A stretch of DNA of 64,000 nt from Novakomyces olei (Eukaryota): contig JADEYG010000009.1 in the NCBI GenBank assembly GCA_016906335.1, positions 558,001 through 622,000 on the forward strand, in the 5' to 3' direction. A program made the translations under genes and the position numbers. The notes beneath the pieces were generated by a model. It was not told the origin of the DNA and ran no database searches. It saw nothing but the letters and a program-made list of their open reading frames with translations. Shown piece after piece: positions 1 to 64,000 of the stretch (position 1 is the first letter of the stretch; every line of letters begins with the position of its first letter).

Positions 1-16561: not shown

Positions 16562-17119
16562 AACTGCCAGCCGGTTCTTACCGGTTATTTTATGGCAACG
16601 CGGGTAGCCGCGTGTTCCGCTCTCTATTATATATTTCGTTTATGAAGGGGTCGGCGTTATGGTGGAGGCACGAGTGTCTATTGATTATTTTAATACGAGT
16701 TCGTTTATCTTAGTTTTCTTTGCAAAGAGGCTCTTTTATTTATTTTTTCATTTTTTTTGAGGGAAATTTGCTGTGTGACCAAACGTGTGCTACACTTGTT
16801 GATATCGTTTTCACTTTGAACGTTTCGAAAAACGAAGCAGAGATATCATGGATTATGTCTCTCTTTGTTGCGTTGCTATTGTTCCGTATCCTTTGGATCC
16901 TTTGGAAAGCTTGCAGAGGACGCGAAGTGAGACGAGCCAATCAAATTAACGCGCTCAAAAGCCGCAAAATGAACAGAGTCGTTAGGCAGTGGGAGCACAT
17001 CAAGACCGCCAAGTGGCGCAGGCCGCTTTCTGGCGACTAAGTGCTGGTTCTTTGTTTTACTCCTTATTTATATACTTATTTATGTGATCTTTTATGTTTT
17101 TGTTTGTTTGTTCGTTAAT

Positions 17120-17122
<3 letters not shown>

Positions 17123-17164
<42 letters not shown>
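17123..17164. repeat. (GATT)n microsatellite
   Basis: About ten tandem GATT units. Confidence 0.9.
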
Positions 17165-17166
<2 letters not shown>

Positions 17167-17677
17167 TTTTTTTATCTTTATGCTCGTTTGCGACTATGAC
17201 ACGATGGTTCTCGGGTTCCCATATCAATTTTGATCTGGATATAGTTTATTTTTCCGCAAACTTTAGCGAAGGAGGGGTTGGAGGCAATGAAGGTTTGATT
17301 GGCGAATATCTGTGTATTTTTCCCTTTTTTTCCTCTCTTTCCTTGCTTAATAGCTGTCAATTCAATGGAAATTTAAAACAGAACAATTCGTGCAGAGCGT
17401 CGTAGCGTTGGAGCAATTGCGTGTAGCTAGAGTATCATTTTACAGACGCACGTGAAATTAAAGGCCAAAGGTGAAGAGAATCTTATATTGCACATGGTGC
17501 TATTATCGACAATACCTCTACGAGGGCCCACTGTACTGTCACAAAGTTTCCACGACGAAATGATATTTGTAGATCTGTGTCTGTTTTGCATTAATAGTGC
17601 GTTACGGCTACCAATATTAATGAAGCCAGAGACATAGGCAAACTATGAGTATGCGAAGGCCTTGGCCAATAATAAAC

Positions 17678-18255
17678 CTAAAAGCTCCCGCCCAGCTGTT
17701 CCAACACTGCCTCAATAATATCGCCGTCTTCGAGTCCGACCTGGATTTCGGTTAGTACACTAAATTGCGTTAAAGCTTACATCATTGGGGGTTTGATTTC
17801 CGCGCAAACGTTCACCGTCCACAAGGAAGCGCATAGCTCGTAAATCTTTTGCCTGTTTGTCGCAATACGCAGTCATAAGCTTGCTAAATTGCGTAGTTCG
17901 TTTGATCTTGAAAAAGACTTCTTGACCCTCCTATATAAACGCAAAACGAAAGAAAAGACGCTCCGTTAGCCCTGGCTAATTACTACTTTATATGAATAAA
18001 CTCACTTGATCGACAACCTGAAAGCACGTTAGCTGTGAGCTAGAAGGCAGCGCAAATAGCAAACATCTTTTCCAACAAGGCGCAGGCGCAAATACACGTA
18101 TATTCTTGCTTCCCTGGCGGCACTCTTTGATCTTTTCTGGGGCTAAAACTTACTTTAAGATTTATATGTTGCACATTAGGCTTTTTGTCGTCAGCCGTAG
18201 GAGGCGGAACACTGCCGTTGCCCTCATTAGACGCATTTGAAGGCTGCTCCGACAT
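17678..18255 (-). CDS. SMT3: SUMO; four exons including a 12-nt microexon (18006-18017)
   Basis: HINLK|VVDQ|EGQEVFFKIKRTTQFSKLMTAYC...RFLVDGER...|GLEDGDIIEAVLEQLGG-SF. Confidence 0.95.
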
Positions 18256-19326
18256 GACTGAAGCGAGTTGATCTGCCGTCGGTACAGTAGTAGCTGACGG
18301 ATACTGTGATTATTATCGGTTGTCCATATAATTATTATTATGTAGTCTACGAATTATCCACACTACCCACTTTTATTCCAATACTTTAGTATTGTTTCTG
18401 AGTCGTCTCTGTAAATTAAGGTCCTGCGAAATTTTGGGATTTTCGTACGACGCGGGTTCTATACTGGACGCAATGAGAAATGTATGATACTGCTTTTTCA
18501 AGCACAGAAACGCAAACTAGTAAGCTTAATATCTGACGTGTTTTTATGGGCTCCCATTCCATATTTGCTTGGGTTTATTTAGACCGGGTCGAATCGATAC
18601 CGGCTACAATAATGAATTTTGTAATGGCGAGCATAAATAAAATTTGATTAAACGGACTAAAAAGCTTAGAGGAGAGTGAGCGACAGGCTACGCAAACCCC
18701 TTCCAAAATCACTTACAAAGCTCACGAAGGATATGTAAAAAGCATTGCTAAATAAATCTATTTTAAACCCTGATGAAAAGAGATTATCTTGCGAAGAAAT
18801 TGATTCGTCTTGTCCGTCCACGACCAGCGACAAAAAAGCGTTGCTTCTATCCAATTGGTCAATGAACGGTTGGCTAAAGCCGTTTCCCTCTGTGATCCGC
18901 TGAGCACGAGCAGTTGACAGCTGCTAAATCACAAAGCACAGGAGAAGGTAGTTTGCCCGAGGACAAGCAGCTTTGCGCGTGACTCTATAAAGCGGTCAGT
19001 GAGGTTTTCGTGTAGGAATTTCGAGTTTTATACGGCGAGCAGGCAACATTACTTGCGTAGTAACAATTAGGATGACAATAGTTTTTTATTGTAGAACGAC
19101 TAAGCAGCCAGTAATTCTGTGTGCAGTCGGCTGCATATAATATTAATTTATATTTAATATTAATTATGTTTAATATTAATTATGTTTAATATTAATTTAT
19201 ATTGAAAAACTCGGGTGCCATCAATTTTGGTGCTAAAAAGGATCGCATACTCCTTTGGCACTGGACCGACGTACAGACAGTAAGCTTGCAGCAATAAGCT
19301 GGTCGGTCGATCTCTAACGGGTTAAA

Positions 19327-21356
19327 ATGACGGCTTTAGCCGCCAATGGTGCGGATGTACAGGCAGCACAAAATGGAGGGAGCGGTACGAAACCCAAACT
19401 AATAAAGTCACGAAACGCTGTGCGCAGAGAGAAAAAAAAGCTGCAAAAGCAACGGGCTGGAAATGGAGAAGGGAGAAATGGTGAGCATCAGCAGCCCGAC
19501 GGAACGCGTACACTTGAAACCGAGATCGATCGGGCTGAGGATGGTCAGCAGCCAAACCCAGCAGATACAAGCACTTCTATCCTCGATACTATCGGAGCTG
19601 GGATAGATGAATCAGATCCGGCTTTTTTACAGTATACCAAGGTCTTTTCCGCTTTCAAAAACGAAGATAGTGTACGTGGCACCATACTTTTTATTATTTT
19701 TCCTCCATTATTACGTGGACAGATCTATTAACAGAACATAGGAGGTGAATCGGGTACAAGAAGAACGAGGCCAAATCATGTTCTCAGACGACGAGGGCCC
19801 AGACGAGGAGGAGGAGGAGGAACAAGAGGCAAAAATGTTGAGCCGTGCAAAATCTAGGAGGGCTAATCGTATATCTGTAGCGGAGCTGAAACAAAAGGTT
19901 TCAAGACCCGATCTTGTCGAGGTATGCGTATAGCGTTTACTACGGTTTTTTTTTACAAATATATTACTCTTATTATTTTTATTTCGTTCGGCGTGAAGCT
20001 GATTCTTTGAAACGGTTTTCCTTCAATCGATTTATTAATCTATCGATCTATCGATCTTTCTCTTGTCTAACCAATTAGTGGTACGACTGTGCTTCCCCAG
20101 ATCCCTTGTTGCTATTGCTCTTAAAAGCTGCAAAGTCTTCTGTACCCGTGCCCGAGCACTGGTCTCACAAAAAAGGCTACCTTCAAAACAAGCGTGCCTT
20201 GGAGAAATTACCGTTTGAGCTTCCACACTTTATTCGTGCCACAGGCATTATGGAAATGCGTAACGCAGTGCACGATAGAGAAGCCGACCAGAATCTACGG
20301 TCGCAAATGCGTGAACGCGTGCGGCCGCGGATGGGAAAATTAGATATCGATTATCAAAAGCTGCACGATGCCTTTTTCCGGTTCCAGACAAAGCCACACT
20401 TGAGCAAGTTTGGTGATGTTTACCACGAAGGCCGAGAACACGAATCAGATGTACGAGACCGGCGACCCGGAGATCTTTCCATAGAGCTCATTGAGGCTCT
20501 AAACATCCCACCGGGAGCACCCCCACCTTACTTGATGAACATGCAAAGGTTCGGCCCCCCACCAAGTTATCCAGGCCTTCGGATTCCCGGGTTAAATGCT
20601 CCGATTCCTCAGGGAGCACAGTGGGGCTACCATCCGGGTGGCTGGGGAAAACCTCCAGTTGACTCGTACAATCGCCCCTTGTACGGAGACGTTTTTGGTG
20701 TTTTACAGCAAAAACAGCAGCAGCAAAGGCAGCAAATGCAGATCAACGTTGAGCCTGTAGAAAGGACACTGTGGGCCGAGTTTGAGCCTACTCTTGAAGA
20801 GGAAGAGGAAGAAGAGGAGGAGGAGGAGGAACAAGAAGAGGAACAAGAAGCTGAAGAACAAGAGACTGAAGAGCAAGAAGGCTTAGGAACAGATCTGCGC
20901 GGAATTCCCTCTGCAGGAGAAGCACAATCAGGATTCACATCGACTTTGCCTGCTGGAATTAAAACCCCAGAGCATATAGAACTGCGTAAACGAACAGACG
21001 CAGAGGACAATGACGCCGGCCGTAATTTGTACGAAGTTCTGCCCGAAAGATCTCGTCCTGTTCAAGGCTTTATGGGCAGTCAGTACGGGTACGATTTGTC
21101 TGCTGCTAATGGTGTTTTGGGACAAGAAGACCGCAAACGCAAATCTGGCCAGGATGTGACGGTGTCCATTGATCCAGACAAGCTAGATGGAGCAAGTAAG
21201 GAAGAGTTAGCTGCTCAGTATGACGAAGAGCGTCGGCGGGCGGCGAATAAACATTGGGATAATGATTTGAGTGATATGGTCGCAGAACAGGCGGCTGCTG
21301 CTTCAAGAAAACGGCAGAAACAAGAGCGAGGGCCAAAGGAGAAGTTTCGCTTTTAG
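19327..21356 (+). CDS. CUS1: Splicing factor 3B subunit 2 (Cus1/Sap145); multi-exon
   Basis: VPVPEHWSHKKGYL, FELPHFIRATGI, DIDYQKLHDAFF, PPPYLMNMQRFGPPPSYP, GGWGKPP, and C-terminal KFRF. Confidence 0.95.
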
Positions 21357-21670
21357 CAGCATGTACATAGCATTATCGATATTTGTGAAAGAGTTTTCCA
21401 CGATTAGAATTTTAATCGTACGCCATACTGTATATCAGATTCGAGGCCTTTTAAGGATAGATCTACGCCACCATCAACCAAGTCGGCATCGTACATATTA
21501 AATCTGATTATCTGTTTCATTGATTATAATTTGTTCAGTTGTTTTGTTTTCTCTCTATTTTTTGTGTTCAATTTCTAAATTTGTGATCAATCAGTTTAAA
21601 TTTGTTTAAAAAGTTGCTTATGCTTCAAATATCGTATTCGCCATGCCAACCGTGCTCGTAATTGTAACCC

Positions 21671-22306
21671 CTATTTACTGCCTGCCAGCCACTTGGCCGC
21701 ATCAAAATTCTGCAAGCCCGCCAATGGATTGTCCTGGGGCTGCTGCCTCTGCCGATACTCCTCCATTACCTCAGGATCTAATTGTGTGAATAATAAAAAT
21801 TAAATCAAGCTCTTACCTATATTCGCCGACAGTTTCGGCATCACGACAAGCATGAAAAGCGTCGCCAACGACATCAAGACCATTGGATTTTTCAGCAATC
21901 CTATAGGATTGAATGACTCGCGCTCCGTATAGTATGAAACAGACCCGGACGAGACTAATCGTATGGGGTACGGACGCCTATTACCGCTGGCCGCCCAAGG
22001 CTTGTCCGCACTTGTGCTGAAGACCTGAACTTCATTACCCGCTACAACGCGAAGCAAAGGGAAATTATGGAACCGCGAATTGACCTGCAGCACATATTCG
22101 CCGTCGGGAACGTTGTCCAGTTCAAAGTGGCCGTTTGCACGTACATTCGCCAACAATTCGATTCCGGGTCCGAGTAGACTGACTGTAGAATCTGGTGATG
22201 TTTGCAGTTCAAAAGAGGACTCAATTGAGCCCGTAATCGTGTGAGCAGCGGCAAAGCTGGCAAGCAGCGCCCACAAAAGCATTGCAGTCCGGCTAACAGC
22301 GTACAT
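21671..22306 (-). CDS. EMC7: ER membrane protein complex subunit 7 (DUF2012); one intron
   Basis: Signal peptide, GHFELDNVPDGEYVLQV, YYTERESFNPIGLLKNPMVLM TM segment, second exon DPEVMEEY...FDAAKWLAG. Confidence 0.85.
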
Positions 22307-22540
22307 GTGGTATTATATAATTAATTATGTTTTCCTCCTATACATATTATTATGTCTATGATCCAGGACTTGTAACAATTAAACGTGGTTTAGAGAGCTA
22401 ATTTAAAACTAGTTATATAAGCAAGGCAATCTATCAGCCACTGTTGAACAGGCCGGAAACGTGTTTGACACGCGCTGGTGTGGAGAAACCTGTTGAATGG
22501 CAATGTTTTACTCGACAGTACTGACGGGGCTATAATTAAT

Positions 22541-22542
<2 letters not shown>

Positions 22543-22577
<35 letters not shown>

Positions 22578-22597
22578 TATTATTATTATTATTATTA
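22543..22597. repeat. Inverted (AAT)n/(TAT)n tract
   Basis: AAT run followed directly by its complement, capable of hairpin/cruciform formation. Confidence 0.85.
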
Positions 22598-22647
22598 CTG
22601 GTTTATAGTTATATACTGGCACAATATACGACGCGAGCAAAAATACT

Positions 22648-22712
22648 AAGTCACAAGTAATAATCTTCTTGTGTTACTGCTATAGGGTTAGGGCAAGAAA
22701 AAGGTATAAATA
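22648..22712 (+). promoter_or_regulatory. U3 promoter: Homol-D-like boxes, TAGGGTTAGGG, TATA box
   Basis: AAGTCACA and TGTTACTG (each one mismatch to Homol D), TAGGGTTAGGG at 22683-22693, and TATAAATA about 30 nt before U3. Confidence 0.6.
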
Positions 22713-22742
22713 GGACGTGGCCCCGCGCCCTCAGATTTCTCT

Positions 22743-22986
22743 ACGACGATACTCCTAAGAATCATTTCTATAGGAAACGTCCAGAGTTTGGTTTCCCAAC
22801 CGAGCTTCAGTAACTCAACGTGGATGATGAGCAGAGACATCGCCATTCTTTACGAGTGAGACCGTTGTTAAAACATTTTTCTATTACTGGCTGTGTCTTT
22901 GACGCAACCGGTACCGATGACCTCTGGCCGCTAATCTTGCTCTTTGAGCGGATTTCCGGTAGGATGGACGATGTGCTCTGACGCGT
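22743..22986 (+). ncRNA. U3: U3 snoRNA (intronless)
   Basis: GAC box and boxes A'/A (ACGACGATACTCCTAAGAATCATTTCTATAGG), box C' GGATGATGA, box B GAGTGAG, box C CGATGA, box D CTGA with terminal stem AACGTG/CGCGTT; closely resembles S. pombe U3. Confidence 0.93.
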
Positions 22987-23237
22987 TACACTATCTTTCG
23001 ATTATGATACTGGTTTGTGCATAGTTACTAAATAATATTTGGTTTTTGTACTATTTCTTGGTTGCACACGTAAAATTTTGGCAATTTTGTAGAAAGCTGT
23101 AAATTTTGAAGGGTTTGAATTAATGTAGAAATGTCGTTTGCTTGTAGTTTTATCAGATTGATGAATAGCAGATTTTACGCAACGCTGATTTTGCTGGAAT
23201 TTTGCTTTACATTGCTATGCCATAAACGTTAGGCTTT

Positions 23238-24533
23238 ATGGGCTGGCGCAATTATGGTAGACAGGCATTGTATGGCACATCGGCCGTAAAGTCTGCTTTA
23301 CAAAGCAAATTTCGGAGACCTACACGTCTCTTATACTATGGCCGGCCCGCCGAACTAGAGTAAGAGCTACAAAAAAAAGTTTCAAGACTAACTTCGTAAG
23401 GGGGCTCGAGAGCCTGGCGCACGATGTCAGAGTGCCAGTACAAGCAGTGGAAGAACGGAAAATCCTTGATCGTCTCAGCCAAGACCGGCCGCATAACGTA
23501 ATAATCAATGCTAAATTCACAGCTGACAAAAAACAGAATGTTGTTCTCGAGACTGAACCTTTACCTCTACGTTTAATCAGTCATATCGAGTACGATGGGC
23601 AAGATTTATGCTTTTTTGACAGGCGCAAACGCACGCCCACGCCTTATACTGGGGCAGCGCAAGGTGCGCCTCTTATTGTGGCCCTCGATGGAGTTCTCGA
23701 TCCAATGAATGGTATTCCTTGATTTTGCTGTTTATTTTAATGCTGTGGTCAGTCAATTAACTGTCTGGCTTCCAATTTATACAGTTTTATTTCTCCAAGT
23801 TTTTTGGTGGGCTGTGAGACCTTTTGGACTGATGGTTACTCTGGCCGAGACCAACTAATCTCCATTATCATTGCCTATCCTCCCTCATCGACTCTATAAG
23901 GCATTGGAAATCATTCAATGTCTGAAATGCTTTTCTTTAATTGTTTGTGCTAATTATATGACAGTGGGTAATATTATCCGTACTAGCGTAAGATAATATT
24001 CGCAAACTCTTTTAACGAAATAGTACGCCTGTGGTGCAAGCGCAGTTATACTGACGCTAGCCAAAAGGTACGAGTAAAAGTGTTGTCAAACTCGCATTTC
24101 TTATCATTTCTCTAGCCCGCCTCTTGGCCCAGTAACGGCCAAAGCTTCCTCTGGAGCATTAGATCAAATTGACGTTTTCCACGTACGTTCGGTGCGCAGT
24201 TTTCTGGGCGACAGTACAAAGAACGAAGCCTTCCGTGTCGTTGCGACCGGTGTGGAATTGGGGACGGGTACCGTGATTTCTTTAGGGCCTCGTATAACAC
24301 GAAAAGAGGAGTCGCTAGTGAGCGACCTGCTCTCGCAGCCAAGAATTATCTATTTTGGTAGCGAGGGCGACGGTTTAAGGCCTGCAATTACTGCTTTTGC
24401 GGACACGGCGGTTAATATTCAGCAGCATCCAGCGGCCTATCCTCTTGTGAGCTCATTGAACGTTGCCAGTGCAGCAGCTATTATTCTTTCTCGACTGGGC
24501 AATCTACCAAAGCCGGGCGCTATAAAACCGTAA
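23238..24533 (+). CDS. MRM1: Mitochondrial rRNA methyltransferase 1 (SpoU/TrmH family); multi-exon
   Basis: LYGTSAVKSAL, LDRLSQDRPHN|NVVLETEPLP, LDGVLDPMN, FGSEGDGLR, SSLNVASAAAI; true start uncertain. Confidence 0.85.
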
Positions 24534-25262
24534 AAGGAGGAGAATGTCAGCATAAGCATCACTCTTTTGAAAAAACAATAGAAATAAATAAATTCAATTA
24601 ATTAAGCAAGCCTACATTTTCCTGGTCGCACGGGCCGCGTTATCTGGCGGCGCGTTTCGATAAGAGTAATTTTATAAAATAAAATATTTGTTCAAAATTC
24701 TGGTCAATTAATACCAATCCCTCTCGACAAGCATATCCAAAATTGACAGCAAGATTCATGTACCGAAAACCCGTGCCGTAATAAAAGTAATCTAACCGCC
24801 GGCCCTGAAAAGGTCCGGTGATTAAATAATCGCAACAGATCTAATGGAGAAGTAGTAAACCGTGACAGGCGACACAAGCGAGACAGGCAAAACGATGTGT
24901 ACGGCAACAAGGCGCAAATTAAGTGATGTCGAGCAATCGTTTCCCTTAATGCTACTTCCCATATAAACAGGTCCGTATATTGTAACTTTGCCATTTCACG
25001 ATTGGCGTGAATATCGTCATAACATGCAGCGAGATCTATTATTGGCTGGTCCATCACCCTTGTTATTCCCGAATTAATTATCTTGTATAAACTGTATTAA
25101 CTGTATTAGGTAAAAAGTGGTGGACAGCTGTCAGTGTATCAATTTTCCGTCGCTAAGGTGTAATAAGGGGCGTGACAAAGCTTTAATTCCAATTTATTAC
25201 GGAGAAAGCAATAATATCGTAATTTTACTGTCATAATTATTACTGTAACAATTATTGTCTCG

Positions 25263-25365
25263 TAATAATTATTGCTATAATAATATATTGCTATAATAAT
25301 TATTGCTATAATAATTATTGCTATAATAATTATTGCTATAATAATTATTGCTATAATAATTATTG
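25263..25365. repeat. 15-bp minisatellite (ATTGCTATAATAATT)n
   Basis: About six copies, about 100 bp upstream of the 832-aa ORF. Confidence 0.9.
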
Positions 25366-25468
25366 GACCATTTACTATCGCTAAATACTGCAAAAGTCTC
25401 GTCCTAACGGCCTTGAGCAGCAGCACACCCATCCCTCTGACGGACTCAGCGGCCGATGCGAGAGGCAA

Positions 25469-27967
25469 ATGGATCCGCGAAGGCCGCGATATGTATCAGC
25501 GCGCACAGCCGCTGCTTTAGTGAATCGCGGTCTGGACGCTCAAGGAGGAGACGACAGCGGAAGTGCAAAAGATGAGGCCGACGTTTCGCCCTCTGCGCTG
25601 CTGGCGATAAACTCCTTCCTGGACTACTTTCTCTACGTCATATTAGAGGCGGCCAACAGTCTGGAGCTGACAAACGTGCAGGCCGTCGTGCTGACAGTCG
25701 TACCGGAGCGCCTAAGCCGCGAGATTCATCGCGAGGCAGAGGGCCAACTGTACGCGTCTGATCTCGATCGCTCGTGGCAGGACGAAGCCGAGCCGATTGC
25801 GCACAGGTGTGACGTCAGCTCTGCCTCCAGCGCCGGCGGACTGAAGCGGTACCGATGGTCCACGAGCTCAGCGCCCTCGCTGCGGCTCGATACTGCCGTA
25901 CAGGTAGACCGGGTTTTCTACTACCTGCGCGCCCAGTGCATGCTGTTTTCCCCGCTCGCCGATGTGGCGGCCCACGATATCGGAGTGTCTATGAGTGGGG
26001 GTCCAGGTGGGGGTACAGGTGGTACAAGTGGGGGTCCAAGTGGGGGTCCAAGTGGGGGTCCAAGTGGTGATCTTTCACCGCAAGAACGGGCAATGGTGAG
26101 CGTACCCCTGGTCGTGTACACCAGCACCGTGCTCGAGTACGTGGCCGAGCATATAATCCTGCTGGGCACATTTGCCCTGCAAATGCGGAGGGCCAGTGTG
26201 CTGCAGCTGCCGGATATCGACTATGCCATCTTCCAAGACGATGCTCTCAGTGAGCTCTGGTGCGGGTTTAAGGATTCCGTTGTCTCTGACACAATTGCGC
26301 CAGTGACGCCGACATCGGCAGTAAAAGAACGGGAATCGGTAGAGCCCTTTACCCCTACTGGAGCCAGTCAAAGCTTATTGGCCGGCCGGGACTTGGAGAT
26401 CGGCCACTACCTGCCACCGATCCAAGAGGCCGAGGATACCAGCATGGCTAACCCTAACCCTGACGGAGCGGCAAGCAGCCAGGCGCAGACAACATTTATC
26501 GATGCTGTTAGCTACCGTGGCGAAATCCAAAAGGAGGATTCGCCGCCTGCAACTGTTGCTGCCTCCGTCGATGAAATACGATCAGAAAAGAGGGAGAAAT
26601 CGGCTGAGCAGGAGGGGAAAAACATACGAGACAAAAGCAAACAAAGCTCGAGCTTAGCAGAGAGTGCGGCGAGCCGGTCAAATCACGATTTGAGCTCGAT
26701 GAGTACGAAACCCGACAGTGATCAAGGCACAGGGGGCACTTCTTCGCCTGTAAATAAAACAGAACAATCTCCCTCTGGCCATGATTCTAGTGCTCTTGCC
26801 AGTGACACTAGTTCTCCGAGCAGTTGTACCAGCAGCAAGTACTTTACCAGCGAGGACTTTGTGAGTCCAACGGAATCTGCCAAAGACAACTCTCCTTCTC
26901 CTTCTCCTTCGCCCTCTGCCCAAGATCTGTCCGCCGGAGCTCGCCATGGCCAGCTTATCCATGGCGAGGAGCCGGTGAAGCTACGGAAATTAAGCAGAGC
27001 CGAGGCCGCTCGTATTGTAGGCGTGCCCGAGGACGAGTTTGACGAGCGTTCATTGACCGCGGATTTTCGAAGGTCAGTTTTCCCTCTGTCTGGGTATCGT
27101 AACGGTATTCTTATACACGAACGGCGCAGTACAGTAGCGGATACGAGTATGGAACAGGCACTGCGTGAAGCAAAGCTGCTGACAGGCAAAAGCAGTGGGG
27201 CGGGCAGCACAAATTACGCCAAACTGAGCAATGAAAAGTGGGGGCCGCTAGTGGCCCCCACACGGAGGAAACAGGCAGCAGAGAGTCTTATTACTAAAAT
27301 GCGAGCTCGCCGACAGCATTACTTGGAGACACAGAAATTGCTTCCTCGGCATGCTCGAGTAGCGAGTGACGCGACTGCCAGTACGGACGAACTTGTCCGG
27401 TTCCTAAAAACGACCTCACCTCAGCAAGTCCGCGATTCATTGCTGGTTAATACCAATAAAAATAATAATAAAATAAACAACAAAATGGCTCCAATTGCAA
27501 ACATTGAGCCAAAGGAAGAGCCGATGGACGCGATTACTTCGACGCATGAACTAGCGGCCTTTTTACGTGAAACAGGTCCGCCTGATATTCCTTCAAACCA
27601 AGCTGTACGTGATAAGCGTCAGCCTTTTGCCCGTAAAGTGCGCAAAAGCAATCAGGATTGGTTTGCAAGGCTAGAGAGCTTGCGACAAAGGCATAAGGAC
27701 TCGAAAAAATCAAAAGGAAGGTCAGCAAAGTCTCGATTTGCAGGGAAATTTGGGGCTGAATCGAATGATTTACCAGACATTTTTAAAGCAAATTTCAATG
27801 ATTTGAACGAAGCAATTGCGACTTTTAAACTGGAGCAGGACGATGCGACGGCGAATGAGGTTCCGGAAAGATTGGAGCCCAGAATGGCGTCTTTAAAGCA
27901 GAAGAAGGCGCGTGGAGAGGGTGGTAATGACGAGCAGTCTCTACTCGAGTTTTTGCAGCTTAATTAG
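25469..27967 (+). CDS. Uncharacterised fungal protein with a probable N-terminal histone-fold-like region and low-complexity C-terminal half
   Basis: 832-aa intact ORF; ALLAINSFLDYFLYVIL and VYTSTVLEYVAEHIILLG resemble histone-fold helices; repeated STxELxxFL(K/R)xTxP motif. Confidence 0.75.
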   Translation: MDPRRPRYVSARTAAALVNRGLDAQGGDDSGSAKDEADVSPSALLAINSFLDYFLYVILEAANSLELTNVQAVVLTVVPERLSREIHREAEGQLYASDLDRSWQDEAEPIAHRCDVSSASSAGGLKRYRWSTSSAPSLRLDTAVQVDRVFYYLRAQCMLFSPLADVAAHDIGVSMSGGPGGGTGGTSGGPSGGPSGGPSGDLSPQERAMVSVPLVVYTSTVLEYVAEHIILLGTFALQMRRASVLQLPDIDYAIFQDDALSELWCGFKDSVVSDTIAPVTPTSAVKERESVEPFTPTGASQSLLAGRDLEIGHYLPPIQEAEDTSMANPNPDGAASSQAQTTFIDAVSYRGEIQKEDSPPATVAASVDEIRSEKREKSAEQEGKNIRDKSKQSSSLAESAASRSNHDLSSMSTKPDSDQGTGGTSSPVNKTEQSPSGHDSSALASDTSSPSSCTSSKYFTSEDFVSPTESAKDNSPSPSPSPSAQDLSAGARHGQLIHGEEPVKLRKLSRAEAARIVGVPEDEFDERSLTADFRRSVFPLSGYRNGILIHERRSTVADTSMEQALREAKLLTGKSSGAGSTNYAKLSNEKWGPLVAPTRRKQAAESLITKMRARRQHYLETQKLLPRHARVASDATASTDELVRFLKTTSPQQVRDSLLVNTNKNNNKINNKMAPIANIEPKEEPMDAITSTHELAAFLRETGPPDIPSNQAVRDKRQPFARKVRKSNQDWFARLESLRQRHKDSKKSKGRSAKSRFAGKFGAESNDLPDIFKANFNDLNEAIATFKLEQDDATANEVPERLEPRMASLKQKKARGEGGNDEQSLLEFLQLN

Positions 27968-28632
27968 GCGACTCATTTCACTGTATAATTATTATTCATT
28001 CATTTATTTATTTAACTACATATTGTTGTTTATTTATTTAATTCATCAGCGGCGATTTCATCATTGCTTGATACCACGTTTGGGTGCGAAATTCAGCCAG
28101 CTGCGTAAATGTTACATTAAACTTCAGCTAGATACGACAGTTATGAGAGACGAGATATGAGACACTATTATTATGACTTTTGATAGGCATAATAATAAAT
28201 TGTGCTGAAAATGAGCCTTTTAAAAGAATACTTCGCCAATATTTAGCCTGTAAAGTGTAGGCGCGACCTTCTGATTACATAATTTAATATTCGTTTATGC
28301 ATCGGCCAAAGCATTGTTTGAGCCGCCAACTAGACTGCTTTCCTTTTTTAAATACCTTTGTAAATGTTGCAGTCAAATGCTGCGTCAAACCTCTCGCTGG
28401 TGCATTCGCCTTCTGCAGGACGCCACTAATTTGTTCATGTGTGCCTAGGGTTTATCTCTGACATAATATAAAGAGACTATTAACCCTGACCCTAATCCCA
28501 AAACAATAACCCTAATATTTGTAGAGCATTTAGCGAATAAAAGGCTATTATATGAGTATTGAATTGAACTCAAATCACTTGCTCGTCGGCAGCATCGAGG
28601 TACACTGCAATGGTAATCTAGAGCCATTGGCA

Positions 28633-30441
28633 ATGTTCCAGCGATCAGGAATATACACACTGAGCTTTTTGGCCTTTGTGGTGGTGGGAGTGTACATTAC
28701 ATTATTCTCAGGCGGCCGTACGCGGCCGGAAAAGCCTAAAGCCGACAATGCCGGCTCTTTCCCCTTATTTTGGGAGGAATACGAAAAGTAAGTGCCGGCA
28801 GTGATAGCGCAACACAACGCGGCAGACAAGAAGCTGAAAGGGGAGAAAATAAAAACTCAAAAACGAAGCAGAGTCAATCGTTTGCTGTACAATTGTAGCA
28901 AATAAACAAGAATAAAAAAAGAATTAAAAAGAATAAAAAAGAATTAAACGCAAATAATCGATCTATTGATCGAATGAAATCAATACTAACTCGCCAGCAA
29001 CGCGGTAGAATTCCCCAGAATCCTTAACGCAGACACGCAAAAGTACCAGTCTCGCTTGGCAAAATGCGCCGGTCCTCAAGGCGCGCCCTTTGCAGACGTG
29101 GAGTACTATACGCAAACGCCTCAAGACCATCCTGACCCAGTTCTGGGGTCTTATACCCATCTCCCCGGAGACTGTCTTTCCTATGCGCAAAGGTACGCGC
29201 CTTATCGCGACGTGAATTTCACGAATGCCTTTGACTGGGGCTCTGCACAAAGGTCGTGTGGCAACGCTACTATGGGAAAACAGGCTCTTGTACTACGGCA
29301 CTATGAAGGCCTTGTATTGAAACGGGATGATTTGCTGAACATTGCTGCTCTAGTGACTGAGCTGAACCTCAATACTGGCGGCCAAATCGACGTCCATATA
29401 CTATTCGAAGCCAAAGAGGGCGCAGTACTCGTTTCCGAGGCAGAACGACAACGCAAATTAGACCAATTCATCCCCGCCGGGCTTCAGTCTATGACGACAG
29501 TCTGGACGGAAGCTTTGATGCGTGCCCTCTTCCCCGGTCTGGGTCCTTCACAGAGCGAACTGCCGCCTACGGGGAGGTACCGTGGATGCTTTCTTCCGCT
29601 CGAGTACTTTGCCCTACTGTACCCAGAATACGAGTACTATTACAACTGGGAGATGGATGTCCGGTACATTGGAAATTATTACGCTCTTTTCCAGCAAATG
29701 GACGCGTACGCCAAAGCAGCTTCAACTCAAATCAGTTCCAGGTACCTTGTGTATAATGAGGGAGAGGAGGGAGAGAAGCCTGGAGAAGAAACGCAAAACG
29801 AAGCAGGAAAACAAGCAGGGGCACAAGCGGCCGACGAATCAGGCACTGACGGCAGTGACAAGGAGAGAAGGACACGCAAAGCCAATCTCCTTGGCAGGGA
29901 ATCTGCAAGCAATAGCTCTGAATCTGAGCAGCCGGCAAAACGGCAAGACGAGGGCGTTGGCACTCCAGCAGATCTGATAGTGTTCACTCCAATCATCGAC
30001 GCGGCCCAATCCGATTGGGTTTGGCGTAATGATTTATACAATTTCAAAGCGGGCCTGGAGACACCTCACCGTCTAGCAATCGGGGCTACTTCAAGGATTT
30101 CCCATCGCTTAATCAGGGAGATGGTGGCACGGCACACGGTGCAAAAGCAGTTTATGTTTTGTGAAATGTGGCCGGCCTCTGTTGCTTACTTGTCGGGCAT
30201 GAAAGCAGTCGCTCTGCCTCACCCCATTTACTCGAGTAAAATATGGGACGCAAGCGTGCTGGATGACAAGGTAAACGATGTCGGGTTCTTTAAGGAGGAG
30301 AGTCGAATGCGTTCAATGACTTGGTACTTTAATGCCCGGTTTGCAAAGACGCTGTACCGCGAATGGCGAAAAGCGGGTAATTCTACCTGCCGTCGATCTG
30401 TGCTTTTGCACCCTGTCAAAGTGGAAGACGATCCAGAGTAG
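28633..30441 (+). CDS. DUF3405-like type II membrane protein; intron about 28788-28997
   Basis: N-terminal TM exon, then YYNWEMDVRYIG, ADLIVFTPI, FCEMWPASVA and LLHPVK motifs. Confidence 0.75.
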
Positions 30442-30552
30442 TGTACATATGGACATAGAATAGGGACATTTAGCTTTTATTAATTTATTAATTTATTCAC
30501 TAATTTACTAATTGTTAATTTACTAATTTATTAATTGTCTAGTATTATGCTT

Positions 30553-30800
30553 AATTCATAATATTCATAATATTCATAATGAATATTCATAATATTCATA
30601 ATATTCATAATATTCATAATATTCATAATATTCATAATATTCATAATATTCATAATATTCATTATATTCATAATATTCATAATATTCATAATATCCATAA
30701 TATTCATAATATTCATTATATTCATAATATTCATAATATTCATAATATTCATAATATTCATTATATTCATTATATTCATAATATTCATAATATTTATAAT
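30553..30800. repeat. 9-bp minisatellite (ATTCATAAT)n
   Basis: More than 25 near-perfect copies; source of the poly-NIH/NIM ORFs. Confidence 0.95.
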
Positions 30801-30881
30801 ATTATTTATATAAATATTTATTTATATATAAATATTTATTTAATATTAACGTTGTAATGATAAAGACCACACAGCATTGCT

Positions 30882-31355
30882 ATGGTGGAATGGCAGCTGG
30901 TGCCGGTCACACGCGATCTGCTACCAGTTGTGCGCCAGCTTCACCTCGTCCTATTCCCCGTCGCTTACAGTACTGCATATTTTAATTACACGGTGAACAA
31001 CGACTGCTGCCGTTTATTACGAAGCGGGTCAGCAAAGCCTCCACAGTATATTGGCGTAGTAGTGTCCCGCGTGGAGGACACGGGCCGCCTTTATATTATG
31101 ACGCTTGGGGTTTTAGCGCCCTTCCGCTCAGCCGGACTAGGCTCGCAGCTATTGCAGTTTACAGAGCAAACTGCAGTTGCACAGCATTGCGAGCTCGTTT
31201 ATTTGCACGTGCAAGAGAGCAATGAGGCCGCGGTTGAATGGTACTGCAAACGGGGATTTGAGATCGCTGAGCGAATTGATCACTATTACCGCAAAATCAG
31301 GCCTGACTGCGCTCTGCTTCTTGTCAAGCAGGTCGCGCAAGTAAATTTAGCATAA
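30882..31355 (+). CDS. NAT5: GNAT N-terminal acetyltransferase, Naa50/Nat5-like
   Basis: LFPVAYS, LYIMTLGVLAPFRSAGLGS, YLHVQESNEAA, HYYRKI motifs. Confidence 0.85.
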   Translation: MVEWQLVPVTRDLLPVVRQLHLVLFPVAYSTAYFNYTVNNDCCRLLRSGSAKPPQYIGVVVSRVEDTGRLYIMTLGVLAPFRSAGLGSQLLQFTEQTAVAQHCELVYLHVQESNEAAVEWYCKRGFEIAERIDHYYRKIRPDCALLLVKQVAQVNLA

Positions 31356-31811
31356 TGTGTATATAGGATTGCATGTGATTTAGAGAAATGTCGGCGTGTA
31401 CATTTTTTTTTTCAAGGGTAAACTGCTCAAAGGCTCAACTTGTTTATATTTTGGCTTTTTATTCGCATTGACTACTGCAATGAAGACTACGGAAGTGGTA
31501 GAGTCCGCGCGAGTAATGGACGCGAGTAGTGGATAGGGTGGATTGCGTCTACTACAAGCATAACGACCCCAGACAAAAGAGAATGTATTGTGCTCGCAAA
31601 TCGTTCTCCAGGTTTACAACGATTTGGGGATTAGCTTCTCTTTTTACCATCCTGTACAAAAAAATGCAAATAAAATAATTAATTTACTCTTTATTAATTG
31701 TTGTAGTGTGAGCGCATTCATCGTTCGCGACTCTGATATTAGCCCGTTTAAAGTATAGTAATACTAAATTATCGAATTTTCCTTTTGCCTCCTCACGCAA
31801 CCCTTCTCGAA

Positions 31812-32701
31812 CTACGACCTTGGAGGTGCGAACCCGGCTGGCGGTGTGGGGAACGTTTGGGTCGTGAATCCAGCCGGAGGCACACCAAATCCCGCTGGTC
31901 CTACACCTCGAACAGGACCTGCCAAACCTACAATCAAATTAGCCATCAAGCTTATACGCTTATAATTGAGCGGAAGTAAAAAGACCGCAAAAAAGATTAG
32001 TGGAAATAGAGATTTGTTATCTTAATAATCAGATTTATTTATTTGTTTTTTATTTTTTTTTCTCCTTTCTTTTTATTTTTTTTTTATTTAAATCAAGATG
32101 CACAACATACCCGGAGCAATTTGCGGCTGTCCGACAGGTACACCGCGACCCACAGGCCGAGCAACACCGGCGCCCGCCTTCATACCGCCCAGTCGCTGGC
32201 TTGGATCTAGTCGTTGTTAGTATTGCTTGGCTATACTCATCATTGCGTCCTTTCAATTTCTCATAAGAGCCATTGCAGCAGCAAGCAAAGAAAAAAAAAT
32301 GTATAATATAATTGCTCTGCTTACCTGCAGGCGGAGGTCCCTCAACGCTGAGAGAGACTATAAACTCGCCGCGCAAGACGGTAAGTCCAAGTGACCGTTT
32401 AACCTCAACATCGCCGGAGTCTGATACTGACAGACCCGCACGACCAGCACTCGCAGATTTACCGGCTTTGCGCTGGATTCGGCGGTACTCTTCACAGTCT
32501 GCCAACACCATATTCATATGTTTGTCTAAAGTTAGCGGCGCGTCGCCCATTTTTAACTCTACCAAAAGCGATCATCTGTCCTACAAACTGCCGCGAGTCG
32601 GCGACCGTCACACGCAGCCGGTAGTTTACCAAGTTTATCTAGAGTTAGCCGAGTTCAATGAAGAAAAGTACCATTTTACTATTGCCGCGGGAAGACGCCA
32701 T
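31812..32701 (-). CDS. SMB1: snRNP core protein SmB; multi-exon
   Basis: [37 protein letters not shown]...[22 protein letters not shown] and a Gly/Pro-rich tail LAGPVRGVG. Confidence 0.93.
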
Positions 32702-32877
32702 TGCGTCGATTGCAGCAGCGGTAAATTGATGGATTCGAGTGGTTTGCAGTATTGTATTTATTGTATATTTACTGCAAAATATTAATTGCGTACAAGTGCA
32801 TTTGATACAGCGCAATAGTATAAAACGAATAATAATTTCGTTATATATGATTATAGTGTGTATAAGGCACGAAATTC

Positions 32878-32983
32878 TAAAATAATTCGAAATATATTCG
32901 AGAGTAATTCGAAATTATACTCGAAATTATATTCGAAAATATACTCGAAAATAATTCGAAAATAATTCGAAAATAATTCGAGA
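32878..32983. repeat. Approx. 11-bp degenerate repeat (ATAATTCGAAA)n in the SMB1/SWS2 divergent promoter
   Basis: About nine TCGAA/TCGAG-cored units ending near the SWS2 ATG. Confidence 0.85.
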
Positions 32984-33000
32984 ATCTACAAGGAGGCACC

Positions 33001-33514
33001 ATGGTCCAGCTGATGGGCTTGAATATTCCGGACGGAAAGGCCGTTCGCATCGCTCTTACAAGCGTCTATGGAATTGGGCCTAATGTAGCACAGCGCATTT
33101 GTGCCGAACTCTCCTTCCACAATACCCTTCGCGTACAAGATCTGACAGAGTCGCAGTTGTCGGATTTGGCATTGAAACTATCGACCGAGAAAATCATGAA
33201 TGAAAAGGCGCGCGAGGTGCGGAACAATATCCAACGATTACGTGACATTGGGTCTTATCGTGGACGACGCCACGCTATGCAGTAAGATCAATGCTTTACT
33301 ACTCGAATGACTAACAATGTAAAGTCTTCCAGTGAGGGGTCAAAATACACGGACACATGCGAATACGGCTAAACGGCTTAATCGGCTCGATCGACGAGGC
33401 TTTGCCACGGTGACTGCAAGAGCCACAGTACCCGTGAGCAATGCTCCAAGGCATCTGGGAATTTTTGCCCGCTCCTTGTCACTGTCTTGCCGACTTGCTC
33501 GGCTTGCCCTATAG
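33001..33514 (+). CDS. SWS2: Mitochondrial ribosomal protein uS13m; intron 33282-33324
   Basis: IALTSVYGIG, IGSYRGRRHAM|HLPVRGQNTRTHANTAKRLN. Confidence 0.92.
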
Positions 33515-34113
33515 CAGCACTCGAGACTCAGCTGGTATAGTCAACTTTTTGATACAACTCGCTATTTCGAGTCGGCTGTTTTGCCGTTTGCGTCGCTTAC
33601 AGTCCTGTATGATTCAAGGCGTGCTTGAGGGATGGATAGATATAGCTGTGTGTTTTCCCTGGATGCCAATATTCATGTCTGCCTTACATCGGCTCTACTA
33701 CGCTCCTCTGGTAGGCTTTAATATGTAGTAAAACCATCTACTAGTTCAGTTTTATTTGTCAAGGTTCTACTGTTCAAGGTTCTACTCAACTTTTTACCAA
33801 TTTCCTAACCTTTGGACAACGCTATGGCTTAAGACGTAAATATAAATAAATATAAATGTAAATATAAATTTAATAATAATATGCCTATAACGAGCTATAT
33901 AATCATGGTTGACCAGTTATTTACAAACCAAATAGCTTATATTTGCACATTTTACATTATACGTATACTCTGAATGTAGGGTTAATTAACCGTACGCTAA
34001 ACCATTATCGGCTCCGAAATCGTAAACGTGCGGCAGATCTGGCATACTAAAATAGAAAATAATAAACGAGGAATAAAAATAAAACAAGCCAATTAGTTCC
34101 CTGCAAAGCGGCA

Positions 34114-34785
34114 ATGGCGGACAACGAGCGTTTAAACGTGACCTACAATCAGATCCATAGAGTGTGCGAGGAGACGGCCAAAAAAATCTACGATGAGTTC
34201 AAGCCTGATCTTATGATCGCGATTGGAGGTATTGATTTTCTAAATTAAGCATTGTGCAAGAGCATTTACTCAACACAACTAGGCGGCGGCTTTATTCCAG
34301 CCAGAATACTACGTACATTCTTGAAGAAACCTGGGAGCAAGAACATCCCTATACAAGCGATCGGTCTGAGCCTTTATGAAGATTTGCCTGCAAAGGCCAC
34401 TACACACGAGCCTGAGGAGGAAACGCCAGGGACGGAGGTTAAACGCACCCAATGGCTCGATTTTTCCACCCTGGGGACTCAGGATTTGATCGGGAAACGC
34501 GTACTTATCGTCGACGAGGTCGATGATACGCGGACAACTCTTCATTATGCTGTTCGCGAACTTGCCAAGGATGCAGCAAAGTCAGCGGCCGCGGCTGGGC
34601 GCAATGAAGAGACACAGTTTGCCATCTTTGTTGTGCACAACAAGGACAAGAAAAAAAATGCAGAGTTGCCCGATAGTATTATGAAGACGGGGCGCTATTT
34701 TGCCGGTGTCACCACGGGCGACCAGTGGATCAATTATCCGTGGGAACAGCCTTATGAAGCTCTAGCTAAACTGGAGAACAAGTAG
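34114..34785 (+). CDS. XPT1: Xanthine/hypoxanthine phosphoribosyltransferase; one intron
   Basis: TYNQIH, DLMIAIGG|GGFIPARILR, VLIVDEVDDTRTTL PRPP motif, WINYPWE. Confidence 0.9.
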
Positions 34786-35329
34786 CTTGGTACCGTGAGG
34801 CTTGTGCGGAGTACACAACGGTATCATAACGCCACACTATTTATTTCATATTAAAATAAGATTGCTTTACTCTGTAAATCAATCATCGCATTGTATTTTG
34901 GTATCTGAAGAACCTGACACTTCTTTCATAGATCTGATCACGTGCTTTTGAATGTTTAGGCTTTTATGCTCCCTCGGGGGTTAGCTCGCTCATATAGATT
35001 AGGGTTATCGTGCCTTTATAGGCAATGTGCACCCAAGTGTACACGCCACCCGCGAAAAAGCAAAGAGCCTGCATTGTACGCCTGATTTGTGGCAAACCGA
35101 CTTGCTCATAAAACAACATTCTGTGAAGAATAAAGCCAGCTGTTGGGCAATTGTGCAATCATGGCTAGAGTCCTTCAGGCTATGCTAGCTTGTAATGCCG
35201 TGCGGAAAGACAAATAATTTTGATTCAACCCAGCGTTGCGTTTCATTATTAAAACATTGAATTATATTATAAGAAAGTGAAAAGACTTTTAGTATTATAA
35301 GAGCAAAATTAATCGGCCAAAAAACTGAC

Positions 35330-37537
35330 CTAGACTTCACCATTGTATGAATACCCTAGAGCAGTTAGTCCAGGCAGCGTTTTACCCGCTGCTGAAGGCG
35401 TGGCCGGGTCCCTCTCGGCCTTGATTTCAGGCTCTCCTACGCTTGATCGCCGTCTCGATTTAACGGGGTTTCCTCGACGCGTATCCTCAGGCTCAGAGAC
35501 TCGCTCTGCATCTCCTTGCTCGCTCATAGTCTGCTGAGACTCGAGATCATCGGCATTTTCTTGCCGCGACAAGCGCCTGCAGGCTCTTCGTAAGGATTGC
35601 AGTATAGCAGAGCATTCTTCTACGCCTTCTAACCCTGGCGCAGCTGCTTCAATATCGGAATCTTCATCCTGATTAAAATAGCGATATCGTTCCCACGCTA
35701 AAGGTTAGACGTTAAAACGCTGATATGTATAAATAAAGCGCGAAAAATTATAGAGACACATATATACATTATATTATATGTGTACAATTATGTATAATTG
35801 TATACATATACCAATAACTTGGTTAATTATTTTCAGTGTTCTGAGATAAACTGTGGTAAACGGAAATTCGCCATTACAATGAATAAAACTTGAAGAATCA
35901 AGAATTTACAGACAAAACAGTTTCTTCATACCTCGCTCAATAGAGTCAGTTCGAATCCGCTCGACGCGTGCAGCTTTCAAGTCTTTGTTGAAAGCTTTCT
36001 CTATTAATCTGTTGATGCGTTTTGCCCGGGTTTTATCTTCCTTTTTAGATTTGGCTTTAGGTTCGCGTTTAGGCGTTTCGCCTTCAGCCTCATCGTCTGA
36101 AGTATTATCGTAAAACATAGCATCAACGTTTAACTTTTTTCGTTTGCGTCCAGACTGTCGTACTATGAAATTAGTCATGCGATGATAAATTAATTATAAA
36201 TAAACACATTAAAATAAAGATAAAGGAAAAGGCAAAAGGAAGAGAATAGAGAATAAAAAAGACAAAACTACGTACAAGGTCGATATCGGCCGCCTGACTC
36301 TGGGGTAGCTTGATCGGCTTCTGGTCGTTGTGAACTCTCAAGACGATCCGGTAACGAGGTACGCAAGAAAAGTATACGCGCTTCATACATTTTGGCACCA
36401 TAGGCGAGCTCGTAATCGCTATCAGCATTTTCCATAGCTTCCACTTCTTCAGGAACAGGTTCCATCAACGGCACTTTCCTCGGATCTTTGGCGTCCGGAT
36501 CACCAAACGGATTCTGCCGGGCCTGTTCAATACTCAAATCCGTTTCTAGTAGGAGATAAAACAAAAACAAAAAAGCCCGTGATCGACTGGTTGAGCTATA
36601 GCCGGTGTTGGTAAAAATATCAAAGTATTCCTGACCCTGCGTGAAAAAGTCATACGAGACTTCAGCATTGGCTTGCTGGAGCAGAAAACTTAGGCCCATT
36701 GCATTCGTAGCGTGCTTTTTACCACCTTTTATTTGTGCAATAAGCGCAGTATAAGACGATGGAAACCCGGATCTTTCTTCATGAATCGATTTCAACATCG
36801 CTTTAAGTCGAGGTGCGTCTTGTAACTGTTTGACCCCAACTTCACCATAAGCTTGCAAAGCCGGGATTGAATGGAAGACACGTGTCTGTGTGGGAGTAAA
36901 CACTAATGTAGTGTTGATTTTCCCTACATTAACAAGCAGGGCAATTTTTGAAACATTCAATGCCATATTGCTGTCGGATAGCATACGCTCTTTAAGACTC
37001 TTGGGGGTTTTGCTCGACTCCAGCAGGTAACGCATATACATGTCGCAAAACGACAGTTTAACAGGCGGATCAGAGTTTGCATACGTGAATGCCGGTACAT
37101 CATTGCTAAATATATGGCCGAGCAGCGTGAGCTGGACATCTGTGCGAAACAAGGGCTCTCCGTCCTTTTTCTTGACAATAATTGTCCGTGTGGATACGGG
37201 TCTTTTTGTTAGCAAATTGATTTGATTGGCAATTAATTATTATTGGATCTTTTCCCAGTTGCAGCCGCACGGTGCTTGGCTACACGGTGCTTACAAACAA
37301 ACCCAAACTGATTCAAAAGCAAATAGTGTAAAACAAGTATAGTCAAGCCATATCAAGAGCAAAGTACAGCAAATATAAAGCCGGTAAAGAATCAAACCAG
37401 TATCGCGTGTCTTACACTTGCTCAGCCTGAGACTGAGGCGCCACTTCGTCTTCCATTTCAACGTCGGCCATTTCGTTATCTCTGGCGGTGCTGCGGACGA
37501 ACTTGGATCCGACTTTTCGATCGGGCGCGACGGTCAT
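35330..37537 (-). CDS. IES1: INO80 complex subunit Ies1; multi-exon
   Basis: KKKDGEPLFRTDVQ, LVNVGKINTTL, HSIPALQ, KQLQDAPRLKAMLK, SRSRAFLFL, NPFG; terminal exons approximate. Confidence 0.85.
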
Positions 37538-37902
37538 TGACAGGAAGGACGAGCGAGGATGGAGAGGCCGTGTACGATTACAACTGCAGCATCACCGCCA
37601 CAATGCCGTAAAAGTCCTGTCTTTCTAGCGGAGTCTAGAATTAGCTTCAGGCCCAGTTTAATTTTGACGGAAGCTTACAGTCACGGGTGTATGAGTGCTT
37701 TACCGCTCTCGCATTGATATTATAACTTGCTCTCAGATCAGAATGGGAGATTGCAACTAAATATACGCAAATACGTGACAGAAATCAAGTAGAATCGCTC
37801 CAATCGTTTTATAATTCTTTTATGTGTTAACCCTGTGACCCTGTGTCCTTGTATATTCATGCTTTTATTTTATTATTATTATTATTATTATCAAACCTGT
37901 CG

Positions 37903-38835
37903 ATGGTGCCGACACTGACCGATCCAAATGCAGCCAGAATAGAGGACGATGAGGACAACGAGGACAACGGCCTCGAATTTTTCAATGACTCGCTGTTTAA
38001 TTTGTTCAATCACGGTACGTAGAATACCGACGTTTATTTTTATTTTATATTTTAGCTTATTCACTGGCTCATTATCGAGTCGACTCTACCTTCCTTGCTT
38101 GCCTTGTTTCTAACCACGTCAGTCACTGTCTCCCACGGAGAGCCCGGCGGGGTCTTTCCCTATACCTGTGGGCAGGGTACGTTTAACGTAAAAATTCCAC
38201 ACGCCGAAACGTGGTCAGAGTCGCGGCTGTATGCGCAGTATGTGTGGAACGCGAGTATAGTGGCGGCCAAAGCAATTGAGGACAGTGAGATTAGAGTGAA
38301 ATCAGAGACTGTGCTTGAGCTTGGTGCAGGCGCCGGACTGCCGAGTATGGTGGCGGCCTTACAGGGCGCTGAGCGAGTAGATATGACGGATTACCCTGCG
38401 CCTGGATTTTTACGGGCGATGGAGTACAATCGAGAACTGCTGCCTCCAGAATCAAGAGCCCGGCTTTATTGCAGCGGCTACGCTTGGGGGACCGAGGCAG
38501 AGGGTTTACTCAGTGGCTATAGTGTAATAATTGCGTGCGATACACTCTGGATGTCGGAGAGTCATGGCCCATTACTGCAGACAATACGATCCAGGTCCAT
38601 TGCTGGCAAGACTAGTGTATTTATTATTGCTGGTCTGCATACGGGGCGCCATTGTGTGGCAAGGTTCTTTGCTGCTGCTGCCGCCGCTGGACTCTTGCCT
38701 GTCAGAGATATCGTGGAACAGCATCATAATGGCACAAAACGGCAATTTGTTGCGGATCGCGGCGTTGAAGATCTTTCCGAGCGGAATAGATGGCTGATTA
38801 TTGCGCAAATGCAATGGAGAAATGAACAACAATAA
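37903..38835 (+). CDS. Class I protein methyltransferase, Efm7/Nnt1-like; one intron
   Basis: YAQYVWNAS, VLELGAGAGLPS, MTDYP, YAWG, IACDTLW, AGLHTGR. Confidence 0.8.
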
Positions 38836-39051
38836 TACGAATCTGACGGTAATAAGAAACAAAAGCGATAATGATAAAATTAAGATGGATTCGACAATTC
38901 AGAGCAGCATGATTCCCGATACTGTACAAACATGAGTTTCATAGTGGCCAGCAGAAAATTCAAAAGATTGATTTATAAGCCTTTGATATTATCTTCATAA
39001 TCTATATATACCCGTCGAGGCATTTCCAGTCCACCTCTAACGCCACACAAA

Positions 39052-41177
39052 TCATAATTTGTCTCCCAGCATCCGCGCAAGAGCTCGCACTATAGGATTC
39101 ACCCATCGTTCTGGCCTCTTAAACTCGCCGCTAGTAAGACGATACGTGTCTTGTACAAGATTCTTTTGCTCCTCGATTATTTGAGCCTTCAGATCGGGAT
39201 CCCACGTGACAAGGATAGAGTTTACTTCTAGATCAAGCGTTGTTGAACGCCGCGTGAAATTTGAAGAGCCGACAACCGTTAATGCCGGGTCATTCGGATC
39301 CGCAAAATCAATCCAAATTCCTGTTTGGTAAGTACGAGATAAAAGAAGGGCAAAACATGCTTATTGTGAACTACCTTTTGCATGATAAGTCCAGCCTCCT
39401 GGCCGATTCACAGTCCCATGGCGCCATTCGCGCAATATTACTTGCTCAGACTTGCCTCGTCGTTTGACATTACTGAAAAAGTCTTTTGCAAAAAGCGTGT
39501 AGGCCGCCGGTAACATGCCCGATGGGCCCTTTGACCCGTAAAAGCCATTTGCCTGAACGTTAGCAATAATGAATTAATATTGATAGATTTGAAAAGATAG
39601 AAAATTTTTTGTTTCTTTTTAATTAATTAATCAATTTGTTTTTCCCAAATTCATATCTACTATATAAAATATACTGAATGTAAATTTGGGAAAAACGATT
39701 GATTGTGTACGGATCATAAAAAGCAGCTTAATAGACAACATACCCATGGCGAAGCGGTTAAAACTGTACCCGGAGCCTTTGAACTCAACAACAATTCCGC
39801 ATACGTATGATGCATATTGAAATAGCCAGCAGTGAACATCCAGCTCTTGACTGCTTCCGTTGCGGATCCCAGCAATTGCAGAGTAGCACTTACGAGTGAA
39901 TACTCATTCGCTGATTGGTGAATGTCTGCGGTAAACATTGGGCTCAGTTGACTTGTCACGAATAAAAATGTCGATTTTTCATCTTCCACATCGTCAATCG
40001 GCAATTCCTCTGACGGAATTGTAAGGCCACGCAGATCAGCCCGACTTACAGCACGCTTGAACCCAAGGGGATCATGAACCGGGTGGGGGCAGCTACGTGT
40101 CTCTGGCCATACTAAGCGGAAATTCGTGCTGTTAAGTTTGGCAGGTATGCTCTGGGAGTCTTTTGGATCAAATTCATTCGAGGACTGGTGATTCGACTTT
40201 TTGTTTCCATCTAAAGCCGCGACTCTTGCAGTAGGCGCTACTGAGTTGCCGACTGCAGTCCCATCTCGAGCAATATCGGACTGATCACGTTCGATTTGCA
40301 CATTATCCTGTAGTACAAAAGAGTACCGTGACACGAAATCTTGTAGCGCGAAATAGTGATCAGCCACTCTCGCGTCTTGAACAGCATAATATCGGTCCTG
40401 CCGGTTTGTAAAATAATCGTTTGATAGATTCGCACCAGAAATAATCACAGTATCATCACATCCATAAATCTTCATATGCTGCAGTCCCCAACCCTCATTG
40501 AACCTTGCTGGAACTATACGCGCTTTCAACCCTGCCAGTGCCGGCGTATGATACATCCGCACACTTACACGATCTCCAAATGTGCGAATCAGAGGGCTCA
40601 GAAGGGAGGCACAGCACGGCTGAGGGGCCTCGCGACATCCACGCAAGGCGTCCACTAATATATGAACTTGTAAATGTGGCCGTTTCTCTAAAGCCGATTT
40701 TATTTCGTCCACCTTTGGTAAGTTAGTATCGAGTTTGTGAACAAGTGCTATTCCCTGCTTTTTTTTTTTTTTTTTTTTTTTTTTTGTTGGGCGAAAGCAC
40801 ACTCTTGTGTTGCAAAGTTTCGATCTATTGACCTTTTAAACAAAGAAAGCAAGCCAAAATATTAATGAAAAAAGAAAAATAATATTAAAAAAAACTGAAA
40901 GATTATATCGATCCAATGCCTCTCGTAGCGAAATGCATCATCGACTTACCAGCTCGTTTTCATTCCGGCCAATGTACAGCGTCGAAATGAATATCCTGTT
41001 ATTTGCAGCGCGAATACTTTCACGTAGACGTGTGTAAAACTGCTCTGGTTTGTAGATTACATTTATGCGGCCGCGTGCGACTAAGAATCCCGGAGCATTA
41101 AGCGAAAGACGCTGCAAATACTTTCCAAGTGTGACAGCGCTGTTCCCGCCGCGACGCGCGATACTAAGCTTGTTCAT
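39052..41177 (-). CDS. PGS1: Phosphatidylglycerophosphate synthase (PLD family); multi-exon
   Basis: RIFISTLYIG, LVDALRG, EGWGLQHMKIYGCDD...ISGANLSNDYFTNRQDRY, FTAGYFN, VGSSNFTRRSTTLDLE. Confidence 0.92.
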
Positions 41178-41295
41178 TCTATCATGCTGTCATTCAAATG
41201 CTGCATATATAAAAGAAAATAATAATTATAATAATAATTATAATAATAAAAGAACAAATGATATCACTAAGCGCAGCTCGAGAAGACTGCAGACC

Positions 41296-42597
41296 ATGAA
41301 AGTATTAGCAGGTGCAATTGCACTGGCAGCAGCAGCTGCTGCCCGGCAATTTCCGCTGTCGGCGCCTGGTACAGTAGACGGTCTTCTGCATCAGCTCATG
41401 CTGCGCCAAAGTCTCTCGTTCCACGAACAGCCGGCACTTGAGTATGTCGCCAATCTGTTGCAGGACATGAATTACACGGTACAGACCTTGCCATTGGGTA
41501 TGATTTTCAACATGAAAAGGGAAAAGACAAGCAAAGCTTTGATGAAAAAAAATCCATCAAACAGTTATGCTTTATCGCTCCTCCTTAACCCCGGCTTTTC
41601 TCATAAAATTTTTGATAGGATTTGAGTCATTAGGCACTCGACAATCACTCTTTTTAATGCTATTTGCTGACCAATTTTAGGTGATGGGAGATTCTCTATT
41701 TATGCGAGTATCGCTGATCCACGGGTTCTGGTGACGAGCCACTTGGACACAGTTCCACCGCATATTCCTTATCGTCGCGAAGGCAATGTTATCTATGGCC
41801 GCGGCGCTTGTGATGCCAAGGGCTCAGTGGCCGCTCAAATCCAAGCCGTTCGAGAGCTGATCAGCAATGGCCAGGTGAATCCGAGCGATATAGCTTTTGC
41901 TTACGTACCCGGCGAAGAAGTCGGCGGTGACGGTATGCGTCGACTAGCGGAGGCAAATGTGGGCGAGTGGGAAGCAGTATTATTTGCAGAACCAACAGAG
42001 CTGAAACTTGCCCGGGGTCACAAGGGAATAATGATGTTTACTCTACAAGTCAAAGGCAAAGCCAGTCATTCAGGGTATCCTCAGCTTGGAATTTCGGCCA
42101 CGGATGCTTTATTACAAGTACTCGGCTCACTCAAGCAGCTGGACTTGCCCGAGTCACGGACTCTCGGGCCGAGTACGCTAAACATTGCTATGCTTTCGGC
42201 CGGAGTGGCCCCGAATATCGTTCCGGCCAACGCAAGGGCTGAGATTAGTGTCCGTGTAGCCCGTGATCCGGGTAAAGTGCGCCGTCTCCTTGTTCAGGCC
42301 ATAGAATCGTACGACGGTCCCGCCAATGTAACGTACGAATTCAACCCTAATATTATCCCGAACCCGGTGCAGCTGGATACGGATATTCCGGGATTCGATA
42401 CGTCAGTGGAGGCTTACACTACTGATATTCCCAATTTGCCAGGTCCACATAAGCGGTACCTTTACGGGCCCGGTTCTATCCTCGTCGCGCATGGAGACAA
42501 TGAGCAAGTTACGGTGGATGAACTGCTTGAAGCAGTAAAGGGTAATAAAAAAATTTTGTTGCACTTACTTGCTCAGGAAAAGGCAGCTGAGCATTAG
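41296..42597 (+). CDS. Secreted M20 family peptidase / acetylornithine deacetylase-like; intron about 41498-41680
   Basis: Signal peptide MKVLAGAIALAAAAAA, TSHLDTVPP, GRGACDAKG, GEEVGG, EPT, GPGSILVAH. Confidence 0.88.
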
Positions 42598-42890
42598 TCT
42601 AACGGCGGTTGTGGCAGTCGACTTTTTAGATTTTGTTGTATAATTATTATAATTCAAGCTTCTCCTTTTGATTTATTAGCGCTGGCTTGTTTTATAGACA
42701 GATGCTGATACAAATCGCAAAACTTGTAGTTTATAGGGGCTTCATGGCCCTTCTGTAAAGTTCACTGTAATTACGGGATCACTACTTTTACACATGCCCG
42801 TCTTGCATTTACTTCCTACGTGCTCTATCATTTCAGTATAGTGCACAGCATAAAATTATATTCATGCTAGCGCATGCTAATAGACCACAT

Positions 42891-43460
42891 CTAGTAGAAA
42901 GTGGTGGGCCGCCGGCTGGCAAAGACCTTCTTTCCAGACAATTTGCCGGCAGCACGGTGGGGCAGCGGGAAGCGGAGGTTCTTGTCCAACAGACCACGGA
43001 TATGCGGGCGGCGTACATCCTCCTTCTTCTCCAGCGCTACTACCTTCAGAATGTGGATAGATCGGAAACGAGAACGATGGCGTGCTGCCATGTCGGCGTA
43101 AAGTTGCTCAACAGCGCCAACGCGAGTGGTATCCTTAAACTCCTTGTACATGTTGTGGGTTCCGGAGCGAGAGTCATAGCGCAGCCAGACCCCAAAGACC
43201 TTTGGCTTCAATGGCTTGGATTCCGAGATCTGAGATTGTTAGAGCTGGATCGATGCTGGAAACCGGAAACTTACTTCATTCATAGCCACAATCTCACCAG
43301 TGGCCTTCTTGACCTTTCGCAATTGCTTCAAAAAGTACCAATAGCGCGACTCAGCTACGACCGTGTTTGGCGCAAACAGCCTCATGCGCCAAAGAGCAGG
43401 CACAGGGTTGTCATCTGTCGCATTCTTGCGCCCAATCACTTGATACTCCTTGAGACCCAT
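42891..43460 (-). CDS. RPL20: 60S ribosomal protein eL20 (L18a); one intron
   Basis: [48 protein letters not shown]. Confidence 0.97.
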
Positions 43461-43529
43461 TGTGATTGTTGTTGGTGGTGATGCTCTGTGTGTTGTGTGT
43501 ATACGCTGTATAAACGTCCCTGCTAACTA

Positions 43530-43539
43530 ACCCTACCCT
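43530..43539 (-). promoter_or_regulatory. Homol E box upstream of RPL20
   Basis: Exact ACCCTACCCT (AGGGTAGGGT on the gene strand) about 70 nt upstream of the ATG; known S. pombe ribosomal-protein promoter element. Confidence 0.7.
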
Positions 43540-43986
43540 AAATTCATAATTCTGTATAATCATGATTGTGGGCTATGCTATTTGGTGTGATTGCTTGTGT
43601 GCGGCATATAAATAATTTAGCTTGTATAAAGTGACACTGTATAATATAAAAGAATTGAAATAGTCTTACGGAGCAAAAGATATACAGATGAGAATAGGGG
43701 GATATCATAATACGAAAATACAATAACCGCAGGCTTGTCCCAGTCCCCTGATAAATCGCGAATCAAGGCACTCTAAAGCGGGGCGCATTTGAATCATAAC
43801 AAGGCAATAGTGTTTTAAGAACATGTATACGCCAAGAGATCCAAAAAGCCAAACCTTTTCTGTAGACAGCCGTCACTCTGAGCATTTTCGGATTTCCCTA
43901 ATATTGATTCTAAAATTTCAAAGAGCCCCTGTTCTCCTCGCTAGAACTATACTACAAACAGGCTATAACAATATTCTTGACCTGTA

Positions 43987-44904
43987 TCAGGTATACAGAG
44001 CACGAAATGGCTCTTTACCAAACTGATTTTCCAATCCACAAGAGCATACCAGATCATAGATAAAATCCTTTACCCGCTCTATCGTATCCCCAGCGATTTT
44101 GACTACAACTGTCTCATTGTGGCGTGTAGCCGTCCATAGTAAAGGCAATTTTGGACTGTTATTACGCACTCGCGGCTCAGCCGTAAACTGCTTCATTACT
44201 GAATCCATAGCCGCCTTATTGCGGTCCCCCACAATGAAAAATGTGGCATAGCACATACAGGTCCCCATTGTCTCTGCAACATTATACTCTCCATTTTCGA
44301 GTCGCAATACGTCCCTCAATACCAATTTTCCTGCAATTGAGACTTCATTGTGAGAAATAAAAGTGGAAAAGGCCCAGCATTCTCCGAGGGTAGCCCGTCC
44401 TTCCGTGACCCAGTCAAGCAGTAACAAGCTGCTGCTCGAGTCCGCCAGTATAAACTCCTGTCTCTGTTTGTACCGTGCATCCTTGAACGGCTGTACCGGG
44501 TCGGGTATAAGGAATAAACAAGCATCTGCTTCCACTCTGCACTCGAGGGTTTGTAATGTGTCCTCAGCGCGCACTGTAGAATTTACCATTACAACTTGAG
44601 AGCTCTCTATTTCAGTTTTCATAGCATTTTTTTGGACTAATGGCTGCCGTGCACAAAACACTTTGGTGGTGCCTTGAGTCAAAAGCGCGAGCTGGCAGCC
44701 TTTTTTCACCAGCACGTCGACGTTAACCGTGTCGCCGCCCACAAGACCTCCTCCGTACGAAAGAATATAAACTACAACCACTGGTGCCACACGACGGGGC
44801 GAAATTAATTTTAACGGGTACGAAAAGGAAAGAGACTCAAGCCTTTGACGTCCTGCGTCCAAAATGCCCAGAACAATCCGACCTTTCCCCGCTGCGCTTT
44901 CCAT
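43987..44904 (-). CDS. ureD: Urease accessory protein UreD
   Basis: FSYPLKLISP, YILSYGGGLVGGD, LLTQGTTKVF, PDPVQPF, LLDWVTEGR. Confidence 0.92.
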   Translation of the reverse strand: MESAAGKGRIVLGILDAGRQRLESLSFSYPLKLISPRRVAPVVVVYILSYGGGLVGGDTVNVDVLVKKGCQLALLTQGTTKVFCARQPLVQKNAMKTEIESSQVVMVNSTVRAEDTLQTLECRVEADACLFLIPDPVQPFKDARYKQRQEFILADSSSSLLLLDWVTEGRATLGECWAFSTFISHNEVSIAGKLVLRDVLRLENGEYNVAETMGTCMCYATFFIVGDRNKAAMDSVMKQFTAEPRVRNNSPKLPLLWTATRHNETVVVKIAGDTIERVKDFIYDLVCSCGLENQFGKEPFRALYT

Positions 44905-45451
44905 AGCGTACACAAAACATGCGACAAAAGTTTAAGCGTTTGAATTCAGGTAATATAACCCTAAACGTCTTGAATTGCACTTCTATTTCCCTTCAATTGG
45001 ATAAAAGAATTAGCATTGTGCAAGCTTGACCGGGCCGAATGCCTCTACACGCTCGCACTGGCATTGGATGCCGTACTGTTCCAGGACATTTAAATTGGCA
45101 CACTTTATAATATTATTTTATTTAAAATAAGTTTATTATGAACAGCAGTTTGTCAAATGGTATTGGTACCGCGACATTCGTACATTAGACATTTACAGTA
45201 TAATTCATGCCTATTTTATTTATTTTATATACAGTATAATTAATGCTCGTTTTTATTTATTGCGAGTGACAACTCTCCATATATAATACGACAGTAGCAT
45301 TACTTGTTTGAGCGAAAAAAGCTGCAAACGGCATCGCAATAACAAATACACGAGAAGTGGGCGGGACCCGTTAGCCGCAGAGCTCGATAAAGTTGCGTCA
45401 ATAGCCAGCACTCGGGGCAGGCAGCGCGCTTTGCCTTCAGTGGCCACGCAT

Positions 45452-48400
45452 ATGAGCAATGTATGAGGATTTTTTCCTATTTTTTTGGTCAAAGTTTTAG
45501 TGACTTTATACTGATCCCCCAGGCGCCTCTCGTGACGGCGCAGAGTGATGAACCGAGTTCGTATGTTTCGTATTTCTACATTTTCTAACTGCCCAAAGCA
45601 GCGAACGCGTAATCAAGCTTCGAGAGCTAAAAGAAATTGCCTTTTGGCGTGGAGAACTGCTTAAACGGCTGTGGGTAATTACACGATACCACGGTACACT
45701 TCCGGAATACGTGAAGGAGCAAAGCGTTGCAGAGACTGCTGAATTAGCAGAGTTTTTAAAGCAAAATGAATTGCGAATGTATGAGAATTTTTTGCAATTT
45801 TTTACAGTTTTTTACAGTTTTTATTTCTATTCTGAAAGCGCTATTCTTGAGCCTAGTTCAAATGTTGTTTGCTAGCCTCTTATTCTTGTGCATATTTCCT
45901 GTTGTTTGTTTTGCTTTGCCGCTTCCTTTCTGACTCTGGCGTTTGCATAGTGGACACACTTTTGATGAGGCAACACTGCCCTCTTTGAAGCCGCTTTATG
46001 ACGGTAAACTGTCGGAGACAGCTTTGGAGGATAAGAGCCATGAACGCATTCCGGCTACCAAACCCGAACCTGTTCAGCAAAAGGCGCTTGAAAATGTCTC
46101 TGAAGACTCATCTGGTAAGCTCTCTGAAACCTCCTCGGCGCAGGAAGGCCAACTCGAACCCGCCGACAAACTCTTGGCGGGGCGCACTAGTGAGTCCTCT
46201 CCAGCAGTAACCTCTACAGTTGGCCCTGGTACAGCAGCAGCCGGCACACTTGTAGACCCCTCAACAGCCGGCCAATCTGCTGCTCTTGCTGATCGAGCAA
46301 AGCTCGAGTCCTCTGCGGCAGCGAGTGAAACAGAAGCGAGTGCAAAACCGTCTGTTCCTTCGAGCAGTGGGACAGTAATAAATGAGCCCGAGAAGATGAT
46401 TACCCGTCGCTCCAGTGGAGCCGTTCGACCCAAGAGTGTTCTCGAAGTTCTCGGGACGCCTGTGCATGCACATAGTCGCAAAATCAGTATATCCAAGGCA
46501 CAGCAGAGCGCTGGCAGTCTCTTGTCAAGGAGCGTGTCTTCTCATGGCGGGGTCTCATCGGCAGCTAGTGCCTCGCCTAAATTTGCTGCAAATGTAGCAG
46601 TGCGCACAATGTCTCCCTCACCGAGGCAAGTCAAGGTGGAGCAGGTTACTGCAAAAGCAGCGAATGTCTCTGCCGGCGATGGTGATGAATGCTACTCCTA
46701 TATTCTCAGCACTAAAGCTGTCCCACTCTCGCGCAACCTGCAGTCTGCGCACAAGGCGCTCTGTACGAACGACTGGTACTTGGCTTACAGGGAGCAAAAA
46801 CAGATACTAGTGTTGGACAGAATAAACGATCTCAAGCGACGAAACTTGTGGAGTCTGCGCCAGCCTAAACGCCATGTTGGCCCTATCCTGCACAAGGCAC
46901 ATCGGGACTATATGGTTGACGAGGCACTTTGGATGAATATTGATTTCCGGGAAGAGCGTAAATGGAAAGTAGCCGCAGCAAAGTTGCTGGCAGACGCCTG
47001 TGCCCTGTGGCATACGACCGAGGACAAGGCGAGTATCTGCGTTAAGGCGTTTGTTCCACAGTCCATTGAACGGGAGACAGGCGACCAGGAAATGGCGGAT
47101 GTGAGGCAGGAGCAAGATGGCCATGAACGAGTTGGAAAGGACAATGTGCAGAATGAAAATGAAAAAGAAGGGGAAAAACATGAAAAGGACCGGACCGATG
47201 GAGAAAACTGCCGTGCGCAATCACCTACAATGCTGGTCGCACAGGGCCTCGAAGCTGGTGACAGCCATACGCCTATAACCCCACCAAAGATCGATTCTGA
47301 AATGGAACAAGTGGCAGGAATGGATTCCGCTCCTCAAATATTCTCTCCGCCACTGACAAATGTGCATGACGAGAGCAATAGCAGCAGCAGTATGCACGTC
47401 TTTTCTGCTTCGCCTGACGATCTTGTTGCGTACACCAGCGCACAGGGCCTTTTAACTTCAGATCTGCCATTGTACGGCCCTCCGACTCCCGACGAAACTG
47501 AAGTCAAAGACGAGACTGATTACCCCGTTTGCCCTCTGTCCCGTTTTCTGCTTTACGATACGCGTATAGTTCATCATGTTCCGCACAATAAACGGAGGCG
47601 GATTGATCCTGATTACAGCGGCAATGATCGTATGGATGTGCAGAGTGAAAATGACGGAGAATCGGTGGTTGTGGATTCCGTAGACGCGCCCCGTCTTGAT
47701 GATTTTTCGGGCGGTGGACGGCTCAATCTCCTCTCCCAGTCTCAGTCTCAATCTCAATCCCAATCTCAATCACAATTCCAATCTCAAGCTCAGCATGTGA
47801 CGAGGAAACGACCGTCCCATCCTACTGTGCTTCGACCCCCACAGCCTTCACGGTCCGTCTCCGGGTCTGCTCGTGTTCCGCTGTGGTCGGGTGAGGACGA
47901 CGAGGCTCTTCTAGCTTTGCTGAAAGAATACCAGTACAATTGGGACTTTGTAGCGCAAGAACTGACCCCGGACTCGGCGGTAGCGATTGCACCAGAGGAA
48001 CGGAGAACGGCTTGGGACGTGTTTGAGCGGTGGTTAAGGGTGGATCCCCTTTCGTTTTCCGTTACTTTTAGTGGGCCTTTTGCCCGTATGGCTCAGCAAA
48101 AGTTGGAGGAGATTAATAGGACACGGTCCGTTTCGTCTTCAAGCACTCCGTACAAGATGAAGCGTGAAAAGGCACCAGACCGGACAAGCCTCAGCAGCAA
48201 TAACAATAACAATAACAATAACAATAACAGCAATGCAAATGAAATGGTCCATAACGTTGGGGCCAAACGGCAAAGGCAGTTTGCAATGTTTGATGCTTTC
48301 CGTAAAGCAGCGCGGAAACGCGAAGCGGCAATGAAACCGAACGCTGCACAGAAAAGGCACTCTCAGCCCGTCTCTGATGGGAGAAATGTGCCCCCACACG

Positions 48401-49347
48401 TTCCTACTCCGTCCGATTTGTCCCGAATGAAGTTTGAAAGGGAGCAGGCAATTGCTGCCGCAGCTAATCAGCAGAGACAGGCAGCTCTGGCACTTCATTC
48501 ATCCCGACCTGTACCGCAAAGGCCGTCTGTAGCAGGTGCCGCTGGACAGCCCGGTGGGATGGCGGGTCTGCACTCTGCGGGGCAGCCGGGTCTGACTGCC
48601 GCCCAGGCTGCGCATATAGCGCAGATGCAACGGAATCGGCAAATAGCCGGGCAACGGCCCATCATCAGGACCCCCACCGTAGGAGTGGGGGCACAAGTGG
48701 GGGCCGGTGGGGCCCAAACTGGAGTGGGGGTACAAGTGGGGGCACAAGTGGGGGCACAGGTGGGGGCACAGGTGGGGGCACAAGTGGGGGCCGCGGGTGG
48801 GGTAAGGCCAAGAATGAGTGAGCAACAGCTGCAATACTTGATCGCCCGACAACAACAACAACAACAACAGCTACAACAGCAACAGCAACAATCAAGTCCG
48901 CCGGTACAGGTGAACGGGATGAGTCCATTAATTGGCAGGGGTTCGCCTATAATGCACTCAAATCAGTCTTCTCCAGCACCCGTAATGGCATCGCCGAGAC
49001 CTGGTGTAGCCGTGCCGATATCGAGTCATTATAGGCCGACAACTTCGCCGGGGCAAAGGGTAATGAGCCAGCATGCAGCTCAGCAGCAGTCTGGTTTACA
49101 GGCCGTTTCGCAGATGGTACAAAGTGGGCCGCACGATTCGAATCCTGGTGGAGATAAATCAGACAAGGCCGATTTGGCTTCTGCCTTGAAGCCGCCAACG
49201 GCTCAGCAGCTGGCACGTGTTATTTCGAGTGCGGGTCCAGTGGGAGCAGAGGAGTTGAGTGTGCATATTCGCAAATCGTTTCCCCAGATATCGGTCTCTG
49301 CCGCGAATAGTATAGCAGAGAATATGGTAAACCGTAGACGCCGTTAG
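45452..49347 (+). CDS. EAF1: NuA4 scaffold Eaf1/Vid21 (HSA and SANT/Myb domains); short 5' exons
   Basis: LWSLRQPKR...HRDYMVDEALWMNIDFREERKWK (HSA), WSGEDDEALL...YNWDFV (SANT), FDAFRKAARKRE, PTPSDLSRMK; start approximate. Confidence 0.92.
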
Positions 49348-49964
49348 CGTTGTGTTTATATATTATTACATATATCGAAATGCGTTTATGCCGATGGTCA
49401 CGTTTGCTGTATATAGTGCTTTGTATGGCAATTAATTTGAGCAATGAATCGTCTTTGTATGGAGAGCAATGGTTATAGCTAGAGCAGCTTTTAGTACTTT
49501 GCCATTCGCAAAATAGCTCGCGACGCGCAAAATAGCTCACGAGGCGCAAAAAATAGAAAAATCAATTGACCCCGACCACTTACTTGTTCACTGGCTACCG
49601 ATACAATGAGACGGGTGTACAGCTTGCTAAATATAAATGCCCAGCTTGTGGCATAATAGCAATTTAAATTATAAATTTATTGAAGCACTGCGCAGCGGCA
49701 GGTGACAGACTATACGGCTAGTGAGAATGTGGGGCAGAAGGCTGAACAAACAAAATATGTATTTGTTTATTTTAACGAAATAATCGAAAAACTAATCGGT
49801 AATGTCAGCTAAACTCGAATGCCATTGGAGCTGGCTGACTGCCTTGAAGCTAGGAGTCTAACAATACGAAGAGCAGATGCAAAAGGATCCAAAAATAAGA
49901 AAAGTAGTATGATCTCATCCAGACTTGTCTTGATCTTGCCAAGTCATGAATATAATTTTTACAT

Positions 49965-51149
49965 TTAAGCCTGCTCGTTGGACGCCTCAGCTGAGCGTTT
50001 AGAGATGGGAAGTCCGTACATTGGGATCCAGCGGGCTTCTGCGTCAGCATCGGCCTCAGCATCGGCTGAACGTTTCTTCAAGTTTCCTTCAGAGCGCTTA
50101 GAGATGGGGAGTCCGTACATCGGGATCCATCGGGCTTCTGCGTCAGCATCGGCCTCAGCATCGGCTGAACGTTTCTTCAAGTTTCCTTCAGAGCGCTTAG
50201 AGATGGGGAGTCCGTACATCGGGATCCATCGGGCTTCGGCATCGGCCTCAGCATCGGCCGAGCGTTTTTGCAAACTGCCCTCAGAGCGTTTAGAGATTGG
50301 AAGTCCATACATCGGGATCCATCGGGCTTCGGCATCGGCCTCAGCATCGGCCGAGCGTTTTTGCAAACTGCCCTCAGAGCGTTTAGAGATTGGAAGTCCA
50401 TACATTGGGATCCAACGGGCTTCAGCATCGGCTTCGGCATCGGCCGAGCGTTTTTGCAAACTGCCCTCAGAGCGTTTAGAGATTGGAAGTCCATACATTG
50501 GGATCCAACGGGCTTCAGCATCGGCTTCGGCATCAGCCGAGCGTTTAGAGATTGGAAGCCCATACATCGGGATCCAACGGGCTTCTGCGTCAGCGTCGGC
50601 GTCAGCATCGGCTGAACGTTTTTGCAAATTGCCCTCAGAACGTTTAGAGATTGGAAGTCCATACATTGGGATCCAACGGGCTTCAGCATCGGCATCTGCT
50701 GAACGTTTAGAGATTGGAAGTCCATACATTGGGATCCAACGAGCCTCTGCGTCAGCTTCACGTTTTGAAAGAGCTCCATTGGACAAATCCTCATCGTCTT
50801 CTGGCCAGTAAATGGCAAACTGGTCGTCGTCATTGACTTCAAAGTACGATGTGCCATTTTCAGTTTTGGTGTTCTATTTGTTAGTCCAATAATGACTGAA
50901 CGCTTGGAAAAAAAGCCAAAGCACGAGCCAGATAGGCACACAGACCAAATGTACTGGAACAGATAGGAATAAAACAAATATATAAACGTAAAACAAATAT
51001 ATAAATGTAAAACAATACGTCATTTGTCATTGCCAAAAAAATCAATTCCTTACCACGCCAGAAGTGCCATTGATTGGGGCCGCCAATGACGAGCTCACAG
51101 AGAGCAGGCCAGTCAGGATAGAGAGTGCAACAGGCAGAGAGAGCTTCAT
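49965..51149 (-). CDS. Secreted Kex2-processed repeat precursor, probable alpha-/P-factor-class mating pheromone; exons 51054-51149 and 49965-50873 (334 aa)
   Basis: Signal peptide MKLSLPVALSILTGLLSVSSSLA-AP, pro-region with NGT sites, nine RWIPMYGLPIS copies flanked by KR and preceded by X-Ala dipeptides; intron GTAAGG...CTAAC...TAG keeps the frame. Confidence 0.88.
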
Positions 51150-52893
51150 AGTGCCGAGTGTTGGTGAAGAGAAGGTATAGCGACCGTTAATCCACAAGGG
51201 GACTGCTGAGAGATTGAGGTTAAGAGGTAAAACGAATGTTTAGAACGGATGGATGGGCATTAGAGGCGGCGAGAGTGGAATACTTATAGCAAAATGTCCT
51301 TCAAGGCCGCCCTTGTAAGCCCAAATTGCCCTTGAACTACCTTGAATACAAGAGCAATTGCCCTCTGGCAAGGCCCATATGTATCCCAAAACGGTAATTT
51401 TTGATTTTTTGCTTCATTTATCGTTAATTTTGCTCCAAACTGTAGTTGAAAATGGTAGATACCGAATATTCCCGCTTGTCTATCACCGTTTTATTCACCT
51501 TTTACTCATTTTTTATTCGGCTTTTATTATTCACAGACCTCGAATACTGTCGCTTGCTCAATTGCTCAGCGAATTAGAAGCTTTCACGTAAAGCCGAGGC
51601 CGCCTATCCCTTCATCCCATCCCACGAAGGGTTGGCGTTACAGCCCGAATTGTGCCTTCACACCTTGCTGAAGCCTATAGTCAACGTAATTGCTTGTTTA
51701 TATTGCCTTGCGATAAGAAGTACAAGGCTACCTTGGGTCCTCCGTGCCCATACTCCCTTCGGGTCCTCCTTGAGACACTTTAAAGAGTCCCAACTACCGT
51801 TTCCAGTCGTCCGCTCCGCCCGCAACCAGTCACAGCACCGCGTCGTATAATGCATTGGTTCTCTTTTGGTGTTGGCCCCTTTATTTCGCAGGATTCTGGT
51901 ACGTTAAAGCCCTCAATCATCAAGAAACACACATTTCTTTGCCATTCACACCCAGGCTGCACGATCGCTCTACCTTTGCCCACAATACAATTTCTGTATT
52001 TATGTAAATACAGTATATTGGGAACCCGTACTTGAGCCAACCGTCCAATCTCCTCTCGCCAGTCTCAGCTGATGGCTGAAACGTTTGTCTATCCATACTC
52101 AAGGCCAGTTCTCTGCTTGTACAAGACTCTCTGCGAGCCCGTCAGCTCATTGCCGATTTTGAGGCTGCCGATTCTGAGGCTAATTGGGGGTAAACGCCTT
52201 AATCTCATCAAAGGACTCTATAGCTGAGCAAAGAGCCGTCAGAATCATTGACGAGTATATGGCACACTGTTCCTCTACAAATGCTGCCACGAGCCTTTTA
52301 CTGCGGTCGGCTCTCGTACATTCGTCTCCCGGCAATTCCTCTAATCGCTAATACAACGCGCACATGATACGCGTAAGGCCGTCGCCAATTATCGCCTGAT
52401 CGCGCTACGTCTGGCGCGTTGGTCACGCGGTATTTCGCACTAATTTGGCGTTGATAGATAAAAACGGTTTACTATACAAATGTTTTACTATCAATGTTTT
52501 ACTATATTATATATCTAGTTTTTTTTTCATTTTTTAGCGATATTCGAGTCGGGATTTTCTATTGTCTGCTCGTTTTATTTGTCAAAAAGAATTGAACTGT
52601 TAATAATGCTTACAGTACACAAACGTATATTGCGTATTACTTGTGAAGCGAAGCAAATGTAACAGAAACGCGACTTGGGCTATTACTTGGTGGAAATTTG
52701 CAGAACGAAACTGTACCTCTGTACATTAAATTGGCCAATCACACGCATCCACAAAGCTGATTGTGCCCAATATGGGTTAATCGTAACGAAAACCGATCCT
52801 ATCGTTCCAAAATAGGCTAATCGTTATGAAAGCAGGGAAAACACAGAAATATGAACACGAAAACACGCCCGGCGCGACTTTTTCATATGCTTT

Positions 52894-53086
52894 CACCCGT
52901 TTTCGTGATTAAAATTGAGGGAATTAGAACGTTTCTGTGATCATAGTCCCGTTTTCGGAACAATCCACCCGTTTTCGTGATCAAGGTTGAGGGAATTGGA
53001 ACTTTTCTGTGATCATAGTCCCATTTTTTTGAGCCCTTTTCACGTTTTCGTACCCACAACTGAGGACATTAGAACGTTTCTGTGAT
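52894..53086. repeat. Approx. 72-bp degenerate tandem repeat, 2.5-3 copies
   Basis: CACCCGTTTTCGTGAT...TGAGGGAATT(A/G)GAAC(G/T)TTTCTGTGATCATAGTCCC at 52894, 52966 and about 53040. Confidence 0.85.
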
Positions 53087-54857
53087 TGCTAATTTGCCAA
53101 TGGCCTCATGTCCAGGGTATAAAGCCAGGTGGTTTCGCTCCCCTAGTTCCCCATCCTTCGGGATCCCGAGGTCCGGACGCTATTTCCCGCACTTGTTTGT
53201 TACCTGGTAAATCACCTTTTAGCCGGGGTACGGACTCTGTCCGCTCAAACTTGTGGTTTCAGGGCTTGTTTTCCGCTCGGTAATGGGTGTTTGATACCGG
53301 CGTGGCCTTTCCTCCCTTTTTTTGGAGTCTTTCCAGGTTTTTCGGTGATTTTTTGGCCCTGCATTGACTTTGGAGACGGCACGTTCGGGGCCCCTCTATG
53401 TCTCAGGTCCGGACAAGGACTACCGCTATCGCCCACTGTGGCTTTAGGACTGGGCAGATTTCCGCTAGGCATAGAGGGGTGGCTTTGGGCTAGTTGATTT
53501 GGCATTTGGCAGTTGTATTGCGTTGGAACACGGTTTTCCATGCATTGGCCTAATTTCCATTCCGCTTGTACGGCAAGATCGGGCTTCATCAGCTTCTGTG
53601 CTGTATAGCCAGCTGGGGGGTGCTCTCAAGCATTGATCTTGTTTGTATTAAGTTGGAGCACTATGGATTTGAAAGTTGATCTTGGAGGGACACCGCTGGC
53701 CTAGTGCTCACAGCAGGACCTTACCGCTGGTGGCCCACTCTTATTGTTCTGATTGCTATTTGCACCGTTGTGTGTATTCATTCAATAACAGAGTCACAAC
53801 GTCCACCGGCGCATATGACACGTCAGAGCCTTAGAGATCCCTCTGACCGACACCTCTTATACTGACACGCGGTGAATCTAATTCATCAGTGTCACATGAG
53901 ATGTGCCGGTGAGTGTTGAGATCTTTTTTATGTATATTTCCATAGTTTTGTAGCATACTAGTTAACTGCTTTGAACATTCAAAATCATCCACGTGAGCCC
54001 AATCGGTTGCTTCCAAAATAATTGATTTAATTATCTATTTGTTTTCAAAGCATTCTGAGCTCTAATGAAGTACTTTATGTTTCGCAGTAAAATCGCTCCA
54101 ACTGGCAGAGCCACTGAATGTGGTAAAGCAGCAGGACTTCCAAAAAGCGCATTTTAGGATAACTAGTAACCATATCAAATGATACAGCTTGCTATGGCAA
54201 AGCTGATAATGAATACAGATACATATCTGGTGAAACATGAGTCTGTTATCTCCTCGATATTTCGCTAATAAATTACGATCTTTTTTGCCCACGCTAATCT
54301 AGCCTAAAGTTGATGTACCTCAGTCTAGTTTAATAAACTTATTGTCTAAATCGAGCTGCTAGATCTGCAAGAGAATCAGCATTAATTTTAGTACGTTTGC
54401 TCACTGAATACTGTGTCAATGGGCTTTAGACCACCCATAGAAGGCGACTCTAGAGAGACAAGAACTTTATAAAAAGATCATAATTAATTTTTATTTATAT
54501 CGGGCCAGTCTGTTATCATTTACTAATTTCTACAATATCAGCCTCTATCTAATATTACTTGAGTGCAATATGTCTTTCTGCATAGCGGATAAATGAATAA
54601 ATAATACTCGAACTTGTTGGGTATATTCTTCAAGTATTGCACACAGTACAAGAAATCTCTACAGGCAGAATTCTTTTATCGTTTTCTCATGTGTATTCCT
54701 CACAAGTATCGCCACTACAGAATTACATCAAGTTACACACAAGTCTATTTATCTGCATACAAATACGCAACCATACAAAAATTAAAAAAATTAAAAAGTA
54801 AAAAAATTAAATAATAAAAAAATAAAAAATAAAAACTTTGCATTAGAAACTTTGCGA

Positions 54858-54891
54858 CTGAGGTGAGCTTTATCGGAGCCGTGAGCCTCAG
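54858..54891 (+). promoter_or_regulatory. Canonical kink-turn RNA element in the putative SNU13 5' leader
   Basis: CUGAGG-UGA-GCUU-loop-GAGC-CGU-GAG-CCUCAG gives a C helix, 3-nt bulge CGU, tandem G.A/A.G pairs and a 6-bp NC helix. Confidence 0.75.
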
Positions 54892-54937
54892 GACTGATTA
54901 CGGAATTAACTCATTTCAAAACTTGGCTTGAACGAAA

Positions 54938-55416
54938 ATGTCTGCGCCTAACCCTAAAGCGTTCCCGCTGGCCGATGCACAGCTCACGCAGCAAATCTTG
55001 GATTTGACCCAGCAGGCCTCGCACTACAAGCAGCTGAAGAAGGGAGCTAACGAGGCCACAAAAACACTGAACCGCGGTATCAGCGAGTTTATTGTGATGG
55101 CGGCCGATACGGAACCTATCGAAATTCTTTTGCATCTCCCTCTTCTGTGCGAGGACAAGAATGGTAAGTACAAAACCTTAAACTGCGTGATCAATAATGA
55201 AAACATATGCGCAGTCTCTAATAAAAATGGATGGAAGTTTTACAGCAATGCTAACTTCAAGTGCCGTACGTCTTTGTACCGAGTAAAACGGCTTTGGGCC
55301 GTGCTTGCGGTGTCACGCGCCCGGTTATTTCTGTCAGCATAACGACGAACGAGGCGTCAGGATTGAGGAATCAGATCCAAAAGATCAAGGATTCAATTGA
55401 GAAGCTGCTGATTTAG
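54938..55416 (+). CDS. SNU13: Snu13/15.5K K-turn-binding protein; intron 55164-55261
   Basis: [58 protein letters not shown]. Confidence 0.97.
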
Positions 55417-55496
55417 AAAGCCTACTAAATTATACAACAGAATTGAAACGGATCTTGAATTTACAATGTTTAGATGTTTACATGACCATGCAGAAA

Positions 55497-57385
<1,889 letters not shown>

Positions 57386-57745
57386 GATTATTTTCAGGTC
57401 GGTTGCTATACACTATTATTGTTTAAAGTGCTTTTTTTTTCCTGAGGCCTTTATCTCGATGTCCCCGTCCGGCTCAATGAAATCCAATGGCCCTGATGGT
57501 TTAGCCAACCGATCTAAATAAGGTGAGAGTGAGGCTTCCGGATACAAGTCTGCCGCTTGCGGCAATTACTCTCTCTGATGATCCTAAACACTTCAAGTCC
57601 GCTCATTAAATGTCCTTGAATTTTTTTATGAGCAAAAGCTTGTCATGAATCTGATTATTGAGCGGCCATTTGCTCTGCCGGCTTGTGAGGTAGATAGTGC
57701 CAAATCAATCCTATACGCGAGCTGAGGCAGGTACAATTAATTAGT

Positions 57746-58097
<352 letters not shown>

Positions 58098-58166
58098 GAT
58101 TAAGCTCTACTAACCGCGTTCAGCTCGACTGCCAACTCATAAAAAGCAACTGTACCAATTCTAAGC

Positions 58167-59324
58167 ATGTTTAAGCAGCGTGTTGGATTAGCTATTGGCC
58201 GGCCCCATTGGCTGCCGCAGAGTCAGGTTGGATCCAAATTGCCTTTAGCAAGATTCTACTCGCAGGGACCCTCCCAAGCCCCAAAACGGTCACGCGCTTT
58301 CCTCTACGCTGGCGGTGTATTGGCAATTGGTTCGGGCAATTGAACTGATTTTATTGCTAACTGACTAGTCGCATCGAGTCTTGTCGCTATTCGACTCGTC
58401 GCAAATGCTCAGAAAGGTACTGTGCCCTTAAAAGTTTCAGATTGCCATTTCGAACTGTTTCCAATTGAATCTTGCAATGATTGCTTTTTGTTTTAGTTTT
58501 GCTTTTTTTCTCCTTTGCTGACAGTCAAATGCAGGAGACACAAGCAGGCCTCAGAAAGCTCCACCGTCTGGACCGTTTAATCTACCAAAACTGTCGCAGG
58601 ATAAGCCCGCTTTTGATTCCGATAAGACTATGGTCATTTTTGTGCTAGGCGGCCCTGGTGTAGGCAAAGGCACTCAGTGTGCGAACCTTGTTCGTGACTA
58701 TGGGTTTGTACATTTATCTGCGGGTGATCTGCTTCGAGCTGAGCAAGTGCGACCGGGATCACAGTATGGAGAACTCATCAAATCATACATTAGGGACGGA
58801 AAGATCGTGCCAATGGAGGTTACTATTGCCCTCTTGGAAAATGCTATGAAGGAGAGCAACTCTTCGCGGTTTCTTATCGACGGGTTTCCTCGACAAATGG
58901 ATCAGGCGATTAAATTCGAAGAAGTCGTATGCAAATCAAAGTTTGTCATCTACTTTGAATGCTCGGAAGCGACCATGCTCAAGCGTTTAACCAAACGTGG
59001 TCAGGTAAGTTGTGAATAACTTAAAACCTTGGTTTTGTATAATTTTTTATTTTTATTTTTCTTATTTTTAATACGCACCATTCTTACGAGAAACAGACTT
59101 CTGGACGCGAAGACGATAATATCGAGTCAATTCGAAAACGGTTCCGTACTTTTATAAATACAAGCATGCCTGTCGTGGACTATTACCGCAAGCAAAGCAA
59201 GGTCGTCACAGTTGACTGCGAAGATAGTATCCAAGGCGTCTACTCGTCTTTGAGAAAGGTGGTTGAGGTAAGTTGAAGCCTTGAGGCAAATGCATTCGCT
59301 TACAAACAGCAACACCTAAAATAA
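58167..59324 (+). CDS. URA6: Uridylate (UMP-CMP) kinase with N-terminal extension; multi-exon
   Basis: VLGGPGVGKGTQC, HLSAGDLLR, FLIDGFPR, |SGREDDNIESIRKRF; end exons approximate. Confidence 0.9.
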
Positions 59325-59502
59325 TTTTGTATTGATGTTGAAAGTTGTATCCACGAGATGAAGCAGACATCTCCTTCAATGTTGGGATAAATTGTAATAG
59401 AATTTGGACAAAAACCAGATCAAATTGAATATTATCTATTGTATTTATATAAGCATTTCTCCTTCTGGGTATCTTTGCTTCTAGTCGCGATAGCAAATAA
59501 GA

Positions 59503-60019
59503 CTAGACCTCGTGCTCCGCAAGCAGCATGTTGGGAATACCCTCGCGAATAAGGTACAAATGCCCACAATTGCGGCAGCGCATACTTCCCTCGTCAATTT
59601 GCGTTTCAACAAGAAGGCTGTGAATAGCCTGGATCGTATGTGCTTGCGCATCAGAGTCTAAAGCCTCCAAGTCTGGTTTCTCCTGTGGTACCTGATTATT
59701 TCCCAGCTGAATAGTTAGAATTGAAAAGAAAATAAAGTAAACGAGAAATAAAATTAAAATAATAATTAAAATAATAATTAGTCTTACCTCGCTCGCGACT
59801 TGGACAATCGCTGGCCATTCGACACGAGGTAAAATACCTCTTACAAAGGCTTCATTGAAATCTGATTTGTGAACAGACACTTTGGCGTCTTCAAACTGTA
59901 AGGGAAACGCGTTCGGCGAAGCCGCACATGATTTCACTGAACAACAGAGAAAATTAGCTGAGCACCAGTTAGTATTTGCCTCTCATAAATTGGACTCATT
60001 TACCCGTTAAAAGCTTCAT
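59503..60019 (-). CDS. TRM112: Methyltransferase activator Trm112; two introns
   Basis: MKLLT|ANFLCCSVKSC...FPL...CRNCGHLYLIREGIPNMLL. Confidence 0.95.
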
Positions 60020-61387
60020 TCTAACGATCCTTGTGAAATGTCAACGTTTTTTGTATGCAAATATTGTTTGACATAGTGATCGCAAAAGATAAAATTCTGG
60101 TACCCGTCACGTGCACTAGACTATTTATATTTTACTGATCATTTTATTTGTATGATAAAAAAATATATATGTGCACAATGTATTACTCCCGAATAATCGC
60201 TTAATTATATATAAAATATAATAAAAATAAAATACGGTCACCGTTATTCCTATTTTCAATCATACGAGGCGAAAGAAATGCAGTAAGGTAAAATTAGAAC
60301 TAAATCTATTCAAAATCAATAACAATAACGCTGTCGAATTACACCACCGTCTATGGCAAATATATGAAGAACTTTAAAACCCCGGCCCAGTCTATGAATC
60401 CAATAACATTGCACCCCTTTCTTCTAAAAGCGAATTAAATCCTCGTTTTTCCCTCCTCTATTTCACAATGCAGAAATAGCAGGAAGCTTATGCAAAAAGT
60501 GATGCAATATAAAAACCATATCTCTTGAGACTGGAAAGAGACTTGTGTCCAGTACTAGCTCCAATAACCTTCCATTTTATTTCCTCTCTTTGAATCAAAC
60601 ATGCTTCCACATTCAGTTTTGTGCTTTAAGCCACCAACCTCCTCGTACCATGTCTTTGACCAATCGCAATATTCGGATACGAGCAAGATGAACGAGCTAT
60701 AATTATTTACTCGCAAAGGGTGTGTAGCATTACGAGGCCAAGAGCAATAGCACACTGCTGCCCATAATCGGCCGCAAGATAATCATCGAGACGATACACC
60801 GTTTCCCGACCAAAACATATGTAATATTGTGTCGGAAATTTGAGCCGAAACCTTTCAAACCGATAATATAAACACAAACACATGCCACAGATTATAGTCA
60901 GGGTCCAAACAATGATGGTACTAGAGAAAAAAAAAAGCGAGAAATAAAGAACACAAACTTTTTCCTTTTTTCCTGTACCAAAAGCGAACATTGAAACACA
61001 TCCCAGAAACCCCTCTTTTTAAATGGTAAATAAAAAAATACAGAATACAGAACAAACGTCCCGCAAGACAAACACAACCGGCGTCTTGCTTTAGACAAAG
61101 CCGAAGAGGTATCAAAAGCGTGCGATAGGTAATGGTTACCTTTAGGTGTGAATCGACAGATAATAAAAGACAAATAAATAAACAAAGCAACTATTAAAGT
61201 TTTCGCAATCAAGAGAACAAAACGCAAGTGAAAGCAAACAGACTCGGAAAAGCAGGCAGTGATGGCACTACTCAAACTCAGTTCCGTTCGAAAGGAAGAA
61301 AAAACAGCAAATGGTTTTAATACCAACTAATAATATCATGAGACTAATATTAATTAATATTAAAAACAATTACATGTTACCCCCCAT

Positions 61388-63734
<2,347 letters not shown>

Positions 63735-63921
63735 GATCCGGATACCAGAAAATCAAAGGTAAAAGAAGAAAACGAAGGTGTTTTCGTGTCTGGGTTTTGT
63801 GACCAGAAATTTTTTTATTTATATGCCTGATAAAAAATAGTTCAAAGTAAGATTTATCGGGACTCTTTTGTTTTGCCGTTCTTAAGCAGTTTTTATGGCT
63901 CGAGTCAAGACTATAGAATAT

Positions 63922-63965
63922 TATCAGAATAGTATCAGAATCGTATCAGAATCGTATCAGAATAG
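63922..63965. repeat. 11-bp repeat (TATCAGAAT[A/C]G)x4 upstream of DED1
   Basis: Direct reading. Confidence 0.85.
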
Positions 63966-64000
63966 TGTTTGGAGTCAAGAATATTCCATGGCCAAGCAAT

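What the first reader, a model, noticed from the sequence alone, without database searches (positions are those of the whole stretch)
49965..51149. Prepro-peptide releasing nine identical RWIPMYGLPIS peptides: probable mating pheromone of unfamiliar sequence
Seen: a signal-peptide exon missed by the ORF track splices in frame to a pro-region and nine copies of KR-(XA)n-RWIPMYGLPIS-KR. The peptide is invariant while synonymous codons differ between copies, which implies purifying selection. Established: this is the prepro-alpha-factor architecture (Kex2 at KR, Kex1 trimming, Ste13 removal of X-Ala dipeptides, which would stop at Arg-Trp). The W...G-x-P-hydrophobic pattern echoes alpha-class pheromones (GQPMY in S. 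cerevisiae), but the 11-mer matches none I recognise and is unlike S. pombe P-factor. Inference: it is the Ste2/Mam2 ligand of this lineage, or alternatively a KEP-type bioactive peptide. No DUF3328 or tailoring genes are adjacent, which argues against a dikaritin cluster.
Basis: partly seen in the sequence, partly recalled or inferred. Interest (0 to 1): 0.75.

Follow-up and report, generated by a model that had tools for sequence, protein, structure and literature searches.

The report
Alpha-type pheromone with shared mating switch
This gene almost certainly makes the peptide mating signal of an early-branching yeast-like fungus, and a short DNA switch in front of it recurs before two other mating genes, which offers a direct way to test how one mating type turns on its genes in the fission-yeast lineage.

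Summary
Confirmed. A minus-strand, two-exon gene (51149-49965; 334 aa) encodes a signal peptide, a glycosylated pro-region and 9 identical KR-flanked RWIPMYGLPIS copies behind X-Ala spacers; all 6 variable core sites are synonymous. It is the only such precursor found in the genome, which also holds one STE2, one STE3, Kex2, a Kex1-like and one DPP-IV gene, and no detected UstYa. A Pi-like homeobox and a weak-HMG (Pc-like) gene flank a RhoGAP elsewhere. Best reading: the alpha-class (P-factor-equivalent) pheromone, switched on by an Mcm1-plus-Pc composite site. Expression, splicing and receptor binding are untested. The scan's earlier notes held nothing like this on other DNA.

The parts
51374..51401 (-). 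28-bp upstream element (-252 to -225): AAAA-TTACC-N6-GG-x-TACATAT; candidate composite site for an Mcm1-type MADS protein and the mating-type P/alpha factor; shared with STE3 and DPP-IV promoters
   Evidence: 26/28 ungapped identity to STE3 upstream vs at most 22/28 in 89 window tiles; 30/33 to DPP-IV upstream; 3 matches genome-wide at <=3 mismatches, control 0; function inferred
51283..51288 (-). TATA-like TATAAG about 113 bp downstream of the element start
   Evidence: read by hand; the DPP-IV promoter has TATATAAG 115 bp after its element; inference
51054..51149 (-). Exon 1: ATG, signal peptide (about residues 1-23), start of pro-region with N-glycosylation sequon NGT at 27
   Evidence: hydropathy, sequons; no signal-peptide predictor was run
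50874..51053 (-). 180-nt phase-0 intron, GTAAGG ... CTAAC ... TAG
   Evidence: not confirmed by RNA
50760..50873 (-). Acidic pro-region (second sequon NGT at 38) ending in the first KR
   Evidence: no MF_alpha_N match (comparison to 15 precursors' pro-regions, 14 not above shuffles)
50709..50741 (-). Mature peptide copy 1, RWIPMYGLPIS
50646..50678 (-). Mature peptide copy 2
50547..50579 (-). Mature peptide copy 3
50478..50510 (-). Mature peptide copy 4
50385..50417 (-). Mature peptide copy 5
50292..50324 (-). Mature peptide copy 6
50199..50231 (-). Mature peptide copy 7
50100..50132 (-). Mature peptide copy 8
50001..50033 (-). Mature peptide copy 9
49965..50000 (-). Final KR, 9-residue tail (SAEAS..., like the EAEAS tail of the Saitoella relative) and stop codon

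Best explanation
This is the alpha-class mating pheromone precursor (functional counterpart of MFalpha / S. pombe map2) of an early-diverging, Taphrinomycotina-like ascomycete. Steps: (shown) the gene encodes a secretory prepro-protein with 9 KR-flanked copies; (inferred from the established Kex2/Kex1/Ste13 pathway) Kex2 cuts after each KR, Kex1 trims the C-terminal KR, and the DPP-IV removes X-Ala pairs until Arg-Trp, releasing linear RWIPMYGLPIS (monoisotopic 1331.71 Da) plus short SEG[NS]L(Q) by-products; (inferred) the peptide activates the genome's single Ste2 on cells of the opposite type. (Shown) its promoter shares a 28-bp element with STE3 and the DPP-IV gene only; (inferred, about 0.65) the element is bound by the Mcm1-type MADS protein on the CC-N6-GG half and by the Pc/alpha1-type mating-type protein on the TACATAT flank, so that pheromone, a-type receptor and trimming enzyme are switched on together in P/alpha cells.
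For: Architecture and synonymous-only variation. One STE2 (E 2.9e-71, intact 442 aa; Ste2 structures hit at E 1e-19), one STE3, one Kex2, one membrane-anchored DPP-IV, a Kex1-like carboxypeptidase with acidic stretch and C-terminal membrane segment. Single copy; of 50 KR-X-A-[DE]A pattern matches genome-wide, 10 lie in this gene and the other 40 are isolated (control 29). 12 of 18 protein hits are named or Pfam-labelled alpha-pheromone precursors; the top hit is Saitoella GAO47114.1 with 8 copies of [RK]WQPYYGEPIM. Element: seeded from precursor and STE3 alone, a genome search gave 8 matches at <=2 mismatches (control 3), and 1 of the 6 new ones lay upstream of the DPP-IV gene and extended to 30/33 identity; the extended pattern has 3 matches at <=3 mismatches, control 0; STE2 upstream lacks it (19/28, background) and instead has two GACAATGG boxes (1 of 200 shuffles) like the mfm1 M-box (PMC1693924 Table 3). 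STE3, STE13 and MFalpha are listed as alpha-specific genes in W. anomalus (10.1101/565234); alpha1 binds with Mcm1 (PMC2999568); Pc is thought to cooperate with the MADS protein Map1 (PMC1693924). An Mcm1-type gene is present (E 1.5e-40 to 1MNM), and a Pi-like homeobox and weak-HMG gene flank a RhoGAP gene.
Against: No functional or expression evidence. No Pfam MF_alpha/MF_alpha_N match, and most protein hits rest largely on shared KR/EA-DA spacers. The alpha-box family PF04769 found nothing genome-wide (no positive control); the candidate Pc gene scores only E 0.0045 to HMG_box and its identity is inferred from position. The spacer in CC-N6-GG is not all A/T, so it is a degenerate MADS site. 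The pattern was built from the three sites, so only the absence of further matches is independent. Ste13-type spacers also occur in non-mating KEPs of Basidiomycota (PMC6339444). Synteny with Saitoella could not be tested (one search returned only 3 unnamed EAF1 hits).
Confidence: 0.92

Rival explanations
1. A non-mating KEP: a linear secreted peptide (signal, surface or antimicrobial) made by the same proteases but not a Ste2 ligand.
For: KEPs with Ste13 signatures exist outside mating (PMC6339444, passages and section 8); no Pfam pheromone match; receptor activation untested.
Against: It is the only KR-XA-[DE]A cluster in a genome with an intact STE2; the promoter element is shared only with STE3 and DPP-IV; the peptide fits published alpha-pheromone C-termini.
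Confidence: 0.05
2. A dikaritin/ustiloxin-type RiPP precursor whose Tyr-containing core is cyclised by DUF3328 oxidases.
For: The core has a Tyr, which such cyclisation needs (PMC7329392 passages).
Against: No UstYa hit genome-wide (no positive control); neighbours are housekeeping genes (EAF1, UreD, RPL20, M20 peptidase, SNU13, MNS1, URA6, TRM112, DED1); Ste13 spacers are not expected in RiPP precursors (PMC6339444).
Confidence: 0.01
3. The gene is the pheromone, but the shared element is not an Mcm1-plus-Pc site: it is bound by a single other factor (for example the HMG-type Pc alone, another MADS protein, or a pheromone-response factor).
For: Three MADS genes exist; the CC-N6-GG spacer is degenerate; A. 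fumigatus MAT1-1-1 binds its targets without a cofactor in vitro (PMC8022922 passages); no clear alpha-box gene was found.
Against: The two-part anatomy (variable spacer inside CC..GG, fixed flank) and the gene set match the Mcm1-alpha1 model; STE2 lacks the element, which argues against a general pheromone-response site.
Confidence: 0.3

Closest known systems
Saitoella complicata G7K_1325 (GAO47114.1, 'hypothetical protein')
   Same: Best hit (E 3.7e-32); 8 copies of an 11-mer [RK]WQPYYGEPIM, 7 of 11 identical in register (R-W-x-P-x-Y-G-x-P-I); KR plus DA/EA spacers; similar short tail.
   Different: Four core positions differ; shorter pro-region with no significant similarity; no SEGxL linkers; not annotated as a pheromone. 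KEP surveys list Saitoella KEPs (GAO47788.1, ODQ55280.1) as stand-alone and not flagged as pheromones (PMC7329392 Table S2); whether ODQ55280.1 is the same gene was not checked.
S. cerevisiae prepro-alpha-factor (MFalpha1/2) and Saccharomycotina relatives
   Same: Signal, glycosylated pro-region, KR + X-Ala spacers, repeated linear peptide with N-terminal Trp and C-terminal G-x-P-hydrophobic (hits such as P0009, P0034, P0041); co-regulation with STE3 and STE13.
   Different: No PF04648/PF05436 match; intron after the signal peptide; 11-mer of different sequence.
Pleosporales alpha-pheromones, PYG[L/M]P[I/V]G
   Same: YGLPI occurs verbatim in the window peptide; JGI-named pheromones P0002, P0004, P0007 carry this motif (PMC6339444 section 8).
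   Different: P-M-Y rather than P-Y, ends in Ser not Gly; the paper calls the motif unique to Pleosporales, so the match is either ancestral or convergent.
S. pombe map2 / P-factor and its P-specific regulation (Mat1-Pc with Map1)
   Same: Same role and probably the same subphylum; map2 and map3 (STE3) are the core P-specific genes (PMC1693924).
   Different: P-factor is about twice as long (up to 24 aa; PMC6339444) and, from recall, unrelated in sequence; no P-specific cis-element was known in PMC1693924, and a dipeptidyl peptidase is not in its P-specific list.

Membership tests
Ascomycete alpha-class pheromone precursor | N-terminal signal peptide and pro-region | tested here: met
   Hydrophobic residues about 3-22, two NGT sequons; depends on an inferred splice; no predictor run
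Ascomycete alpha-class pheromone precursor | Repeated short peptides flanked by Kex2 dibasic sites | tested here: met
   9 of 9 copies KR-flanked
Ascomycete alpha-class pheromone precursor | X-Ala/X-Pro spacers removable by Ste13, stopping at the mature N-terminus | tested here: met
   All 9 spacers even-length X-Ala, next pair Arg-Trp
Ascomycete alpha-class pheromone precursor | Kex2, Kex1, Ste13 and Ste2 present in the genome | tested here: met
   Kex1 and Ste13 named by family and membrane segment, not by orthology tree
Ascomycete alpha-class pheromone precursor | Co-regulated with STE3 as an alpha/P-specific gene | tested here: inconclusive
   Shared genome-unique promoter element; expression not measured
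Ascomycete alpha-class pheromone precursor | Mature peptide activates Ste2 | not testable with these tools
   needs a bench assay
Pfam MF_alpha / MF_alpha_N (Saccharomycete alpha-factor) | Match to PF04648 or PF05436 | tested here: not met
   No match for either exon; the Saitoella and Pleosporales-type precursors also fail while P0034 passes
Dikaritin / ustiloxin-type RiPP | DUF3328/UstYa gene nearby | tested here: not met
   None among 32 window ORFs scanned nor genome-wide (no positive control)
Mcm1-alpha1 (alpha-specific) composite element | MADS-type CC-N6-GG box with an adjacent conserved flank in MFalpha, STE3, STE13 promoters | tested here: met
   the CArG form is recalled, and the spacer here is not all A/T
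Mcm1-alpha1 (alpha-specific) composite element | An alpha-box/Pc partner encoded at MAT | tested here: inconclusive
   PF04769 no hit; candidate weak-HMG ORF beside RhoGAP and Pi-like homeobox
Mcm1-alpha1 (alpha-specific) composite element | Cooperative binding and activation | not testable with these tools
   needs gel shift or reporter

The most novel reading that the evidence does not exclude
The 28-bp element is the Taphrinomycotina P-specific control site, bound jointly by Mcm1 and an HMG-like Pc, over a three-gene set (pheromone, STE3, STE13) shared with budding yeasts. Together with the W...YG-x-P-I 11-mer shared with Saitoella, this would put the Mcm1-plus-alpha1/Pc circuit and a short alpha-pheromone at the root of Ascomycota, making fission-yeast P-factor and the cofactor-free Aspergillus mode derived states.
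Probability: 0.45. Interest if true: 0.75.

Novelty: new member of a known kind. Interest (0 to 1): 0.56.

Why it matters
[quoted passage not shown] This locus supplies a candidate peptide-Ste2 pair from a basal ascomycete lineage, re-identifies an unannotated Saitoella protein as its likely orthologue, and gives a concrete 28-bp site with named candidate binders for a gel-shift or reporter test. It also bears on lineages reported to lack ste2 or Pc (PMC7912804, PMC4313921, PMC6747714): here both appear present. A new orthogonal peptide-receptor pair is also of use for yeast biosensors.

Tried and rejected
RNA support: no RNA holder listed. Complex prediction of Ste2 residues 1-300 with a 31-residue stretch ending in the peptide: no answer, score 0.02, not evidence either way. 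Metagenome scan for the W-x-P-x-Y-G-x-P-I-x-K-R code: 16 single matches, none with spacers or repeats, judged chance. ESM Atlas: precursor, one hit at 0.76, uninformative; candidate Pc, generic HMG clusters at 0.86-0.89. Pfam hits of the precursor (SRP72, TetR_C_12 and others) have 0 passing stretches and are repeat artefacts. Pro-region against 15 precursors' pro-regions: 14 within shuffles, 1 (P0036) at 1 of 500, not pursued. Synteny through EAF1: 3 unnamed hits only. Shorter element core at <=1 mismatch: 3 exact plus 7 others against 15 controls, so no further regulon members are claimed; those 7 loci were not read. KR-[DE]A alone: 515 matches vs 493 control, useless. The STE3 upstream region scored 25/28 and 24/28 against 2 of 89 window tiles; I did not view them, but the element itself matches only once in the window, so they are other sequence, probably AT-rich repeats. 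CVIA-stop search for the a-type pheromone: 8 matches, 4 ending in a stop, none identified as the gene. rga7 identity of the RhoGAP: no F-BAR match in 5 exon pieces, so unproven. Peptide words in papers: 0 papers. Table S2 of PMC6339444, which lists peptides, is held as only 1,644 characters of text, so it may contain the Saitoella peptide unseen; bioRxiv supplements were closed.

Full report
Observation. The feature is real and lies exactly at the stated coordinates, on the minus strand. An ATG at 51149 opens a 32-codon exon with a hydrophobic core; a 180-nt phase-0 intron (GTAAGG donor at 51053, CTAAC 11 nt before the TAG acceptor at 50874) joins it in frame to a 302-codon exon ending at 49965. 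The 334-aa product has two NGT sequons in an acidic pro-region and 9 copies of RWIPMYGLPIS, each followed by KR and preceded by an even-length X-Ala spacer. The splice is inferred from signals only.

Genome and lineage. The window lies in G000. Its neighbours are housekeeping genes. The best named relative of the precursor is from Saitoella complicata, the ribosomal protein eL20 fragment scores best against PDB 8esq (that this entry is S. pombe is recalled), and EAF1 has only distant unnamed hits. I infer an early-diverging, Taphrinomycotina-like ascomycete and go no further.

Processing and reception machinery. The genome has one STE2, one STE3, one Kex2, one DPP-IV with an N-terminal membrane anchor and, besides a carboxypeptidase-Y-like gene, a Kex1-like carboxypeptidase with an acidic stretch and C-terminal membrane segment. 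The precursor is single-copy; of 50 genome-wide matches to the code for KR-X-A-[DE]-A, 10 are in this gene and 40 are isolated (control 29). UstYa was not detected (no positive control). By the established pathway (PMC6339444, passages and section 8 read), Kex2, Kex1 and the DPP-IV would release linear RWIPMYGLPIS, trimming stopping at Arg-Trp.

The peptide has relatives. Of 18 protein hits, 12 are named or Pfam-labelled alpha-pheromone precursors, though much of that score comes from spacers. The top hit, Saitoella GAO47114.1, annotated only as hypothetical, repeats [RK]WQPYYGEPIM 8 times: same length, 7 of 11 identical in register, similar tail. A profile of the two found 32 representatives, including unnamed precursors with KWVPMPGEPI (P0047) and KWWIPYGAPIP (P0037). 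Pleosporales pheromones end in PYG[L/M]P[I/V]G (PMC6339444 section 8). Neither exon matches the Pfam alpha-factor families, nor do the Saitoella and Pleosporales-type precursors.

A shared promoter element. Comparing 700 bp upstream of the precursor, STE3 and STE2 revealed a 28-bp stretch at -252 (window 51374-51401) that matches, inverted, a stretch at -259 of STE3 at 26 of 28 bases without gaps; against STE2 the best is 19, against 89 window tiles at most 22 (0 of 100 shuffles). A pattern built from these two sites alone gave 8 genome matches at up to 2 mismatches (control 3): the 2 seeds, 3 inside coding regions, 2 upstream of unrelated genes, and 1 about 530 bp upstream of the DPP-IV gene. 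That last site extends to 30 of 33 identity with the precursor's. The extended pattern finds exactly these three sites at up to 3 mismatches, control 0; since it was built from them, only the lack of further matches is independent. A TATA-like box follows at about 113 and 115 bp in the precursor and DPP-IV promoters (hand counts). STE2 instead has two GACAATGG boxes (1 of 200 shuffles), the form seen upstream of S. pombe mfm1 (PMC1693924 Table 3).

What the element probably is. Its left part is TTACC-N6-GG, a degenerate MADS (CArG-like; form recalled) box; its right part, TACATAT, is fixed. MFalpha, STE3 and STE13 are alpha-specific genes in Wickerhamomyces (10.1101/565234, passages); alpha1 binds cooperatively with Mcm1 in S. 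cerevisiae and S. pombe Pc is classed as an HMG protein (PMC2999568, passages); Pc is thought to work with the MADS protein Map1, but P-specific control was 'still an enigma' (PMC1693924, passages). The genome has three MADS genes, one clearly Mcm1-type. PF04769 found no alpha-box, but on C3 a gene with a C-terminal KN-type homeodomain and a gene with a weak HMG box (E 0.0045) flank a RhoGAP gene; rga7, a RhoGAP by recall, marks Taphrinomycotina MAT loci (PMC4313921 section 5; 10.1101/594028 passages). I read this as a Pi/Pc-like locus, but neither the Pc nor the rga7 identity is proven. Against the composite model, A. fumigatus MAT1-1-1 binds ppgA and preA promoters without a cofactor (PMC8022922, passages).

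Rivals. A non-mating KEP (0.05) leaves the intact STE2 without a detectable ligand gene and does not explain the promoter sharing. A dikaritin (0.01) lacks tailoring genes. That the element is bound otherwise than by Mcm1 plus Pc remains quite possible (0.3).

Novelty. Ten paper searches found no report of this peptide, of the Saitoella peptide as a pheromone, or of a P-specific element in Taphrinomycotina; the library lacks most subscription papers, and the peptide table of PMC6339444 was not readable. Two KEP surveys count Saitoella KEPs without calling them pheromones (supplement rows). Other papers seen as passages: PMC7912804 (plus section 16), PMC12941744, PMC7329392, PMC6747714, PMC7980564. 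Earlier scan notes showed nothing similar by sequence or words; one note reports a candidate a-type pheromone in the same genome, which I could not locate. Verdict: a new member of a known kind, with a shared cis-element that makes an old regulatory question testable. Interest 0.56.

Noticed in passing
L064:199-3703 (G000:C3:1034198-1037702): Candidate P-type MAT locus: C-terminal homeodomain gene (minus), multi-exon RhoGAP gene (plus), weak-HMG gene (plus). The RhoGAP sits between the two, whereas S. pombe Pc and Pi are adjacent (recalled).
   Followed up: partly
L023/L037 (G000:C4:1066605-1067746) and L025 (C4:1166521): Two MATA/Ste11-type HMG genes 100 kb apart; the first lies beside spermidine synthase and a 40S ribosomal protein gene, a neighbourhood also described in PMC7912804. 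Whether one is Mc (homothallism) is open.
   Followed up: partly
L001:2413-2459: Two GACAATGG boxes upstream of STE2, resembling the S. pombe M-box; none in the precursor or STE3 upstream 700 bp.
   Followed up: partly
window 51199-51772: CAAGG/CCTTG occurs 11 times in the 700 bp upstream of the precursor (1 in STE3, 3 in STE2); over the 3-kb locus 6 of 200 shuffles reach the count. Possible second binding site.
   Followed up: partly
window 50034-50645: The six SEG[NS]L[QK]KR linkers resemble the end of the pro-region (SNGALSKR, 5 of 8 identical) and may be relics carried along by repeat duplication.
   Followed up: no
L005 / L044 (G000:C3:791532 onward): Only one DPP-IV gene was detected; its element lies about 530 bp before the ATG, suggesting a long cell-type-specific 5' leader or a second promoter; an intron holds a 9-bp tandem repeat.
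   Followed up: partly
L004 (G000:C4:933180-936440): The Kex2 frame carries a run of short Ser/Gly/Phe/Lys repeats just before the catalytic domain.
   Followed up: no
L030 (C12:1360251) and L031 (C13:2373): Near-identical urea-carboxylase-like genes near two contig ends; the C13 copy appears frameshifted.
   Followed up: no
window 51150-54900: About 3.7 kb without a recognisable gene upstream of the precursor, with a 72-bp tandem repeat at 52894-53086 and two ORFs lacking Pfam hits.
   Followed up: no
window 57747-58093: (TAT) microsatellite of about 116 units.
   Followed up: no
window 1-6400: G-skewed stretch whose antisense ORFs look like those of large-subunit rDNA (recalled); not tested.
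   Followed up: no
P0047, P0037, P0019: Unnamed database proteins with similar pheromone-like repeats (KWVPMPGEPI, KWWIPYGAPIP) and an unnamed Ste2 58% identical to this genome's, pointing to unsampled relatives.
   Followed up: no

What the first reader, a model, noticed from the sequence alone, without database searches (positions are those of the whole stretch)
54851..54959. Canonical kink-turn upstream of SNU13 overlapping splice-site-like motifs: candidate autoregulatory switch
Seen: about 47 nt before the SNU13 ATG the + strand can fold as a standard K-turn. The C helix is G54867-C54879, C-G, U-A, U.G; the bulge is C-G-U (L2 purine, L3 U); the sheared pairs are G54883.A54866 and A54884.G54865; 3b.3n is G.U; and the NC helix CUGAGG/CCUCAG is a perfect 6 bp. 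A weaker second GA/GA arrangement flanks it (GCGA 54854-57 / CUGA 54894-97). Both strands contain GTGAGC (54863, 54881), a 5' splice-site-like hexamer, and a branch point CCTAAC (54947) with an AAG acceptor (54959) lies just past the ATG, so splicing would delete the start codon. Established: Snu13 binds K-turns; archaeal L7Ae represses its own mRNA through a 5' UTR K-turn, and yeast Rpl30 controls its own splicing through one. Inference: Snu13 limits its own synthesis here by blocking scanning or by steering unproductive splicing.
Basis: partly seen in the sequence, partly recalled or inferred. Interest (0 to 1): 0.85.

Follow-up and report, generated by a model that had tools for sequence, protein, structure and literature searches.

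The report
Conserved kink-turn in SNU13 mRNA leader
The small RNA kink in front of this fungal SNU13 gene is real and recurs in front of SNU13 genes of many distant eukaryotes, so the kink-binding protein Snu13 very likely senses and limits its own production through it.

Summary
The hairpin at 54858-54891 meets the sequence rules of a standard K-turn and lies 46 nt before the SNU13 ATG. Stability alone proves nothing (z = -1.0).

Comparison decides it. The same K-turn core sits on the sense strand before SNU13 in 28 of 63 non-redundant leaders (62 metagenome loci plus the window):
- bulged strand C-NGU/AAG-GA-A/G/U;
- opposite strand C/U-GA-G.

Both helices covary. The element occurs in two circularly permuted hairpin forms. 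The first ATG after it is the SNU13 start in 24 of 24 loci with an assigned start.

A signature written after seeing the hits scores 26 in 11.6 kb of sense leaders, 1 on the antisense strand and 8 in 184 kb elsewhere. Four of those 8 are far-upstream SNU13 leaders.

All six 3b.3n pairs seen lack the features that let a K-turn fold without protein.

Best reading: a Snu13-sensing 5'-UTR K-turn giving negative feedback, probably on translation. Binding and the output step are untested.

The splice-site overlay and the second GA/GA motif are not supported.

Rfam and nine literature searches describe no such element.

The parts
54858..54863 (+). NC helix, 5' strand (CUGAGG), non-bulged strand of the K-turn
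   Evidence: sequence; paired in the MFE fold; aligned as paired by model R2
54864..54864 (+). 3n (U), opposite G54885: 3b.3n = G.U
   Evidence: The same G.U occurs in L012; A.C in 21 of 31 family elements
54865..54866 (+). G2n A1n, the non-bulged half of the tandem sheared G.A/A.G pairs
   Evidence: GA at this place was required by the scan that collected the 31 elements, so its invariance there is not independent. In the 9-leader MAFFT alignment A1 the G, A and following G-C are invariant columns
54867..54871 (+). C helix, 5' strand (GCUU, plus U71)
   Evidence: The -1b.-1n pair C79-G67 is C-G, as in all 31 elements, but that was a selection criterion
54872..54874 (+). hairpin loop; 3 nt if U71.G75 forms, 5 nt (54871-54875) if not
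   Evidence: MFE versus centroid structure
54875..54879 (+). C helix, 3' strand (G)GAGC
54880..54882 (+). three-nucleotide bulge L1-L3 = C G U
   Evidence: L2L3 = GU in 22 of 31 family elements and AAG in 9 (selection criterion)
54883..54884 (+). G1b A2b, the bulged-strand half of the tandem G.A pairs
54885..54885 (+). 3b (G)
54886..54891 (+). NC helix, 3' strand (CCUCAG)
54892..54937 (+). 46-nt spacer between the K-turn hairpin and the start codon, with no ATG
   Evidence: The spacer has no ATG in 24 of 24 loci with an assigned start
54938..55163 (+). SNU13 exon 1 (ATG at 54938)
   Evidence: Exon 1 plus exon 2 translate to a 126-aa protein with the conserved ...[14 protein letters not shown]... 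junction
55164..55261 (+). SNU13 intron, 98 nt, GTAAGT...GCTAAC...AAG
55262..55416 (+). SNU13 exon 2, ending in the TAG stop at 55414-55416

Best explanation
The hairpin at 54858-54891 is this fungus's copy of a widely conserved kink-turn in the 5' untranslated leader of SNU13 mRNA.

Snu13 is the protein that binds K-turns in U4 snRNA and in box C/D and U3 snoRNAs. Once those primary sites are filled, free Snu13 is proposed to bind and fold the leader K-turn. The bound, kinked RNA-protein knot lies 46 nt before the AUG. It would hinder the scanning 43S complex or start-codon recognition, so Snu13 synthesis falls. That is negative feedback.

Shown here:
- the motif and its rarity;
- its conservation, covariation and strand specificity;
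- its position in the leader, with no intervening AUG.

Inferred from established knowledge:
- Snu13 is the ligand, because the site meets the published features of Snu13p sites;
- the K-turn stays unfolded without protein, by the 3b.3n rule.

Inferred only:
- the output is translational repression rather than a nuclear step.
For: (1) Anatomy. The window element has a 3-nt bulge with U at L3, tandem G.A/A.G, a C-G closing pair, a non-Watson-Crick 3b.3n pair (G.U), then 6 Watson-Crick pairs. These are the features reported for Snu13p sites. SELEX winners had tandem G.A/A.G and U at bulge position 3. Snu13p needs at least one pair closing the bulge and a stable helix II (passages of PMC1874613).

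(2) Rarity. It is the only hit in 128 kb under the strict descriptor; shuffles give 0.28.

(3) Conservation. I took the 80 best of 373 SNU13 exon-1 relatives in metagenome contigs. They reduce to 62 non-redundant leaders plus the window.
- A literature-type descriptor (L3=U, closing pair C-G or G-C) gives 29 hits in 11,584 nt of sense leaders, in 20 of 63 loci. The antisense strand gives 6. Elsewhere there are 192 in 184,006 nt. Poisson P = 1.5e-5.
- The signature seen in the hits is L = NGU or AAG, 3b.3n in A.C/G.U/G-C/U.U, and closing pair C-G. It gives 26 hits in 24 of 63 loci, 1 antisense and 8 elsewhere.
- Four of those 8 are sense-strand SNU13 leaders further upstream (L020, L052, L068, L077).

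(4) Independent recovery. Model R1 was trained on 9 leaders. It finds 4 untrained leader elements at 20.3-30.3 bits. The best non-leader score in 125,810 nt is 11.0 bits. Model R2, built without the window, ranks the window element 2nd of 128 kb.

(5) RNA-level selection.
- In 13 type-A elements, 5 of 8 pairs change on both sides. The covariation score is 0.245 against 0.114 shuffled; 0 of 500 shuffles reach it.
- Across 31 elements the -2 pair is G-C 18, C-G 6, U-A 6, G.U 1. The 4b.4n pair is C-G 21, G-C 9, A-U 1.
- The same core occurs in two circularly permuted hairpins: 16 with the C helix capped and 15 with the NC helix capped. That preserves the K-turn and nothing else.
- Outside the two strands the leaders do not align.

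(6) 5'-UTR position. The first ATG downstream is the SNU13 start in 24 of 24 loci with an assigned start. In the other 6 it opens an SNU13-like N-terminus (3) or is ATG followed directly by GTAAG (3). Gaps run from 3 to 273 nt, median 40.5.

(7) Sensor logic. 3b.3n is A.C 21, U.U 5, G.U 2, G-C 1, A.A 1, A.U 1. None has 3n=G or 3b=C, the features that allow folding in Mg2+ alone. G-C and G-U are the U4 type, which waits for protein (Results section of PMC4382518). The same logic is argued for archaeal l7ae leaders (abstract of PMC6298567).
Against: - No binding, expression or transcription-start data exist for this organism. No genome is held.
- The hairpin is not thermodynamically exceptional.
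- By sequence alone the window element is weak: 10.4 bits, rank 4 with R1; E 0.13 with R2. Its membership rests on architecture plus position.
- The loose K-turn descriptor is not enriched in leaders: 7.9 per kb against 9.3 per kb.
- The strong signature was defined after seeing the hits.
- 35 of 63 leaders show no element with my descriptors.
- Nine of 31 elements have G, not U, at L3, which published Snu13p SELEX did not select. Binding there is uncertain.
- Snu13 is mainly nuclear (recalled), so a cytoplasmic translational block is not the only possible output.
- The taxonomy of the metagenome loci was not determined.
Confidence: 0.68

Rival explanations
1. Same conserved Snu13-binding K-turn, but the output is nuclear. 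Binding on the nascent or nuclear transcript would cause retention, decay or altered processing of the first intron, rather than a block to scanning.
For: Snu13 is mainly nuclear (recalled). In three loci the start codon is followed at once by an intron (ATG|GTAAG), with the K-turn 3, 20 and 97 nt upstream (L051, L068, L020). That recalls yeast RPL30, where the K-turn controls splicing as well as translation (discussion passage of PMC6298567). NOP56 is autoregulated at the splicing level through a cis snoRNA (passage of PMC8162545).
Against: In the window the only intron starts 272 nt downstream of the hairpin. Many loci have an intron-less SNU13 ORF yet keep the element. In L012, L004 and L009 the element ends 4-11 nt from the AUG, which fits interference with initiation.
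Confidence: 0.2
2. The GUGAGC hexamers in the K-turn act as 5' splice sites with CCUAAC (54947) and AAG (54959). Snu13 would steer an unproductive splice that removes the AUG.
For: The hexamers, the branch-like CCTAAC and the AAG are present at the stated places.
Against: The hexamers are by-products of the K-turn core and are not conserved. GT stands on the non-bulged strand in 2 of 16 type-A elements, and GTGAGC on the bulged strand in 1 of 16. CCTAAC...AAG encode the conserved P-N-P-K-A. The gene's real intron uses GTAAGT and GCTAAC.
Confidence: 0.03
3. The conserved K-turn is bound by another partner or serves another purpose. Candidates are another L7Ae-family protein, the Rsa1/NUFIP assembly machinery, mRNA localisation, or processing into a tiny box C/D-like RNA. 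It would not be feedback by Snu13.
For: K-turns are read by several L7Ae-family proteins (PMC1874613). Nine of 31 elements carry G at L3, unlike known Snu13 sites. Snu13- and fibrillarin-associated RNAs of 20-50 nt exist in mouse (abstract of bioRxiv 10.64898/2026.07.28.740266).
Against: The element is tied to the SNU13 gene across many lineages and sits in the exonic leader next to the AUG. The tiny C/D-like RNAs are intronic and poorly conserved. No guide-like segment exists in hairpins of 22-66 nt.
Confidence: 0.06
4. Chance motif in this species, or a DNA-level promoter element.
For: Fold z-score is only -1.0. K-turn-like arrangements under loose rules occur about 9 per kb. The window element scores within the noise range of model R1.
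Against: Strict-motif expectation is about 4e-4 for the leader. The same architecture, strand and position occur in 27 other non-redundant leaders. Compensatory changes and circular permutation keep RNA geometry, not a DNA word. The antisense strand has 1 signature hit against 26.
Confidence: 0.03

Closest known systems
Archaeal L7Ae autoregulation through a K-turn in the l7ae 5' UTR (Daume et al. 2017, PMC5539422; Huang, Ashraf and Lilley 2019, PMC6298567)
   Same: An L7Ae-family K-turn-binding protein whose own mRNA leader carries a K-turn hairpin just upstream of the start. The K-turn sequences are predicted not to fold until protein binds. The element is conserved across deep lineages. Some members are doubled: L044 here, and archaeal leaders in earlier scan notes.
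   Different: - The protein is eukaryotic Snu13, not ribosomal L7Ae.
- The mRNA is capped and scanned, so there is no Shine-Dalgarno to occlude.
- The core is distinctive: 3b.3n mostly A.C, L = NGU or AAG, and two circularly permuted topologies.
- The passages I read discuss eukaryotic autoregulation in terms of L30e and do not mention Snu13 autoregulation.
Yeast RPL30 (L30e) autoregulatory K-turn in its pre-mRNA/mRNA
   Same: A eukaryotic L7Ae-family protein binding a K-turn at the 5' end of its own transcript for negative feedback (as summarised in PMC5539422 and PMC6298567).
   Different: The RPL30 K-turn incorporates the 5' splice site and controls splicing as well as translation. In the window no real splice site overlaps the K-turn. 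Only three animal-like loci have an intron a few nt downstream.
Primary Snu13/15.5K sites: U4 snRNA 5' stem-loop, box C/D and U3 B/C K-turns
   Same: Three-nt bulge with U at L3, tandem G.A/A.G and a closing base pair. 3b.3n is G.U in the window, one of the two pairs that dominate U4 (PMC4382518; PMC1874613).
   Different: The element sits in an mRNA leader, not in a stable small RNA. Most family members have A.C at 3b.3n, unlike the G-C/G-U reported for U4 and the U.U selected in Snu13p SELEX. A third have G at L3. It matches no Rfam family.
NOP56 autoregulation by the cis-acting snoRNA snoRD86 (Lykke-Andersen et al. 2018, as described in PMC8162545)
   Same: Feedback control of a box C/D snoRNP core protein through a K-turn-containing RNA element embedded in its own transcript.
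   Different: That element is a whole intronic snoRNA acting on splice-site choice in human NOP56. Here it is a 34-nt exonic hairpin in the SNU13 leader.
Synthetic L7Ae/K-turn translational switches in eukaryotic cells
   Same: A K-turn-protein complex in a eukaryotic mRNA is used to control gene expression (stated in the abstract of PMC5539422). This gives the proposed output step some mechanistic plausibility.
   Different: Those are engineered and use archaeal L7Ae. That the switch sits in the 5' UTR and blocks translation is recalled, not read here.

Membership tests
Standard (simple) kink-turn | Three-nucleotide bulge followed on the same strand by G.A and A.G sheared pairs with the opposite strand | tested here: met
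   C80 G81 U82, then G83.A66 and A84.G65. This shows sequence compatibility only.
Standard (simple) kink-turn | Watson-Crick C helix closing the bulge (-1b.-1n), and an NC helix continuing after the G.A pairs | tested here: met
   C79-G67 plus 3-4 further pairs. G85.U64, then 6 Watson-Crick pairs.
Standard (simple) kink-turn | Kinked three-dimensional geometry with A-minor contacts | not testable with these tools
   Needs probing, FRET or a crystal structure.
Snu13/15.5K binding site | U at bulge position 3, a closing base pair, and a stable helix II with at least two Watson-Crick pairs (PMC1874613) | tested here: met
   Window: U82, C79-G67, six Watson-Crick pairs (criteria). In the family, 22 of 31 have U at L3 and 9 have G.
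Snu13/15.5K binding site | Measured binding by Snu13 | not testable with these tools
   EMSA or CLIP is required.
Autoregulatory K-turn in the mRNA of an L7Ae-family protein | K-turn lies in the transcript of the gene for the protein that binds it, upstream of or at the start | tested here: inconclusive
   Sense strand, 46 nt before the ATG, no intervening ATG (24 of 24 loci). Conservation of RNA pairing implies transcription. The TSS in this organism is unmapped.
Autoregulatory K-turn in the mRNA of an L7Ae-family protein | Conserved among orthologous leaders | tested here: met
   28 of 63 non-redundant leaders; covariation.
Autoregulatory K-turn in the mRNA of an L7Ae-family protein | K-turn not pre-folded without protein (3b.3n rule) | tested here: met
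   0 of 31 elements have 3n=G or 3b=C, judged by the rule in PMC4382518. This is a prediction by rule, not a measurement.
Autoregulatory K-turn in the mRNA of an L7Ae-family protein | Protein excess lowers expression through the element | not testable with these tools
   Reporter or overexpression experiment needed.
RPL30-type splicing control | K-turn includes a functional 5' splice site | tested here: not met
   The GUGAGC hexamers are not conserved. The supposed branch and acceptor are codons. The real intron lies 272 nt downstream. No junction data were available.
Any Rfam 15 family | Match to a curated covariance model | tested here: not met
   No match at 54836-54937 even at E up to 10.

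The most novel reading that the evidence does not exclude
The SNU13 leader K-turn is an ancient, eukaryote-wide feedback sensor. It would descend directly from the archaeal l7ae leader K-turn, making it one of the oldest conserved mRNA regulatory elements. It would have been kept for over a billion years while its hairpin was repeatedly re-wired, through circular permutation and doubling, around an invariant protein-binding core.
Probability: 0.2. Interest if true: 0.92.

Novelty: new variant of a known kind. Interest (0 to 1): 0.8.

Why it matters
Snu13 is shared by the spliceosome (U4) and by all box C/D snoRNPs and U3. Its free concentration therefore couples splicing capacity to ribosome biogenesis.

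A conserved sensor of free Snu13 in its own mRNA would explain how cells keep this shared, limiting factor in balance. It would extend K-turn autoregulation, known for archaeal L7Ae and yeast L30, to a third protein and to many eukaryotic lineages.

It would also give a natural eukaryotic counterpart to the synthetic L7Ae/K-turn switches. The family offers a ready natural mutagenesis series for asking what Snu13 tolerates: A.C, G.U or U.U at 3b.3n; U or G at L3; and permuted topologies.

I found no description of it in Rfam 15 or in nine full-text searches. Subscription-only papers and supplementary files were not searchable.

Tried and rejected
- **Whole genome:** none is held for this window, so I could not make a genome-wide count of the motif or look at this organism's U4.
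- **RNA-seq:** no RNA holder was listed for 54300-55700. The TSS and the proposed junctions could not be examined, and read laying was not used.
- **Rfam:** nothing at the leader even at E up to 10.
- **Thermodynamics:** fold z-scores of -1.0 and +1.2 give no support by themselves.
- **Loose K-turn descriptor** (C>=2, NC>=2 or 1): not enriched in leaders, at 7.86 per kb against 9.41 antisense and 9.32 elsewhere. I abandoned it as a test.
- **Model R1 on the window:** the element ranks only 4th (10.4 bits, E 1.4). The top hit of both models, 39742-39783, lies antisense to a coding ORF and skips the C helix and bulge. I rejected it as chance.
- **3'-UTR K-turns:** the window has a K-turn-like arrangement at 55507/55545. 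The literature-type descriptor gives 1.34 per kb in 54 3' UTRs, which is about background. Rejected.
- **Second GA/GA** (54854-57 / 54894-97): only a loose hit, in a register incompatible with the inner helix. Rejected.
- **Taxonomy via the protein atlas:** the neighbouring GH47 gene points to fungi, with Ascomycota commonest. The Snu13 protein of L018 is too conserved to place. The taxa of the metagenome loci remain undetermined.
- **Earlier scan notes:** none on this genome or on eukaryotic SNU13, only archaeal L7Ae leaders.
- **Literature** (plus look-ups): no paper on Snu13 acting on its own mRNA. Gao et al. 2021 on fungal structured RNAs has 0 mentions of SNU13 or K-turn.
Full report
**1. 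The observation**

The window carries a two-exon SNU13 gene. The ATG is at 54938. Exon 1 runs to 55163, a 98-nt intron (GTAAGT...GCTAAC...AAG) to 55261, and exon 2 to the TAG at 55414-55416. The product is 126 aa.

- NC helix CUGAGG 54858-63 with CCUCAG 54886-91;
- U54864 (3n), then G54865 and A54866;
- C helix G67-C79, C68-G78, U69-A77, U70.G76;
- bulge C80 G81 U82;
- G83 and A84, then G85 (3b).

The hairpin ends 46 nt before the ATG. RNAfold reproduces both helices with the asymmetric internal loop (-13.9 kcal/mol). The stability is ordinary: z = -1.02, with 33 of 200 shuffles as good, and z = +1.18 in a 125-nt context. Rfam 15 has no match there even at E up to 10.

**2. Is it more than chance within the window?**

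I wrote a descriptor scan for hairpin K-turns. It requires tandem GA/GA, a 3-nt bulge and both helices. Under loose rules (C>=3, NC>=4) it finds 18 sites on both strands of the window.

With C>=4, NC>=6 and L3=U, only the SNU13 site remains. Sixty dinucleotide shuffles give a mean of 0.28 per 128 kb. By my arithmetic that is about 4e-4 for a 200-nt sense leader.

**3. Relatives**

No genome is held for the window, and no RNA run was listed. I therefore searched metagenome contigs with the exon-1 peptide.
- 373 stretches encode a relative, and the best 80 were kept. They are 65-90% identical over exon 1, with GC content 0.23-0.73.
- I merged 16 near-identical leaders and dropped 2 loci with fewer than 30 nt upstream.
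- That leaves 62 non-redundant leaders plus the window, 63 in all.

Scanning 200-300 nt upstream showed a recurring K-turn.

*Type A.* The C helix is capped by the loop:

5'-NC-(C/U)-GA-GC-[loop of 3-28 nt]-GC-(AAG|AGU|CGU)-GA-(A/G)-NC-3'

It occurs in the window, L001, L002, L005, L007, L008, L012, L014, L021, L044 (inner), L054, L055, L056 and L073. It also occurs further upstream in L052 and L077.

*Type B.* This is the circular permutation, with the NC helix capped:

5'-C helix-NGU-GA-(A/U)-NC-[loop]-NC-(C/U)-GA-C helix-3'

It occurs in L004, L006, L009, L011, L013, L018, L042, L044 (outer), L050, L057, L061, L068 and L020. L051 and L033 have it with A.A and A.U at 3b.3n.

L044 nests one K-turn of each type in a single hairpin.

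**4. Statistics**

The loose descriptor is not enriched in leaders: 91 hits in 11,584 nt (7.86 per kb), against 9.41 per kb antisense and 9.32 per kb elsewhere.

A descriptor based on published Snu13p site features (L3=U, closing pair C-G or G-C) is enriched:

| Region | Hits | Rate |
|---|---|---|
| Sense leaders, 11,584 nt (20 of 63 loci) | 29 | 2.50 per kb |
| Antisense leaders | 6 | 0.52 per kb |
| Elsewhere, 184,006 nt | 192 | 1.04 per kb |

Poisson P = 1.5e-5.

The signature read off the hits is L = NGU or AAG, 3b.3n in A.C/G.U/G-C/U.U, and closing pair C-G. It was defined post hoc. It gives 26 hits in 24 of 63 sense leaders, 1 antisense and 8 elsewhere.

Four of those 8 'controls' turned out to be sense-strand elements further upstream of SNU13.
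- In L068 and L020 the element is followed by ATG|GTAAG. This is a first exon that ends at the start codon.
- In L052 and L077 it lies 233-273 nt before the ATG with no ATG in between.

The total is therefore 28 of 63. Thirty-five leaders show nothing with these descriptors. Absence, a distant first exon and a divergent form cannot be told apart here.

**5. Independent recovery and covariation**

A covariance model from 9 AAG-type leaders (R1) was run over the 62 loci (125,810 nt, filters off).
- It scored 13 leader elements at 20.3-44.4 bits.
- Four of them were not in the training set: L005, L021, L007 and L001.
- The next best score was 11.0 bits.

On the window, R1 gives the SNU13 element only 10.4 bits (rank 4, E 1.4). 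The window differs at the three signature positions and in the helix sequence.

R2 was built from the 13 relatives without the window. It ranks the window element 2nd of 128 kb: 13.2 bits, E 0.13, full length, all 8 pairs standard. Calibration was shortened, so the E-value is rough.

The top hit of both models, 39742-39783, lies antisense to a coding ORF and skips the C helix and bulge.

On the 13-sequence alignment, fitted to the model's structure:
- 85.6% of cells pair, against 76.1% shuffled;
- 5 of 8 pairs change on both sides;
- the covariation score is 0.245 against 0.114, and 0 of 500 shuffles reach it.

In K-turn numbering over 31 elements:
- the -2 pair is G-C 18, C-G 6, U-A 6, G.U 1;
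- 4b.4n is C-G 21, G-C 9, A-U 1.

The window contributes double changes at pairs 6 and 7. The closing pair (C-G in 31 of 31) and L2-L3 were selection criteria and carry no weight.

Outside the two K-turn strands and the ATG, the leaders of the closest relatives do not align.

**6. Position**

The first ATG downstream of the element is the SNU13 start in 24 of 24 loci with an assigned start.

In the other 6:
- it opens an SNU13-like N-terminus in L014, L073 and L057;
- it is ATG|GTAAG in L068, L020 and L051.

Gaps run from 3 to 273 nt, median 40.5; the window's is 46. Together with sense-strand specificity and conserved pairing, this places the element in the 5' UTR.

**7. How it most likely works**

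The window element meets the published features of Snu13p sites. SELEX winners had tandem G.A/A.G and U at bulge position 3. Snu13p needs at least one pair closing the bulge and a stable helix II (passages of PMC1874613).

The 3b.3n pairs in the family are A.C 21, U.U 5, G.U 2 (window and L012), G-C 1, A.A 1 and A.U 1. None has 3n=G or 3b=C, the features that let a K-turn fold in Mg2+ alone. [quoted passage not shown]

This is the logic proposed for archaeal l7ae leaders (abstract of PMC6298567 as listed; PMC5539422).

I therefore read the element as a sensor of free Snu13. The output I favour is a block to scanning or start-codon recognition. Elements end 3-11 nt from the AUG in L051, L012, L004 and L009. 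[quoted passage not shown] That they do so as 5'-UTR roadblocks is recalled.

A nuclear output (retention, decay, or first-intron splicing in the ATG|GTAAG lineages) is the main rival. Binding and regulation are untested.

**8. What is not supported**

The two GUGAGC hexamers are the K-turn core itself. Among 16 type-A elements the non-bulged strand reads GCGAGC in 12, CCGAGC or CCGAGT in 2, and GTGAGC only in the window and L012. The bulged strand reads AGGAAC or AGGAGC in 9, GTGAAC or GTGAAG in 6, and GTGAGC only in the window.

CCTAAC...AAG are codons of the conserved MSAPNPKA.

The flanking GA/GA pair needs a shifted register and is a chance-level loose hit.

A K-turn-like site in the 3' UTR (55507/55545) has no counterpart in 54 relatives' 3' UTRs.

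**9. Comparison and novelty**

The closest systems are:
- the archaeal l7ae leader K-turn;
- the yeast RPL30 K-turn;
- the NOP56/snoRD86 feedback (passage of PMC8162545).

The SNU13 element works like the first of these but concerns a different protein, a scanned eukaryotic mRNA, a distinctive core, and permuted or doubled topologies.

It is not in Rfam 15. Nine full-text searches found no paper describing it. I also looked inside PMC5539422, PMC6298567, PMC8216456, PMC12218528 and two preprints. Subscription journals and supplementary files were not searchable, so prior description cannot be excluded.

Earlier notes of this scan concern only archaeal L7Ae leaders.

**10. Verdict**

- The K-turn and autoregulation reading is supported by comparison, though not by experiment.
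- The splicing overlay is rejected.

Caveats: the loci are unannotated metagenome contigs of undetermined taxonomy, the sample is biased to proteins similar to the window's, the strongest signature was post hoc, and the window's TSS is unknown.

Noticed in passing
window 206-5860, 6366-6484 (-), 22743-22986: The window starts with an rDNA unit: 18S at 206-2023, 5.8S at 2155-2308 and 28S at 2485-5860. A 5S gene lies on the opposite strand. A U3 snoRNA gene, itself a Snu13 target, lies 32 kb upstream of SNU13.
   Followed up: partly
L044:1110-1157: One hairpin holds two nested K-turns. The outer is type B with bulge CGU and the inner is type A with bulge AAG. Their NC helices are stacked end to end. 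This is a doubled sensor, reminiscent of doubled K-turns noted earlier in archaeal L7Ae leaders.
   Followed up: partly
L051:348-400, L068:1-62, L020:570-700: In three loci the SNU13 start codon is followed immediately by an intron (ATG|GTAAG). The K-turn ends 3, 20 and 97 nt upstream. In these lineages the element could act on first-intron splicing, as in yeast RPL30.
   Followed up: no
L012:1165-1194; L004, L006, L009: In some leaders the K-turn ends only 4-15 nt before the AUG. L004, L006 and L009 share a compact form (GACC-NGU-GA-U-C-[6-nt loop]-G-U-GA-GGUC). It has U.U at 3b.3n and a single further NC pair, close to a K-loop.
   Followed up: no
window 55507-55545: A K-turn-like arrangement lies about 90 nt into the SNU13 3' UTR (bulge CGU, closing pair C-G, 3b.3n G.G). 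It is not enriched in the 3' UTRs of 54 relatives, so it is probably chance.
   Followed up: yes
window 54760-54835: A 75-nt tract made almost entirely of A and T ends about 20 nt upstream of the hairpin. This may be the nucleosome-free promoter region, with the TSS near or just after it, which would put the K-turn close to the cap. Not testable here.
   Followed up: no
window 55652-57385 (-): A convergent neighbour gene encodes a 577-aa GH47 alpha-1,2-mannosidase. Its nearest atlas clusters are fungal, with Ascomycota commonest.
   Followed up: partly
window, both strands: Very loose type-B K-turn arrangements (NC>=2, C>=3) are more frequent in the window than in shuffles: 205 against 117 +/- 11. 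The cause is unexamined. rRNA and other structured or repetitive sequence may contribute.
   Followed up: no
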